Shown here one piece after another: positions 1 through 64,000 of a DNA stretch of 64,000 nt. Where the stretch lies: the IMG/VR virus record IMGVR_UViG_3300040801_000524, positions 1 through 64,000 of that record; one strand, given 5' to 3'. Position 1 is the stretch's first letter. Every line of letters begins with the position of its first letter. This DNA comes from a virus. The notes beneath the pieces were generated by a model. It was not told the origin of the DNA, made no database searches, and worked only from the letters and a program-made list of their open reading frames with translations. A program made the translations under genes and the position numbers.

Positions 1-63
1 CTTCCTGATCGCATACGGCATTGGTAGCCTGATTGGAATGACCCACGGTGACGGGGAGTAACC

Positions 64-204
64 ATGAAGTACGTGAACAAATTTCTGGATTGGTACCTGA
101 TCAACGAAGAAGGTGAAGGGACCATCGGTATGGCCAACGGCTTCCGGCTGTGGCTTTTGGTGATGGTACCGCTTCTGATTGCCGGATACGCAATCTGGGG
201 TTGA
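64..204 (+). CDS. small hypothetical membrane protein (46 aa)
   Basis: GGGGAG SD then ATG64..TGA204; MKYVNKFLDWYL...LWLLVMVPLLIAGYAIWG with a hydrophobic C-terminus; below the ORF-track cutoff. Confidence 0.6.
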   Translation: MKYVNKFLDWYLINEEGEGTIGMANGFRLWLLVMVPLLIAGYAIWG

Positions 205-230
205 CAAACCGATACCAAGGATGGTAGCAT
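201..230 (+). promoter_or_regulatory. sigma70-like promoter upstream of the tmRNA
   Basis: TTGACA(201-206)-18 nt-TAGCAT(225-230). Confidence 0.55.
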
Positions 231-236
231 ACATAC

Positions 237-615
237 AACGGTGCAGAAATGCCGGTGCCCCACGAAGTGGGTCCCGATGTTGGATCGAATTGCGGTGAGA
301 TTCCGTTAGTAGTACCCAACATACCAATTATGGTGGTATGAAGCTGACGATAGCTTTTCTGGACGGGAGTTCGAATCTCCCCGTCTCCACCAAGAACGCT
401 TTGAGATGCACCGGACTACTTGGGGGTGTGCATACCCCAAGGACAAAGGCCCTTTAGGTGGGCCGTCCGCTTAGAGTGTTCTTGATGGGGACGACACAGG
501 CATTCGACAGGGAAAGGACAATAGGTTGACCACTCGGTGAAGCAAGAGACCGTAACTCTCACGAACTAAAGTAATCGCAAACGATGACTTTTACGGGGTA
601 GCCTTGGCTGCATAA
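237..615 (+). ncRNA. ssrA: circularly permuted (two-piece) tmRNA
   Basis: Acceptor piece ends GGACGGGAGTTCGAATCTCCCCGTCTCCACCA (361-392). Coding piece starts GGGGACG...ATTCGAC at 487. The two form a 7-bp acceptor stem with G3.U70. Tag ORF 577-615 reads ANDDFYGVALAA*. Outer boundaries are approximate. Confidence 0.9.
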
Positions 616-625
616 CCCGCATTGA

Positions 626-670
626 ACGTGCCCTTTGGGCCTGTTGGTTCGATTCCAACCACATCCACCA
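626..670 (+). pseudogene. 3' half of a tRNA-like element (variable arm, T arm, ACCA) without a matching 5' half
   Basis: GCCCTTTGGGC hairpin, GTTGG-TTCGATT-CCAAC T arm, CACATCC-ACCA end; no GGATGTG partner upstream. Confidence 0.55.
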
Positions 671-710
671 ATTCCTACATATTGGATCAACCCACCAAAA
701 GGAATCCAGT

Positions 711-1058
711 ATGCATCATAGACGTGCCCGACAAGTGGCATTGAAGTTGATGAATTTATATCTTGGTCCGTCATGGAAATTTGAGTTCTTTCAAGAAGAT
801 ACGCACTATGCCGACTGTGATGTCGAGAAGTACGTGATAAGGCTTTCAAAGCCAATGTTGGAAGGCGAAACTGAAGACCACGTGCGTGACACGATCCTAC
901 ATGAGATCGCACACGCATTGGCACCACACGATGACGAAAACGAACATTCGCATCGTTGGAAGCGCATTGCTACAGACATCGGGGCACTCCCAGTGTCGCA
1001 CAAGTACAGTAGCAAGACGCACCCGTTCTCATGGAGACGCAAATCCATGGAAGTTTAA
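711..1058 (+). CDS. SprT-like zinc metalloprotease
   Basis: IRLS...TILHEIAHAL...H...WKRIA..IGA pattern (HExxH). Confidence 0.8.
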   Translation: MHHRRARQVALKLMNLYLGPSWKFEFFQEDTHYADCDVEKYVIRLSKPMLEGETEDHVRDTILHEIAHALAPHDDENEHSHRWKRIATDIGALPVSHKYSSKTHPFSWRRKSMEV

Positions 1059-1133
1059 GGCTCGGTAGTCTAACGGTAGGACACCACACTGTCGATGTGG
1101 CTGATGAGGGTTCGAATCCCTTCCGGGTCGCCA
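1059..1133 (+). tRNA. tRNA-Asp(GUC)
   Basis: GGCTCGG/CCGGGTC acceptor, CCACA-CT GTC GA-TGTGG anticodon arm, GTTCGAATC, encoded CCA. Confidence 0.93.
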
Positions 1134-1138
1134 ATTCT

Positions 1139-1214
1139 GTCTCTGTAACATTGTTGGTCAATGTGCCGGGTTGAAATTCCGGAAAAGGTGGTTCGATCCC
1201 ACCCGGGGACACCA
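1139..1214 (+). tRNA. tRNA-Phe(GAA)
   Basis: GTCTCTG/CGGGGAC acceptor, CCGGG-TT GAA AT-TCCGG, GTTCGATC, ACCA end. Confidence 0.9.
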
Positions 1215-1252
1215 GATTTGAATATTACCTTTCGTTGTGATACCATGGTGAT

Positions 1253-1702
1253 ATGAGAAAACCAAACACCAAATGTGTAACATGTGGAAAGCCACTGTAT
1301 AGAAGACCATCTGACTTGAAAAGGTCGAATAATTCATACTGCCAAGAACATCTTGACGATCATTCTCATGCTCGGGAACGTGGGAAGGAAAGGCATAGAA
1401 AGAAGGTGTACGAAGAATATATTGGTAGATGGAAATTAGGAAAAGAGACTGGAATGAAGGGGAAAACTTCTATATCCAATCACATCCGAAAGTACATGTT
1501 TGAGAAATACGATTCAAAGTGTTGTAAGTGCGGTTGGTCTGAAACAAATCGGGTGACCGGGTTGATACCACTTGAAATCAACCACATTGATGGTATCCAC
1601 ACTCATAACCACGAAGACAATCTTGAATTGTTGTGTCCAAACTGTCACAGTCTGACAAAAAATTTCAGATCGTTGAATAATGGCAACGGTCGCACAAGAT
1701 AA
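1253..1702 (+). CDS. HNH homing endonuclease with N-terminal zinc ribbon
   Basis: CxxC N-terminus; CCKCGW...LEINHIDG..HN..DNLELLCPNCH; AT-richer than neighbours; inserted between tRNAs. Confidence 0.9.
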   Translation: MRKPNTKCVTCGKPLYRRPSDLKRSNNSYCQEHLDDHSHARERGKERHRKKVYEEYIGRWKLGKETGMKGKTSISNHIRKYMFEKYDSKCCKCGWSETNRVTGLIPLEINHIDGIHTHNHEDNLELLCPNCHSLTKNFRSLNNGNGRTR

Positions 1703-1802
1703 GGAAGGGTTAGCCGAAAGATTCTGGGTAGCGGCAACTGTCTTGAAAACAGTCGGTCCACGTGAGTGGATGTCGGGGTTCGAATCCACCGTCCTTCCGC
1801 CA
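1703..1802 (+). tRNA. tRNA-Ser(UGA) with enlarged D-loop
   Basis: GGAAGGG/TCCTTCC acceptor, ACTGT-CT TGA AA-ACAGT, long variable arm, GCCA end. Confidence 0.85.
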
Positions 1803-1937
1803 ATTTAGGGTCGAGGAATTCCGGTAATGGGTTTTGGCATGCTCGCCCACGGGTGGAGTGGATAAAAACAGTAGCCAAATCAAAGAACAGTGTTCGCCAA
1901 CCCGACATGAATCAAACGATTCAATTTCAGAAAAATG

Positions 1938-1966
1938 TTGCACTTTTCCTGAAAATGTCCGATACT
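1938..1966 (+). promoter_or_regulatory. sigma70-like early promoter
   Basis: A-rich upstream tract, TTGCAC-17 nt-GATACT. Confidence 0.6.
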
Positions 1967-2004
1967 ATGGTTGTGGGTTGAGACAACTGAGTGAGGAAAA
2001 AATC

Positions 2005-2325
2005 ATGGGTCTTCGAGTTTCGGTTTATCGCAGTAGCCTTGGGGATTGCACCAACGGTGGTGTGTCTTCCCGAGTCAACAATCTGACCGTGGTCAATGCT
2101 GACGGTCCCTTCGATCCTTCTGAGGATGCACCGGCTGCCAAGCTGGTTGTGGGTCCATACGACACCATTCGCCTTGTGCCGGTCGATCTTCTTGAGACCA
2201 ACGCATGGGTCATGTTCGGTGGAAATCTCGCTGCAACGTCTGACAGCCGCTTTGGTGAGGCCATCGAGAAGTTGGGTGGTGACCGCTTTGCCGCTGCCGT
2301 CAAAATCTTCGACCGGGTGGAGTGA
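2005..2325 (+). CDS. hypothetical phage protein
   Basis: GAGG SD, ATG2005 (MGLRVSVYRSSLGDCTNGGVSS...), phage-typical codon usage. Confidence 0.75.
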   Translation: MGLRVSVYRSSLGDCTNGGVSSRVNNLTVVNADGPFDPSEDAPAAKLVVGPYDTIRLVPVDLLETNAWVMFGGNLAATSDSRFGEAIEKLGGDRFAAAVKIFDRVE

Positions 2326-2326
2326 G

Positions 2327-2833
2327 ATGAACATCTACACAGAGTGGGATGATGGTGACGATGGTAAAATCTACATCGTTGACAATGAAGCCGGGGAAGT
2401 ATCCATCGAAGTTGAATCAAACTACGTGTGTTTCAACGATGCTGAAGAATTGATGGACTTCTTGGACGACTTTATGGAATACGCTGCCGACCGGTCTCCC
2501 CCGGTTGGTGATGATGAAGACATCGAATCAGAATGTAGTTTCCGTCACAGGATTGGATTTGATTGGTCGAATATGTGGCAGACTGAACAGGGTGACATCT
2601 TCATCGAATTTCAGAAAAGGGGAACGAGTAAAAGTCCATCATTGACCATCTACGAAGGTGGTGACTTTGATGGGTTCACGATCAGTCAAATGAATGGAAC
2701 GTTCACCCTGACCAACGATATTGAAGTATTTCAATTCGCATTGGCTATCAATCGATTCTTCGATTACTATCAACTGAAACTACCCCTGTTACCAACTGGA
2801 CAGGAAGCCGCAACAAGGCCGGACGATGCTTGA
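2327..2833 (+). CDS. acidic hypothetical protein
   Basis: GGAG SD, ATG2327 (MNIYTEWDDG...), abuts the previous gene. Confidence 0.7.
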   Translation: MNIYTEWDDGDDGKIYIVDNEAGEVSIEVESNYVCFNDAEELMDFLDDFMEYAADRSPPVGDDEDIESECSFRHRIGFDWSNMWQTEQGDIFIEFQKRGTSKSPSLTIYEGGDFDGFTISQMNGTFTLTNDIEVFQFALAINRFFDYYQLKLPLLPTGQEAATRPDDA

Positions 2834-3071
2834 ACGTAGACGCAAGCCGGGACTGGGTACCTACAACGGTACCCGGGCCGAATGGAAGGAAGCGTGGAGA
2901 CTCGCACGGGTGCGCAAGGCCCGGGGGGACGGACCAGACGAAACCGGTACCAGCCTCGAATGGAAGGCCGACCTGATCGTGAACTACGAACGACAGGAAC
3001 CCCGGTACCATTCGCCAGCGTGCAACCTTGCTGCCCGGAAGATCATTGAACAGATTCTTGCCGAAACGTAA
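2826..3071 (+). CDS. hypothetical protein
   Basis: overlaps the previous stop; operon-like arrangement. Confidence 0.65.
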   Translation: MLERRRKPGLGTYNGTRAEWKEAWRLARVRKARGDGPDETGTSLEWKADLIVNYERQEPRYHSPACNLAARKIIEQILAET

Positions 3072-3122
3072 TGTGACATATATGACGCATTAAGCCGGTT
3101 TATGTGCTATAAAGCGCACATT

Positions 3123-3151
3123 TTGACGACTTATCCGCAATTGCGTATAAT
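3123..3151 (+). promoter_or_regulatory. near-consensus sigma70 promoter
   Basis: TTGACG-17 nt-TATAAT in an intergenic gap. Confidence 0.75.
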
Positions 3152-3179
3152 GACCGTTTATCGGATATAGGAATATATC

Positions 3180-3380
3180 ATGCCACTGCCACTACATGAG
3201 ATCAAGCACAACCACTCGGATGGCCTACGCAAGGCCAGCTACGAACGTGACAAGTACGGTGCCCGGTTGGGTACATGTCGGAACGGGTACCAGTGGTCCA
3301 GCATGGAAGTTGACAGGGAATTCCTGATCGTGCTACAGTCGATCATCGAACAAGCATTACAGGACCCCGGACTTGAGTGA
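3180..3380 (+). CDS. hypothetical protein
   Basis: AGGA SD directly downstream of the promoter. Confidence 0.65.
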   Translation: MPLPLHEIKHNHSDGLRKASYERDKYGARLGTCRNGYQWSSMEVDREFLIVLQSIIEQALQDPGLE

Positions 3381-3924
3381 ACGCTTCCATAAACCATTCG
3401 AAGGTGACATCCATTCGGTAACCGACAAACCCGGACGTGACCTTGTAGCCACGTTCTTGTCGAACCAAGGTGCTGATGTACGTCCGCACCCGGACGACTA
3501 TGACATCGATCTACAGGTGTTCAAACCGGGTACCGACATCCTGATTGCCGAAGCTGAAGTTGAAGTTCGGGTTTCGTGGACTGATCACGAATACATGGAA
3601 GAACGGTGGGGACCATACCTTCACGTTCCCACACGCAAAGAGAAGTTCCTTGACGGGGATGTCCCGTTCATGTTTTTCAGCATCAACCGGAACCTTACCG
3701 GTATGCTATGGTGTTTCGGGAAGACCATCAAGGAATCCCGGATCGGTCGGAACATGAAACAGAAGAAATACTTCAATGAGAAGTTCTTCAAGGTGGAATG
3801 GACCAAGATGAACTGGACAGACCTTCAAGCCGAAGGAATCCAGATTCCGGACTATGAACAGTACCTTCGGGACGTTGACGAACTGGAACGTGCGAAGGGT
3901 TGGGGGAAGTACAAGCATGCGTAA
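3373..3924 (+). CDS. putative PD-(D/E)XK-fold nuclease-like protein
   Basis: PDDYDIDL...EAEVEVR spacing resembles the restriction-endonuclease fold; TTG start with AGGA SD. Confidence 0.45.
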   Translation: MSERFHKPFEGDIHSVTDKPGRDLVATFLSNQGADVRPHPDDYDIDLQVFKPGTDILIAEAEVEVRVSWTDHEYMEERWGPYLHVPTRKEKFLDGDVPFMFFSINRNLTGMLWCFGKTIKESRIGRNMKQKKYFNEKFFKVEWTKMNWTDLQAEGIQIPDYEQYLRDVDELERAKGWGKYKHA

Positions 3925-4114
3925 AGTCTACCTGAGAGACCTGAAGCCGTTCTTTCAGAAGAATCGGTGGGCACTGAGACCAGTATCCGTCTTGTTGCTT
4001 CTCTTCGTGGCATGGTGGCTTGTACCAGCCGTGGTTTTGTGGGAGAATCGCAGAGAAGTGTTCAATGCAATCGAAGACCTGTGGGCAATGGTCTGGACGA
4101 AACCGATAGAATAG
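3917..4114 (+). CDS. small membrane protein
   Basis: ATG3917; hydrophobic stretch VSVLLLLFVAWWLVPAVVLW. Confidence 0.6.
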   Translation: MRKVYLRDLKPFFQKNRWALRPVSVLLLLFVAWWLVPAVVLWENRREVFNAIEDLWAMVWTKPIE

Positions 4115-4205
4115 GGTAGGGTGTCTGAGTGGTCTAAGGTGCCCGGTTGCTAACCGGTGTGGACCCTAACCGGTCCCGTGGGTTCGAATCCCACCCCTAC
4201 CGCCA
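4115..4205 (+). tRNA. tRNA-Ser(GCU)
   Basis: GGTAGGG/CCCTACC, CCGG-TT GCT AA-CCGG, long variable arm, GCCA. Confidence 0.93.
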
Positions 4206-4220
4206 ATTATTGAGGTTGAT

Positions 4221-4571
4221 ATGAGTCTGGAAGATTGGTTCGAAGATGTACCACAAGAAGGTCCCGTGGTCGATAAGAATGCCATCAAGGCCCTGATCAA
4301 GCGCAGACGCCTTCAGATGGTGTATCACAGCTACATATACTACAGACTTGACAACAACATCGTTTCAGACGATACTTGGCAGAAATGGGCAGATGAATTG
4401 ACGCATCTGCAACAGGAACACCCTGATTGCTGCAAGATCAACTGCTACGACAAAGAATTTGAAGGTTGGGATGGTGCGACAGGCATGCATCTCCCGGCCA
4501 CGGGGCATGAACGAATGAAGGCCGAGTACCTTGTTGAGATTGCCCAAAAGTACAATGCATCGGTGGTGTAA
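4221..4571 (+). CDS. stand-alone NAD-dependent DNA ligase domain Ia-like protein
   Basis: YHSYIYYRLDNNIVSDDTWQKWADEL..LQQEHP matches the LigA N-terminal motif HxYxYYxxDxPxxSDxxYDxLxxELxxLExxHP; no adenylation domain. Confidence 0.7.
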   Translation: MSLEDWFEDVPQEGPVVDKNAIKALIKRRRLQMVYHSYIYYRLDNNIVSDDTWQKWADELTHLQQEHPDCCKINCYDKEFEGWDGATGMHLPATGHERMKAEYLVEIAQKYNASVV

Positions 4572-4630
4572 AGGCAACACAGCGGTCTCCAAAACCGTTA
4601 ATTGGGGTTCGAGTCCCTACCGGTGTGCCA
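4557..4630 (+). tRNA. tRNA-Trp(CCA)
   Basis: GCATCGG/CCGGTGT, GCGGT-CT CCA AA-ACCGT, GTTCGAGTC, GCCA. Confidence 0.9.
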
Positions 4631-4820
4631 AATTGGAACTGACGGATCGTGGTGGATCGTACTCAAAAAGCGCATGGAGTACGCACGTGAAGGTGAATCC
4701 CAATAAAGGTGGACAACATAGTTTTGGGGGGTTTTCTCCACCCTGTTCCGGAACGGCTTATCCAAGGCTGTGAAGAGATCAGCGCAACCCCCACGAATTT
4801 CAACATGACTGGTGAGGATA

Positions 4821-5126
4821 ATGTGTGAAAACGGAAAGTTAGAACCGGTGATCGACCGTGATAGGCTTTTCAAGTTGGTTGATGAAATCAGCAACAAGAA
4901 ACTTGATCTTGAAGTGGGATCATATCGAGATGCCGCAACAATTCAGTCTCAGGCAAACCATATTGCCGCACTGATAAAGAAGGTTGATAGACTCGAATCA
5001 GCGATCAAAGAACATGCCGCAAATTTCCCAGACGAACCCCTTAGTGGTGAAGTGAAACTCTGGAAAACGGTCGGTATCGAGGTATCAACGTTTCACGGAC
5101 GCTTTCAAAATCCAAACCGTCAATAG
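4821..5126 (+). CDS. hypothetical coiled-coil protein
   Basis: GAGG SD then ATG4821. Confidence 0.6.
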   Translation: MCENGKLEPVIDRDRLFKLVDEISNKKLDLEVGSYRDAATIQSQANHIAALIKKVDRLESAIKEHAANFPDEPLSGEVKLWKTVGIEVSTFHGRFQNPNRQ

Positions 5127-5134
5127 ACAACAAT

Positions 5135-5210
5135 AGCCCTGTGGTGTAAGCTGGCAACACATCTGACTTTGACTCAGACATTTCAGGTTCGAACCCTGAC
5201 GGGGCTGCCA
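5135..5210 (+). tRNA. tRNA-Gln(UUG)
   Basis: AGCCCTG/CGGGGCT, TCTGA-CT TTG AC-TCAGA, GCCA. Confidence 0.93.
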
Positions 5211-5225
5211 TTTTAGGAGTACATT

Positions 5226-5468
5226 ATGATCGGTGACTTCCAACACTTCATCGTGTTCTGGCACGATGGTTCAAATTATCCGGACAGCATCGTTGGTCTG
5301 GATCACATGGCACACGTTGGTGACATCTTCGATGCCCTGACACACTTCACATCGACCGTGGCCCCTTCATTGGGTCTCAAGAACGAAGAATGCCGCATGG
5401 TCCAGATGGATCGTAATACGGTACTCAAAATGTGGTTCGGGGGTGAAGAGAATGTATCTGGAAATTAG
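5226..5468 (+). CDS. hypothetical protein
   Basis: AGGAG SD, ATG5226. Confidence 0.7.
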   Translation: MIGDFQHFIVFWHDGSNYPDSIVGLDHMAHVGDIFDALTHFTSTVAPSLGLKNEECRMVQMDRNTVLKMWFGGEENVSGN

Positions 5469-5997
5469 CCCCCGACAATCCGGCAAGACCAAGCGGATGA
5501 TCGATGCCATTCTGGCCCACGTGTCGGCCGGAAATGTGGCATACGTCCAGACTCACAGCGAACACTACTTTCGGGACATGTTGAACTCCCGACTGAAGCC
5601 GAAGTTGCACATGACGGCCAAACACAAGAACATCGTGTTCCTTCGTGATGAAGACCATTTCACTCAACTGAGACGTGGTATGGTTCACTTCGAAGACCGG
5701 CCACGGGTGTTTGCCGATGAAGTTGATTTCGTTGGGGATCGGTTGGTTCTCAACCCACAAGGGTACTACTGTGGTACCCCTAAATATCAGCGAACACAGA
5801 AAGACATCGTTCTCTGGATGATGGGTGAACGGGTTGACAAGTTGCTGGATGCCATCGAAATGAATGGTGGAAAGCACGAATCATATTCTCCGTTCAACAT
5901 GTTCATGAACCGGACTATTGCCGACATCAAGTCGATGCGGATGTGTATGTCCAAAGAACAGTACCAGAACGAAGTCTTCGGATCGATTTACGGGTAG
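5452..5997 (+). CDS. small terminase-like P-loop ATPase (ATPase domain only)
   Basis: PRQSGKT Walker A, VFADE Walker B, CGTP motif, C-terminal EQYQNEVFG resembling the terminase FxQEY segment. Confidence 0.65.
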   Translation: MYLEISPRQSGKTKRMIDAILAHVSAGNVAYVQTHSEHYFRDMLNSRLKPKLHMTAKHKNIVFLRDEDHFTQLRRGMVHFEDRPRVFADEVDFVGDRLVLNPQGYYCGTPKYQRTQKDIVLWMMGERVDKLLDAIEMNGGKHESYSPFNMFMNRTIADIKSMRMCMSKEQYQNEVFGSIYG

Positions 5998-6082
5998 GTT
6001 GGCAGAGTGGTCGATTGCGCACGCTTGGAAAGCGTGTGGACCCTAACGGGTTCCGTGAGTTCGAATCTCACACCTACCACCA
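5993..6082 (+). tRNA. tRNA-Ser(GGA)
   Basis: GGTAGGT/ACCTACC, CACGC-TT GGA AA-GCGTG, long variable arm, ACCA. Confidence 0.92.
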
Positions 6083-6084
6083 AT

Positions 6085-6113
6085 TTGACACACGTATATA
6101 CGTATGTTATACT
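6085..6113 (+). promoter_or_regulatory. strong sigma70 promoter with palindromic spacer
   Basis: TTGACA-17 nt-TATACT with extended TG; ACGTATATACGT palindrome in the spacer. Confidence 0.8.
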
Positions 6114-6141
6114 CTCATTGTGAAGTGATGGGAGTATAACT

Positions 6142-6315
6142 ATGCGTGCAAACGGTACCTTCATTCAGAAGGTTGAAGAGAAGATTGCCAAGATGCGCAA
6201 GGACGATGCCATATCGTATTTGCGTGGAACAGTGAACAAAGGGTTCAACGGCAGTGTGAACAACGCTACCACCATAGCCCTTGAGAAGATTCTTGAACGA
6301 GTGAGGGGTTCATAA
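6142..6315 (+). CDS. small hypothetical protein (57 aa)
   Basis: GGGAG SD, MRANGTFIQKVEEKIAK...ERVRGS*, TAATG overlap with the next gene; missing from the ORF track. Confidence 0.7.
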   Translation: MRANGTFIQKVEEKIAKMRKDDAISYLRGTVNKGFNGSVNNATTIALEKILERVRGS

Positions 6316-6629
6316 TGGCAAGGGCAAAGGTAACACACAGTCAAGATGGTGTGACGATCACGTTCCGTGGAGACCCAAAGTCTCCGGAACCGTCAACCGG
6401 GGTGATCCGATTCCCCGGGGGACATGTTGAAGTGACCCGCTGTACCGATGGTACGTACTGGGCACATTTGGAAGTCGATGAACCGGCCAACACGGTTGAC
6501 AGCCGGATCGACCACGATTACGAAGGCTACCGAAAGATGAACGGGCAAATCCCCGATCTTCCGGAAGCCAATCATGTGAAAAAGATCGCTATCCGGGTCG
6601 ATGGACCATTCAGGGAGAACGGTCAATGA
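6315..6629 (+). CDS. hypothetical phage protein
   Basis: translationally coupled ORF with GAGG SD. Confidence 0.7.
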   Translation: MARAKVTHSQDGVTITFRGDPKSPEPSTGVIRFPGGHVEVTRCTDGTYWAHLEVDEPANTVDSRIDHDYEGYRKMNGQIPDLPEANHVKKIAIRVDGPFRENGQ

Positions 6630-6645
6630 AGTAAAGGGGGTTCCT

Positions 6646-7113
6646 GTGTTTACCGAAAAGCAGAAAGAAGAAATCATGGACTACCTGATCGAAACACCGG
6701 GTTCGATCTACCTTGGCTGTGACTCAGTGAAGTACAAAAAAGGTGGACGCTGGTATGCAAGATATGCTACAGTTTTGGTTGTCCACATTGAGGACCGTCA
6801 TGGTTGCAAAGTCTTCGGATACATCGAACATGAACCAGACCATGACGACAAGGAAGACAAGCCCCGTCTTCGTCTGATGAACGAAGTGTACAAGGTTGCT
6901 GAATGCTACCTTGCCTTCGGTGAACTATTCGAAGACCGCAATGTCGAAATTCACCTTGACGTGAACCCGAAGGAAGAACACGCTTCTTCTGCTGTGGTGA
7001 AGCAAGCCGTTGGTTACATCTTGGGTGTGACCGGCATACAACCGCTGATCAAGCCTCAAGCGTTCGCTGCATCCTATGCGGCCGATGCCGGGGCAAGAAA
7101 GGACTTGTACTGA
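6646..7113 (+). CDS. RNase H-like YkuK/DUF458 family protein
   Basis: IYLGCDS...ATVLVVH...RLMNEV...EIHLDVN...AASYAAD; GTG start inferred from the AAGGGG SD. Confidence 0.85.
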   Translation: MFTEKQKEEIMDYLIETPGSIYLGCDSVKYKKGGRWYARYATVLVVHIEDRHGCKVFGYIEHEPDHDDKEDKPRLRLMNEVYKVAECYLAFGELFEDRNVEIHLDVNPKEEHASSAVVKQAVGYILGVTGIQPLIKPQAFAASYAADAGARKDLY

Positions 7114-7119
7114 TTCTAT

Positions 7120-7198
7120 GGTGTGTGTAGCATAATTGGAGTAATGCCCCTGACTGTGACTCAGGTAGATGCCAGTTCGATTCTGGTCACACACCCCA
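7120..7198 (+). tRNA. tRNA-His(GUG)
   Basis: G-1/C73 pair, GTGTGTG/CACACAC, CCTGA-CT GTG AC-TCAGG, CCA. Confidence 0.93.
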
Positions 7199-7218
7199 AA
7201 CAACGTGAGGATGAAACA

Positions 7219-7434
7219 ATGCCAAAAGATTGGAAAGTGACAAAGACCGCTGATGGTGCCACCAAGCGCACCCGCACATCACAGGCGAACAAGATCGGTG
7301 GTCGCAAAGCCGGTAAGGCCGCACGTCTGATGTCTGATGAAGACCTTCAGCGTTACGCCAAGCCCGGTGGCCGTGGGAAAGATCGTGTGCGTGCACGTGC
7401 GGAACTCGAAAGACGTGGTGTGACGTATGCGTGA
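7219..7434 (+). CDS. small basic protein
   Basis: ATG7219 after GAGG; K/R-rich. Confidence 0.65.
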   Translation: MPKDWKVTKTADGATKRTRTSQANKIGGRKAGKAARLMSDEDLQRYAKPGGRGKDRVRARAELERRGVTYA

Positions 7435-7660
7435 GGTTGAAGTGACTTCCAAAGAGAAATTCGCCACCGAAATACATCGGATGTGTCGAGATGAAGACCT
7501 TGACGTGTTCGAAGCGGTGGTTGAATTTTGCTCACGGCATGAATGTGACATGGAAGATGTCATTCCACTACTTGACAATGGCCTTCGTGAAGACATCAAG
7601 GTGGCGTCAATCCGCAACCGCTACGTCCGGGGGTTCAAACTGAATCAACTGGACCTGTAA
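7427..7660 (+). CDS. 33: late promoter transcription co-activator gp33
   Basis: FATEI...EAVVEFC....DMEDV..LL...LREDIK..; directly upstream of gp59 and gp32 as in T4. Confidence 0.85.
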   Translation: MREVEVTSKEKFATEIHRMCRDEDLDVFEAVVEFCSRHECDMEDVIPLLDNGLREDIKVASIRNRYVRGFKLNQLDL

Positions 7661-8260
7661 ATGCTGCCAGATGCTTATGATGCTTATGTGATGTGGATGG
7701 CTATGAAACGCCATTTCACAAGCAAGTACGACTTCATCAAATACAATGGGAAAGTGAAGGCTTCCCGTGAATCCTTCGAGAAGAAGAACTTCAAGAAGTT
7801 TCTGTACGCACTCTCCACGAAATACAAACAAGACCTGAAGGCTTTTCTTGTTGCCGTCTACTGTCGTGATGGCAATGGGGACGTTTGGTGTGGGGAATTG
7901 CTTGAAGACAAGTATCACCAAGAGTTTTTGGCACGTGAGAAGCGTGTACAAGCCCTGACAAAGACTTTCAAGACGGATGTGACCACCATTGCCGACTTCA
8001 TGGAAGAGACCGGTATGAGCTTCAGGGACGTTCTGGTGGGGCACAATGGTAACCTTCCACCCATCATCCAACTTGAGAACAAGGACCTTATTTGCCCTGA
8101 GACGGTGTACATCGTTCACAAGCTGACTGGATTTTTAGACAAAGAAAATGTCCACCCATCGTGGGATGACAACAAACTTCGCTTGACTAAATTGAAGGGG
8201 TTTATTCGTATTGATGATATAGGAAATCTTGCTAATGTCCTTCGATCTGCAATCGGCTAA
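7661..8260 (+). CDS. 59: helicase loader gp59
   Basis: AY..WMAMKRHFT.KYDFIKYNGK...ICPET motif; synteny. Confidence 0.9.
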   Translation: MLPDAYDAYVMWMAMKRHFTSKYDFIKYNGKVKASRESFEKKNFKKFLYALSTKYKQDLKAFLVAVYCRDGNGDVWCGELLEDKYHQEFLAREKRVQALTKTFKTDVTTIADFMEETGMSFRDVLVGHNGNLPPIIQLENKDLICPETVYIVHKLTGFLDKENVHPSWDDNKLRLTKLKGFIRIDDIGNLANVLRSAIG

Positions 8261-8702
8261 AAAATACCTCAGATACGACAATGGGTCTTTCTTTTGGAAA
8301 GAGAGACCGGGCATTCGTTCACGTGTTCGTGTAGGGGATCGTGCTGGACATCTAAACAAACCATCTGGATATAGAATTATTTCTCTGTTTGGTAAAAAAA
8401 TTCCTGAACACAGATTGGTGTGGTTATTTTTTGGAAACACTATCGAAGATGGGCATGTAATAGATCATATAAATGGAATCAGAGATGATAACAGATATGA
8501 GAATCTTCGACATTGCACCCCACACGAAAACATGCAAAATGTTGAAGCGGTTGGTGCATATTGGAGAGAACATGCCAAAAAATTTCAAGCAATGATCATG
8601 GTTGATGGGAAATCCAAATCACTTGGGTATTACGATACGTTAGAAGAAGCCCGAAAAGAATACTTGACAGCGAAGAAGAAATACCATACTATATACAGAT
8701 AG
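8235..8702 (+). CDS. HNH homing endonuclease (HNH_3 plus AP2-like C-terminus)
   Basis: EHRLVW...IDHINGIRDDNRYENLR...KSLGYYDTLEEARKEY; AT-rich. Confidence 0.9.
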   Translation: MSFDLQSAKKYLRYDNGSFFWKERPGIRSRVRVGDRAGHLNKPSGYRIISLFGKKIPEHRLVWLFFGNTIEDGHVIDHINGIRDDNRYENLRHCTPHENMQNVEAVGAYWREHAKKFQAMIMVDGKSKSLGYYDTLEEARKEYLTAKKKYHTIYR

Positions 8703-8786
8703 TGTTTCACACGACACTATACTCTGAAACCTTAGCCTCATTTTAGGGGAAATCCCACTTAGGCACAACAATGGAGAAAATCATCT

Positions 8787-9806
8787 ATGTCATATTTCAG
8801 TTCCATGAAGAAAAACCGAAAGAATCGTTCCGCAAAACTCCGTGAGAAAATCGAGAAGGACTCCCAGAAGGGTGGTTCCAGTCACGATGATCCCCGAGAG
8901 TGGAAGCTGACCCGTGACAAGGCGTCAAACGGATTTGCGGTAATCCGATTCCTTCCCCCATCCGAGGCCGACATCAAAGCGGCCGGTCCCGATGCCAGTC
9001 CTGAAGACATCGAACCGTGGGCACTGCTGTACAAACACGGTTTCAAGGTCAACGGCAAGTGGTTCATCAACGAATGTCCCCGCACCATTGGTAAAGACTG
9101 CCCGGTCTGTGAGGCCGAGAAAGAAGCGGTCGAAGCTGCCGGTGGTTGGGATTTGCCCCGTGAACATCCCGCACGCAAGCGTTACACTGAACGCAAGGGT
9201 GGCAAAAACTACTACAGCAACATCCTTGTGGTCAAGGACCCGGCCAACCCGGAGAACGAAGGCAAGGTCTTCATCTTCCGGTACGGTGCCAAGATTCATG
9301 AAAAGCTGGTTGCCCCGATGTTCCCGGAGTTCGAAGATGAAGAATCCATGGACCCGTTCTGCCCTTGGGAAGGTGCGAATTTCAAGCTGAAGGTCATGAA
9401 GAAAGACGGTTACGTGAACTACGACCGTTCTGAATTCGAATCTCCGTCTGCCATCGCTGATGATGACGAAGAGATCGAAGCCATTCTCGGCCAGATGCAT
9501 GAACTGAGTTCCTACCTGAAGGAAGACAAGTTCAAGGACTACGACAAGCTGAAGGCTGAGTACGAACGCATCATCAACGGCAAGGCCCCGACCCGTTCAT
9601 CCATCGAAGACGATGACGATGAAGCGGCCGGTGGTACCCGTGATCGCAAGGTCAATGACGATGACGACAAGCCCGCACGCACGTCTGGCAGACGCACCAA
9701 ACCCGCAAAGAAGGAAGAAGCTGAAGAACCGGCCGAATCCAACGACAGCGGTGAAGAAGATGGGGATGACATGGCCTACTTCCAAGGTCTCTTGGATGAA
9801 GACTGA
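8787..9806 (+). CDS. 32: single-stranded DNA-binding protein gp32
   Basis: DPREWKL...NGFAVIRFLP...HGFK.NGKWFINECP.T.GKDCPVC...VVKDPANPENEGKVF...NYDRSEF; acidic tail. Confidence 0.97.
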   Translation: MSYFSSMKKNRKNRSAKLREKIEKDSQKGGSSHDDPREWKLTRDKASNGFAVIRFLPPSEADIKAAGPDASPEDIEPWALLYKHGFKVNGKWFINECPRTIGKDCPVCEAEKEAVEAAGGWDLPREHPARKRYTERKGGKNYYSNILVVKDPANPENEGKVFIFRYGAKIHEKLVAPMFPEFEDEESMDPFCPWEGANFKLKVMKKDGYVNYDRSEFESPSAIADDDEEIEAILGQMHELSSYLKEDKFKDYDKLKAEYERIINGKAPTRSSIEDDDDEAAGGTRDRKVNDDDDKPARTSGRRTKPAKKEEAEEPAESNDSGEEDGDDMAYFQGLLDED

Positions 9807-9825
9807 TAAATCCGCAACTTAGGAG

Positions 9826-9858
9826 AAGGGGGACCCGGGAGACCGGGTTCCCTTTTTT
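9826..9858 (+). terminator. rho-independent terminator
   Basis: GGGGACCCGG-GAGA-CCGGGTTCCC followed by a T tract. Confidence 0.85.
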
Positions 9859-9864
9859 GGTGAT

Positions 9865-10053
9865 ATGAGCAACAAAAAACTATACTCTTTCCGATTCGAC
9901 ACTGGTCTGATAGAACAGATTGACGAAATCGCTGTAGACAACTACACCAATCGAACCGAGTACCTTACCCGGCTGATGGTGAAGGACCTACAAGAACGTC
10001 AGTTACGCCAGACCGTGGGTAATGAATCGGTCGGTCACTCGCTGCAAGGTTGA
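9865..10053 (+). CDS. ribbon-helix-helix (CopG/Arc-like) DNA-binding protein
   Basis: YSFRFDTGLIEQIDEIA.....NRTEYLTRLM fits the RHH pattern. Confidence 0.65.
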   Translation: MSNKKLYSFRFDTGLIEQIDEIAVDNYTNRTEYLTRLMVKDLQERQLRQTVGNESVGHSLQG

Positions 10054-12858
10054 GTCTCCATTTCTGGCTGACTTCTGACCACCACCGGTTGAACGACCAG
10101 TGCTTGCTGACTGTTGTGCCAATGAATGACTTTTCTGCGGTGGTAGCTGGACCGGTGCCTGTGGCTTGTTGGCCATAGCTTTGGCATCATTGTACCCAAC
10201 AATAGAACGTTCCAACGCTGCCGTTTGAATCTTGCCCGGGGTTTCATCCGGACTTTCCAACTTGGCCGCACGCATCGCTTCACGAATTTCATCACTGGAT
10301 GTTCCTGTGGCCTGTCCATAAGCAGATCGACCACTTCGTGGGTCTGCAACAGATGCCCACTCACGTGACAATTCACGCTGGAACTGTGCTTCCGACATCT
10401 CCCCACGTTGGAACTTGGCAAGACCACGTTTCATCAACAGGGAATCACCGATCTGTTCCTGAAGGGTGGAATCGAACAACGCATCATCCGAGAACCCAAG
10501 TTTCTTCTGTTGTTCAGCAAGGGTTCCCTGAGTAACCTGATACTTACCTACCGCACCCGTACCCATGCGTGTGCCCGGGATGGTTCCCTTGGTGGCTGCA
10601 ATCTGTTTCTTTTGGAATGCCTTGACTTCGGCCACGGTCATCTGTGACAATGGCTTGTCTGGCATTGCGTACTGACCATATCCGTAGGGAACATCGTACC
10701 CGGATTCAAAACCATGTTTGCGTGCCTTCGCATCGCTGGTACCTTCACCTTCGGCAATCTCATTGCGCAGACGATCAAATCCAGACCCGGTTAGAACACC
10801 GGCATTGTCTTTTGCCTGATCGACAGTCGGTCCACCCATGGTACCACGGCCAGCCGGTTTCCCACCCGATTCTTCCGTCCACGGCTTTCCAGCCGCATCT
10901 GTAAGGATGTCACCAGTGTAATTCTCACCTTCGTAGATCGGGGCACCGGTATCAGTGTATGCAACCGGCTTCGCTTCATCTGACCAGAAGTCATACCATG
11001 CCGGACCTTCCCGAGCTTCCTTGTTCACATTGGAGATTCGCTTGTCAACACCGGCCATTGCCTGTTCCTGTTCCTTCTTCACGTCATCCTTGGTAATGTC
11101 ACGTGCCAGAAGGGCCGCATCGATACCAGCGGACACGGCTGTACCCGCACCCGGGACAAGGGATACCGCACCGGATGCAAGTTCCGCACCGGCACCGGCA
11201 TAATCACCCTCAAGCAAACGGGAAATAGCGAATGCGCCACCGGCCAACAGACCAATGACTGGAATCTTCTTCAACAGGGACTTGCCGATACCTTTACCAG
11301 CCGACTTGGTAGCAGACTTGGCAACACCACCGGTTGCTTTCGCTGCCGCTTCTGTAGCTGCCGGGGCAACCTTTTCCTGTAGCTTGGTGAAGCTGCCAGT
11401 CAACTTGTCACCCATCTTGGACATGCCAACCATACCAGCAAGACCGGCCGCACCGGTTACAGCCGGTTTGGCAAACTTCAGAAGGGCCGAAGCTGGCTTC
11501 TTGAACTTCCCGGCCATCTTCCCAAGAATACCGGCACCAGCGGCCCCGGCAACACCACCGACCACTTCATCAAACATGCCACCATCACCACCCCCACCAA
11601 ATCCACCGGCTTTGCCGATCTTGGTGAAGGACTTGTCCATTTTCTCAAGGTGGCCGATCATGGTGTCGAACTTCTCAAGGACTTCTTCTTGCCACTGGAC
11701 ACGTTCAGCATGACGTTCATCATCTTCACGTTCATCATCACGGCCACGGATTCTCTCAAAGTTCTCCATGGTCTTGGATTCGAGATCGTCCACACGTGAA
11801 CTTGGATCGATGGCTTCCTCAAGGACTTCGGCCGAACGTCTCATGCTGGCCATGGCTTCTTGACGTTGTTCTTCCATCTCGGCATCATGATCACGAACGA
11901 ATGATGCTGACGCACCACCGGTTACACCGAAGATGTCTGCCAGATCATCGGCCGACAGCGGGGCATCACCGGTATCCGAGTATTCGTCTTCAGGGAATGC
12001 GAACCCACCGGCAAACGCTTCGGCAATACCAGCCTGAATGCCTTCTTGGAGACCTTCTTGGAATGCTTCTTGCATCTCTTCGCTGTCGAAACTCTGGGCC
12101 GCTTCCATGTTGGCCTTGTCAATTTCTTCTTGACGTTTGGCAGCAAGGTCCTGATCCTTCTTTCGATCTTCTTCGATGACCTTGGCGTAGTTCTGTCTGC
12201 GAAGGTCTTCCGCAACCATCTTGCGTTCCATTTGCTTACGGCCACGATACGAACGGACGGCATCGGCACCGACCTTAAACAGACCCATGGCAATCGGGTT
12301 GTTGTCAAAGAAGCCCGCTGCCAGTGATTGGATGTCAAGGTACTGTTCGGTCAGTTCCCCCATCTTGTTCATACCACGGGTCAGAAGGTTGGAACGCTTC
12401 TCATGTTCACGTTGCATGAACTTCAAGGACTTGCCATACTGTTCCAGAAGGAAATCACGTTCCTGAAGTTCATCATCGTTGATGATCTGTTCAGTCAACG
12501 CTTGCATTCTGGTGATGTTGGCCTTCAATTCATCCCGGGTCATTCGGTGCACATCCGAGACCACATCTTTCAGGGAATCCACGTAGAGTTTGGTGACTTC
12601 GTTTGACTCAAAGGGATTTTGGACATCCCGGGTGTCGGTTTGTCCACGGATGTAGGCCGCTTCTTGCTGCGCTTCCAGATCGGCAATGCGATTGCTGATC
12701 TTTCGTTCGATCTTGTGAACAGCCTTGGTGACATCGAACGCATCGTCTTTCATCTGTCGATTGATCGAATCCAACAGACGATTTGTCTCTTTTGCGGTCG
12801 CTTTATCACGAATCGCATCAACGATTTGTCCGAATCCACCTTTGTTGTCTATTGGCAT
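10003..12858 (-). CDS. tape measure/baseplate hub protein (gp29-like) with C-terminal muramidase domain
   Basis: long helical N-terminus, Gly/Ala-rich LLKKIPVIGLLAG segment, IAEGEGT...YDVPYG...AVGKYQ...QEQIG...EWAS lysozyme-like domain; follows gp26/gp51. Confidence 0.8.
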   Translation of the reverse strand: MPIDNKGGFGQIVDAIRDKATAKETNRLLDSINRQMKDDAFDVTKAVHKIERKISNRIADLEAQQEAAYIRGQTDTRDVQNPFESNEVTKLYVDSLKDVVSDVHRMTRDELKANITRMQALTEQIINDDELQERDFLLEQYGKSLKFMQREHEKRSNLLTRGMNKMGELTEQYLDIQSLAAGFFDNNPIAMGLFKVGADAVRSYRGRKQMERKMVAEDLRRQNYAKVIEEDRKKDQDLAAKRQEEIDKANMEAAQSFDSEEMQEAFQEGLQEGIQAGIAEAFAGGFAFPEDEYSDTGDAPLSADDLADIFGVTGGASASFVRDHDAEMEEQRQEAMASMRRSAEVLEEAIDPSSRVDDLESKTMENFERIRGRDDEREDDERHAERVQWQEEVLEKFDTMIGHLEKMDKSFTKIGKAGGFGGGGDGGMFDEVVGGVAGAAGAGILGKMAGKFKKPASALLKFAKPAVTGAAGLAGMVGMSKMGDKLTGSFTKLQEKVAPAATEAAAKATGGVAKSATKSAGKGIGKSLLKKIPVIGLLAGGAFAISRLLEGDYAGAGAELASGAVSLVPGAGTAVSAGIDAALLARDITKDDVKKEQEQAMAGVDKRISNVNKEAREGPAWYDFWSDEAKPVAYTDTGAPIYEGENYTGDILTDAAGKPWTEESGGKPAGRGTMGGPTVDQAKDNAGVLTGSGFDRLRNEIAEGEGTSDAKARKHGFESGYDVPYGYGQYAMPDKPLSQMTVAEVKAFQKKQIAATKGTIPGTRMGTGAVGKYQVTQGTLAEQQKKLGFSDDALFDSTLQEQIGDSLLMKRGLAKFQRGEMSEAQFQRELSREWASVADPRSGRSAYGQATGTSSDEIREAMRAAKLESPDETPGKIQTAALERSIVGYNDAKAMANKPQAPVQLPPQKSHSLAQQSASTGRSTGGGQKSARNGDSTLQRVTDRFITHGLA

Positions 12859-12859
12859 T

Positions 12860-13036
12860 TTACTGGCCTTTGTTCATCCGTTCTTGTTCTTTGTTCAGGT
12901 GATCTATCAACATGAGAGTGTAAATCTCACGTTCGAAGGGAACCACCCCTTCCAAGTCTTCGAGTCGATAACCAAAATTGTGCATCATCAAGAAGTTGGT
13001 CCGATACAAGGACATCAACTCCCCATCACCAAACAT
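12860..13036 (-). CDS. 51: gp51-like baseplate hub assembly protein (short form)
   Basis: MFGDGELMSLYRTNFLMMHNFGYRLEDLEGVVPFEREIYTLMLIDHL..., matching the YxTNF.LM..H.Y.L..LE..PWER.IY motif; missing from the ORF track. Confidence 0.8.
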   Translation of the reverse strand: MFGDGELMSLYRTNFLMMHNFGYRLEDLEGVVPFEREIYTLMLIDHLNKEQERMNKGQ

Positions 13037-13779
13037 CACGCTAAAAAATCATTCAATCCGGTCAACGTGATCTTGTCTTCATTGCCACACTTCGGGCACT
13101 TCAGCGGCAACACCATTTCCAAACGGGGCATGGTGTCAATGAAGGTTTCGAGCTTCTTCAGGTTATCCTCATGAAGGTTGCCCAAAAACACTTCCAGTTC
13201 ATCCGGGGTGAAATCCTTGCCCGGGGTGTGAACCCTGTCGGTGTCGAACACGTTCACGATACACGAAGAAATCACATCAAGCCCCTTCTCCAACAGGTTC
13301 TTGGCCGATTGGGTCTTGTACACCCCATACGGAAGATCACGCATGGTCACACCGATGTTGTCGGTCAACATGATCTTGTATTCATGCCCTTCCGGCCGGA
13401 AGACCTGAACATCGTTCAGCGGAATCTGAACCGGGATTTTGGTACCACACTTGGTTGCCATACCCACCGGCTTGTCTTCGCTGATTTCAGCGTTGCATCG
13501 GTAGAACATGTTCACCAGTTCCCCCGAGGACTTCGCCCGCACGTTCAGCATGACGTATTCAACATCGTAGACCGGGCTGGAATCGATGTCGAAGGCATCA
13601 AAGGTACACTGTCGAATCACGTCTTCAACAGCGTTGTTCAACTGCCCTTCATCCTTCATTTCGATTGCCTGAAGCATCAATTTCTGTTCACGTACCACGA
13701 ACGGTCGATACTTCAGTTGTTTTCCCGTAGACGGCACCGTCAAGGTGTACTTCGGGGTTTCAATTGTTGGTAGACTCAT
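13036..13779 (-). CDS. 26: baseplate hub assembly protein gp26
   Basis: MSLPTIETPKY.L.VPSTGK.LKYRPF.VREQK...DVEY.ML..RAKS.GE...CPKCG......L.GL.DF. Confidence 0.9.
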   Translation of the reverse strand: MSLPTIETPKYTLTVPSTGKQLKYRPFVVREQKLMLQAIEMKDEGQLNNAVEDVIRQCTFDAFDIDSSPVYDVEYVMLNVRAKSSGELVNMFYRCNAEISEDKPVGMATKCGTKIPVQIPLNDVQVFRPEGHEYKIMLTDNIGVTMRDLPYGVYKTQSAKNLLEKGLDVISSCIVNVFDTDRVHTPGKDFTPDELEVFLGNLHEDNLKKLETFIDTMPRLEMVLPLKCPKCGNEDKITLTGLNDFLA

Positions 13780-13796
13780 GTTATTTCACTCCAAAA

Positions 13797-14384
13797 TCAA
13801 AAGGCTATGTTTCTCCATCGTCTGTAGGCTAAACTCACGGTTACCGAAACGAATTCGTTTTGGCTACCATAGGAATAGTCCACCGCACCGATATTTATGG
13901 GGTATGCTTCATCCAGTTTCACCCCGTACATGATGTTGTTGTTCTTGTCCAATTGATACATTTCCACGGTGGAGATGTACTCATTGTAGAAGTTCAAACT
14001 GTTCATCCCCACGTTCATGACGGTCTCTTGCCAGATTTCGAAGAACTTGCGTTCACGAAGGTCTTCAGATGCCACGAAGGTGAATGACACTTCATCGTAC
14101 ATGGCTGAGTACGGAAGTTTGTACGGAACCCCGGTGTGACGGGTTTCGACCGTCATCAAAGACCGTGGTGGGAATGACATGTTGATGCATCTCATTGACA
14201 ATTGAGGACCGTTGTTGTACTCATTGTTCACCCGGCCGATTTCCCCGGCCAAGCTGGATTGGTTCAAGGCACCCCAGTTGTCCCCCTGAATACCCGATGG
14301 CATGCTGAATGTCACCCAATAGCGGTTGGGTGAGGCAACCCCCTGTCTCCCCAACTTGTTGATGAATTCGTTCATTGAGATCAC
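13797..14384 (-). CDS. 54: baseplate-tail tube initiator (gp54-like, tube fold)
   Basis: PNRY...ERKFFEIWQ...FYNEY...YQLD...EAYPINIG.VDYS...V.LAYR.W; GTG start with GGAG SD. Confidence 0.75.
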   Translation of the reverse strand: MISMNEFINKLGRQGVASPNRYWVTFSMPSGIQGDNWGALNQSSLAGEIGRVNNEYNNGPQLSMRCINMSFPPRSLMTVETRHTGVPYKLPYSAMYDEVSFTFVASEDLRERKFFEIWQETVMNVGMNSLNFYNEYISTVEMYQLDKNNNIMYGVKLDEAYPINIGAVDYSYGSQNEFVSVTVSLAYRRWRNIAF

Positions 14385-14398
14385 TGTCTTTTCTCCGG

Positions 14399-15241
14399 TT
14401 AGCTTCTACTATCTGCCCACACTTCACGCTTGTTGGCCTTACGGAACTGTTCGACCGGCAAGAATGCGGCATTCTCCCATTCGTCAGAGAGAACTTCAGC
14501 GAACGGTGATCTGACGTGGGAATACAGATACCGCTTGATGGTTGGTTCAAAAACCGGGGTACCGGCCAACCCTTTCAAAATACCGTAGGATACGGCCATG
14601 TACTTCTCTTTCTTCCCGTTCACGGTATGGGAATGTTCGAGGCTGAACAGATGGTCCAGCAACTTGGCACGCATGATGTACGGCAGATAGTGAAGGTTCA
14701 TCCCGAGGAACCCATCGTTGTAGTATTCGATGGGGATCACCAACGGGAATACGTCATAGTAAGGAAGGATTTTCTTCCACTTCGGATCATAGATGTAGAA
14801 GTACATGTGCCCGATCATCGGACGATTGGTGTTCCGAAGGTTGCGCTTGAATTCGGCATCCATGGTGGTGTTCGACTTCAACGCTTTGTTGATCTGTGCA
14901 CGTCTGTTGGAAACCCGAACGTCTGGATCGTTCTGAGACACCCCAGATCGTTGCGCACGCTGTCCTACTCTGACTTCCTGTTCAGGCGTGCGTGCCCGTG
15001 CGGGAGTGGGTCTTGGGGCCGTTTTGGATTCCTTGGCACGCTGTTGTGCCATGGCTGCCTGTTGTGCTTCGAGTTCTTTCTTGTTGAAAGCCCCGGCTGT
15101 GCGCACACGCTTGCCCCCGAAGGCATCTGTGACCCTACCCTTGAACCAGTCCATGGACGACTGGGTGGCCTTCTTCAAGGCTTGACCAGTCATCTTCTTG
15201 AACTTGTTCTGGATTACGGGGAAAATTCGAAATAGTGGCAT
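14399..15241 (-). CDS. 2: DNA end protector protein gp2
   Basis: GHMYFYIYDPK.K..LPYYD.FPLV...GFLG.NLHYLP...IKRYLYSHVRS...WE.A.FLPVEQF. Confidence 0.93.
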   Translation of the reverse strand: MPLFRIFPVIQNKFKKMTGQALKKATQSSMDWFKGRVTDAFGGKRVRTAGAFNKKELEAQQAAMAQQRAKESKTAPRPTPARARTPEQEVRVGQRAQRSGVSQNDPDVRVSNRRAQINKALKSNTTMDAEFKRNLRNTNRPMIGHMYFYIYDPKWKKILPYYDVFPLVIPIEYYNDGFLGMNLHYLPYIMRAKLLDHLFSLEHSHTVNGKKEKYMAVSYGILKGLAGTPVFEPTIKRYLYSHVRSPFAEVLSDEWENAAFLPVEQFRKANKREVWADSRS

Positions 15242-15678
15242 TATCGATTCCCCTTTGACGCATTGTCTGGACCGGTAAGAACCTGAAGATTTTCATGCAC
15301 ATGAAGACCGCATACCCAATCGGATTGAAGTGGGTAGATGTGATCAACATGGTGCTGAACTCCGGTTGTTTCGGTCATTCGATCCCTTTCCTCATAGACA
15401 AGGATGCACTTTTTCTTGTCATACCAACTTGGTGTTGCCAACTTTTTGGCTGCCCTTCTGTGTGCTTCATGTTCTGCATATTTGGCCTTGTTGATTCTCT
15501 TGTGGCTGGCTTTGAGGTCATTCCAGTGACTATTCCCAGAATAATACTCTTTGTGGCAATCGACACAACGACCTGTTGACGTGTATCGTTCTGCCACATG
15601 ACCATTCTTACACGGCTTTCCTGTAAAGTACCGAACATCACCCCGATTCTTGGCATGGTATCTCTCAGAAATATTCAT
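15241..15678 (-). CDS. HNH homing endonuclease
   Basis: YFTGKPCKNGH...C..C; RRAAK..ATP.W; HVDHIYPLQ...VCGLHV.ENLQVL...N.SKGN. Confidence 0.9.
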   Translation of the reverse strand: MNISERYHAKNRGDVRYFTGKPCKNGHVAERYTSTGRCVDCHKEYYSGNSHWNDLKASHKRINKAKYAEHEAHRRAAKKLATPSWYDKKKCILVYEERDRMTETTGVQHHVDHIYPLQSDWVCGLHVHENLQVLTGPDNASKGNR

Positions 15679-16148
15679 TGGGGTCTCTTCTTAATCCCAA
15701 GGTCATATTCATCTGCAACCACGAATTTCATGCCACGTTTGCGTGCGTACTCTCTGGCCGCATCCCATTTGTCTTGGTTGACTTGGTAAGTCATCATTTC
15801 TTTCAGGTACCTTGCCTTTGCCTTTCCGGTCATTCGTTTGGGTGGTTTCGGTAGATTCCGTTCCTTGTTTGGCTTCACTTCGATCATCAAGTTCTCCACG
15901 GTTCCATCCCGCTTTTTGATCTTGATGATGAAGTCAACGAAGTACCTACGCCACTTCTTGTTCACCTTCGAGTAGTAAGGTATCGGGTGCGGTTCAGATG
16001 CCCACTTCAAAATCGATGGGTCTGTGTCGCACCGGACCATGAGTTTCCTTTCCCATGATGACCTAAATACTATGTTGTTGACATCACCCACATATTTCTC
16101 TGGATTGGTGGGTGCGAAGAATCCTTGCAATGTTTTTGAATTACTCAT
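15675..16148 (-). CDS. 4: head completion protein gp4 (TnsA-like nuclease fold)
   Basis: P.NPEKYVGD..NIVFRSSWE...WASE...RRYFVDF...IEVKP...NQDKW.AA. Confidence 0.95.
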   Translation of the reverse strand: MSNSKTLQGFFAPTNPEKYVGDVNNIVFRSSWERKLMVRCDTDPSILKWASEPHPIPYYSKVNKKWRRYFVDFIIKIKKRDGTVENLMIEVKPNKERNLPKPPKRMTGKAKARYLKEMMTYQVNQDKWDAAREYARKRGMKFVVADEYDLGIKKRPQ

Positions 16149-16165
16149 ACATACAGTTATTTAGG
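16062..16165. promoter_or_regulatory. pair of oppositely oriented T4-type late promoters at the gp4/gp48 junction
   Basis: CCTAAATA at 16062-16069 (+) and CCTAAATA at 16165-16158 (-). Confidence 0.6.
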
Positions 16166-16176
16166 GCTGATTTCGA

Positions 16177-16977
16177 ATGGCAAAAGACCTACACTACCCA
16201 AGACAACTCGAAGATTCCTTGGTGGACTCATATTTCGATGATTCCGCTGTGTCGGCTGTGAAGTTTTCTATCTTCGGCCGTCCGAATTCTCAGTCGGCCA
16301 ATTTTGAACGTAACATCGTGTTATATATGCCAGAATCCCTATCCAACCCGACCAACGTGTCATGGGATTCTCAGGCTTTCGGGGCCGGTGGTTCAAACGT
16401 GGTTGACGGGGCTGGACTGGGGAACATTGCATCGGATGTCATGGACCAAGCGTCAGAGAACGTGCAAAGCTACCTGAAACTTCTTCAGGGTAAGCTGTCT
16501 GGTTCAACGGCCGCATCTGGGGAAGACCTTCGTGCACTGGCCACATCCAAGATCAGAAACCCGTATCTGAAGATGCTATTCCGTGGCCTGAACTTCAGAA
16601 ACTTCGAGTACCTTTTCAAGTTCACACCGCACACCGAAGAAGAATCGGATCAGGTGTTCGAGATCATCCAAGAATTCAGACGGGCCGCACTTCCAGCAAC
16701 ATCCGGTGGAACCGAGGGGAAGCCCGATCCAAACGCATTCAAATTGGAGTACCCGAAAGAAGTCCAGATCGAATACCTGTATCAGGGTGACACCCACAAA
16801 TGGCTGAACAAGTTCAAACGATGTGTCATCACCGATCTGAACGTCAACTACACAGGTGCGGGCTTCTATGCATCCATGCGCAACGGGTTCCCGGCACAAA
16901 CGGAACTGCGTCTGGTGTTCTCTGAAATCGAACTGGTGTACAGAGAAGACGTATCAACAACAGGACCAAGCTACTGA
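16177..16977 (+). CDS. 48: baseplate tail tube cap gp48
   Basis: IVLYMP...NPYLKMLF.G..FR.F.Y.FKF.P...E...V..II..FR...C.IT...VNY...L.F.E.E. Confidence 0.88.
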   Translation: MAKDLHYPRQLEDSLVDSYFDDSAVSAVKFSIFGRPNSQSANFERNIVLYMPESLSNPTNVSWDSQAFGAGGSNVVDGAGLGNIASDVMDQASENVQSYLKLLQGKLSGSTAASGEDLRALATSKIRNPYLKMLFRGLNFRNFEYLFKFTPHTEEESDQVFEIIQEFRRAALPATSGGTEGKPDPNAFKLEYPKEVQIEYLYQGDTHKWLNKFKRCVITDLNVNYTGAGFYASMRNGFPAQTELRLVFSEIELVYREDVSTTGPSY

Positions 16978-17507
16978 TGTTCTTCAACAAATTCGACAAA
17001 GTTACGTATGGTGGGAAAGAAGCGACCAATATCATCAATTCGATTTTGGTCAAATACCACCCGGCAACAAACACAACTCAGTTCCTTTACCACACGGTCA
17101 AGGACGGTGAAACCCCCGAGGTATTGGCACACAAATACTACGGGAACCCCTATTTCCACTGGATCATCATTCTGATGAACAACATCGTGGACCCAAACTA
17201 CGATTGGCCGCTGGACCCCCAGAAGTTCAATGCCATGATGACCAATCGCTATGGGTCCGGGAATGAAGACAAGGTACATCACTTCACAGACCAGAACGGA
17301 AAACGTCTGGACGAAGTGGCTGCCTTGGATGCACAAGAATACTTCGACATCAACGGGAACTACCCCGTGAATGTTCTCCCTGTGTCCAACCGTGAGTACG
17401 AAATCGAGAAGAATGACGAAAAACGAGAAATCAAAATCCTACGGTCCCGGTATCTGAATGAATTCGTGAACCAATTTGAAGACCTGATGTCAAGAGAGAC
17501 CGCATAA
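16977..17507 (+). CDS. 53: baseplate wedge protein gp53
   Basis: VKDGETPE.LA.KYYG....HWII..MNNI.DP..DWP...EYE...ND.KR.IKIL. Confidence 0.92.
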   Translation: MFFNKFDKVTYGGKEATNIINSILVKYHPATNTTQFLYHTVKDGETPEVLAHKYYGNPYFHWIIILMNNIVDPNYDWPLDPQKFNAMMTNRYGSGNEDKVHHFTDQNGKRLDEVAALDAQEYFDINGNYPVNVLPVSNREYEIEKNDEKREIKILRSRYLNEFVNQFEDLMSRETA

Positions 17508-18745
17508 TGGCAAACCCCGTAATCTACCCCGGTGACCTGAAGTTCCATGAGGTTCGAATCAACGGAACCGATGTGACAGAGTTCACCGTTCTGACGTACA
17601 TTTTCCAAGACATCTTCACCCCGTTTTGGTCTGCGCAAATCGGTCTTGCAGACTCACAGAACTTGGTGATGAACCTACCCATCACCCCGGGTTCAAAGGT
17701 GGAGATCGTCATCGAAACCGATGCACCGAAACCATGTACCGGCCGAAAGAAGTTCACCTTCTACGTGTACAAGGTCTCTGATCGTGAAATCGAGAAGCAA
17801 GAAACGTACACATACACCCTTCACTGTGTGACCAAAGAGTTCTTCGAGAACGAGAAGGCACGTATTCAGAAGGCTTTCAAGCGAATGGCACCCCAAGACA
17901 TCGCTTCCGAAGCCGTTGGGTACATGGGTGGGGGTATGTCTAAAATGGACAACGATCCTACTAAGTACGATCTGATCGTACCGAACTGGTCCCCGGTGGC
18001 AACCGTTGAATGGTTGTCCAAGATTGCAAAGGTTCCCAACGGTGGGGCCGACTTCGTGTTCTACCAGTCGGACATAGGTTCCTTCAAATTCCGATCAATT
18101 GAAAAGATGTTCAAGGACCGTTCCGGGCTGGAACTGAGACAGGTGAACCCGAACATCCGTGAGGCAAACGGGAATGAGAACGAAAATGCGTTCGTCAACG
18201 TGGAGTCGTTTGAGTTCATCGTTCACCACGATGCTGTCCGCAACTTCCAGACCGGCTACTATGCGAACTCGGTTCTGACCCATGACATCGTGAACAAGAC
18301 GGTGACCACAACACCGTTCCACTATGGTGACGACATCAAGGCCGATGCACAGAAAAAGCCGTTCAAAGGACCCCAGTTCGAGGGGGCAGAATTGTCCAAT
18401 CTGTCATTCTACCCGAGACACCCGGGCATTATGGATGGTATCACACCGGGTGACACACACACCGACTGGCTTGGAAGTCGAAAGACCAACCAGACAAAGC
18501 TGGAAGAGAACCGTTTGATCGTACAGGTGCCCGGGTTCGTGTGCGGGTGGGAATGGCTTGGGAAACAGTGCTACATCGAACTCCCTTCCCACCAAGACCT
18601 GAACGAAGACAAGATTTACGATGAATATTTCAAGGGTGACTACCTGATCACTGCCATCAAGCACGTGGTGACCTTCGGGAAGTACCAGACTGTCATGGAA
18701 CTTGCGAAAAAGAGACTCGAAAAACCATACCAAACAACATCATAA
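17507..18745 (+). CDS. baseplate hub protein (gp27-like)
   Basis: IFQDIF.P..SA...D...P.W.P...DFVFYQ...F.F.S...G.YLITAIKH; located between gp53 and gp5. Confidence 0.7.
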   Translation: MANPVIYPGDLKFHEVRINGTDVTEFTVLTYIFQDIFTPFWSAQIGLADSQNLVMNLPITPGSKVEIVIETDAPKPCTGRKKFTFYVYKVSDREIEKQETYTYTLHCVTKEFFENEKARIQKAFKRMAPQDIASEAVGYMGGGMSKMDNDPTKYDLIVPNWSPVATVEWLSKIAKVPNGGADFVFYQSDIGSFKFRSIEKMFKDRSGLELRQVNPNIREANGNENENAFVNVESFEFIVHHDAVRNFQTGYYANSVLTHDIVNKTVTTTPFHYGDDIKADAQKKPFKGPQFEGAELSNLSFYPRHPGIMDGITPGDTHTDWLGSRKTNQTKLEENRLIVQVPGFVCGWEWLGKQCYIELPSHQDLNEDKIYDEYFKGDYLITAIKHVVTFGKYQTVMELAKKRLEKPYQTTS

Positions 18746-18760
18746 ATAACAGGAAGAACC

Positions 18761-19117
18761 ATGAACATCAAAGAGTGGAGTATTCAAAAAATGATTACCA
18801 TAGGTGCAACAGTCCTATCGGCTACCATTGCTGCTGGTAGTGCCGGATGGACTCTTCACACCATGTACGAAGATCAACCCCAAATTGATCAGCTACGTAC
18901 CGAGATGGTGGCATTTGGTCAGAAGTCAACCGACACCATTCTGATGCAAATGATGTCAACCGAACAGACCCGCTACGAAGACGAAATCGAGCGTATCAAT
19001 GCCCGTGAGCGTGCCGGTCATGCGTCTGACTACGATCTGAACCGTAGAGACACCATTCAAAACCGAATCAATCAAATCGAACGTGAAAGAAACCTGATGC
19101 TAAAGGACAGACAATAA
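18761..19117 (+). CDS. hypothetical membrane-anchored coiled-coil protein
   Basis: N-terminal hydrophobic helix; preceded by a CATAAATA late promoter (18741-18748). Confidence 0.65.
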   Translation: MNIKEWSIQKMITIGATVLSATIAAGSAGWTLHTMYEDQPQIDQLRTEMVAFGQKSTDTILMQMMSTEQTRYEDEIERINARERAGHASDYDLNRRDTIQNRINQIERERNLMLKDRQ

Positions 19118-20010
19118 TGAAATCCCTATCCGAATTTTCCAAAGATATGTGCGTACTCTCCGAGGAAGCCCGAGAGTACCTTGAAGAAAGACTTCTTCAA
19201 ATCGGTGGTGGCCAGAAGTATGGTCAGATCGTATTCTTGGCCGGTGGTGGTGGTTCCGGAAAGGGGTTTGCCGCTTCCAACTTCATGGAATCCGACAAGT
19301 TCAAGGTCCGTGACGTGGACGAATGGAAGCGTCTGTTCCTGAAGGCCGAACAAGAAGCCGGGAAGCATCCAGAACTGAAGGACCTGAACCTTCGCAACCC
19401 GAAGGATGTGTTCAAGCTACACAAGTTCGTTGACGATCTGGACATCAAAAACAAAACCCTGACGAACCTTCTTCGTGACACCAAACCGGATCGGCTGCCG
19501 AACATCATGTTCGACATCACTGCCAAAAACGTCAAGTCAATCGAGAAGGTCATTCCCCTTCTTCTGGCTGTCGGTTACAACGTCCGTGACATCAACCTTG
19601 TATGGGTTCTGACCAACTATCGTGTTGCTGTTGAACGCAACGCTGGCCGTTCCCGTGTGGTTCCTGAAGACATCCTGTTGCAGACTCATGAGGGTGCGGC
19701 CCGCACCGTGTACGACATCGTGACCAAGGGAACCCTTGGCCGCAATCTGTTGGACGGTGGCATCTACGTGATCCTGAACAACAAGGAGAACACCGTCTTC
19801 TGGACCGATTCAGAAGGCAAGGCAATCAAGAACACCAAAGGCAACCCGGTGATCAAGGACTTCACGTACCTGACCCTGAAACGTCCCGGTGGTTCTATCG
19901 TCAAGGAAGGCGAAGTGAAGAAGCAACTTCTTCAGTGGATTCTGGACAACGTGCCGAAGACCAAGCTGACTGCCGACATTTTCGGTGAAAACCCTGACAA
20001 CGTGAAGTAA
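19117..20010 (+). CDS. P-loop kinase (AAA_33/zeta-toxin-like), probable internal head protein
   Basis: IVFLAGGGGSGKG Walker A, DVD, IMFDIT, VAVERNAGRSRVVP lid; MKSLSEF...E N-terminus. Confidence 0.75.
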   Translation: MKSLSEFSKDMCVLSEEAREYLEERLLQIGGGQKYGQIVFLAGGGGSGKGFAASNFMESDKFKVRDVDEWKRLFLKAEQEAGKHPELKDLNLRNPKDVFKLHKFVDDLDIKNKTLTNLLRDTKPDRLPNIMFDITAKNVKSIEKVIPLLLAVGYNVRDINLVWVLTNYRVAVERNAGRSRVVPEDILLQTHEGAARTVYDIVTKGTLGRNLLDGGIYVILNNKENTVFWTDSEGKAIKNTKGNPVIKDFTYLTLKRPGGSIVKEGEVKKQLLQWILDNVPKTKLTADIFGENPDNVK

Positions 20011-20059
20011 AGTCATATTTGATATAATAGATTTATTATCATCCGGCAAGGGCAAGCGG

Positions 20060-20088
20060 AGTTTATCATGAAAACCGGAGACTGTCAA
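20060..20088 (-). promoter_or_regulatory. minus-strand sigma70-like promoter facing the kinase gene
   Basis: reverse strand TTGACA-17 nt-TAAACT in the intergenic gap. Confidence 0.5.
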
Positions 20089-20090
20089 GA

Positions 20091-21056
20091 GTGCTGAACC
20101 AACAACACGAAACCCATTCGTTTTCAATGGGTCAATTCGTTTGGTGGATCGGTGTCGCTGAAGACAGAATGGACCCGAAGAAACTCGGACGCATCCGTGT
20201 CCGCATGTTCGGGTATCATACTGACGACAAGGCCCTGATTCCAACCGAACAACTATTCTGGGCCTACCCGATGCAACCTATTGTGTCGGGTGCCATGAAT
20301 GGTATCGGTGTGTCTCCGACAGGCATTGTCGAGGGCACCCACGTCATCGGTTTCTTCCGTGACGGCCACAACGCACAAGACCCTGTGATCCTTGGTACCA
20401 TTGGTGGTATCCCGGGTGACAAACGTCCGTCAAAAGGCTTCTTCGATCCCAACGGCCAATACCCCCGTGACGACTTCATGGACGAACCAGACACCAACCG
20501 TCTGGCCCGTGCTGAGAAAATCGAAGAGACTGTTGTCCAAACCAAGAAGGATAATCTGGACGAAGATGTCAAGATGTCGCTGGACGATGGTGAATGGACC
20601 GAGCCTGAGACCCCCTATAATGCCCGCTACCCGTTCAACCATGTAAGGGAAACCGAGAGTGGGCATATCGAGGAATGGGATGACACAGAAGGTTCTGAAC
20701 GCTTCCACCGCTATCATCCGTCTGGTACCTTCATCGAAGATCATCCGGATGGGGTACAAGTCCGCAAAATCCAGAATGACAAGTATGAAATTGTCCTTGG
20801 GGACGAATACATACACATCAAGGGTGGTACCGATGGCAAATCCGGCAATCTGACTGTCACCATTGAAGGTGACGCCAACATGCTTGTCAAAGGAAACACC
20901 AGACTTGAGACTGAGGGTGACCGGGATGAATACGTCCACGGTGACTATCAGCTATTGGTCGGGGGCACCATGAAGGTGAAGTGTAACAACCGCATCTACG
21001 TGGATGGTGGACCCCGAATCGACTTGAACCTACCGGGACCGAGTATCAACTTCTGA
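20091..21056 (+). CDS. 5: baseplate central spike gp5 (no lysozyme domain)
   Basis: WWIGV.EDRMDP.KLGR.RVR..GYH OB fold; YPFNHV.ETESGHI.E.DDT...ER...HP.GT; beta-helix repeats. Confidence 0.93.
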   Translation: MLNQQHETHSFSMGQFVWWIGVAEDRMDPKKLGRIRVRMFGYHTDDKALIPTEQLFWAYPMQPIVSGAMNGIGVSPTGIVEGTHVIGFFRDGHNAQDPVILGTIGGIPGDKRPSKGFFDPNGQYPRDDFMDEPDTNRLARAEKIEETVVQTKKDNLDEDVKMSLDDGEWTEPETPYNARYPFNHVRETESGHIEEWDDTEGSERFHRYHPSGTFIEDHPDGVQVRKIQNDKYEIVLGDEYIHIKGGTDGKSGNLTVTIEGDANMLVKGNTRLETEGDRDEYVHGDYQLLVGGTMKVKCNNRIYVDGGPRIDLNLPGPSINF

Positions 21057-21832
21057 TGACTGTAGAAAGAATCCAATACCTGACTGACTTCGACACCAAC
21101 TCTGGCGTGACCGAGGATTTCACTTCGTTCCATGAAGAATCACCGAGCGTGAAGGTTGAGTCTGGTCAGTACATCGAAAAGGACATCGGCCAGATGACCA
21201 ACTTCGCCATGGCCGCATGGGTGAACTTCTCCAATATCGATAATGGCAAACTGCGCATCCTTCTGGGTACCAATGCCAGCGGCATCGGCAAAGCAATCGA
21301 CTTCACCATGTCTGCGGCCGGGTGGAAGGTCCAATACGTGGAGATCGCTTCTCACACGGGTGTTCCATCTTCCATCGATCAGGAAGCCGAGTTCAAGAGA
21401 CGTGGGTTTGAGTTCTACAGCAACAAATACTACAAGGTTCTGGTGTACCTATCCGGTGGCACACTGACCGTCAAATTCGATGGGAAGCCCGCACTACACA
21501 TCACCAACTATGTGCCGACAGGTACATTGTGGGGACTGAGTGGTCGAGATTCATTCTCATATGTGAACGTTTCTGACATCCGAGTCTATGAAAACCAAGT
21601 CTTCTACGGCAACGTGAACATCAACGGTATTCACCAAGGTGATCAGGGTCGTGTGCGCATGTACGATCAGACCTTCTACACCATTGTTGAGGATGTCGAG
21701 TGTGATTCTTCAGGCAACTACATGATTTTCCTTGAGGATGATCCCCTGAGCCTCAATAAATACTTCATGATCGGCTATGTGGATAACCGAAAGGATATTC
21801 AACCACGTGGCGTTGCCAATATCACACTGTAA
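21056..21832 (+). CDS. virion protein, beta-sandwich plus C-terminal transthyretin-like adaptor domain
   Basis: TGATG coupling to gp5; C-terminal G.V...RVRMYD......D.SGNY motif. Confidence 0.55.
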   Translation: MTVERIQYLTDFDTNSGVTEDFTSFHEESPSVKVESGQYIEKDIGQMTNFAMAAWVNFSNIDNGKLRILLGTNASGIGKAIDFTMSAAGWKVQYVEIASHTGVPSSIDQEAEFKRRGFEFYSNKYYKVLVYLSGGTLTVKFDGKPALHITNYVPTGTLWGLSGRDSFSYVNVSDIRVYENQVFYGNVNINGIHQGDQGRVRMYDQTFYTIVEDVECDSSGNYMIFLEDDPLSLNKYFMIGYVDNRKDIQPRGVANITL

Positions 21833-21841
21833 GGTTACAGA

Positions 21842-24800
21842 ATGCACTACAAACAGCTTATTGACTTTTTCGGTCCCCTTGAGCATTGGACATTTGAGAA
21901 TTCTTCGGGAGACAACACCACCGTTTATGGTGAGTACACCCGTGATCTTCTGAACTCGAATGCTACCCTTGGGGAAGAAGGCCAAACCAACCACAACTTC
22001 TCAGGCCGTTCGGCCAACCTGAAGAACGGTCATCTGATCGTTGCTGACGGTGCATTCTTGCAACCACAAATCTCAGACCACGATTTCGCCATTCACTTCT
22101 GTTTCAAGACCAATGGAAGCCAAGTGGCCGGTTCCCATGCGCTGATTTCAAAGTGGACCCCCGTTCCTCAGTTCTGGATCGGTTTTGAATCTGGCAATCT
22201 TGTAGCCAAGGTGGAGACATCTTCGGCCGGTCAGATCAGTCTTGTTCACGACAACAAGGACATCATCTACAACGACTATTGGAACATGGTGACATTCCTG
22301 ATCCATTCCAATGGTACCTATCGCTTCATTCTGAACGGGATCGAGCAATCCACGTCTGATAGCAACCCGCTTCAGGGTTCGATTCTATCGCAGTTCACCA
22401 TCGGTGACCCAACCAACCCGTTCTCAGATGACATCTGGATCAACGATGTTGCCATTCAAGACTCTGTTGAATACACCTATTTGCCGTTGTTGATTTACCG
22501 CATGACCCGTTCCGACAAGGAAGCAATTCAAGGTCTGGCACCGAAGTACCTGTTCGACTTTGTTGAAGGTTGGTTGAGAGATGGTTTTGGACCAATCCCA
22601 AACGAAGGGTCTGAGGGTGGTGTTGGATACCTGATGTCAAAAGACGGTACTGAACCGAATGTTGTGACACCTTCAGCGGAATACTCCCAGACCACCCTAA
22701 ACATGCCGAAGGGTGTGTACTTCACTATCGACAACGATCTGGATTTCGATTGGGCTAATACCGTTTCGTTCCTTTTCGTTGGTCACCAGACAACAATCGA
22801 CAATTCCGGTGAATTTGGTCACAACGACAACAATCTTCACTGGAACTACGAATGGATGGATTTGGGTGAGTCACGTGCGAACCCGGACAACTGGCGCATT
22901 CGCATGGCTTACATGGACGGTGGTAATAATGAATTGTTTGGGTTCCAGACCAAAGATGGTTCTGGTAATCAGCTTGGGTCGCTTTCCCCGGCAAATGGTG
23001 ATTGGGATGCTTACAACACCACATATGATAATTGGGGAATCTTCCGATACAAGTTCGATTCCACAACTTTCTATGTTCACCACCATGATCACAACGATTG
23101 GACTGGAAGTGATGAAAGCGACATCGCTGGTGGGGTTGGTGGATATGCCCCCGGGGTTCCGCTGGCATACAACCGTTTCTTCTACCGTGATGACGTGACC
23201 GATCCTTTGGATTTTGGGTCCATTAACTGGCACCGTTGCCGTTATATGGCCATTTTCGATTATGACATCACAGACAATCATGTGAACATCATCCAGTACC
23301 CGAGAATCATGTTGTTCAACAACTTCTTCATGAGACGACTTGGTAATTCCATGTGGTACGGAATGCTTCGTGATGATTCTTCACCCGAATGGAGATATAG
23401 ACATGATGGAACGTTTAATACATTGTGGGATTACAAAAACGGGTGGTTTGGCAACTCTGGTATAGACCCATTGTTCAACCGTCCTAACGAATTTACATAT
23501 TCGTGGTACATGGCTGACACAAGTAGATACATCTCTCAGTATTACAATACCGACAACAACCCGCTTGGAACCAACAATCTGACCATCAACTTCTGGATCA
23601 GAAACCAGAACACAACTTCGATGTACGAACTGTTTGGGTTGCATTACAATAGTGGATACACCCAAACAACCATGGCCGCTGGTTACAGATTGGGTATCGC
23701 TGTGAACAGTCACAACCGTTCGTTTGGAAACGTTGGTGATTTGGAGTTCACAACGAATGACTATTCCGCTGATTACACCGTTTATGTTCCTGAAGCTATC
23801 GCTGATGATGGCTGGCACATGGTCACCGTTGTCCGAAATAGTACCAGAATGGAAGTGTGGGTCGATGGTATTCTGAAAGAGTACAAGATTACTCCAACCG
23901 TTCAGGATTTTGGTACTTCGAACCGTGCCATGCAATTCCGTGGTGGACCGTGCTTCCTTCGTGAAATCATAATCGATTGGTATGATGCGTGGGCTGCCGA
24001 TAAAGTCGAATTCGCATTTCAGGGATTCGCTGATGTGGTCAAGGGACAGACTCTTTTGAACACCGTTCCGATTCAATCACAGCTTTTGGCCGTTGACCAC
24101 AAGACTGGTCATCTGATTGCGGCCGGGGCTTCTGAACCGGACGGAGACTTCACGTTCAAGCTGGTCAAGAACGATCAGGAAGACCGTGACGTGGACATCA
24201 TCGCACTCCCATACGATTCGGCTGCCACCAACCACGTGGTTGTACACGGTCCATACAACGCAAATACGGTGTATAGCCGTTACATTGAAGAAGTCTTGAG
24301 TCAGTCCATGAAGGACATGATTCTGGACATGGACCCGTATGTCTATTACCCGATGGATGACACCAGTGGCACCACCATTGTGGACAACTCTGGAAACGGC
24401 CGAAATGGTACCATCTCCGGGGACTACACGCTGGCACAGGAAGCCATGGAAGTGGATTCCAAGTCCATTGACTTTGGTGGCACCAATGCTTTCATCGACA
24501 TGCCGGATGGGTTTGACAATTTCCCAGATGGTGTTACACTCGAAGTGTGGGCACGTACAGACTCAACTTCCCTTTGGGCACGATACATCAACTTGGGTTC
24601 TGCCCTTGAGGGTGTTGATGAAATCCGTCTGGCCCGTGAGTCCAGTTCGTCAAACCTGAACGCATTCGTTCCTTCTGTCACCCTGACCGGTGCCGGGAAC
24701 ATTCAGAACGGTGTGTGGCAACACTTTGTCTTCAGAATCGATGCTGACGGAACCGGTTCCCTATGGGCTTCTGGTACAAAAGTTGCAGAATCCGGTGGTA

Positions 24801-25624
24801 TGACCCCGGCAAACGTTCTGCGTGACGAAAACTTCATCGGTCGATCCTTGTTTGCCGCTGATGCATACTTCCACGGCCGCATGTCGCATGCTGTGGTGTA
24901 CGATCACGCACTATCAGACGAAGACATCTACAAGCATTACTTCCGAGGAATCGGGTTGAATCACGCTACCCTGAAGGGTGCCATCGAGTTCGATAACCCG
25001 GAAGTGTACTGGACGTTCGACCGTCAACAGGGTCTTGTGGATGAAATCGAGGGTCACACCTTCACGGTGAATGGTACCCACGACATCCAGAAGAACGCAC
25101 TGGTTCTGAACGATTCTGCTGTGGGTAACAACTACCTTCACACGGATCAGTATGTTCTGAACCAATCCAATAACGATGAATGGACTATTGAGTTCGGGTT
25201 CAAATGTCCGACAACTCAATCCGATGCTGTTCTGGTTGCCCAATGGGATGAAGCCGGGAACGATGGTTCGATCAAGATTGCGTTGATGAACACCAACAAG
25301 ATCGTGGTGTACATGAACGACAACACCAATTCGATTTCATCAACCACCGACTACAATGACGGCAAATGGCACCATGTCATGGTGACCTATGATGGTGCGG
25401 TTGTCAGACTGTATGTGGATGGTGACGAAGAAGCCTACTTCAACATCACTATGGCTTACCCGGGCCACGACTTGACCGTGGGTAACACATCTGACGGACA
25501 CGTTTCATGGCACTTGGAGTCACGTGCGGAAATCGATGACCTTGCCATCTACGGCACGCTTCTTGGGTCTGCCCGCATCGAAGCGCATTACAACAGATTT
25601 GAACAGAAGAAGGGTACACTATAA
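21842..25624 (+). CDS. large multi-LamG (concanavalin A-like) virion/receptor-binding protein
   Basis: repeated WH.V....LYVDG...IDD.AIY...L LamG motifs; YYPMDD.SGT...D.SGNG motif. Confidence 0.8.
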   Translation: MHYKQLIDFFGPLEHWTFENSSGDNTTVYGEYTRDLLNSNATLGEEGQTNHNFSGRSANLKNGHLIVADGAFLQPQISDHDFAIHFCFKTNGSQVAGSHALISKWTPVPQFWIGFESGNLVAKVETSSAGQISLVHDNKDIIYNDYWNMVTFLIHSNGTYRFILNGIEQSTSDSNPLQGSILSQFTIGDPTNPFSDDIWINDVAIQDSVEYTYLPLLIYRMTRSDKEAIQGLAPKYLFDFVEGWLRDGFGPIPNEGSEGGVGYLMSKDGTEPNVVTPSAEYSQTTLNMPKGVYFTIDNDLDFDWANTVSFLFVGHQTTIDNSGEFGHNDNNLHWNYEWMDLGESRANPDNWRIRMAYMDGGNNELFGFQTKDGSGNQLGSLSPANGDWDAYNTTYDNWGIFRYKFDSTTFYVHHHDHNDWTGSDESDIAGGVGGYAPGVPLAYNRFFYRDDVTDPLDFGSINWHRCRYMAIFDYDITDNHVNIIQYPRIMLFNNFFMRRLGNSMWYGMLRDDSSPEWRYRHDGTFNTLWDYKNGWFGNSGIDPLFNRPNEFTYSWYMADTSRYISQYYNTDNNPLGTNNLTINFWIRNQNTTSMYELFGLHYNSGYTQTTMAAGYRLGIAVNSHNRSFGNVGDLEFTTNDYSADYTVYVPEAIADDGWHMVTVVRNSTRMEVWVDGILKEYKITPTVQDFGTSNRAMQFRGGPCFLREIIIDWYDAWAADKVEFAFQGFADVVKGQTLLNTVPIQSQLLAVDHKTGHLIAAGASEPDGDFTFKLVKNDQEDRDVDIIALPYDSAATNHVVVHGPYNANTVYSRYIEEVLSQSMKDMILDMDPYVYYPMDDTSGTTIVDNSGNGRNGTISGDYTLAQEAMEVDSKSIDFGGTNAFIDMPDGFDNFPDGVTLEVWARTDSTSLWARYINLGSALEGVDEIRLARESSSSNLNAFVPSVTLTGAGNIQNGVWQHFVFRIDADGTGSLWASGTKVAESGGMTPANVLRDENFIGRSLFAADAYFHGRMSHAVVYDHALSDEDIYKHYFRGIGLNHATLKGAIEFDNPEVYWTFDRQQGLVDEIEGHTFTVNGTHDIQKNALVLNDSAVGNNYLHTDQYVLNQSNNDEWTIEFGFKCPTTQSDAVLVAQWDEAGNDGSIKIALMNTNKIVVYMNDNTNSISSTTDYNDGKWHHVMVTYDGAVVRLYVDGDEEAYFNITMAYPGHDLTVGNTSDGHVSWHLESRAEIDDLAIYGTLLGSARIEAHYNRFEQKKGTL

Positions 25625-26721
25625 TGGCCGCACCAACAGTTTACAAGTGGGATGATCCCGGGGCACCGGTTATCGATTCATCAACCGCTTCAACAAGAAG
25701 AAATCAACTGCAAGCGATTTTTCGCCAGTGTCTTACAACCGGTTACGGTGCGAAGGCTGGTGCCGGGTGGACGCTTGTTGATGATGGTGTTACCGATTCT
25801 GATGTGATGATTTTCCAACAGGGTGGTACTGGATTTGCCGTCAACGCCAAACTTCGCATTTCAACCAGACGAATTGGTGAAAACTACGGTTGTTTTCAGG
25901 TTGCCGGGGCCGAAGATTATTCACCGGACATCAATACCCCGGTCGGCCCTATGGGGGCTATCATTCATCTACACAACACAACCCAATTTGGGTCGTACAT
26001 TTACGCAAGGAATTCGGCAACCAATGGTTATCCTTCAACATGGGTGATTGTTGCAAACGAAAGAACTGTGTACGCATGGTTTGGTCGGCACAGTAACAAC
26101 AATGGGGTTCTACCGGCTGATACTTCTTCTACACACCAAAACACGTATTCTGGTTTGTATGGTGGTTTCTGTTTTGGTGACTATGAGAACAACATACCCG
26201 GGTTCCAATACAACCAGTTTTTCTCAAGCTGGAATCCAGATTTTACTGGATATTTAAGTGATGCCCCACGTGATTTTTCCGGCCTGATTTCTGGAATGGA
26301 TGCTGTTGGTCCACGTTACGATTCAAGAACTTTTCAAAAACATGCACGGTACTGGGCTGGTGTTGGTGTCGGTGATTACACATCATACAAAGTCTGTACA
26401 TGGATTCCTTGGATGGATACAACACCGGCAAATGGATATGAAGGGCCACGTCTTGGATATGGGTGGGCTGGTTTGACATATCCATATCCAGACAACAATG
26501 AACTGTTCCTTGAGAAGATTGGTTTGAGTGTGGGTGGTGTAATCCAAGGCTATTATCCGGGTCTCCACCAGACTCTTCACAGAAATGCCCCGAACACTTG
26601 GTACCCCGACACCTTCCAAGGAACCGGTGATTTTTCTGGACAGGAATTCATCGTCATTCCCCTGTACCGTGGAAAACTGATCCTTCGGATTGATGCCGAT
26701 TGGAACTCGCTTGGGGTATAA
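25624..26721 (+). CDS. putative tail fibre/adhesin protein
   Basis: PTVY.WDDPGAP...CL.TGYG.K.GAGW N-terminus typical of proteobacterial phage fibre proteins; AT-richer variable C-terminus. Confidence 0.6.
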   Translation: MAAPTVYKWDDPGAPVIDSSTASTRRNQLQAIFRQCLTTGYGAKAGAGWTLVDDGVTDSDVMIFQQGGTGFAVNAKLRISTRRIGENYGCFQVAGAEDYSPDINTPVGPMGAIIHLHNTTQFGSYIYARNSATNGYPSTWVIVANERTVYAWFGRHSNNNGVLPADTSSTHQNTYSGLYGGFCFGDYENNIPGFQYNQFFSSWNPDFTGYLSDAPRDFSGLISGMDAVGPRYDSRTFQKHARYWAGVGVGDYTSYKVCTWIPWMDTTPANGYEGPRLGYGWAGLTYPYPDNNELFLEKIGLSVGGVIQGYYPGLHQTLHRNAPNTWYPDTFQGTGDFSGQEFIVIPLYRGKLILRIDADWNSLGV

Positions 26722-26723
26722 TC

Positions 26724-27200
26724 ATGGCCGATCTTGGTCCATTGGGAACAACTGCCAGCGTTGACATCAAGGGTGATCCTGTTCGAGTAGTTCCCGACAG
26801 CATCGCTACCATGCTTGCGTCTGGCATGAAGTTCTACCAAAAGCGTAGCACACACCCCGGAAAAGTCATGATGGTCATGGTCAAGAAACATGAGATTCGT
26901 GGGGCCGGTGGACGTGCGTTCTTCAAAGAATATGGTGCGCTGGCCGATCAGGTAAAACACGGCATCTATGGCACTGTCACATATGAAGACTTGCCGGGTG
27001 CCGGTCTACTTCTTCGACTGTATGATCGAACAACTGGCGAACTTCTCTCCGAGACCACTTCAGATGGTTCCGGAAACTACGATTTCAACTATTGGGTCCC
27101 CGAGGGGCATAAATATTACGTGGTTGCGTTTGATTCGAATTTGGTTCCGATCTACAACGCAAAAATCCGTGATTACCTTGACCCAAAGTTGATACCGTAA
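26724..27200 (+). CDS. carboxypeptidase-regulatory-like (transthyretin fold) adaptor protein
   Basis: I.GTV...LRLYDR.TGELL.ET.SD.SGNY.F...YYVVAFD...YNA...D. Confidence 0.65.
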   Translation: MADLGPLGTTASVDIKGDPVRVVPDSIATMLASGMKFYQKRSTHPGKVMMVMVKKHEIRGAGGRAFFKEYGALADQVKHGIYGTVTYEDLPGAGLLLRLYDRTTGELLSETTSDGSGNYDFNYWVPEGHKYYVVAFDSNLVPIYNAKIRDYLDPKLIP

Positions 27201-27201
27201 T

Positions 27202-27774
27202 ATGGCAATTCCAGCACTTCCCCCAGTAACAGGATATGACTTTCATTTGGCAGTCGAACACCCCGACTGCTACGTTGGTGTGGCCAACCATGCCGGTGCG
27301 TTTGATGGTTCTTCTGGTCAAAGTCCATTGGCTGGACAAACTCAGTGGACCATCGAAGCGTGGATTCAACAGAATAGCACTACCGATTCAGGGTACATCT
27401 ACGTTGAAGCAATCATGTCTTCTGGTCGCATCTTGGAGTTCAAGACCACCAATGACGGCCGACTTGTCTGCAACTTCCACAACGGTTCTACGTGGGGAAC
27501 CACAATCGTTTCTGTTGACAGATTTCACCCGTTCAAACCAAACCACGTTGCGTGGACCAGAAATGGTAACGTAGGAAAGCTGTACATCAACGGTCGTTTG
27601 TCATACACCGGGGACATGACGCTGACCAACGGTCTGGCTTCAAACGCTGATGGTGTTGCCATTGGTCAAACTGCGCACCTTACCCAAGACCTGAATGGTT
27701 TCCCGGGATACATCGATGATGTGGTGGTGTACAGAACTGCGTTGTCGGATTCGGGACCACGTGATCCCCGATAA
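27202..27774 (+). CDS. single LamG domain protein
   Basis: WTIEAWI...HVAWTR.G...LYING...GYIDDV.VY..ALS. Confidence 0.75.
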   Translation: MAIPALPPVTGYDFHLAVEHPDCYVGVANHAGAFDGSSGQSPLAGQTQWTIEAWIQQNSTTDSGYIYVEAIMSSGRILEFKTTNDGRLVCNFHNGSTWGTTIVSVDRFHPFKPNHVAWTRNGNVGKLYINGRLSYTGDMTLTNGLASNADGVAIGQTAHLTQDLNGFPGYIDDVVVYRTALSDSGPRDPR

Positions 27775-27782
27775 CAAACCCT

Positions 27783-27790
27783 TATAAATA
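27783..27790 (+). promoter_or_regulatory. T4-type late promoter (perfect TATAAATA)
   Basis: exact gp55-recognised consensus upstream of ATG27833. Confidence 0.8.
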
Positions 27791-27832
27791 CTACCTGAAC
27801 AACTACTTGTGAAGAACCATAGGAGATAAACT

Positions 27833-28264
27833 ATGCCGAGTGCAACAACTTCCAACTATCTGTACCAAAAGCAGATGGACTACTTGCTGTCCAACACCGC
27901 TTGGACTGCCCCGGGCACCATTTTCGTAGCCCTTTTCACCACGGTCGCTGGCCTTGACGGTACCGGTGGTGTTGAGGTTTCCAACTCCGGTACTGGCTAC
28001 GGCCGTATTGGCGTTGCTGCCGGTGGCTGGTCTGGCCCGTCTGGTGCGAACCTTGAGTACAACAACACAGCCGACATCCAATTCGGAACACCGACCGCAA
28101 ACTGGGGTACCATCAACGGTGCGGGTCTGTACGACTCAGACATCGGTGGCACCAACAACCTTCTGTTCGTGGCCTACCTGACCACTCCGAAGGTTGTGAA
28201 CAATGGTGACGGTGCACCGAAGATTCTGGCTGGACAGCTTCGTATCACCCGAGCTACCTGTTAA
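27833..28264 (+). CDS. small structural/fibre subunit
   Basis: SNYL...P.T.FVALFT...EVS...GY.R...N...I.F..PTA.WGTI....LYD...G..NLL; AGGAG SD and own late promoter. Confidence 0.7.
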   Translation: MPSATTSNYLYQKQMDYLLSNTAWTAPGTIFVALFTTVAGLDGTGGVEVSNSGTGYGRIGVAAGGWSGPSGANLEYNNTADIQFGTPTANWGTINGAGLYDSDIGGTNNLLFVAYLTTPKVVNNGDGAPKILAGQLRITRATC

Positions 28265-28280
28265 TCTGAGGCCGTAACCT

Positions 28281-30098
28281 ATGGCTGGCCTGAAAGAGAC
28301 AATGTTCTCTGACGGCCCTGTGGCGTTTTGGTCGTTTGACGAAGACTTAGCGGGGTTTGAGGGGAACCAGATTCTTGACGAACTGAACAACGCAAATCCG
28401 TTGGTGATTCATAGTGCCAACACGGATCACTATTTGCTTGAACAGTTGTCTCTGAACGATCTGGAAGTCACCGATCAGCACAGTATTCGTATTGCCCAAA
28501 ACGGGAAGTACGATACTAACTGGTCTGACTATGCAACGTTCTTCGAATGCATTCACACGACTGCATTCGATTTCCCGAATCGTGGTTCTTTCTCAATTGA
28601 GTTCTTGTACTACAAGGACAAACCCGATAACATTCGTGACAACGGAAACCCCGGATGGTACAATAACGTGGTATCACCCCTGATCAAAAAGGGGACCATG
28701 GTGAACATTTACGTCTCCGACAACTGGTCTGGGTCTGATTATCTGTACTTCGACATGTTCAACGCAAGTCGAAGACTGACCGTCCGTCATGATGATTCAC
28801 CGGCTGCCGACCAACCCGAGTACAAAGTCTTCGAGAAGGTCAACCATGTGGTATGCACATACAACGTTGAACAGATCGATGTGAACGAATATCGTTCTAC
28901 CATGAGTCTGTACCTGAACGGCCGTCTGTGGGGGACCAACACCGAAACGCACGTTGACTCATGGCCGAACACCGCTGTGATCGACTCATGGCTTTTGTGT
29001 GGCAACGGGGGTGGAAACCCGGCAAGTGACTTCAACACCGAATTGCTTATTTTTGACCAAGTGGCTGTGTATCCATACGCACTCGACTCTTCACAGGTTA
29101 GCAACCACTATCGCAAAACTAAGCACTACGATCAGATGATCAAGGATGATTATCCGAAGCACTACTGGCGTTTGGATGAATTTCAAGACATCTTCAACCT
29201 GACTCTATACCCTGATGTTGGTGGTGTAGATGGTCGTTACTATGGACAGGTTGACCGTCATGAACCCGGCCCGGAAAAGCTGATTGAAGCACGTTCCGTA
29301 AGGTTTGACCTTGACGCATGTGCCGTTATCGACAGCTATGGAACATACGGCACACCAAACGTCATTCTTGACATCAACCAAGCAACCTACACCTTTGAGT
29401 TCTGGTTCAAGGCCGGTGACTCGAATCGTGGGGTTCTTGCTGCGTGTGTTCAAGAGAATCACCCGTGGAATGGTCTGGTTGTCTGGCTGAACTCGAAAGA
29501 CAATGCCCATTCTCCGGGTAACATCCAAGTAAATGAGAGTCTTTCTCAATACGTCAACTCCGTTGACTTGGACCCGATCACCGGGGACCGTAACAACTGG
29601 AATGACAACAATTGGCACTTGATCAACATCGTCAGAACGGGTAACCGTCTGAAGCTGTATATCGATGGCCAACTTGACTCAGAAGGACAGTTCTCACCGG
29701 TTGATAACGATACACCATCCCAGTTGCATTTGATGGGTATGGCACCGGGTGAATTGAACATCAACGGGCATCTTTCAGAAGTTGTGTGGTATGACTACGC
29801 ACTCCAAGAAATGCAAATTCAACATCGCTGGTTGTTCACCACCCGGTACCGCATTTCTGGATACACCTTGCTTCAGGGTAACCCAATTTCTGCGACTGTT
29901 CGCTTCTACAACCACCTTACCGGTGATCTTATGGGGGAAGTTGAATCCGATTCCATCACCGGGGAGTACACATACGAACCACCGACCAATCGGTATGTGG
30001 ACGTGCTGTCGTTTATCCCCGACAACAAGACCACTCGTTACCGTGTCCATGGACCAGTAAAACCAGCCGAGTATGACGATTCACACCTAATTACCTAA
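28281..30098 (+). CDS. two-LamG-domain virion protein with C-terminal adaptor domain
   Basis: D.P..YW.LDE and LamG motifs twice; C-terminal ISG.TLLQG.P....VRFY.H.TG.L...HGP. Confidence 0.75.
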   Translation: MAGLKETMFSDGPVAFWSFDEDLAGFEGNQILDELNNANPLVIHSANTDHYLLEQLSLNDLEVTDQHSIRIAQNGKYDTNWSDYATFFECIHTTAFDFPNRGSFSIEFLYYKDKPDNIRDNGNPGWYNNVVSPLIKKGTMVNIYVSDNWSGSDYLYFDMFNASRRLTVRHDDSPAADQPEYKVFEKVNHVVCTYNVEQIDVNEYRSTMSLYLNGRLWGTNTETHVDSWPNTAVIDSWLLCGNGGGNPASDFNTELLIFDQVAVYPYALDSSQVSNHYRKTKHYDQMIKDDYPKHYWRLDEFQDIFNLTLYPDVGGVDGRYYGQVDRHEPGPEKLIEARSVRFDLDACAVIDSYGTYGTPNVILDINQATYTFEFWFKAGDSNRGVLAACVQENHPWNGLVVWLNSKDNAHSPGNIQVNESLSQYVNSVDLDPITGDRNNWNDNNWHLINIVRTGNRLKLYIDGQLDSEGQFSPVDNDTPSQLHLMGMAPGELNINGHLSEVVWYDYALQEMQIQHRWLFTTRYRISGYTLLQGNPISATVRFYNHLTGDLMGEVESDSITGEYTYEPPTNRYVDVLSFIPDNKTTRYRVHGPVKPAEYDDSHLIT

Positions 30099-30144
30099 AG
30101 GGGCAAGGACAATGATCCTTCCTATTCAACAAGGAAGCGCATAA

Positions 30145-33100
30145 ATGCCCGCTGGTCTGAATCTCATATTTCCTTTTGATACCGGTGCCAATCAGGACCC
30201 GGCCAACACCTATCCGTTTTCTACGGGTGGTGGCCCGGGTATTCCTGATCCGGAACCCCTTGGCACGCTTGATGCATACCACGGGATCATTGGGGACTAC
30301 AAGTTTTACACCTACACGGACAGGGTGTTTGCGCTGTGTGAGTACAGCACTTCCCAACTTCAGTACAACATCATCGAATTCAATTGGCTTTGCCCGGATG
30401 GCATCTTCTGGGAAGGGGCTTCTGTTGACTTTGATTTGACCGTTTCCGAACACACCAATGTCAACCTGAACCTGTGTGATTCGCCAGACTATCACCTAAC
30501 CATTTTTGAGTTTGAGCAAGCATGTGGTCTTGTCAATCTGGCCGTTGAATCCAGACTTGACTTTGATCTGTGGACATCCGGTCGTCAAACAGGAATCAGA
30601 ATCGATCTTCCTGTTTGCTGTGAGTATGAAGTTCCTGATCCACATCAAATGGACTTCTTCTTGGGTGCGACTGAAGTTCGATACAACATCGAAACCGAGG
30701 GCAACACCCCCTACGATTTCGTCTTCGAAACATCATCTCCGCTGATTCAGGAAACAAACTATCAACTTGATGTTGGTGGCACCCCGAATGCTGATTACTT
30801 CAGCCTTTGTGACACCTATGTCATTGCGGCTTCCGTGTGTGCCGTTGCTGACCTGACAACAGAACCGAGAGACCTTCTTTCAAACGATTTCTGGCTGTGC
30901 CCGACCAGTCCGCAAGTTACCCCACGATTCGAGGGTCTACAAACCCCGATTGAGCCGGACACTGGTGACACCAATCTACCACAATTCTCATTCAGTTCCC
31001 ACTATTGGCTGTATGAGTTCACCCCGAAGGCATGTAACCCGGGCATCTGGCCGATTGCACACCACGACAGTCAGATTGACGTTGAACTGGATGTTGACAA
31101 GCGCACCAATTGGGATTTCCCGATCTGTTCCGAAGACCTGAACCCGGCCCCGGATTACAGCGAGAACCCGAACCACGTCTTCGAGTTCAAACCCGATTAC
31201 ATCTATGAGTGTGGTGCGTTCGAATTCGTCTTCTACCACGGTTCGAACTGCTACATCAACATCCTTGAATCTATCGAAATCGAAGGGGTGTTTGCCTTCC
31301 ATGGGGCATACGCTGACGCTTCTCTGTCTCCGTTCCAGAACTTCTCCGCTGACGCACGTCACGGTGGGTACGGAAACCTTGATTTGACCATTTTCCCATC
31401 CATTGAACTGGATGTTGACTGTTATTATGGTCATTTTGCGGATGCTACCTTGTTCACAGTCGTTGTCTTCTATGACATCGATGGATACCATGGTGGAACC
31501 GGTGCGGCTGATCTGGCAACCTTCGGTCCCCCGACATTCGAGCCGAATGCCTACCACGGTGGCAATGGTGAGTTCGAGATGCTTACCGAGCCGAACATTC
31601 AGGACGTGGAAGGGTACCACGGTTCCTACGGTGACCTTGACTTCACCAGCTTCCCGGCTGCCTTGCTTGAGCCGAATGCGTACCACGGTGGCAACGGTGT
31701 TGTCGATACCATCATCCTGACGCCTCAGTTTGAGCCTGTGGCGTACCACGGGGCATATGGTGATACCGACTTCACTGATGTTCCATCGGCCGGTATAGGG
31801 GATGTGAGAGTCTACCACGGTGGTTACGGTGATGTGACCATGGCCGTTACCTTGGGTCTGCGTGACATCGAGGGATACCACGGTGCGTATGCGGAAGGAA
31901 CGCAACTTTCCTTCTCAACCACCTTCTCCGTGGATTACTACCAAGGTGCCTACGCTGATACCGACTTCACCGAGACCCCACCCCCGACATTCGAACCAAA
32001 TGTGTACCACGGTGGACACGCTGTTCTTGATGACATGGCTGTCACCAAGGCACTGTTCCCACGTGCGTATGCGGGTGCGTATGCGGATGCGGGCCTACAG
32101 GACTTCCCGGCACAAGAACTTCAGATTCCGAACTACCACGGTGGCTATGCGGTTGTTGATGCGTTGACCGAAGATGAATTCAACTTCTTCAACTACCACG
32201 GTGCGTTTGCCGAAGCCGAAATGGCTATTCAGGTGAACTTGGGAGAAACCAACTGCTACCACGGTGCTACTTCCAACCTGAACGATCTGAACTACGAATT
32301 CGTGGCACTGGACATTGATTCGTACCACGGTATCCGTTCGATTGTGACCGCTGTTGGTTTTGAAGTTCCCCCGGGTCCGACCATCTTGGCCAATGCGTAT
32401 GGTGGTGAGGTATTCGAGGCAACAACCGACATCCGTGAACATGCGAAGCTGAAGGTTCGTTTCGTACACGATCTGGCCATGTATGATGGATTTGGTGGAA
32501 TCGGTGGTCTGAACCACTGTTACACAACAGACCTGACCTACTCAAGTCACTATCATCCGAACGATCTTGATGGTCCAGATCACGTGATCCGTTTCGAATA
32601 CCCGATCAATGGGGACCTGAACCAGTACGATTCTGACCTGAACTTCGTCTTTGATGAATTCGGGGATCGTCCATGGAACGTCTGCAACAGTCACCACAAC
32701 AATGGACATATGGCCATTGACCTGTTGACCAACCCACGTTTTGAAGCCGAAGCGTACCACGGTCACGGTACCGAAGTGTTCATGAAGAAGGAACTGACCG
32801 CATTTGGTGAAGTTCCGTTGGACATCCTGTACTCAGAAAACGGTGAAGGTGGTCGCAGAGACCACATTGACACCGGTTTCACCCGTGACTTCTTCGAGCT
32901 TGACATCTACGATGGTGCGGCCGGTGCTGTGTGGTGGGAAGATGATCCGGATTCCATACGTGCGTGGGGTGGATACTCTTGCCAAGTTGAATTCACTCTG
33001 GTACCGCTGGCCTACGAAATCGTCCACGACACCAACCTTGTGGTTGACCTTGGTGTTCCGAAACCGTCTTGGAAGGAGTTCATTCGTGAGTTCATGGACG

Positions 33101-33711
33101 GGGCTGGAATCATCATGGACTTCGAACCGGAAATCTGGTTCCGATTCTGCCCGGGTTACATCGTCCCGGTTGGTAACCAAGTCATTTTGGAATTCGCTTC
33201 GTCTGATAACACAGACTGTGTGGCATGGTACGCCAACGGTGGTGAACGTGCTGAAGCCGATCTTTCATGTGAGTACGGTCTGTCCGTCAACTACTATCAC
33301 GGGTCTTATGCACAAGCAACCGTAACAGTTCAAGCCCTGTGGACCCTGTTCGCCCGTCATGGTGCACATATGGCCATGGCTTCAAACGTGGACTTCTCCG
33401 CAATCTTCCGTCATGGTACTCACATCATCGGTGAGTTCTACGAACCCCCGGTTTATGGTTATGGTGGTGAGGTCATGGAACTGGCTGAACTTGTTGTGAC
33501 CGGTGCGGCTGTCGAGTGGGTCACCCCAGAAGGATGTCTACCGAACGAATACGTTCCGCTGACAGATGGTGGTGACCCCGATCTGGCTGCATTGCTGCCG
33601 GACGAATTTGGTGTGATCTACTACGTATCTGTACCGGTGGAAGGTCTTCCATACTTCACACCGCTGAATGCACAGTGTATCACATTTGCTGAATCCGAGG
33701 GTGGATCATAA
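30145..33711 (+). CDS. large acidic YHG-repeat virion protein
   Basis: about 25-30 copies of a ~24-26 aa unit centred on YHG(A/G)Y; Cys-rich termini. Confidence 0.75.
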   Translation: MPAGLNLIFPFDTGANQDPANTYPFSTGGGPGIPDPEPLGTLDAYHGIIGDYKFYTYTDRVFALCEYSTSQLQYNIIEFNWLCPDGIFWEGASVDFDLTVSEHTNVNLNLCDSPDYHLTIFEFEQACGLVNLAVESRLDFDLWTSGRQTGIRIDLPVCCEYEVPDPHQMDFFLGATEVRYNIETEGNTPYDFVFETSSPLIQETNYQLDVGGTPNADYFSLCDTYVIAASVCAVADLTTEPRDLLSNDFWLCPTSPQVTPRFEGLQTPIEPDTGDTNLPQFSFSSHYWLYEFTPKACNPGIWPIAHHDSQIDVELDVDKRTNWDFPICSEDLNPAPDYSENPNHVFEFKPDYIYECGAFEFVFYHGSNCYINILESIEIEGVFAFHGAYADASLSPFQNFSADARHGGYGNLDLTIFPSIELDVDCYYGHFADATLFTVVVFYDIDGYHGGTGAADLATFGPPTFEPNAYHGGNGEFEMLTEPNIQDVEGYHGSYGDLDFTSFPAALLEPNAYHGGNGVVDTIILTPQFEPVAYHGAYGDTDFTDVPSAGIGDVRVYHGGYGDVTMAVTLGLRDIEGYHGAYAEGTQLSFSTTFSVDYYQGAYADTDFTETPPPTFEPNVYHGGHAVLDDMAVTKALFPRAYAGAYADAGLQDFPAQELQIPNYHGGYAVVDALTEDEFNFFNYHGAFAEAEMAIQVNLGETNCYHGATSNLNDLNYEFVALDIDSYHGIRSIVTAVGFEVPPGPTILANAYGGEVFEATTDIREHAKLKVRFVHDLAMYDGFGGIGGLNHCYTTDLTYSSHYHPNDLDGPDHVIRFEYPINGDLNQYDSDLNFVFDEFGDRPWNVCNSHHNNGHMAIDLLTNPRFEAEAYHGHGTEVFMKKELTAFGEVPLDILYSENGEGGRRDHIDTGFTRDFFELDIYDGAAGAVWWEDDPDSIRAWGGYSCQVEFTLVPLAYEIVHDTNLVVDLGVPKPSWKEFIREFMDGAGIIMDFEPEIWFRFCPGYIVPVGNQVILEFASSDNTDCVAWYANGGERAEADLSCEYGLSVNYYHGSYAQATVTVQALWTLFARHGAHMAMASNVDFSAIFRHGTHIIGEFYEPPVYGYGGEVMELAELVVTGAAVEWVTPEGCLPNEYVPLTDGGDPDLAALLPDEFGVIYYVSVPVEGLPYFTPLNAQCITFAESEGGS

Positions 33712-35039
33712 TGGCTGTCAACTGCTACCAAAAATTGTTGGATGTGGACAACACACCGTTTGTGTATCTGGTACCCAACCAGACGTACAGTGGCACCGTT
33801 TTGAACTCAAACGATGCGGACTACTACCGCTATGAGATGTTCGAGAACGAGACCATGACGTTTGAGATTCGAGTGTTCCCAAGAACCCTACAGCCGATCA
33901 ACATGCAATTGAAGCTGTACAAGGTTGTCGGGGCCACACTGATCGAACTGGGAACTTCGTTCATCAACCAGTTCTACAACCAGTTCGACTATGATGGAAA
34001 CCCGGGTGAGTACCGTTTCTGTCTTCTGACAGACTTCCCGGTGGATTATGACATGCAAGTCCAGTTCACGGACTACCCGTTTACCCTGTTCCCGCAATTG
34101 GAGATGTACCACGGTGCGTACATGCCCCCGTTCGAGTTCGCCAAGAAGGCTTCTACATGTGACAGTGCGGTTTTCTATCAGTTGATCGGTGGTGAACTTC
34201 CACCGGGTCTGTACTTCTCTTCTTCTGGGTACATTTCGGGGATTCCGGGTGAACTTGACTGTGTGACCCCACCAAACTATGAACCATCGTTCACGTTTTT
34301 CGAGTCTTCACCGGAAAATGGAGATTTCGCAAGAATTTCAACATCGTATGACTGGGAGATTACGGTTCGGGCCGCATTGGTGGATTCACCGGCAACATAT
34401 GCCGACCGAAGTTTCAAAATCTGCATTCGCAACAACTGGGATTATGACCGAGATGCCTACATGGCCGGTCTGCCGAATTTCGAGCGCAAGAAGTACACCG
34501 AAGTCAAAGTTGTTGGTGGTCCGTTGAACCCGGAACAAGAAGTTGATCCGTTGTCAATTGACAACTGCCCGTGCCCCGAACCTGAACCGCTGCCGGAACT
34601 GACCCCGCTGGAAATCGAAGAACTGTGTGCCGTCTGCCAGATCAATGAAGAGTTCGCTGGTTTGGTCCAGATAAATAATGGAAGTTGCGTAGTTTGTGAA
34701 GAACCCGAACCAGAAGGTCCTATCCAACTAAGTGAGATCGAACAACCAATCGTATGTGTTCCATGTGAGGAACCGCAAGTGGTGGAAGGTTTGCAACCAA
34801 TTTCGGCTGTCCCGTGCCCATGTGATGTGGAAACCGTGGCAATCGAGGCTGAAGTAACCCGCACTCTGTATGAAGGAACTCCCGACTTCTGTCTGGACAA
34901 CTTCATTTCCGACATGTTCGGAAACAAGGTGTGTGATGGACCCATTACGTGTCCGGTAAGGCTTCCGATCTATCCGGAACAGCCGAAAGACGTTGGAATC
35001 CAACTACCAAATTTCTGTGAACAGGAGTGTGACATCTAA
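33711..35039 (+). CDS. virion protein with PPC-like and He_PIG/Ig-like domains and Cys/Pro/Glu-rich tail
   Basis: D.DYY.Y; GELPPGL.....G.ISG.P; multiple CxC/CxxC in the C-terminal half. Confidence 0.6.
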   Translation: MAVNCYQKLLDVDNTPFVYLVPNQTYSGTVLNSNDADYYRYEMFENETMTFEIRVFPRTLQPINMQLKLYKVVGATLIELGTSFINQFYNQFDYDGNPGEYRFCLLTDFPVDYDMQVQFTDYPFTLFPQLEMYHGAYMPPFEFAKKASTCDSAVFYQLIGGELPPGLYFSSSGYISGIPGELDCVTPPNYEPSFTFFESSPENGDFARISTSYDWEITVRAALVDSPATYADRSFKICIRNNWDYDRDAYMAGLPNFERKKYTEVKVVGGPLNPEQEVDPLSIDNCPCPEPEPLPELTPLEIEELCAVCQINEEFAGLVQINNGSCVVCEEPEPEGPIQLSEIEQPIVCVPCEEPQVVEGLQPISAVPCPCDVETVAIEAEVTRTLYEGTPDFCLDNFISDMFGNKVCDGPITCPVRLPIYPEQPKDVGIQLPNFCEQECDI

Positions 35040-35326
35040 TGCCAGCCGCACATCTCAAGGGGATGATCTGTACAGGACACCATTGCTATCCCCCACGTCC
35101 GAATGTACAGGGGTCCCCAGACGTGTATATTAACGGAATCCCGGAACACCGTCAAGGTGATCTGTGGGCAAAGCACTGTTGTGATTCTTGTCACTCTTCC
35201 GTTCTGGCCAAGGGGGCACCGAACGTCTACGTCAATGGTAAGCAAGCTGCCCGAATCGGGGACCCCGTGGCATGTGGTTCCCGAGCAATGCAAGGTAGCA
35301 ACAACGTATTCATCGGAGATGCCTGA
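35039..35326 (+). CDS. 5.4: PAAR spike tip protein (gp5.4-like)
   Basis: MPAA..G..C.GH...GS.DV.ING...R.GD...AARIGD.V.CGS...GS.NVF.G. Confidence 0.93.
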   Translation: MPAAHLKGMICTGHHCYPPRPNVQGSPDVYINGIPEHRQGDLWAKHCCDSCHSSVLAKGAPNVYVNGKQAARIGDPVACGSRAMQGSNNVFIGDA

Positions 35327-35724
35327 TGCCAACAAAAAAGACAACCAGACTGTACAAGGACGTTGACCTTGACTTCATGGCACACCCGCTGAATGGTGAT
35401 GTGGCAACGAAGACCAATGAGGATGCTGTGAAGCGTTCCATTCGAAACATCGTGCTGTACAACAAGTATGAAAAGCCGTTCATGCCTGATTTTGGCGCAT
35501 CGATCCGTGAGATGTTGTTCGAGAACGTTTCAACGTCTACCGCTATCGGTATTCAGGACAGAATCAAGCACATCATCCAGCAATATGAACCCCGTGCCAA
35601 TGTCATTGAAATCGTTGCGAAACCAGACATAAATAACTCACAATACGAAGTGATTATCGAATTCTCCGTTGTGAACGTGTTGAATCCGATCACGACAACA
35701 ATCTATCTACAGAGAGTCCGTTGA
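35326..35724 (+). CDS. 25: baseplate wedge protein gp25
   Basis: YKD.DL.F..HP...D......DAVKRS.RN.V.....EKPF.P.FG...YEPR. Confidence 0.95.
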   Translation: MPTKKTTRLYKDVDLDFMAHPLNGDVATKTNEDAVKRSIRNIVLYNKYEKPFMPDFGASIREMLFENVSTSTAIGIQDRIKHIIQQYEPRANVIEIVAKPDINNSQYEVIIEFSVVNVLNPITTTIYLQRVR

Positions 35725-37544
35725 TGGCCAACACCAACCTACAAGTACAAGACCTTGACTTCAACACTGTTCGTGAACAGTTGATTGAGTACCTTCGTGG
35801 AAAACCGGAATTCACAGATTATGACTTTGAAGGGTCTTCTCTGACGGTTCTTATGGACCTTCTGGCTTACAACACCCACTACATGGGATTCTATGCTCAC
35901 ATGCTGGCCAACGAAGCGTTCGTTGACTCAGCACAGCAAAAATCTTCCATGGTCTCAAAGGCCAAGTTGCTGAACTACGTTCCGAAGTCCAAAAAGGCTT
36001 CCGAAGCTGTGGTTACGTTCACCGCAAACATCAATGCCGGGAACGAACCTGATGACCGAAAGATCGTTCTGGAACGTGGATCAACCATCCTGTCGAACAA
36101 CAACCTGTCAGACTCCCGCAAGTTCGTGATTGTGGATGATGTGGTGATCTACAACACCGCACTGACTACCGGGGTGTATGAATACGAATCTGATGAAATT
36201 CTGATCTACGAAGGTTCGTTCGAGGAAGAACGTTTCATTCGTGACAATTCTCTGACCAATCAGCGTTTCGTCATCACCAACCGAGACATCGACATCAACA
36301 CCTTGCGTGTGAACGTGTACGATACCCGTGGATCGACCGAATTCACAACATTCAAGCTGGCCAACGATTTCGCAAACATCGATGGAGAGACACCCGTTTT
36401 CTTCCTATCGGTGAACGAAGATGACTATTACGAAGTTTTCTTTGGTAATGGGGTGTACGGCAAGGCCGTAGAACACAACAACCTGATCAGTTGTACCTTC
36501 GTGGCAACTTCAGGGGAATTGGGTAACAACGCAAAAGCGTTCACATTTGGGGGTGATTACACTTACAACGGTAATCCGTACACCATTGACATTACAACCG
36601 TGGCCCCGGCCGAAGGGGGCATGGAAGCCGAAGGGATTGAAGACCTACGCTTCAACATCCCATATCACTACCGTAGACAAAACCGTGCTGTCACCGTGGA
36701 CGACTACAAGAACATCCTGTTGTCTGAGTACCGCAACATCAACAGCATCAACGTGTGGGGTGGAGAAGACAACGATCCCCCGGCCTACGGTAAGGTGTTT
36801 GTCTGTATCAAACCGCTGTTCGGTGAGTCCCTTTCATCCAAAGCGAAAGAGAACATCATCAACAACATCCTGAAGAAACACAACATTGTGACCGTGGACA
36901 TCGAAATCGTTGACCCGGAATATCTGTATGTGGATTTGGGTGTAACGATTCGTTACAACCCGGTGAACACCGATGTGTCAACCGGTCAGATTCAAACTCT
37001 GGCCAGTGCCGCAATCGATGACTACAACACCAATGTTCTGAACCGATTTGGTGGATTCTACTCCGATGTGGAACTCAACAGCCGTGTTCGAAACGCCAAC
37101 AAGTCCATTCTGACAAGCTACACCGAGATCACTTTGGAGAAGCGTTTTACCCCGGCCCTGAATGCGTTGGAAACCTACTACATCGAATTCCTGAATCAAC
37201 TGATTCCGGGTACCGTTGTATCCGATGAATTCCAGTTCCGTCTGAAGCGTTCGTACTTCAAAGATGACGGCCAAGGCAACCTTGTTGTCTACTGGTACAA
37301 CGATCTGAAATCAGCATTCGAGGTTTACCCCAATGAAACATTTGGTTCCGTGGATTACACGTCTGGTCAAGTCCGCTTGTCTGGCCTTCAGATTGGAAAT
37401 CTCTACACCACTGACGGTCTACTCAAAGTCTTTGCTGGTCCAGAATTCCCAGACTTTTTCACCAAGCGCAACAACATTGTGGTCATCGATGATGTTCAAA
37501 TCAATGTAATCCAAGACCACGAAAACGAGAATCAGAAAGGCTAA
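35724..37544 (+). CDS. 6: baseplate wedge protein gp6
   Basis: LDF......L..YL....EFTDYDFEGS.L..L.DLLAYNT.Y...QNRAVT..DY...WGGE...P.YGKVF. Confidence 0.95.
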   Translation: MANTNLQVQDLDFNTVREQLIEYLRGKPEFTDYDFEGSSLTVLMDLLAYNTHYMGFYAHMLANEAFVDSAQQKSSMVSKAKLLNYVPKSKKASEAVVTFTANINAGNEPDDRKIVLERGSTILSNNNLSDSRKFVIVDDVVIYNTALTTGVYEYESDEILIYEGSFEEERFIRDNSLTNQRFVITNRDIDINTLRVNVYDTRGSTEFTTFKLANDFANIDGETPVFFLSVNEDDYYEVFFGNGVYGKAVEHNNLISCTFVATSGELGNNAKAFTFGGDYTYNGNPYTIDITTVAPAEGGMEAEGIEDLRFNIPYHYRRQNRAVTVDDYKNILLSEYRNINSINVWGGEDNDPPAYGKVFVCIKPLFGESLSSKAKENIINNILKKHNIVTVDIEIVDPEYLYVDLGVTIRYNPVNTDVSTGQIQTLASAAIDDYNTNVLNRFGGFYSDVELNSRVRNANKSILTSYTEITLEKRFTPALNALETYYIEFLNQLIPGTVVSDEFQFRLKRSYFKDDGQGNLVVYWYNDLKSAFEVYPNETFGSVDYTSGQVRLSGLQIGNLYTTDGLLKVFAGPEFPDFFTKRNNIVVIDDVQINVIQDHENENQKG

Positions 37545-39193
37545 TGAGAGACAAACTGTCCGCAATTCTGAGGTACAACCTACCCGAGTTCGTCCGTGAG
37601 GATCACGAACTGTTCATTGCGTTCGTCCAAGCGTATTACGAATGGATGGAAGAGTCTGGTAATGCCTTGTACTTCCTTCAGGGGTTTGAGAAAAACCTTG
37701 ATGTCGATCTGGCTGAACCTGAGTTCATCGATCAGTTCATCAAGGAACTGGCTGTCACCTTCCCGAAAAACATTCTGATCAGCCGTGATGAACTGCTGAA
37801 GATCATCCGTGAGTTCTACATCTCCAAGGGGTCGGAACAGTCCTTCCGATTCCTGTTCACCATCCTGTATGATGCTGAAATCGAGATTCAAGAACCCCGT
37901 GAGTTTATCCACAAGTCTTCAACCGGTCAATACCAGTCGAATGACTATGCGTACATCACCGCTGACAACGAATTCAAGATCGCACAAATCCTTCGAGAGT
38001 CCCCCGAGAACATCTCGGCTTCAATCGAGGGTGTAACATCCGGTGCCAAGGCTATCATTGACTTGTTCACAACCACTTTCTTCGATCAACAGAAGATTTT
38101 CAAGATGGACATTTCTTCATATCAGGGGTTCTTCACCCCGGGTGAGGATGTCCTTCTGACTGTCAATGAGTTTCTTGTTCAAGAGAAAATCTATGGCATC
38201 ATCAATGATATTCAAGTCACCGATGGTGGTACCAACTACAAGCTGACCGATTCTGTGACTATCACGGATGCTACCGGCAAGCGTGCCAAAGCCAAGATCA
38301 AGCGTCTGGACTCTGGGGGCTTCGACAGTGTGACCATTCTTGCCCCGGGCACTGGGTATGCTGTTGGTGAGTATATCGGTGCTGTTCCCCTTCTGGACTC
38401 CCAGGGATACGGTTTCTTGGCACAGATCAAGGAAGTGGATACCGGTGGCGAGATTCTTGCCGTGCAAGTTTTGAATCAAGGTTACGATTACACCAAGTTG
38501 GCCCCGGGCTTCGTAAAGAACTCCGCTGGTACCGGTGCGCAATTGGAACTGAATGGTGATCGAATTGGTAAGATCATCGAGATGGAAGTCTTCGATTCTG
38601 GTATCAATTATGAGAACGTTGGTACCATAAACGTTACCATCAACTCCACCGATGGAGTAGGGGCCGTTCTGACTCCAATTCTTCGTGGTGTGTTCAACGA
38701 ACCGAAGGTGTACATCAACCAAGACGACTTCCCATCCAACTATGACCGGATTTTGGATTCCTACCTATATCAAGACTTTTCGTATGTGATTCAGTCCAAG
38801 GTGGCCCCACAAGAGTGGTTGGGGACCGTCAAGCGTATTGCCCACCCGGCCGGTATGCAATTGTTCGGTTCACTGTTGCTGGAAAATGTGTTTGACATCC
38901 ACATCACCCTTCCGGACAACGTGGCTGCAAGTATTTCGTACACCATCAAACTGTTGAATCAGGTTGATGTTCCGAATCACCCGATTTATGAGTCACGACA
39001 GATCACACTGATTCGTGAAAATGACGACTCATGTGGTATGGGCCTGACCCTTTGGGATTTGGACGTTATGAAGTTCTATCCGAGCTTCCCATACCCCATC
39101 GAACCGTTCAAAGATTACACCATCGATGATGTGGTTAGCCGTTGCCAACCACCGATGAAATACATGGAGAGTTCAACGATTACAATCATTTGA
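37544..39193 (+). CDS. 7: baseplate wedge protein gp7-like
   Basis: LPEFV.EDH..F..F..AYYEW.E...FY.SKG...S..FLF..LY...DS.LYQDFSYVI.S...W...VK...HPAG...FG. Confidence 0.85.
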   Translation: MRDKLSAILRYNLPEFVREDHELFIAFVQAYYEWMEESGNALYFLQGFEKNLDVDLAEPEFIDQFIKELAVTFPKNILISRDELLKIIREFYISKGSEQSFRFLFTILYDAEIEIQEPREFIHKSSTGQYQSNDYAYITADNEFKIAQILRESPENISASIEGVTSGAKAIIDLFTTTFFDQQKIFKMDISSYQGFFTPGEDVLLTVNEFLVQEKIYGIINDIQVTDGGTNYKLTDSVTITDATGKRAKAKIKRLDSGGFDSVTILAPGTGYAVGEYIGAVPLLDSQGYGFLAQIKEVDTGGEILAVQVLNQGYDYTKLAPGFVKNSAGTGAQLELNGDRIGKIIEMEVFDSGINYENVGTINVTINSTDGVGAVLTPILRGVFNEPKVYINQDDFPSNYDRILDSYLYQDFSYVIQSKVAPQEWLGTVKRIAHPAGMQLFGSLLLENVFDIHITLPDNVAASISYTIKLLNQVDVPNHPIYESRQITLIRENDDSCGMGLTLWDLDVMKFYPSFPYPIEPFKDYTIDDVVSRCQPPMKYMESSTITII

Positions 39194-39245
39194 ACCCCCT
39201 GATAAATACCCTAATAGAGACCTTACCAAAAACAGGATTTGACAA

Positions 39246-40565
39246 ATGCCAGCAATCATTAAAAACGACATCCGAGTGTTTGGGGCAAACCAGTTCATCA
39301 ACTCATTCGCCAAGTCAAACTACGATGTTTGGCAAACCGGTACCGCATACACTGCCGGTGACGTTGCTGTCAATGGTTCCTACAAATACATCGCAACCAC
39401 TGCCGGAACTTCCGGTGCCATCGCACCCACCCACACGTCTGGGTCCGCATCTGACGGTGGTGTGACATGGCTGTTCGTGGAAGTTTCCATCAACACCAGC
39501 TTCTTCGAGAACAACCTGTATGTCGGCATCGGCAAGGTTGATCCGTGGGCCGGTGAACCGACCCCAGATAGCCCTCTGGACGATGACGCAACCAAGTACA
39601 ACGACTTGGCACATCTTCTGGCTGCCAAGCGACTGGAAGCCAACTCCGTTTCCTACGCAATCGACCGAATCGATTGGGTTTCTGGCATGGATATTGACCA
39701 GTACGATCCGACTGTCGAGTCTTTCGCATACGCCAACCCGTTCTACGTCTACACAGATGAAAACCACATCTACAAATGTCTGGACAATGCCGGTGGTACC
39801 GCTTCCACATCCAAGCCGACTGGACAGGCTGTTGATCCATTCATCACCGCTGACGGCCTGACATGGCAGTACATGGGTACCGTTTCGGCATCTGATGCCA
39901 TCCAATTCCTGACATCTACCCACGTGCCTGTGGAGAAGAAGCTGTCTGACGATGGTTCCCCGCAATGGAACGTTCAGCAAAACGCACGTGCGGGTTCCGT
40001 GTCAACCGTCAATGTGACTGCGGGTGGTTCCGGATACACAACCGCTACCGTGACATTCGATGCGCCACCGGCCGGTGGTACCCTTGCTCAAGGTACCGCT
40101 GTCGTTCAAGGTGGTGTGGTAACCGCTGTTCAGGTAACCGTCAAAGGTGAAGGATACGAAACCACCCCGAACGTGACAATCGGTGGTGATGGTGCCGGTG
40201 CTACCGCTGAAGCCGTTTTGGCCCCGAAAGACGGCCATGGTGCCAACATCCTGACCGAACTGAATGCCCGCTACGTGGTGTTCAACGCCCGTTTCGATGA
40301 CACAGAAGGTGGCTATTTCCCGATCACTGGTGAGAATGATTTCCGTCAAATCAGCCTGATCGTGGACCCCCGTGATGTCAACGGAAATCTGGCTACGGCC
40401 CCCCGTTACATCGGCCCCGACCATGATGACTGGGATGGTTCAGAGACATCCGGCAAGTCCGAACTGATGAAAGGGTCTGGCTACACCCTGTACATCGAGA
40501 ACATTGCACCGGTTGTGCGTACATCCGGTCAGATCGAAGACGTGAAAGTCGTCTTGAAGTTCTAA
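39246..40565 (+). CDS. 8: baseplate wedge protein gp8
   Basis: MPAII..D.R...LYVGIG...W...YKCLDN......S.PTG....TADG..W.YM...FRQ..LI.DP...Y.EN..P..R..Q.EDVK..L.F; GATAAATA late promoter at 39201. Confidence 0.9.
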   Translation: MPAIIKNDIRVFGANQFINSFAKSNYDVWQTGTAYTAGDVAVNGSYKYIATTAGTSGAIAPTHTSGSASDGGVTWLFVEVSINTSFFENNLYVGIGKVDPWAGEPTPDSPLDDDATKYNDLAHLLAAKRLEANSVSYAIDRIDWVSGMDIDQYDPTVESFAYANPFYVYTDENHIYKCLDNAGGTASTSKPTGQAVDPFITADGLTWQYMGTVSASDAIQFLTSTHVPVEKKLSDDGSPQWNVQQNARAGSVSTVNVTAGGSGYTTATVTFDAPPAGGTLAQGTAVVQGGVVTAVQVTVKGEGYETTPNVTIGGDGAGATAEAVLAPKDGHGANILTELNARYVVFNARFDDTEGGYFPITGENDFRQISLIVDPRDVNGNLATAPRYIGPDHDDWDGSETSGKSELMKGSGYTLYIENIAPVVRTSGQIEDVKVVLKF

Positions 40566-40576
40566 GGAGAACCCCG

Positions 40577-40855
40577 ATGAAATCGTTCAAAGAATTTGCG
40601 GCCCTTAACGAAGGCATGTCGGTTGGTGACTGGATTTACCAACGGGGAAGTGACTTCGAATCATGGGGAATTCTTCTGGAACCCCAAAAGAACGGTGGAT
40701 TCAAGGCCGCTGTTTTTACATCAACCGGTGGTAGCCTTGCTGGACAAGCAAAAATGAAGTCCACCAAAGGGTGGTATCCGGCCCCGAAGGTTATCAAAGT
40801 GGACGAAGTTCCTGATAAAGTTCTGAAAAAGATCAAAGACAAGGCTGGAATGTAA
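40577..40855 (+). CDS. small protein, probable internal head protein
   Basis: AAGGAG SD; MKSFKEF...E N-terminus. Confidence 0.65.
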   Translation: MKSFKEFAALNEGMSVGDWIYQRGSDFESWGILLEPQKNGGFKAAVFTSTGGSLAGQAKMKSTKGWYPAPKVIKVDEVPDKVLKKIKDKAGM

Positions 40856-40898
40856 GCCATAAATACCGGAATAGACCTACACCCAAAAAGAGATACTA

Positions 40899-43800
40899 AT
40901 GGCAAAACTGACATTCAACCGTGAACCGTATTTCGATGATTTCGATCAGGAAAAGAACTTCTATCAAATCCTGTTCCGTCCATCACGTGCGATTCAGACC
41001 CGTGAACTGAACCAACTGCAAACCATCCTTGGTCACCAGATCGAAGGTATTGGGGATCATCTGTGGAAATTCGGTTCTATGGTCCGCACCGGTTCCGTCC
41101 GCTTCATGAACCAAGTTCGCTATGTTCGTCTGAAGGACCTGACCCCTTCGGCCGCTGCCATCGATGTATCTCTGTTTGACGGCCGTCAAGTTCGAGGCAA
41201 GACTTCTGGTCTTCTGGCCAACGTTCTGAAGACATCCCCGAAGGATGACTTCGATCCGGCTACCATCTTCGTGGAGTACACCAACACCGCTATCGATGGG
41301 GTAACCCGTGCGTTTGTCAATGGTGAAACACTGGAAGTTCTGGATTCCCAAGGCTACCCGATCTACGAAGCTGTGGTTCGCTGCCCCGACTGTACCGTCA
41401 ACCCTGATTCCGACCTGATCAGTCCGACCGGTTTTGGTTCTCTGTTCGGTGCGGCTGACGCATCGTACTATGTCCATGGCCGCATCATTCCGGTCACTCA
41501 ACAGACCATCGTTCTGGACAAGTACGGTACCACCCCGTCTTACAAGATCGGATTCGACATCGTTCAGACCATCGTAACCGCTGACCAAGACATCTCCCTT
41601 CTGGACAATGCTTTGGGTTCCCCGAACTTCACTGCCCCGGGTGCCGACCGCTACCGCATCAATCTGGTTCTGTCCAAGAAGCCGCTTGACGATGACGATG
41701 ACGAAAACTTCGTTCTACTGGCACGTGTTGACCAAGGTTACCTTCAAGAAGTAGCCGACAAGCCTCAGTATGGCGAAATCATGAACATGCTTGCCAGACG
41801 TACCTATGACGAATCTGGTGACTACACAGTTCGCCCGTTCACCCTGAACTTCCGTGAACACTTGAAAGAAGGTTCCAACGATGGTTGGAAGACCGCTGCC
41901 GAAGGTGGTGATTCTTCCAAATTCATCACCGTGGTTTCCCCGGGCAAGGCATACGTGCGTGGCCGTGAAATCGAGGTCATCTCCGACCGTGTGGTTGAAA
42001 TCGACAAAGCCCGTGACACCGACAAGAAGCGTTCTTCTGTCGTGCGTGCGTACATGGGCAACTACATCATCATCACCATGGACCCGGTTACCAACCTGAC
42101 CCCCGTTACCAGCGTTCAGAATGGAACAGATTTTGCTGTGGATTTCGGCAAGGTCAACCTGTATGACAACACCACATCCGGTGGCAACTACTCAGGTAAC
42201 CAAGTCGGTACAGCACGTGTGAAAGGTATCGAACTTCACTCCGGAACCGCTGGTGACCCGGCTGCCGAATGGAAACTGTACATCTTTGAAATGGTTTTCG
42301 CAACCGGCAAAAACCTTCAGGATGTCGTGGGCCTTCACCGTACCGGTGGTGGTTCTCAAACCTTCGGTGCCAACATCGTTCAAGATGGTGGTGTGAACAA
42401 GATTTACGAACCGATCAACAACAAGCTGTTGTTCACCATCCCGTACCAGTTCAACAAGTCCATTCGTGACGCTGACAACCCGCTTGTGTCCAACACTTCT
42501 GTGACCGTGGTCAAGAAGCTGGTCGGTGCCGTCAACGCACAGAACAAGGTCATCTTCTCCGCTGAAGGTGATGAAACCTTCCTGAACTTCGACTCCCTGA
42601 AATGGATCGGTGGTCTTCAACAAACTGCCGGTGGCAACTTCTTGCCGTATGACCTGACCGTGACTGACCGCATGGTGGTGACACCATCCCAGATCACCGT
42701 TCAGAACTTTGCCGGTGGTGATGTCGGTAAGAACTTCGTTCTGATCTGCGAAGTCCTGAAGTCCAATGCCAAAGAGAAGACCAAGGTTCTGGATACCGTG
42801 TTCCTATCCGCTATCCCGGCTGACGTTGCATCCATCTCTCTTCAATACCCTGACATCTTCCGGGTGGTTTCTGTCTATGACACAACCAACAGTGTTGACG
42901 TGACAGACAACTACGTTCTGGACAACGGTGTCCGTGACAACTACTACGGTATCGGTAAACTGACCCTGAAGTCTGGTGTGGCTACCCCAGACCCGGGCAC
43001 TCTGGTTGACATCGAATTCGAATACTTCCAGCACACCGGTACCGGGTACTACTTCTCCGTGGATTCGTACACAACCATCGTGAACGATCCGGGTCTGGAT
43101 TTCGACTACGAAGACATTCCGGTTTACACCGCACTTGACGGAACCAAGTTCCGCATGACAGACACCATCGACTTCCGTCCGACTATCGGTACCGATGGCA
43201 CATTCTCACATGCGTCCGCTGTTCTGTCAAACACCCCTGTGGATGAATCCAACATCATCTTCGATGTGGAATACTACCTTCCACGAATCGATCTTCTGTG
43301 CCTGACAGATCAGGGTGATTTCATCGCTGTCAAGGGTGATCCGGACCTGAACCCGTCTGTTCCGCATGCGGCCGAATCCAGCATGGCCATTTACCAGATT
43401 CCGATCAACGCATACACCTTCGATGTTCAATCGGATGTGGCCATGCGCTATCTGGACAACAAGCGTTACACCATGCGTGACATCGGCCGTCTGGAAAAGC
43501 GTATCGAGAACCTTGAATACTACGTGACCTTCAACCTGTTGGAGAAGGCAACTGCCGACACTGACGTTCTTGATGGTCTGGGCAACACCCGATTCAAGAA
43601 CGGTTTCCTTGTGGACAACTTCAAGGACTTCATCGCATCTGACACCACTTCCCCGGAATACTCCGTGGCACTGGACACCGATGATGGTATCCTGAGACCG
43701 TCATTCCTTCAGAAATCGATTCGAATGGAACTGGATACCGGTTCTTCCAGCAACTACCATCTGAACGGTAAGGTTATCACCATGCCGTACACCGATGAAG

Positions 43801-46544
43801 AGTGGTTGAAGCAACCTTTCGCTACCAAGTCCATCTCCGTCAACCCGTACCTGATCTGGAACGTCAAGGGTATCATGGCCCTGTCCCCGTCTACCGACAT
43901 GTGGAAGGACGTGAACCAGCAACCGGCCGTGGTGACCAACATCGATACCGGATTCGAGGCTATTCGCCAAATTGCGAACGCTGCCGGTGTTCTGGGTACC
44001 ACTTGGGGTAACTGGCGTACAACCAACACCAGCCGCAACACCCAAGTGAATACAACTGCGAACTGGTTGGGTACCACTACCACAACAACCACTACCACAA
44101 CCAGTGATCAGACCCGTACCGGTGTCAACCGTTCTCTGGAACGTGAGGTAACCCGTAGAAGTCTGGGTACCTTCGTGACCAGCGTGAACCTGATCCCGTA
44201 CATCCGTTCGATCCCGGTTCAATTTGCTGCAACCGGTCTACGTCCACGTACCAAGGTTTACGCATTCTTCGATGGTGTGGATGTGAATGAAGATACCCGT
44301 CCAATGAACGGTTCCAACGGCCAACCGCTGGTGACTGATGCCAACGGTAACATCGTTGGTGTGTTCACCATTCCAAACCGTCCGGACAAGCGTTTCTTCA
44401 CCGGTACCCGTGAGTTCATTCTGACCACTTCTCCGACAAACGCTGATGATGTGGATGAAGTGTTCACCTTCGCACGTGCGCAGTACCATGCGGGTGGCCT
44501 ACGTGAGACCCGTAGAGAATCGGTCATCTCCGTGACAACCCCACGTCTGACCAGCAACGAAGTCGAACAGAATCGTACTCTGACAACTCAGTCCGTCCGT
44601 ACCAACCGAATTCTTAACGACTTTGGTGGTGGTGGTGACGGTGGTGACCCGCTGGCACAATCCTTTGTGGTCGAAGACGAAACCGGTGTATTCCTGACCG
44701 GTATCGATCTGTACTTTGCTGCCAAGGACGAAAAGGTACCAGTATGGTTCCAGATTCGCAACATGATCAACGGTTACCCGGGCACCACGATTGTTCCGTT
44801 CTCGGACATGACCCTGAAGCCGAACAAGATCAACGTATCTGAAGACGGTTCCATTGCCACACGTTTGACCTTCGAGGCACCGGTTTACCTGAACCCGGAC
44901 GAAGAGTATTGCTTCGTGGTTGGTTCCGATGTGAACACCCACCGTCTGTTCGCATGCAAACTGGGTTCCCAAACACTTGGGGCTAACCCGGTTACCGTGT
45001 CCAAGCAACCGACTCTGGGTTCCATGTTCAAGTCTCAGAACAACCGTACATGGACCGCTGAACAGTTCGAAGACATCAAGTTCACCCTGTACCGTGCCGA
45101 GTTCAACACCGGTTCGAACATGAACCTGACCTTCAACAACATCGATTACGGCCTGAAGACCGAACTACCGACCAACCCGTTCGAGACTGAAAACCTGTCC
45201 CGTGACGTGCGTGTGTACATGAAGAACCACGGTCTTGTTGCCAACGACAAGGTGAAACTGGAACTTCTTCAGGACACTTGGTACGAACTGTACCTACAGT
45301 CCGGCAACCTTGTTGTGGGTCAGAAGTTGACCGGTGGTACCAACGGTGGTACAGCCATCATCAAAGAACTGGAACACCCGGGCCTTGACGGACTTGGAAA
45401 CAACGTTTACCGTGTGAAGCTGTCTGAACTGAAAGGCATCTTTGCCGATGGTGAACAGTTCTCCGGTGCGCTGATCTACGAATCATACGACAACAGCCGT
45501 GTACTGGAAGCCCTTGACATCGTTCCTGTGGTCCCGGTTCACAACGTGGCTATCGGTACCTTCCCGACCGGTGTGGACAACACCTTCAACGGTATTCCGC
45601 TGGATGACCTGTCAACCCCGGAACATCTGGTACAACACGTTGACTCCATGGATTCGTTCATCATCCAAGTGGACACCCAAGCAACCGCTTCCGGCCGTGT
45701 CGGTGGTTCTGGAACATGGGCAGTCGGAAACGTTCAAATGGACGCATTCGATTTCCAAGTTTCGTACATCGATTTCAAGGGTGACTCTCAGTGGTCATTG
45801 ACCGGTGTGACACACGGTGGTGTGGGTTCCAATGTAACCAACTACAGTTCTGCCAACCCGGTGGCGTTTGTCCCGAACGTGGAACGTGAACTTCGCACCC
45901 CGTTGAAGATTGCCAACACCATCAACCAAGACATGAACTTGGGTGGCAACCCGTCAATCGTGATCAATGCAACCCTGACTTCTGACGACAGCCGCTTGTC
46001 TCCGGTGATCAACATCGAAGAAATGGGTCTGACATCCATCACCAACCGTGTCGAGTGGAATGACTGCGCAAACTTCTCCGTGTCACCGAACGCAACCGAA
46101 TCGGGTGACCCGGTGATCTGTGATCCAACCAATCCGGGCTACACTGGTGATCATCGCTGGTCTGAAGAAACTGCATACGATGGTGGTTCTGAGGGGGCTA
46201 AATACATCATGAAGCCCGTAAACCTTGAGTCACCAGCGACAAACATCAAGGTTTACATGGACTTGCTGAACACTCTGGACACCGAAGTGAAGATTTTCTA
46301 TCGCACACTTCCTTCCGAGTCTGATGCCGAGATTCAATCCTTCAACTGGATTGAAGCCGATTTCGACAACGAAGTGGTTTCCGAGGGTGAGGAAGACTAT
46401 CGTGAGACCGAAGCAACCATCCCGGCTGGTCCGCTTGACACTCTACCCGAGTTCAAAGCATTCCAGATCAAGCTGGTACTTCGTTCCAAGAACTCGGCAC
46501 GTCCACCGAAGGCACGTAACTTCCGAGCAATTGCGGTAACCTGA
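40899..46544 (+). CDS. large virion structural protein, DUF4815/VrlC-like
   Basis: PYFDDFD..KNFY.ILFRP..AIQ.REL.QLQ; APGADR; KRYTMRDIG.LE.RI..LEYY; DPLAQSF; CATAAATA late promoter at 40858. Confidence 0.9.
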   Translation: MAKLTFNREPYFDDFDQEKNFYQILFRPSRAIQTRELNQLQTILGHQIEGIGDHLWKFGSMVRTGSVRFMNQVRYVRLKDLTPSAAAIDVSLFDGRQVRGKTSGLLANVLKTSPKDDFDPATIFVEYTNTAIDGVTRAFVNGETLEVLDSQGYPIYEAVVRCPDCTVNPDSDLISPTGFGSLFGAADASYYVHGRIIPVTQQTIVLDKYGTTPSYKIGFDIVQTIVTADQDISLLDNALGSPNFTAPGADRYRINLVLSKKPLDDDDDENFVLLARVDQGYLQEVADKPQYGEIMNMLARRTYDESGDYTVRPFTLNFREHLKEGSNDGWKTAAEGGDSSKFITVVSPGKAYVRGREIEVISDRVVEIDKARDTDKKRSSVVRAYMGNYIIITMDPVTNLTPVTSVQNGTDFAVDFGKVNLYDNTTSGGNYSGNQVGTARVKGIELHSGTAGDPAAEWKLYIFEMVFATGKNLQDVVGLHRTGGGSQTFGANIVQDGGVNKIYEPINNKLLFTIPYQFNKSIRDADNPLVSNTSVTVVKKLVGAVNAQNKVIFSAEGDETFLNFDSLKWIGGLQQTAGGNFLPYDLTVTDRMVVTPSQITVQNFAGGDVGKNFVLICEVLKSNAKEKTKVLDTVFLSAIPADVASISLQYPDIFRVVSVYDTTNSVDVTDNYVLDNGVRDNYYGIGKLTLKSGVATPDPGTLVDIEFEYFQHTGTGYYFSVDSYTTIVNDPGLDFDYEDIPVYTALDGTKFRMTDTIDFRPTIGTDGTFSHASAVLSNTPVDESNIIFDVEYYLPRIDLLCLTDQGDFIAVKGDPDLNPSVPHAAESSMAIYQIPINAYTFDVQSDVAMRYLDNKRYTMRDIGRLEKRIENLEYYVTFNLLEKATADTDVLDGLGNTRFKNGFLVDNFKDFIASDTTSPEYSVALDTDDGILRPSFLQKSIRMELDTGSSSNYHLNGKVITMPYTDEEWLKQPFATKSISVNPYLIWNVKGIMALSPSTDMWKDVNQQPAVVTNIDTGFEAIRQIANAAGVLGTTWGNWRTTNTSRNTQVNTTANWLGTTTTTTTTTTSDQTRTGVNRSLEREVTRRSLGTFVTSVNLIPYIRSIPVQFAATGLRPRTKVYAFFDGVDVNEDTRPMNGSNGQPLVTDANGNIVGVFTIPNRPDKRFFTGTREFILTTSPTNADDVDEVFTFARAQYHAGGLRETRRESVISVTTPRLTSNEVEQNRTLTTQSVRTNRILNDFGGGGDGGDPLAQSFVVEDETGVFLTGIDLYFAAKDEKVPVWFQIRNMINGYPGTTIVPFSDMTLKPNKINVSEDGSIATRLTFEAPVYLNPDEEYCFVVGSDVNTHRLFACKLGSQTLGANPVTVSKQPTLGSMFKSQNNRTWTAEQFEDIKFTLYRAEFNTGSNMNLTFNNIDYGLKTELPTNPFETENLSRDVRVYMKNHGLVANDKVKLELLQDTWYELYLQSGNLVVGQKLTGGTNGGTAIIKELEHPGLDGLGNNVYRVKLSELKGIFADGEQFSGALIYESYDNSRVLEALDIVPVVPVHNVAIGTFPTGVDNTFNGIPLDDLSTPEHLVQHVDSMDSFIIQVDTQATASGRVGGSGTWAVGNVQMDAFDFQVSYIDFKGDSQWSLTGVTHGGVGSNVTNYSSANPVAFVPNVERELRTPLKIANTINQDMNLGGNPSIVINATLTSDDSRLSPVINIEEMGLTSITNRVEWNDCANFSVSPNATESGDPVICDPTNPGYTGDHRWSEETAYDGGSEGAKYIMKPVNLESPATNIKVYMDLLNTLDTEVKIFYRTLPSESDAEIQSFNWIEADFDNEVVSEGEEDYRETEATIPAGPLDTLPEFKAFQIKLVLRSKNSARPPKARNFRAIAVT

Positions 46545-46750
46545 TGCGAGACAGACAGATAAGGGTAGAAGACAATCGACAGTTCACCAAGAACCCCGTT
46601 CGTGGGTCCGTGGTGAACGTTGACAATTCTGCCTTCTCTGCCCGGAAGCGACAACTGGCCGTACAGAAAACACAACAGCAACGTCTTGACCAAGTGGAAC
46701 AAGATGTTGCCGAGATAAAAGACATGCTGAAACAGCTTTTGGAACGATAA
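46544..46750 (+). CDS. small coiled-coil virion-associated protein
   Basis: TGATG coupling; LDQVEQDVAEIKDMLKQLL. Confidence 0.7.
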   Translation: MRDRQIRVEDNRQFTKNPVRGSVVNVDNSAFSARKRQLAVQKTQQQRLDQVEQDVAEIKDMLKQLLER

Positions 46751-48022
46751 ATGGCAATCACACAAGTTACACTACAGACCCGATTCGAAGAGTGGAAGGA
46801 CATCACCAACGACATCATCAACGAACTTGGTGATACCGCTGGTCTGACCACCACAATCAAAACTTCTCTTGTGGCCGCAATCAATGAACTTGACGGCCTG
46901 ATCGGGAACCTTTCTGCCTTGTCAACAACGGCACAAGGGTCCCTTGTTGCTGCCATCAACGAAGCCATTGCCGAGCTTGGGGATGTCACCAACCTGAACA
47001 CCACTGCTACCGATGCCGTGGCTGCCATCAACGAACTTCTGACACAAATCGGAACGATTGGTGATCTGTCAACCACCAACACCACAAATCTGGTTCTGGC
47101 CATCAACTCGGTGAAATCAGAACTGGATGCTCAAGGGATTGCCGATGCGGCTGCCATTCTTGCCGTGGCTGATGATCTTGGGGACATCTCCGGTCTGAAC
47201 ACAGATGACACAACCGATGCCGTGGCTGCCATCAACGAACTTGAAGGTGAAATCGGTGACCTGTCAACTCTGAACACCACTGCGCAGACTTCCCTTGTCG
47301 CTGCCATCAATGAGGTTGAAGCCGAATCTGTAACCGGTGACAAGGTTCAGTACACAAATGGTGAACCAAATGGTGGCCGATACGCTACCGATGCGCTTTC
47401 CAGCATCACGGCTGCAACATTCGCATCAACTGGCACGTTTATTGAATACAACTCTGCCACCTTCTCCGAGGGACAGAAGTTCATCAACAACAACGACAAC
47501 TATGGTGGATCGGCCGGTTCTCTTGGAACAGACATCTCTACTCTGGTGGCCGCACTGGGTACCAAAGGTGGTCGCACGAACCAACGATATGGATTTGAGT
47601 TCTACATCAACGACATCACCATGGGTGCCAACACTCAGGATGCCGAAACCTACCTGACAATCGATTACCACCCGTTCATGGTGACCAACAACAAGATGTT
47701 GGCCCCGATTGGGGGTGTGTTCACGTTCATGGCATGGGTCAAGCTAAAGACGCTTGCGACCCCGGCCAACAACGGTATCCTTCTTGGGGACGCTGCCGGA
47801 AAAGTGACTACATACAGAGATGGAGTACAGGCCGCACAGCAATCCCTGTTGACAACCGCAAATGGTTGGGTGCACATCAAACAGGTTGTGACTCTGGATA
47901 CAGAGTTCTACAACTTCATCCCGGCTATTTTCGCCAACAGTGGTGATGTGATTCAAATTGCGCTGCCTGTGACTGCCAACACAAATCGTGTTTCAGGAAT
48001 GCATGTGGGGCTTGTGAACTAA
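46751..48022 (+). CDS. fibritin/whisker-like repeat fibre protein
   Basis: N-terminal FEEW...TN motif and about 7 repeats of GDL..L.TT...(S)LVAAINEL. Confidence 0.7.
   Translation: MAITQVTLQTRFEEWKDITNDIINELGDTAGLTTTIKTSLVAAINELDGLIGNLSALSTTAQGSLVAAINEAIAELGDVTNLNTTATDAVAAINELLTQIGTIGDLSTTNTTNLVLAINSVKSELDAQGIADAAAILAVADDLGDISGLNTDDTTDAVAAINELEGEIGDLSTLNTTAQTSLVAAINEVEAESVTGDKVQYTNGEPNGGRYATDALSSITAATFASTGTFIEYNSATFSEGQKFINNNDNYGGSAGSLGTDISTLVAALGTKGGRTNQRYGFEFYINDITMGANTQDAETYLTIDYHPFMVTNNKMLAPIGGVFTFMAWVKLKTLATPANNGILLGDAAGKVTTYRDGVQAAQQSLLTTANGWVHIKQVVTLDTEFYNFIPAIFANSGDVIQIALPVTANTNRVSGMHVGLVN
46820..47320 (+). repeat. tandem ~21-22 aa (63-66 bp) coding repeats
   Basis: recurring GC(C/A)ATCAA(C/T)GA core encoding AAINE. 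Confidence 0.8.
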
Positions 48023-48366
48023 TGGCAATCGCAATCAACTTTGTAATGGATCAAGGCACGCTTTTCGAAGCGTTTGCCACAATTGAGAATGAAGATGGAA
48101 GCCTGTTCGATCTGACGGGGTTGACACCGTATTGCCAGATGCGCAAGTCGTACTACACCAGTTCCGGCTACGACATCACGGCTTCCGTAGATGGTGATCC
48201 CACACTTGGGGTCGTCAAACTGTCAATGCTACCGGCTGATTCGAGTGCTGTCAAGGCTGGTCGGTACGTGTACGATGTTGAAGTCCACAATGCCGGTGGA
48301 GACTACGTGAAGAGAGTTCTTCAGGGGGTCATCACCGTTTACCCGCAAGTGACCAGAACACCGTGA
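48022..48366 (+). CDS. small structural adaptor (BppU-like Ig fold)
   Basis: DQG..F......DLTG.T...QMRK.Y...G...LS.......GRYVYDV......RV..G...V.P.VT. Confidence 0.7.
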   Translation: MAIAINFVMDQGTLFEAFATIENEDGSLFDLTGLTPYCQMRKSYYTSSGYDITASVDGDPTLGVVKLSMLPADSSAVKAGRYVYDVEVHNAGGDYVKRVLQGVITVYPQVTRTP

Positions 48367-48380
48367 CGCAGAGATGACGA

Positions 48381-49985
48381 ATGCCAATTCAAGAAAAACG
48401 TGTACGTGTTACACTGGATCAGAATCCCAATCTCAAGGTAACCGCAAAGACCCGTGAGCATATTGGTGTCAATGCCGTTGGCACTGATGAAGTACAAGCA
48501 CGTCTATTAGGCATCCCCGGCCCACAAGGTGATCAGGGGAATCAAGGCATCCCCGGCCCACAAGGTCCCCAAGGTGAGGTTGGTATCATCTGGATGGGGG
48601 AGTGGAATGCTTCGGCTGTCTATCAAGTTGGGAATGCCGTAAAATACTTCGGTTCTTCCTACGTCTACATCAACGGTACCCCAACTCAGGGTCAAATCCC
48701 AACAAACAACCCGGCCTATTGGGATGTACTTTCCGAGAAGGGTGATGATGGTGCCCCGGGTGCTACCGGGAATGAACATGCCGAATTGATGAAGGAACCA
48801 ACTGGGTTCCCGAATCTGACAGATTCCCGCATCTACTACGACAACGGTCAACACCGTTTGTACATTCAACCGGCCATCGATGGTGGGTCCTTCGACTATT
48901 GGATTTCCGGTGTCAAGCGTACCGTGTCCGCACCCGAATCCGTGGTAATCCCTCAGATGCAATCGATGTACTATGTGTACTACGATTCTGATTTCCTATT
49001 GAAGGTCTCCACCACATTTCCAATTCCGCTTGCTGGTATTGCCACCGTGGCGATTCTCTATTACGATGTGGATGCCGGTGCCTACACCTTCTTTGGTGAG
49101 GAACGTCATGGACTGGTCATGGACTGGTCAACCCATTTGTACCTACATGAGACCCAAGGTGCACAATGGGCAAACGGTCTTGATCTATTCTGGAATGATT
49201 CTGGAACCGGCTCAACAGACGATGAACTGAAAATCGGATTCTCAGATGGTGTGATTTATGACGAAGACCTTCGCCATTTCATCCGACACTCAAATGCCCC
49301 TACCAACTTCTTTGAACAAATTCTATACCCAACCGGAAGATTGCCGATTTGGTATCGTGACACTGCGCAAGGATATTGGCGAAAGTTCTCCCCAAACAAC
49401 TACCCGCTGAGATTTGGGGCTTCCCTACCATACTACAATGAGTGGACAGGTAGCGATTGGAGACTGTCAGATGTCCCTGACGGTGATTATTTCGTCATGT
49501 GGGTCTACGCCACCAATGATGTGAATCAACCCGTTGTGGCTGTCATGGGGCAGTCTACGGACTCGAATCTTGAAAACGCACTGATCGCAAACGGTCTGGA
49601 CAAACTGAAACTTGGGGTTCTACCTTCACCCGAGTTCAAACTACTGTACCGTCTGACGTATTTGGCCGATTCCACCTTTGCCAACTCATTCAAGGCAAAA
49701 ATGGTTCGGGTGGACGACTATCGAGCGTTCAAAGATCATTATGGGGTCCCTTCGGCCGTAACACCATCACCCGGACCCGGTACCGGGGGTGACAAACACT
49801 TCTTTCATGAACAATCAACAGCATCGAGCGCATGGACCGTGGTTCATGGTTTGAATAAATTCCCGTCTGTCGAAGTCGTTGATAGTGGGGGAAGTTCTGT
49901 TGAAGGGTGCGTGGAATATGTGGATATAAATACTGTACGCATTGAATTTTCCGCACCTTTTACCGGAAAAGCATTTTTCAACTAA
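48381..49985 (+). CDS. collagen-like fibre protein
   Basis: G-X-Y repeats GPQGDQGNQGIPGPQGPQGE, carbohydrate-binding-like W.GEW....Y..G..V...GSSY, C-terminal W.V.H.L..P.V domain. Confidence 0.7.
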   Translation: MPIQEKRVRVTLDQNPNLKVTAKTREHIGVNAVGTDEVQARLLGIPGPQGDQGNQGIPGPQGPQGEVGIIWMGEWNASAVYQVGNAVKYFGSSYVYINGTPTQGQIPTNNPAYWDVLSEKGDDGAPGATGNEHAELMKEPTGFPNLTDSRIYYDNGQHRLYIQPAIDGGSFDYWISGVKRTVSAPESVVIPQMQSMYYVYYDSDFLLKVSTTFPIPLAGIATVAILYYDVDAGAYTFFGEERHGLVMDWSTHLYLHETQGAQWANGLDLFWNDSGTGSTDDELKIGFSDGVIYDEDLRHFIRHSNAPTNFFEQILYPTGRLPIWYRDTAQGYWRKFSPNNYPLRFGASLPYYNEWTGSDWRLSDVPDGDYFVMWVYATNDVNQPVVAVMGQSTDSNLENALIANGLDKLKLGVLPSPEFKLLYRLTYLADSTFANSFKAKMVRVDDYRAFKDHYGVPSAVTPSPGPGTGGDKHFFHEQSTASSAWTVVHGLNKFPSVEVVDSGGSSVEGCVEYVDINTVRIEFSAPFTGKAFFN

Positions 49986-50008
49986 AACCATAATCAGGAG
50001 AAATCAAC

Positions 50009-51058
50009 ATGGCAAGACGCTTCCTGTGCAACGTCAATCTTGAAAAGAACGAGATTCAGAACGTTGTCATTCACAAATTGGCAACCGCACCGTCTACCCC
50101 GGTCGAAGGTCAAATTTACTACAACACATCTGACGAACGCTGGTATCTTCGCCAATCTGGTTCATGGAAAGATGTTTCCGGTCGTCTGGACGATCTTCTA
50201 CAGGCCCCGGGTGCGACATACATCCTTCTGACAGACAACGGTGACGGTACCATCTCTCTGGACGTGGCATCCGCAACCACTTCTACCAAGGGTTTGATGT
50301 CCGCTGCCGACAAGACCAAGCTGGACAACGCAACTGCGCTGAACACCCCGTCCACTCTGGTCCAACGTGACGCTTCTGGCAACTTCGCTGCCAACGACAT
50401 CACCACCAATGCGGTGATCATCAACGAAACCATCAACGGTGCAACCCCGGGCAACCATGCCGTGACCAAGGCTTACGTGGATGCGTTGGTCAACAGCGGT
50501 ATGCAAGTCATCGGTTCCATCGACTGTTCCACCAACCCTGACTACCCGGCCGCTTCTACCGGTGATGCGTACTACGTGTCTGTCGATGGTCGAATCGGTG
50601 GTGGTTCTGGCCCGCTGGTCAAGCAAGGTGACCTGATCGTTGCCGTTGCCGACAACGCTGGTGGTGACGAAGCAACCGTTGGTGCAAGCTGGATCATCAT
50701 CGAACGCAACTTGGACTACGCTACCGAAACCACTCCGGGTTACATCGAACTGGCTACTCAGGCCGAAGTGAACGCTGGTACCGATGGTGTCCGTGCGGTG
50801 ACCCCGGCAACTCTGGCCGCATGGTACGCTACCCAAGCCGTTTCCAACCAGTACGCAGTCAACGTTGGTGATGGTGGTACCACTACCTTCGCTGTCAACC
50901 ATGCGTTGGGTTCCACCGACATTCAGGTTCAGGTGTGGGATAACACCACTGGTGAACTGGTTGAGCCGTGTATCACAATCACCGATGCGAACAACGTGTC
51001 CGTTCAGTTCAACACTGCCCCGGCATCGAACGCATACCGAGTGGTTGTACAAGGCTAA
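50009..51058 (+). CDS. fibre/collar protein
   Basis: GLMSAADK.KLD, AVTKAYVD, ELATQAEV..GTD..RAVTP fibre motifs; TATAAATA at 49925. Confidence 0.7.
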   Translation: MARRFLCNVNLEKNEIQNVVIHKLATAPSTPVEGQIYYNTSDERWYLRQSGSWKDVSGRLDDLLQAPGATYILLTDNGDGTISLDVASATTSTKGLMSAADKTKLDNATALNTPSTLVQRDASGNFAANDITTNAVIINETINGATPGNHAVTKAYVDALVNSGMQVIGSIDCSTNPDYPAASTGDAYYVSVDGRIGGGSGPLVKQGDLIVAVADNAGGDEATVGASWIIIERNLDYATETTPGYIELATQAEVNAGTDGVRAVTPATLAAWYATQAVSNQYAVNVGDGGTTTFAVNHALGSTDIQVQVWDNTTGELVEPCITITDANNVSVQFNTAPASNAYRVVVQG

Positions 51059-51064
51059 TAGCCG

Positions 51065-51400
51065 ATGGCAAGACGGTTCCTATGTACCGTACAGGCACCC
51101 GTCATAAAACTAACCGATGTTCCGCTTTTTCCTGATGAAGCAATTAACAAAGGTTATGTTGACGGGTTGATTGCCTTGCGTGGTCTCCCGGCCGGGGGTA
51201 CCACTGGGCAATCTTTGGTCAAGGTTGACGGAACCGATTACAATGTTCAATGGGCAACGGTATCCGGTGGGGCTTCCACCGGATGTCTCCCATTCATCAA
51301 GACGGATGGAACACCGGACCCCATTACAATCAATGCTGGTCTTCTACCGTTCTTCAAGTCTGATGGAACTCAAGATGATATTAACTTGGTGGCGTGCTGA
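51065..51400 (+). CDS. small fibre-associated protein
   Basis: same MARRFLC start as 50009; A.NK.YVD; LP.GGT.GQ.L.K....DY...W. Confidence 0.65.
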   Translation: MARRFLCTVQAPVIKLTDVPLFPDEAINKGYVDGLIALRGLPAGGTTGQSLVKVDGTDYNVQWATVSGGASTGCLPFIKTDGTPDPITINAGLLPFFKSDGTQDDINLVAC

Positions 51401-52335
51401 TGGCTGACATGATTCCTTTGAAAGGCATTTACGATACCGGTGACTCCGTAGCACTGGGTGAATTCAATCCGGGGGATACCGTTGGGGTATTGTTCGGTGG
51501 TACAGGTGCCAACAACCCAACACAAGCCCTGATCAATCTTGGTGCGGCTTCCGCTGCAACCGTGTCTGGTATCAGTGGCACTCTTTCTTCTCACATTGGT
51601 GACACATCGATCCACTTCGTGATCAACGATTCGGGTCTTGCTGCCAATGAAGCGTGGTCTTCGAACAAGATCACTGGTGAACTGTCGTTGAAGTCAGACG
51701 TGGGTCACACTCACGATGACCGATACTACACCGAAACTGAAATCGATGCTTTCTTGAACGCATTGACCCTTGACATGGTATCCGTTTCTTCTGATGACAC
51801 GATTCCCGGTTATCTGGAAGACAAGATCGTGGGTGGTCAAGGTATCACCACATCTGTGTCAAACCCCGGTGGAAATGAAGACCTTGTGATCAACGCACAG
51901 GTGTACATTGCCACAATTGGTGGAAACGTCTGTCCGGTGTACGTGGATTCTTCCAAGGGTGGTAAGGTCCTATCCGTGGCCACACACACGTACCAATGGG
52001 ATGAAACATCGCTGTCTGATGACGACTGGATTCAAATCGGGTCCGCTACTGATACAAACTCCGGTCACATCGTGCCATATAATGGTACCATTGTTGGTGC
52101 CACATATCAATGTGAAGACGACAACGGAAACACCAAGGAACTTGATCTGTACATCAACGGATCACTGAACGGAACCCTATTCACCACCAATGGTTCAAAC
52201 GGTGATCAATATGGAATCGACAACAGTTTGAACATCAATGTGAATGCCGGTGACAAGCTACGCATGCGTGCGGGTACAACCGGTGGCAACATCAACGACA
52301 CAATCGTAGTCCTGTACATCAAGTGGAGAGTGTAA
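51400..52335 (+). CDS. fibre protein
   Basis: GGTGA.....A..NLG, HI.D.SIH, WSS.KI, HTHDDRYY motifs. Confidence 0.65.
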   Translation: MADMIPLKGIYDTGDSVALGEFNPGDTVGVLFGGTGANNPTQALINLGAASAATVSGISGTLSSHIGDTSIHFVINDSGLAANEAWSSNKITGELSLKSDVGHTHDDRYYTETEIDAFLNALTLDMVSVSSDDTIPGYLEDKIVGGQGITTSVSNPGGNEDLVINAQVYIATIGGNVCPVYVDSSKGGKVLSVATHTYQWDETSLSDDDWIQIGSATDTNSGHIVPYNGTIVGATYQCEDDNGNTKELDLYINGSLNGTLFTTNGSNGDQYGIDNSLNINVNAGDKLRMRAGTTGGNINDTIVVLYIKWRV

Positions 52336-52336
52336 C

Positions 52337-53455
52337 GTGGGTACACTGGTAAAGAACAAAACACAGTCACCAATCGAGATCGAAGATTTCGGTTGTACGC
52401 TTCCACCCAATGTGGTTTACGATCTGGATGACGATTATCGTGAATCCCAAGAGTTCATCAACTATGTGAACAGCGGGGACATCGTATTCGTTCGTTCGAA
52501 CAACACAGAACTGACGGTTCAAGAATCTCAACAAGTGGCATTGAATCAGGTTCTTCCTGAGTATGAAACCGGGTATTCGAAAGATCAGATCGATGCCATG
52601 ATGTCCACCCAACAGGCATACACCGACAGTGCCATCTCCAACCTGATCAGCACTGCCCCGGGAACGCTTGACACCCTGAATGAGATTGCGGCTGCCCTTG
52701 GGGATGATCCCAACTTCGCAACCACAATCACCAACGAATTGGCCGGTAAGGCACCGGCTGTACATGCTCACAACGACTTGTACTACACAGAAAACGAGAC
52801 CGACACCTTGTTGTCTGGAAAATCAGACAACGGCCACGTTCATGATGGACGGTATTACCAGAAATCAGAAGTTGATTCCGCTTTGGCACTGAAGGCCAAC
52901 GTCAACCACAACCACTCAGGTGTGTACGCCCCGGTCAACCACAACCACGATACTCTGTACTATCGTAAAAACCAAACGTACACACAGGCTGAAGTAACCG
53001 CACTTCTGAACGCACTCGCTGCAACAATTCCGGTCTTTGGCCAGAACGCAACCAATGAGTTCGATGAAACAGTAACAACCATAACACAATCAAACTTCTT
53101 CGAAAAGCTGACGATGCCATTCACAGTCACCGCTGCAAACCAAGGAATCTATCGATTTGGGTGGGCTTGGATGTGGAACTTAGATGCAACAAACTCAGAT
53201 TTCAACGCTGAAGTCGGGTATCGAAACACGTCAACCGGTGTAGAAGACGTGTTTGTCGAACAATTCCAAGAACCACAAGACGCTGGTGGATCATTTGGTT
53301 CAACGGGGTCTAATCAACGACACTCTTTCAGTGGATTCCAGCGAAGAACCCTTGCACCCGGGTCATATGAGATGTTCATTCGTTTCAGACCGGTCTCTTG
53401 GGGGGTAGAGGCATCAATGTGGAACGCTGGTCTTGAAGTGTGGAGAACACAATAA
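52337..53455 (+). CDS. tail fibre-like protein with His-x-His repeats
   Basis: AP.TLDTL.EIA.AL..DPNFATT motif; repeated HxHD..YY units. Confidence 0.7.
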   Translation: MGTLVKNKTQSPIEIEDFGCTLPPNVVYDLDDDYRESQEFINYVNSGDIVFVRSNNTELTVQESQQVALNQVLPEYETGYSKDQIDAMMSTQQAYTDSAISNLISTAPGTLDTLNEIAAALGDDPNFATTITNELAGKAPAVHAHNDLYYTENETDTLLSGKSDNGHVHDGRYYQKSEVDSALALKANVNHNHSGVYAPVNHNHDTLYYRKNQTYTQAEVTALLNALAATIPVFGQNATNEFDETVTTITQSNFFEKLTMPFTVTAANQGIYRFGWAWMWNLDATNSDFNAEVGYRNTSTGVEDVFVEQFQEPQDAGGSFGSTGSNQRHSFSGFQRRTLAPGSYEMFIRFRPVSWGVEASMWNAGLEVWRTQ

Positions 53456-54180
53456 TGAAAAAGTTCACATTCCAAAAACAGGCACGTCTGTCGCAACTGA
53501 CAGATGAAATCCGAGCTTCGGACATCACCATCGCATTGGAGTCGGTATCGGCCGAAGGACCCAACGTGATTGTCGAGTTCAAAGCAGACTTGACGGGGCC
53601 ACAAGAATCGACCCTGAACAGCATTGTTCAAAACCACGTTCCGAGTTTCTTGGATGAACCGGCTGAAGTCAAGCTGGCATCCCCAACAACCACTGAAGAT
53701 GGTATTCCATACGTCTACTCAACTTCCAGACCGGTTGATCACTACGTGTGCTTCCTTGGGGCCGGTGATACAGCCGAACGTATTGGTGGTGGTGATAAGT
53801 GTGTATTCCATCTGAAATCAACCATGCCGAAATTGGTCAAAGACTTCACATTCAACGAAGACTTGTACATCAAAGACGGGTACATGATCACCAAAGATGC
53901 CCCGATGGGATCGGCTATCTGCATTGACATCGTTCACCCTCAACTTGGTGTGTTGGTTGGTACATTCGGCCGTCAAGTCCCGATCTTTGGAACAGGTTGG
54001 TTCCCGATGGATACCGAAGACCGTGGCTTTCTTCCGAAGGGCATGATCATTCGAATCACCATTTGGAATTCGACAGGCGAGGGTGGAGAAGACCCACCGG
54101 GAACCTTCTACGTGGCTGGTCGCTTCGAGACATACCGGCCGAAGTGGGGAATGAACGGCACACCCGCATTCAACCGCTAA
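53455..54180 (+). CDS. hypothetical structural protein
   Basis: TAATG coupling within the late operon. Confidence 0.65.
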   Translation: MKKFTFQKQARLSQLTDEIRASDITIALESVSAEGPNVIVEFKADLTGPQESTLNSIVQNHVPSFLDEPAEVKLASPTTTEDGIPYVYSTSRPVDHYVCFLGAGDTAERIGGGDKCVFHLKSTMPKLVKDFTFNEDLYIKDGYMITKDAPMGSAICIDIVHPQLGVLVGTFGRQVPIFGTGWFPMDTEDRGFLPKGMIIRITIWNSTGEGGEDPPGTFYVAGRFETYRPKWGMNGTPAFNR

Positions 54181-54202
54181 ATACCAAGAAAGAGAATAAG
54201 AA

Positions 54203-54685
54203 ATGAAAGTCGCTTTTTATAAAGGGTACGGTTCCACATGGTGGAAAAGAGTCATTTCGTGGTTGGTCAAGGTATGGACCGGTGGTCCCTACTCGCACGT
54301 TGAATTGGTTGACACAAATGATTCCAAGGCACCACGAAACTGGACTTGGTATTCAGCATCATCTTTCGATGAAGGTGAGGTTCGAATCAAGTCGGTCGAT
54401 TACAAATGCCATCACTGGGATGTGTGGGAAGTTGTTGGGGCCGATGAACAAGCCGCTTTCGACTTCATCAAATCTCATGTTGGGAAGAAATACGACTGGT
54501 TGGGGATTTTCCTGACTCAGGTTATTCCACTTGACAAACACGATCACAACAAGTGGTTCTGTTCTGAAATCTGTCATGCCGCATTGGTTGAAGCCGGGGT
54601 GTGTCCAGAACGTGGGCAGAGTCACAAATTCAACCCCAATCAACTCTTCGAAAGAATGCTTGAACTGAAGGTACTGAGAGACTAA
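54203..54685 (+). CDS. permuted papain-like NlpC/P60 (YiiX-like) peptidase/amidase
   Basis: YSHVEL...G.KYDW.G...WFCSE.C (His before catalytic Cys); CTAAATA late promoter at 54177. Confidence 0.8.
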   Translation: MKVAFYKGYGSTWWKRVISWLVKVWTGGPYSHVELVDTNDSKAPRNWTWYSASSFDEGEVRIKSVDYKCHHWDVWEVVGADEQAAFDFIKSHVGKKYDWLGIFLTQVIPLDKHDHNKWFCSEICHAALVEAGVCPERGQSHKFNPNQLFERMLELKVLRD

Positions 54686-54686
54686 A

Positions 54687-55517
54687 ATGGCAAAACCAGC
54701 TTCCCGAGCCGAATTGAAAGACTGGGCACTCCGTAAACTGGGGTGGCCGGTTATCGAGATCAACGTTGATGACGATCAGGTTGAAGATCGCATCGATGAA
54801 GCATTTTCGTTCTACTTCGACTACCATTACGATGCGGTAGAACGTCTGTTCTATGCGCACAAAGTCACCCAACCAGACATCGACAACGGGTATATCCCGG
54901 TCCCCGATTCACTGATCCATGTCACCCGAGTTCTGACGGTTGGTGGTGCGTTCGGTTCCGGCCTGTTCTACCCCATGGGAGACCCGTCATTGGCTTGGAA
55001 CAGCACATCCGCTAACCCACTGGCCGGACTTGGTTCAAACGGTACCAGCGGCATCCCAATCCGCACAACCAATGATCATGCCGGTGGTGGTTCGGGTGGA
55101 ATGTCCGACAAGGTGTCCTTCTACCTTGCCATGCAATCCATCGAAGAATTCTCCCAGATGTTTGCCGGTGGCGAAACCCCGATTCGATTCTCTCGCCACA
55201 CAGACCGTGTGTACATGGACATGGATTGGGCAACCAAGCTGTCTGTAGACGCATATCTGGTTGTCGAAGGATGGGCATCATTGGACCCGGATGTATATAC
55301 AGACGTGTACAATGATCGCTGGTTGAAAGAGTACCTTACCCAACTGATCAAACAACAGTGGGGTGCAAACCTGATCAAGTACAGCGGGATTCAACTTCCG
55401 GGTGGTGTCACATTCGATGGTGACAAGCTGTATCAACAGGCTTCCGAGGCTATTGAAAAGCTGGAAGAAGAAATGCAATCCAAGTACGAACTTCCAGTTG
55501 ACTTCTATCTTGGGTGA
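54687..55517 (+). CDS. 13: neck protein gp13
   Basis: P.SR.ELK...LR.LG.PVI.INV...Q.EDRID.A...ND.WLK.Y...L.K.QWG.NL.KY.G.QLPGGV. Confidence 0.95.
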   Translation: MAKPASRAELKDWALRKLGWPVIEINVDDDQVEDRIDEAFSFYFDYHYDAVERLFYAHKVTQPDIDNGYIPVPDSLIHVTRVLTVGGAFGSGLFYPMGDPSLAWNSTSANPLAGLGSNGTSGIPIRTTNDHAGGGSGGMSDKVSFYLAMQSIEEFSQMFAGGETPIRFSRHTDRVYMDMDWATKLSVDAYLVVEGWASLDPDVYTDVYNDRWLKEYLTQLIKQQWGANLIKYSGIQLPGGVTFDGDKLYQQASEAIEKLEEEMQSKYELPVDFYLG

Positions 55518-55532
55518 GGTTATATTGTATTC

Positions 55533-56099
55533 ATGAGGGTATATTGCATCGAAAACACGGTGAATGGAAAAAAATATGTAGGGGTAACCCGAAATACCAT
55601 TCAAAATCGTTTCAAAAAGCATGTCTACGATGCGAGATACGGTTCTCAAACATCACTCCACAGATCGATTCGAAAACACGGCAAACGTGCCTTCATAATA
55701 ACCCAAATAGATGAAGCAAGTTCCCAAGAAGAGATGTTCCAAAAGGAACGTGACTGGATAATCAAACTCAACACCCGTGAGTGTGGGTACAATTTGACAG
55801 ATGGGGGTGAAGGTGGTCCACATAATCACAGTGAAGAGACAAAAATGAAGATTTCGGTCGCAAACACTGGTGTATCACGAGGGTCGGGTGTACCTAAAAC
55901 TCGGAAACATAGAGAAAACATACGAATGAATCATGGAAGGGCTATCCCCAGAACAATCAAGTATGATGATGGTAGAGAAGAAACTTATTCATCATTGCGA
56001 TTCTTGTGTGAATCGGAAGGAATTCCACTTGTCACCGCAAAATGGTGTCTCAAGAACAAACAAGGAAGATTGAAGAAGCATCAAGCAACAATCAGATAA
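55533..56099 (+). CDS. GIY-YIG homing endonuclease (Seg-like, NUMOD3)
   Basis: VYCIEN.VNGKKYVG.T...R...H...GYNLT.GG.G...HSEETK.KIS. Confidence 0.92.
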   Translation: MRVYCIENTVNGKKYVGVTRNTIQNRFKKHVYDARYGSQTSLHRSIRKHGKRAFIITQIDEASSQEEMFQKERDWIIKLNTRECGYNLTDGGEGGPHNHSEETKMKISVANTGVSRGSGVPKTRKHRENIRMNHGRAIPRTIKYDDGREETYSSLRFLCESEGIPLVTAKWCLKNKQGRLKKHQATIR

Positions 56100-56146
56100 A
56101 TACTCTCACAGAACCGAATTCTGAATCGAATTTTTAGGAGACCAAC

Positions 56147-56647
56147 ATGGCACAACTACAAAACCCACTTACCCCGGCCGCACTGGACGAATACGTCCGT
56201 GAAGTCTACGAAACCATCATCGCTGGTTCCCCGGCCGATGCCGCTGCAATCGCTACCGCTATCGAAGCCTTTGACGAATCCGCTGCCGTTCAGCAACAAC
56301 GCTACAAGCAACTGATGGATGTCGTCATGAACGTTCGTGGCGTCAATCTGGAACACGGCCAAGTCCTGTCTCTGGCCATCACAACCCCCGGTTCCGGCTA
56401 TGTTGCCGGTGATGCCATCGCTGTCACCACCGCTACCGGTGTCGGTGCATCTGCCCGTGTCAAGACCGTTGACGGTTCCGGTGCCATCCTGACCGTGGAA
56501 CTTCTGGTTGCTGGTGAAGGCTATGATGTAGCCGACACTGCTACCACCATCACTTCTACTGCCGGTGCCGGTGGTGTGGTTGAAGCAACCATTGCCCCGA
56601 ACCACAAGCAAATGCTGGTGGATGCACGTGCAATCCTGATTCCGTAA
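56147..56647 (+). CDS. abundant late accessory/structural protein
   Basis: own GATAAATA promoter (56095), AGGAG SD, biased codons, PGSGY..GD beta motif shared with gp7/gp8 inserts. Confidence 0.7.
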   Translation: MAQLQNPLTPAALDEYVREVYETIIAGSPADAAAIATAIEAFDESAAVQQQRYKQLMDVVMNVRGVNLEHGQVLSLAITTPGSGYVAGDAIAVTTATGVGASARVKTVDGSGAILTVELLVAGEGYDVADTATTITSTAGAGGVVEATIAPNHKQMLVDARAILIP

Positions 56648-56670
56648 TCTCGCTACCTTACGGGAACCGT

Positions 56671-56701
56671 GAGACGGGGGCTTCGGCCCCCGTTTCTTTT
56701 T
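56671..56701 (+). terminator. rho-independent terminator with cUUCGg loop
   Basis: GAGACGGGGGC-TTCG-GCCCCCGTTTC followed by a T tract. Confidence 0.9.
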
Positions 56702-56733
56702 GTCCTAAATACAGTGACAAGGAGAATTCTACA

Positions 56734-56955
56734 ATGATCAAAAGTTTCAAACGATTTGTAGCCGAAGGGTACATGCTGGACATCGACATCGGTGACACCA
56801 TCATGGTCGGCCGCTTCAAGAACAAAAAAATTGTCGTCAAGTCCATCGAGGTTGACGGCAAGGGTGATCTGTTGATCAACGGCAAGAAGGTAGCCAAGTT
56901 CCGACTCTTACCTGCCGCTACAGAAGTTGAGGAACCTGTACCCGAGGAAGAATGA
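56734..56955 (+). CDS. small SH3-like protein, probable internal head protein
   Basis: CCTAAATA promoter (56704), AGGAG SD, MIKSFKRFVAE N-terminus. Confidence 0.65.
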   Translation: MIKSFKRFVAEGYMLDIDIGDTIMVGRFKNKKIVVKSIEVDGKGDLLINGKKVAKFRLLPAATEVEEPVPEEE

Positions 56956-57545
56956 TGTTCTATGTCTACTGCTATACACTGAAGGAAGATGGTCGGAAGT
57001 ACGTTGGGAAGACGAATGACGTACATAGACGACACATTCAACATAGATGCCGTGGTGCTTATTTCCACAATGCCCTACGGAAATATGGGGATGATGCATT
57101 CGATTTCAAAATTCTGTGGTCTGGTGAGGATGAATCTGAATGCCTTGAACAAGAGAAGAAACTGATTCGTGAATTGAACAGTCAAGTCTACGGCTTCAAC
57201 CTTGACGATGGTGGTGTAGCATCTGGAAGAAAGCCCGGGTACAAACACTCTGAAGAAACCAAGGCCAAGATCGCAAGGGCAAACACAGGGAAGACCCACA
57301 TGAGGGGTGTTCCCAAATCAGAAGAACATAAGAAGGCCATTGGTGAAGCACATCGTGGTCGCAAGAAGAACTACAGAAACGGTAGATCGAAGATCAGACA
57401 AGTAGAAACACCGTCCGGTGAGATCATCGAAGTTGATGGCCTACAGACGTTTGAGAAAAGCGTTGGGATTCCGGTCGGATCGCTGAGAAATACACTAAGA
57501 ACCGGCAAACCGCACTACAGCGGTTACAGACTGGTCGGAGAATAA
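56952..57545 (+). CDS. GIY-YIG homing endonuclease (Seg-like, NUMOD3)
   Basis: YVYC......RKYVGKT....R..QH...FHNALRKYG...GFNL..GG...HSEETK.KI. Confidence 0.92.
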   Translation: MMFYVYCYTLKEDGRKYVGKTNDVHRRHIQHRCRGAYFHNALRKYGDDAFDFKILWSGEDESECLEQEKKLIRELNSQVYGFNLDDGGVASGRKPGYKHSEETKAKIARANTGKTHMRGVPKSEEHKKAIGEAHRGRKKNYRNGRSKIRQVETPSGEIIEVDGLQTFEKSVGIPVGSLRNTLRTGKPHYSGYRLVGE

Positions 57546-57550
57546 ATTTC

Positions 57551-58219
57551 ATGCCAACTTCACATTATTTCGACCAATTCACATTCAGCCCAGAACAACG
57601 TCTTTTGGAAGACCTGACAATCGAGGCCATCAAGATTCATGGTCACGATTTCATCTACATGCCCCGGGAAACACTGGAACGAGATGACGTTTTCGGTGAG
57701 GACATCCGTGCCAAGTTCTCGGACAACTTCATGCTGGAAATGTACATCGAGACCGTGGACGGGTTCGAGGGACAACAGGAAATCCTTGCCAAGTTTGGCA
57801 TGCAGGTTGTGGACACGGCCACCCTGATCGTGTCCAAGAAACGATTCGAAGAAACGATCTGGAACAAAGAACGTCCACTGGAAGGGGACCTTGTGTTCTT
57901 CCCAATGACCAACGGTATCTTCGAGATCAACTACGTTGACCATGAAAACCCATTCTATCAACTTGGCAAGCTACACAGCTACAGACTGACAATCGAGATG
58001 TTCACACACACGCACGAAGAGTTCGACACACGCAAGCCCGGGATCGACCGCATTTCTCTGGATCGATCACAGGAAAGCGAACTTGACCGATCTGACAATG
58101 CCGACATTGAAGAAGAGAAGGAATCTGTATTGGATGCATTCTCTTCTGAGGAACAGATTCACATCAAGCGTGAGGCTGATTCCAATTTTGATGAAGGCAA
58201 CCCGTTCGGAGAACTGTAA
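57551..58219 (+). CDS. 14: neck protein gp14
   Basis: EQ.L.EDL..E.IK..G....Y.PR...EMY.E...GF.G...KFG...P.EGDL...FEI.YV...PFYQLGK...NPFG. Confidence 0.95.
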   Translation: MPTSHYFDQFTFSPEQRLLEDLTIEAIKIHGHDFIYMPRETLERDDVFGEDIRAKFSDNFMLEMYIETVDGFEGQQEILAKFGMQVVDTATLIVSKKRFEETIWNKERPLEGDLVFFPMTNGIFEINYVDHENPFYQLGKLHSYRLTIEMFTHTHEEFDTRKPGIDRISLDRSQESELDRSDNADIEEEKESVLDAFSSEEQIHIKREADSNFDEGNPFGEL

Positions 58220-58728
58220 TGGAGATCATGACCAGAAAACAGGCTACTGAACTTGGTGAAGATTTCTACTTCACCGGCAAACCCTGTAAACACGGTCATG
58301 TTGAAAAGAGAAGAACCAACAATCGAAATTGTCTTGGGTGTGAAAGAACCAAGTACAAGAAGGTTGAGAAAGAATGGAAAACGAAACAATCGGGGTATTA
58401 TGAAGAGTACCACCGCAACTACAGAGAACAGAACAGAATTCGGCTTGCGAGAACATCATCTGAACATCGTTCAAAACGATTGAAGAGACACGTTCCATGG
58501 GCCAACGATCAACTCATTGAGGAAAAATACACACTTGCGAAAGAAATTACTGAAGAGTCTGGGGTGAAACATGTTGTCGATCACATTTTCCCACTACAGG
58601 GGGAGATGGTGAGTGGACTACATGTTGAAACCAACCTTCAGGTTCTACCAGAAAAGGATAATGTGTCGAAAAAGAATCGACTTGAGTTCATTCCGGTAGA
58701 CATTCAAAGCATGTTGTGGGGGGGATAA
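58219..58728 (+). CDS. HNH homing endonuclease (paralogue of 15241-15678)
   Basis: YFTGKPCKHGH...C..C; VPWA; HVVDHIFPLQGE.VSGLHV..NLQVL...N.SK.N. Confidence 0.9.
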   Translation: MEIMTRKQATELGEDFYFTGKPCKHGHVEKRRTNNRNCLGCERTKYKKVEKEWKTKQSGYYEEYHRNYREQNRIRLARTSSEHRSKRLKRHVPWANDQLIEEKYTLAKEITEESGVKHVVDHIFPLQGEMVSGLHVETNLQVLPEKDNVSKKNRLEFIPVDIQSMLWGG

Positions 58729-58732
58729 GACA

Positions 58733-59551
58733 ATTCTTGGCAAGAAATTTTACTACGGTACTACCCGCAAGATCATCGTGGCATTCGGTGCGTTGTTCAA
58801 CGACATCGAATTCGACCGTGAGGACTCGAACGGTGTATTCCAAACGATCAAGGTTCCGCTGATTTACACCCCGAAAGAGAAGTTCATTCGCAGAATCCGT
58901 GAGGTAGCGCAACCCAACACAGACGAAGTGTGGGTGAAAGAGACTCTTCCCCGTATGGGATTCGAGATGGTTTCTATTTTGTACGATCCGTCCCGAAAAG
59001 TCAACACCATGGAACGCATCACAGCGAAGAACGTCAATGGGGGTGGACCCAAGTTCATGTACAACCGGGTTCCCTACAACTTCAACTTCAACCTGTATGT
59101 GGCAACCCGCAAGTTCGATGACAGTCTCCGCATCATCGAACAGATCGTTCCGTATTTCACGCCTGAGTTCCAAGTCAAGATCGTGGACCGGGAAGATTTT
59201 GGGTTGAACACCAACGTTCCCTACGTTTTGGACTCGGTTGACTTCGAAATCGATGATGCGGGTGCAATGGACGACACCAGACGTTCGATTGTCTGGACGT
59301 TGGGATTCACTGCCAAGGCATACATGTACCCGGCCGCTGATGAAAGAACCCTGATCAAGAAGTCAATCATCGACATTTCAAACACGGATGCTGAACAGTT
59401 CTACGAAGAATACATGGCGTATGTCGATCCTATGACTGCCAATGAAGACGAACCGCACCAAATCATTGAAACAGTTAATGAAAACCATAGAGATACATAT
59501 ATCATTGGTGGTCAAAGTGGTGCGAACGCAACAATTGATACACTTGATTGA
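58733..59551 (+). CDS. 15: tail sheath stabilizer/terminator gp15 (probable ATT start)
   Basis: LG..FY....RK...AFG.LFN.I...KVPL.Y.PKEKF...LPRM.FE...YDP.RK...EQI.PYF.P; the conserved N-terminus begins at ATT58733. Confidence 0.9.
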   Translation: MLGKKFYYGTTRKIIVAFGALFNDIEFDREDSNGVFQTIKVPLIYTPKEKFIRRIREVAQPNTDEVWVKETLPRMGFEMVSILYDPSRKVNTMERITAKNVNGGGPKFMYNRVPYNFNFNLYVATRKFDDSLRIIEQIVPYFTPEFQVKIVDREDFGLNTNVPYVLDSVDFEIDDAGAMDDTRRSIVWTLGFTAKAYMYPAADERTLIKKSIIDISNTDAEQFYEEYMAYVDPMTANEDEPHQIIETVNENHRDTYIIGGQSGANATIDTLD

Positions 59552-59581
59552 TTGGACAACTGATAACTGAGAAGGTAGTAA

Positions 59582-60223
59582 ATGGACCCGATAGCTTTCA
59601 TCTTTTCCCAGTGGGGATTGGCCGGTGTTGGCGCATTCCTTCTACTGGTTTTCGTAATCAAAAACTGGTCTTGGCTTATGGACAAGATCAAAGATGTGAA
59701 TTCGTCCAGAATGTCACATGACTCATTCGGCATGTTGATGGCAAAACTTGACTACTGGCTGGACTTCAAAATCCAGAACATGTACATCAATGATCCCGGT
59801 CGAAGACAAATCTTCCGTGACCTGATGCACATTCGGTACAAAGTATTCAAAGAACATCTGGAACGATTGAACAAAAACGATTTCAACGCAATGGAACCGG
59901 GGGCAATGTACAGCAAGATCGTTGCATGTCTCCACGATTCCATCGAAGAGTCTGAAATGAAGGCACATGAAGCCGGTATCCCAGATGTGGTGGTACAGAA
60001 ATTCAAGAAATGGTCTGGGAAGAATGTTGAGTTCACCCTGAAGGCCATCGAAATGGTTTGTTACGGCCAAGTCTATGGTAGCAACGTTCTTCGCATGCAA
60101 GCTGTCTACAGTCTGTACACAGCCATGCTTGAGATCACCATAGCCGAAGGTGAACGTTCTCTGAACGAACTGAATGGTGAATTGAATGGCGTGGAGTACA
60201 AAGGGTATGTCTGCTGCGGATGA
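59582..60223 (+). CDS. hypothetical membrane-anchored protein
   Basis: N-terminal TM WGLAGVGAFLLLVFVI; soluble helical remainder. Confidence 0.7.
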   Translation: MDPIAFIFSQWGLAGVGAFLLLVFVIKNWSWLMDKIKDVNSSRMSHDSFGMLMAKLDYWLDFKIQNMYINDPGRRQIFRDLMHIRYKVFKEHLERLNKNDFNAMEPGAMYSKIVACLHDSIEESEMKAHEAGIPDVVVQKFKKWSGKNVEFTLKAIEMVCYGQVYGSNVLRMQAVYSLYTAMLEITIAEGERSLNELNGELNGVEYKGYVCCG

Positions 60224-60722
60224 TGATTTCGATCACGAATACCACTGGGATGGGGTGATCAAGAATATGCAAGAAGCACATGAAGAAGCACAACGTGAGG
60301 GAGACGCTATCAGCGAATTCCTTGATACGCCACCGATGGTGTTCGAGCGTGAACGGGTTCCTGTTCCCGTAGACATGGGTGACGAACAAAATGCCAAGGA
60401 TGACATGGATGAAGTTCGCCACAACCTGAAGCAACTGATTGCTGACGGTTCGGGTGCCATCGAAGGTCTTCTGAAGGTTGCTCAAGAATCTGAATCCCCA
60501 CGTGCGTATGAGGTCTTGGCAACTTACCTGAAACAACTGACTGAAATGAACAAGGACTTGGTGGGTCTACACGAAACCAAGTCGAAAATGGAGACCGAAA
60601 AGGCCAAACGTGCCGGTCTCGGTGGCCGATCTGGGGATGACCCGGGTCAACCACGAACCACGAACAACATCTTCGTGGGATCAACAGAAGAACTACAAGC
60701 GTATTTGGAGAAACAACGATGA
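60207..60722 (+). CDS. 16: terminase small subunit gp16
   Basis: D....R.NL..LI..G..A...LL.VA.ES.SPRAYEV...NN.FVGST.ELQ. Confidence 0.92.
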   Translation: MSAADDDFDHEYHWDGVIKNMQEAHEEAQREGDAISEFLDTPPMVFERERVPVPVDMGDEQNAKDDMDEVRHNLKQLIADGSGAIEGLLKVAQESESPRAYEVLATYLKQLTEMNKDLVGLHETKSKMETEKAKRAGLGGRSGDDPGQPRTTNNIFVGSTEELQAYLEKQR

Positions 60723-61747
60723 AAGGTTACTCGGATTGGCTGAACGAAGCGGTTGGCGCAAAATTGGCCATCAAGCTATCCAGAAAAGATGCCGAAGCCG
60801 TTCTTGGTCTATCGGGTGACTGGTCAAAGGACGATCTGAAGAAAGCCGTCCGTCTGGCAAAGTCACGTGCGCACCCGGACAAGGGTGGGTCTGCTGAAGA
60901 GTTCAACAAGGTACAGGCTGCCGAGAAGACCCTATCCGGATCAACCGGTCAGACAAATGGTCGAGTGGATTGGGATGACATCAACCGTCAATACCAAGAA
61001 CTGTACCAACAAGTCATGGCCGAACTGAAAGGCATGATGAAGCCGGAAAACTTCGTCAAATACTTCTCCGACTTGTTTGGTGAGAAGTTTGATTCGAACA
61101 TGCATGAGATGGGTGCTACCCGTGGCCGGTCTACCCCGAGCTATGCCGGTCTGCATTTCGAGTTCGCCAACGGTGGCCGAACCAAAGTATTCGAGTTCGA
61201 TGTTCACGTTTCCCTTCACGATGTGAGACACGACAAGACCAAAGCCATCGGTGGTACCGCTGACACACTGGCCTACACCGTGGGTATCACCGCATACGGG
61301 TACGTGAACAAGCGCAAGGTGAAGATGTCACAGCGTGACTACAGCCGTTCGAACAGCCTGAAGGCATTGCAAGACCCGAGCGTTGCTTTCCCAAAAAGCA
61401 AGGTGACAAAAGATCAGAAGGCCCGAAAGTTCTCCCGAAGAGACATGGAACTGTTCTTGAAGAAGGAACTGAAGGCTGAGATCGGAACGTACATCTACAT
61501 CCCCACTCAGACCGATAACATGTACATCTGGATGGATCGTGGCACCTTCATGCGCACCCCATACTGGCAAGTTTCGATCTGGGAGAAGACCGGCATGGCT
61601 TACAAGTCGGCTTCCCGCATGTACGCAACCTTCCCCGAGACTGAAGACACCGCTGATTTGATCAAACAGGCTTCGAAGATGTCCGCACAACAAGCCGAGA
61701 AGTTCCTTCAGGCTGAATATGAAAAGTGGAAGAAAGCCAATTCCTAA
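60719..61747 (+). CDS. J-domain (DnaJ-like) protein, probable internal head protein
   Basis: AEAVLGL......DLKKA.R.....HPDKGGS.EEF.KVQ.A...L; MKGYSDWLNE N-terminus. Confidence 0.8.
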   Translation: MKGYSDWLNEAVGAKLAIKLSRKDAEAVLGLSGDWSKDDLKKAVRLAKSRAHPDKGGSAEEFNKVQAAEKTLSGSTGQTNGRVDWDDINRQYQELYQQVMAELKGMMKPENFVKYFSDLFGEKFDSNMHEMGATRGRSTPSYAGLHFEFANGGRTKVFEFDVHVSLHDVRHDKTKAIGGTADTLAYTVGITAYGYVNKRKVKMSQRDYSRSNSLKALQDPSVAFPKSKVTKDQKARKFSRRDMELFLKKELKAEIGTYIYIPTQTDNMYIWMDRGTFMRTPYWQVSIWEKTGMAYKSASRMYATFPETEDTADLIKQASKMSAQQAEKFLQAEYEKWKKANS

Positions 61748-61765
61748 AACAATGATGCAAGATGA

Positions 61766-63385
<1,620 letters not shown>

Positions 63386-63402
63386 TCCAAGGATTGGATT
63401 TT

Positions 63403-63410
63403 CCTAAATA
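63403..63410 (+). promoter_or_regulatory. late promoter for gp18
   Basis: CCTAAATA upstream of the AAGGAG SD. Confidence 0.7.
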
Positions 63411-63466
63411 ATGGTAATCAAAACCAAAACCACTGATTATAAAACACACTCTAAGGAGAAAACAAC

Positions 63467-64000
63467 ATGGCATTCCAACTATCTCCCGGTGTAAAGGTCA
63501 ACGAAATCGATCTGACCAACATCATTCCCGCTGTTTCTACCAGCGGTGGTGCCTTCGTGGGTCAATTCCACTGGGGACCGGTCCTTGACTACACCATCGT
63601 GGAAAACCGTTCCCGCTTGGAAGCACTATTCGGCAAACCGTCTGACGTGAACTACGTTGACTGGTTCTCCGCAATGAACTTCCTTGCCTACTCGAACAAC
63701 CTGAACGTCATCCGTGTCGTGGACGAAGCAACCGCTTTGAACGCTTCCGCTGACGGCCTTGGTGTTCTGGTGAAAAACGAAGAACACTACAACCTTGTCC
63801 AGCCTACCGCTGGTTCCGCTGTGATCGCTGCCAAGTACCCGGGTGCACTGGGCAACAGCATCGAAGTTCACATGGCTGACGCATCCACCTTCACTGACTG
63901 GGAGTACGCTTCTCAGTTCGATGGCAAGCCGGGTACTTCCGAGTACGCTGCATCTCTGGGCATTTCCGGTGCCAACGATGAACTTCACATCGTGGTTATC
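63467..64000 (+). CDS. 18: tail sheath protein gp18 (partial, runs off the window)
   Basis: MAFQLSPGVKVNEIDLT...G.F.WGP...FGKP...NFLAY...L.V.RV...AKYPG.LGN. Confidence 0.95.
   Translation, partial: MAFQLSPGVKVNEIDLTNIIPAVSTSGGAFVGQFHWGPVLDYTIVENRSRLEALFGKPSDVNYVDWFSAMNFLAYSNNLNVIRVVDEATALNASADGLGVLVKNEEHYNLVQPTAGSAVIAAKYPGALGNSIEVHMADASTFTDWEYASQFDGKPGTSEYAASLGISGANDELHIVVI

What the first reader, a model, noticed from the sequence alone, without database searches (positions are those of the whole stretch)
237..615. Phage-encoded circularly permuted two-piece tmRNA
Seen in the sequence: the tRNA-like 3' end (T arm plus CCA, 361-392) lies upstream of the 5' end (GGGGACG at 487). The two make a 7-bp acceptor stem with the G3.U70 alanine identity pair. 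CTTTTCT (354-360) pairs with AGGGAAAG after ATTCGAC. The 94-nt intervening segment is closed by a long stem (AAGAACGCTTTGAG / CTTAGAGTGTTCTT). The tag is ANDDFYGVALAA. Established: permuted ssrA occurs in alphaproteobacteria and some cyanobacterial and betaproteobacterial lineages, and a C-terminal LAA is the ClpXP degron. Inference: the phage supplies its own ribosome-rescue RNA, possibly to counter host tRNA/tmRNA-cleaving defences, and this may be an independent permutation event.
Basis: partly seen in the sequence, partly recalled or inferred. Interest (0 to 1): 0.8.

Follow-up and report, generated by a model that had tools for sequence, protein, structure and literature searches.

The report
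Two-piece tmRNA gene in T4-like phage
This uncultured T4-like phage carries an intact-looking gene for the ribosome-rescue RNA (tmRNA) written in swapped "two-piece" order; such genes are already known in many phages, so this is an ordinary new example.

Summary
ARAGORN calls a permuted tmRNA with the tag ANDDFYGVALAA. Rfam tmRNA_permuted scores 100.6 bits against a cut-off of 47. The acceptor stem, G3.U70 pair, T arm, P2, PK1 and the stem that closes the spacer all hold, most with compensatory changes in relatives.

The gene lies in a T4-like phage contig, behind a sigma-70-like promoter and ahead of a tRNA cluster.

It is not new in kind. ARAGORN also calls a permuted tmRNA in 11 of 80 related IMG/VR loci. 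Cultured Stenotrophomonas Menderavirus phages have one annotated. A 2022 paper counted 53 two-piece forms among 133 unique phage tmRNAs. This scan has also noted such genes in many other phage genomes.

The "independent permutation" idea is not supported. The gene groups with L006 and Menderavirus (97/97 support), next to betaproteobacterial two-piece tmRNAs. A counter-defence role remains untested.

An extra finding concerns the odd T arm plus CCA at 643-670. It is the 3' part of a tRNA-Tyr left by a deletion of about 1.4 kb that starts 11 bases after the tag stop. Near-identical strains in other metagenomes still have the missing DNA.

The parts
201..230 (+). Putative sigma-70-type early promoter: TTGACA, 18-nt spacer, TG-TAGCAT. 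The start site would fall near 237.
   Evidence: 10 of 12 consensus matches with an extended -10 TG. This is a consensus match only. An RNA?-labelled wastewater contig of a ~91% relative also has TTGACA just upstream (loose end at 213).
237..331 (+). 5' leader of the precursor. No function assigned.
   Evidence: Fold z-score is only -1.5. It is not covered by the tmRNA_permuted model.
332..392 (+). Acceptor piece: P2 3' strands (332-336, 355-357, 359-361), GGAC, T arm 365-381, acceptor 3' strand 382-388, A389, CCA 390-392.
393..486 (+). Intervening segment (94 nt), presumably cut out. It has a 13-bp closing stem 393-405/470-482, an inner 5-bp stem and two hairpins. It holds no gene.
   Evidence: Fold -43.7 kcal/mol, z -4.2. 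The closing stem is kept with compensatory changes in window, L006, L044, L023 and Bhz51. A strain in run X1 lacks 19 nt at 441, so the interior is not constrained.
487..626 (+). Coding piece: acceptor 5' strand 487-493, UUCGAC 503-508, P2 5' strands 508-534, PK1 (P3 535-538/549-552; P4 545-548/556-559), resume codon GCA 577, tag frame 577-612, stop 613-615, 11-nt tail.
   Evidence: P4 covaries: GAG/CUC in the window, CUG/CAG in Bhz51, CGA/UCG and AGA/UCU in the two bacterial beta-type genes.
627..670 (+). Relic of a tRNA-Tyr(GTA): end of the anticodon stem, variable-arm hairpin, T arm 643-659, acceptor 3' strand 660-666, ACCA. It is fused to the tmRNA tail by a deletion with junction 626|627. 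It is not part of the tmRNA.
   Evidence: contigs of runs X5 and X6 are identical up to 626 and then differ. An X6 contig enters 627 from ...AGCGGTCTGTAAAAC. An X1 contig has 1446 nt between 626 and 644; among the tRNAs of related phage loci, the best match to the relic is tRNA-Tyr of L006/L007.

Best explanation
This is a probably functional two-piece (circularly permuted) tmRNA gene of the betaproteobacterial type. It was inherited within a clade of T4-like phages.

Inferred steps:
1. Host RNA polymerase transcribes it early, from the sigma-70-like promoter at 201-230, as one precursor.
2. Host RNase P cuts at 486|487. The 3' end is trimmed to CCA392 and the stem-closed 94-nt spacer is discarded.
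3. The acceptor piece (~332-392) and the coding piece (487 to at least 626) stay together through the 7-bp acceptor stem and the P2 helices.
4. Host AlaRS charges the RNA through G3.U70, and host SmpB delivers it to stalled ribosomes.
5. Translation resumes at GCA 577 and adds (A)ANDDFYGVALAA, a ClpXP-type degron.

The likely benefit is to keep ribosomes free during infection, when many messages are cut. These may include the phage's own mRNAs that run into tRNA genes.

Shown here: gene order, all helices, the tag, family membership and phylogenetic placement. Inferred: transcription, processing, charging, tagging and the benefit.
For: - ARAGORN tmRNA*.
- RF04321 at 100.6 bits against a cut-off of 47.
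- Every helix is paired, and P1, T, P2, P4 and the spacer stem covary.
- The tRNA-like domain carries the conserved GGAC and UUCGAC.
- The tag ends in ALAA, and UAAUC precedes the resume codon.
- Positions 214-626 are identical in an activated-sludge contig of run X5. A microbial-mat strain (X1) has only 2 substitutions in 1-626, both at 34 and 37 and so outside the gene, plus a 19-nt spacer deletion.
- Relatives: L006/L007, Menderavirus, L044, L023 and others.
- Tree placement.
- Promoter match.
- ORF stops lie inside tRNA-Trp and tRNA-Ser(GGA).
Against: - No expression or processing data. No run on record as RNA holds the stretch, and only contigs were available.
- Scores on the lineage-specific models are weak: beta_tmRNA 62.2 against a cut-off of 84, and alpha_tmRNA 55.5 against 50 over only part of the model. 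Ordinary one-piece tmRNAs reach up to 47.6 bits on the beta model.
- The deletion at 626|627 removed whatever followed the tag in sister strains. The 3' end of the coding piece is therefore abnormal here and might impair stability.
- No SmpB gene in the 73.7-kb record, which is about 41% of the genome.
- The host is unknown.
Confidence: 0.82

Rival explanations
1. The gene is a decaying passenger. It was captured from a bacterium, is no longer used, and in this strain is already damaged by the deletion behind the tag.
For: The deletion junction lies 11 nt after the stop codon. The score is below the beta_tmRNA cut-off. No expression data.
Against: All functional elements are intact. Compensatory changes across a phage clade show selection on the structure. 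The gene is identical or nearly so in strains from different sample types, while neighbouring DNA at 644-1214 differs by about 6%. In E. coli the pseudoknots after the tag are dispensable (general knowledge, not tested here).
Confidence: 0.08
2. The permuted order arose independently in this phage lineage. That would make it a fourth origin beside the alpha, beta and cyano lineages.
For: The lineage-specific Rfam scores are low. The spacer is long.
Against: The P2 and PK1 sequence is shared with bacterial beta-type genes. For example, TTCGACAGGGAAAG and the CGGT...ACCGTAA segment match G070. The tree puts the phage clade sister to the beta genes at 85/88. Menderavirus relatives pass the beta_tmRNA cut-off at 92-95 bits. 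A spacer-closing stem is also visible in beta_G070.
Confidence: 0.04
3. The phage tmRNA is a counter-defence or takeover device. It would replace host tmRNA destroyed by a defence nuclease, or compete with it so that tagging follows the phage's needs.
For: None specific. Phage tRNA clusters are known to replace cleaved host tRNAs (general knowledge). PMC11915505 cites a report that a tag-less tmRNA-like RNA of phage DS6A inhibits E. coli tmRNA.
Against: The tag is a canonical degron with an AAND..Y...ALAA layout, so it does not re-route proteins. No defence-related neighbours were seen. This reading is compatible with, and not exclusive of, plain ribosome rescue.
Confidence: 0.06

Closest known systems
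Permuted tmRNA of Stenotrophomonas Menderavirus phages (Bhz51 OR797040 ssrA 67979-68352; Marzo MZ326868; Moby, Mendera, IME-SM1, Yut2/3)
   Same: - T4-like myophage, with the large terminase about 50% identical.
- The permuted tmRNA lies inside the tRNA cluster.
- The tag is alike: ANDDSYTVRIAA against ANDDFYGVALAA.
- The spacer has the same closing stem.
- 64% identity outside the spacer, in the same tree clade at 97/97.
   Different: - Menderavirus passes the beta_tmRNA cut-off (92-95 bits); the window does not (62).
- Its spacer is shorter.
- Its tag ends in IAA.
- It is followed by an intact tRNA-Thr, whereas the window has a truncated tRNA-Tyr after a deletion.
Betaproteobacterial two-piece tmRNA (Rfam RF01850; Sharkady and Williams 2004)
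   Same: Same gene order and break point, same P2 and PK1 layout, partly the same sequence, and ANDE/ANDD-type tags (ANDERFALAA, ANDENFALAA).
   Different: - The window scores below the family cut-off.
- Its spacer is 94 nt, against a few tens of nt in the two bacterial genes aligned.
- Its tag is 2 residues longer.
- The 3' hairpins of the family model are missing, because the DNA after 626 is deleted.
Two-piece tmRNAs of marine T4-like phages (OM43 phage Melnitz, pelagimyophages; Buchholz et al. 2022, PMC9004378)
   Same: A phage-borne permuted ssrA in T4-like myophages. The same idea that the phage supports the translation machinery it has taken over. The phage's tmRNA type need not match the host's.
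   Different: Those are of the alphaproteobacterial type, as are L023, L052, L059, L062, L072 and L080 here. Melnitz carries a glutamine riboswitch; Rfam found none in the window.

Membership tests
Permuted (two-piece) tmRNA, Rfam RF04321 | Covariance-model score at or above the curated cut-off (47 bits) | tested here: met
   100.6 bits, E 2e-18, model positions 1-213 of 213.
Permuted (two-piece) tmRNA, Rfam RF04321 | T arm, acceptor 3' strand and CCA lie upstream of the acceptor 5' strand, separated by a spacer | tested here: met
   365-392 lies upstream of 487-493, with a 94-nt spacer. ARAGORN flags the gene as tmRNA*.
Permuted (two-piece) tmRNA, Rfam RF04321 | 7-bp acceptor stem with G3.U70 (alanine identity) | tested here: met
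   G489.T386. The pair is invariant in all 11 phage sequences, while pairs 5 and 6 covary.
Permuted (two-piece) tmRNA, Rfam RF04321 | P2 helices that hold the two pieces together | tested here: met
   359-361/508-510 and 355-357/512-514 are paired with compensatory changes. The distal 332-336/530-534 is paired in the window, L006 and beta_G030.
Permuted (two-piece) tmRNA, Rfam RF04321 | Tag reading frame that begins with an Ala codon, ends in a hydrophobic AA-type degron and has a stop codon | tested here: met
   GCA 577 ... GCT GCA TAA 615, reading ANDDFYGVALAA.
Permuted (two-piece) tmRNA, Rfam RF04321 | Processing into two RNAs, alanylation and trans-translation activity | not testable with these tools
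   No run on record as RNA holds the stretch, and the runs laid were contigs only.
beta_tmRNA, Rfam RF01850 | Score at or above the cut-off (84 bits) | tested here: not met
   62.2 bits over model positions 1-331. One-piece tmRNAs of Burkholderiales reach up to 47.6 bits, and true members reach 169-251. The long spacer and the deleted 3' region cost score.
beta_tmRNA, Rfam RF01850 | Common descent with bacterial beta-type genes | tested here: met
   The tree puts the clade of window, L006 and Bhz51 (97/97) sister to two beta genes (85/88). The alpha genes fall on the other side. Only two references per lineage were used.
alpha_tmRNA, Rfam RF01849 | Score at or above the cut-off (50 bits) over the whole model | tested here: inconclusive
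   55.5 bits, but only model positions 40-281 of 355. The tree places it away from the alpha genes.
cyano_tmRNA, Rfam RF01851 | Score at or above the cut-off (70 bits) | tested here: not met
   23.5 bits, covering the tRNA-like core only.

The most novel reading that the evidence does not exclude
T4-like phages of wastewater and soil bacteria (window, L006/L007, Menderavirus) may carry their own long-lived, phage-specific branch of beta-type two-piece tmRNA. On this reading the enlarged, stem-closed spacer is more than waste: it could be a processing platform or a third stable RNA. The rescue RNA would be kept because the phage's own tightly packed tRNA/ORF operons produce stop-less messages when the tRNAs are cut out.
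Probability: 0.12. Interest if true: 0.5.

Novelty: new member of a known kind. Interest (0 to 1): 0.2.

Why it matters
It adds one more example, from activated-sludge and microbial-mat metagenomes, to a known class: phages that bring their own ribosome-rescue RNA.

Three points are modestly useful:
- It links an uncultured phage, IMG/VR loci L006/L007 and the cultured Menderavirus phages into one clade of beta-type two-piece tmRNAs. Menderavirus would therefore be a tractable laboratory model for asking why phages keep tmRNA.
- It shows that lineage-specific Rfam cut-offs miss such phage genes, while RF04321 finds them.
- Strain comparison shows the tRNA/tmRNA region being reshaped by deletion within a phage population.

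Tried and rejected
- **Search for the undeleted variant.** Exact-pattern scans found nothing: the tRNA relic and the X5/X6 loose-end sequence in IMG/VR, the tag region in JGI metagenomes, and the SprT-like neighbour in metagenomes by protein. The 1446-nt stretch present in sister strains could therefore not be read.
- **Bacterial look-alikes.** The exact T arm plus acceptor gave no hit in genome contigs. A degenerate pattern mostly pulled tRNA-Ala and one-piece tmRNA genes. Its loci served only to obtain genome handles.
- **RNA evidence.** No RNA holder is listed. Four runs were laid as contigs only, so ends, strand and expression cannot be read.
- **A second, one-piece tmRNA.** I considered that GGGTGTG 424-430 in the spacer pairs with CACATCC 660-666, including a G.U at position 3, to make a one-piece tmRNA spanning 424-670. 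I rejected this: 627-670 is a tRNA-Tyr relic, and a 7-mer match of this kind is expected by chance about once in 20 such regions (my estimate).
- **5' leader and 3' region.** The leader 237-331 and the region 560-710 are not unusually structured (z -1.5 and -1.45).
- **A gene in the spacer.** Other phages have one, according to earlier notes of this scan. Here there is only a 22-codon ATG frame at 406-474, with no ribosome-binding site, and the 19-nt deletion in the X1 strain breaks it.
- **SmpB.** Not found in the 73.7-kb record, which is incomplete.
- **Papers.** PMC516066 (Sharkady and Williams 2004) is not held. The supplements of PMC11915505 do not break phage tmRNAs down by form.

Full report
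**Observation**

The region was read directly. The tRNA-like 3' half comes first:
- GGAC 361-364;
- T stem GGGAG 365-369 / CTCCC 377-381 with loop TTCGAAT;
- acceptor 3' strand CGTCTCC 382-388;
- A389 and CCA 390-392.

The 5' strand GGGGACG follows at 487-493. It gives seven pairs, with G489.T386 as the G3.U70 alanine identity pair. The spacer 393-486 is 94 nt. The tag frame runs from GCA 577 to TAA 613-615 and reads ANDDFYGVALAA.

ARAGORN reports a permuted tmRNA (tmRNA*) at 300-706 with that tag. Rfam's tmRNA_permuted model matches 332-615 over its full length at 100.6 bits, against a cut-off of 47, with E 2e-18. This is far beyond chance.

**Structure tested on relatives**

I anchored on the phage's gp32 gene and fetched 80 related IMG/VR loci. 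ARAGORN finds a permuted tmRNA in 11 of them.

On an alignment of 11 phage genes (A2):
- The named structure is paired in 81% of cells, against 64% in column shuffles and 42-51% when the partners are slid.
- No shuffle out of 500 reaches the observed value on any measure.
- The acceptor stem and T arm are paired in every sequence, with compensatory changes. G3.U70 never varies.
- The spacer-closing stem is kept through compensatory changes in the window, L006, L044, L023 and Menderavirus Bhz51.
- The second helix of pseudoknot PK1 covaries: GAG/CUC in the window, CUG/CAG in Bhz51, CGA/UCG and AGA/UCU in two bacterial genes.

One detail of the finding needs correction. That register fails in L006, Bhz51 and one bacterial gene. 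The Rfam register holds and covaries: 359-361 with 508-510, and 355-357 with 512-514, leaving U358 and G511 unpaired.

**What carries it**

The window is an IMG/VR virus record of 73.7 kb, estimated 41% complete. It has T4-type gp32 and a large terminase. The terminase is about 50% identical to those of Stenotrophomonas Menderavirus phages, a Variovorax phage and cyanomyophages.

A sigma-70-like promoter lies just upstream: TTGACA, 18 nt, TG-TAGCAT at 201-230, 10 of 12 matches. Seven tRNA genes follow. No SmpB gene is in the record.

Contigs laid from four runs place near-identical DNA in three sample types: microbial mat (1-626, 2 substitutions), activated sludge (214-626 identical) and, at about 91% identity, wastewater.

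**Is it new?**

No.
- Menderavirus records annotate the homologous gene as tmRNA/ssrA. ARAGORN and Rfam show that it is permuted, with the tag (VA)ANDDSYTVRIAA, RF04321 at 118-119 bits and beta_tmRNA at 92-95 bits.
- Buchholz et al. 2022 (PMC9004378) describe a two-piece tmRNA in phage Melnitz. They counted 53 two-piece forms among 133 unique tmRNAs in 18,146 phage genomes.
- The 2025 tmRNA database paper (PMC11915505) lists 79 phage sequences and introduced RF04321.
- Earlier notes of this scan also report many phage two-piece tmRNAs on other DNA.

**Which lineage?**

The lineage-specific models are equivocal:

| Rfam model | Bits | Cut-off | Coverage |
|---|---|---|---|
| beta_tmRNA | 62.2 | 84 | model 1-331 of 331 |
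| alpha_tmRNA | 55.5 | 50 | model 40-281 of 355 |
| cyano_tmRNA | 23.5 | 70 | tRNA-like core only |

As a control, one-piece tmRNAs of Burkholderiales reach up to 47.6 bits on the beta model, and true members reach 169-251.

I therefore aligned the window with 9 phage genes, two alphaproteobacterial genes (a Caulobacter and a Pelagibacterales genome) and two betaproteobacterial genes (G030 and G070). This is alignment A3.
- The window shares long stretches with beta gene G070: TTTTCTGGACG, CCGTCTCCACCAA, TTGATGGGGACG, TTCGACAGGGAAAG and the PK1 segment.
- Outside the spacer, it is most like Bhz51 (64%), L006 (59%) and G070 (58%), against 45-49% for the alpha genes and the alpha-type phage genes.
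- A maximum-likelihood tree puts the window with L006 and Bhz51 (97/97), sister to the two beta genes (85/88). The alpha genes and the other phage genes fall on the other side.

The reference set is small, but nothing calls for a separate permutation event. Most of the other gp32-anchored phage genes are alpha-type by Rfam. T4-like phages therefore carry at least two bacterial types.

**The extra T arm and CCA at 643-670**

This is not part of the tmRNA.
- Contigs of runs X5 and X6 are identical to the window up to 626 and then continue differently.
- An X6 contig enters position 627 from ...AGCGGTCTGTAAAAC. Together with 627-629, this forms an anticodon arm with loop CUGUAAA, which is tRNA-Tyr(GTA).
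- An X1 contig of 14.5 kb has 1446 nt between 626 and 644.
- Among all tRNAs of the related phage loci, the best match to 627-670 is tRNA-Tyr of L006/L007. That gene lies 1.8 kb downstream of their tmRNA.

So the window carries a deletion of about 1.4 kb. It fuses the tmRNA tail, 11 nt after the stop codon, to the 3' part of tRNA-Tyr. Whether this harms the coding piece is unknown. I could not check whether the junction is real or an assembly artefact, because no laid contig bridges it.

The same X1 strain lacks 19 nt inside the spacer. This fits a discarded spacer. The only ATG frame in the spacer (22 codons, no ribosome-binding site) is broken by that deletion.

**Mechanism and rivals**

The most likely reading, at about 0.8, is an ordinary working two-piece tmRNA. 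It would use host RNase P, AlaRS, SmpB and ClpXP, and it would be expressed early to keep ribosomes available. With the alanine carried by the RNA, the full tag would be AANDDFYGVALAA. This keeps the AAND..Y and ALAA parts of the E. coli tag (my comparison from general knowledge).

A possible specific need comes from the gene layout. The stops of ORFs 4221-4571 and 5443-5997 lie inside tRNA-Trp and tRNA-Ser(GGA). Cutting out those tRNAs would leave stop-less messages. That consequence is inference.

The rivals have little or no support: a decaying passenger, an independent permutation, and a counter-defence device. No RNA data were available.

**Verdict**

The main interpretation is right. The claims of novelty and of independent origin are not supported. 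It is a new member of a known kind.

Noticed in passing
window 626-670: Deletion junction 626|627. Positions 627-670 are the 3' part of a tRNA-Tyr(GTA). Sister strains in other metagenomes keep about 1.4 kb here, including the 5' part of the tRNA. That DNA probably also holds other tRNA genes, as in L006, which has four tRNAs between its tmRNA and its tRNA-Tyr.
   Followed up: yes
window 1703-1803: A tRNA-Ser(TGA)-like gene missed by ARAGORN and by Rfam at its gathering score. Features: acceptor GGAAGGG/TCCTTCC, anticodon loop CTTGAAA, a long variable arm, and a G-A mismatch in the T stem. It is 86% identical to the tRNA-Ser region of KVP40-like Vibrio phages. The HNH endonuclease ORF 1253-1702 ends exactly at its 5' end.
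   Followed up: partly
window 711-1058: A 115-aa SprT-like zinc-metalloprotease-family protein (Pfam PF10263, 45 bits) lies directly behind the tmRNA. Its stop codon abuts tRNA-Asp at 1059.
   Followed up: partly
window 4557-4571 and 5993-5997: Two ORFs (4221-4571 and 5443-5997) end 15 and 5 nt inside tRNA-Trp and tRNA-Ser(GGA). RNase P processing would remove their stop codons and so create tmRNA substrates. The coordinates are confirmed; the consequence is inference.
   Followed up: partly
window 441-459: A strain in a microbial-mat metagenome (run X1) lacks these 19 nt inside the tmRNA spacer, which destroys the second spacer hairpin. Apart from this, that strain differs from the window at only two positions within 1-626.
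   Followed up: yes
L002 1255-1572 (phage Marzo): ARAGORN also reports a second, non-permuted 'tmRNA' (tag APDLGSDASA) that overlaps tRNA-Pro and tRNA-Leu. It is probably a false call. Several Menderavirus records annotate a tRNA-Leu that overlaps the start of the real tmRNA.
   Followed up: no
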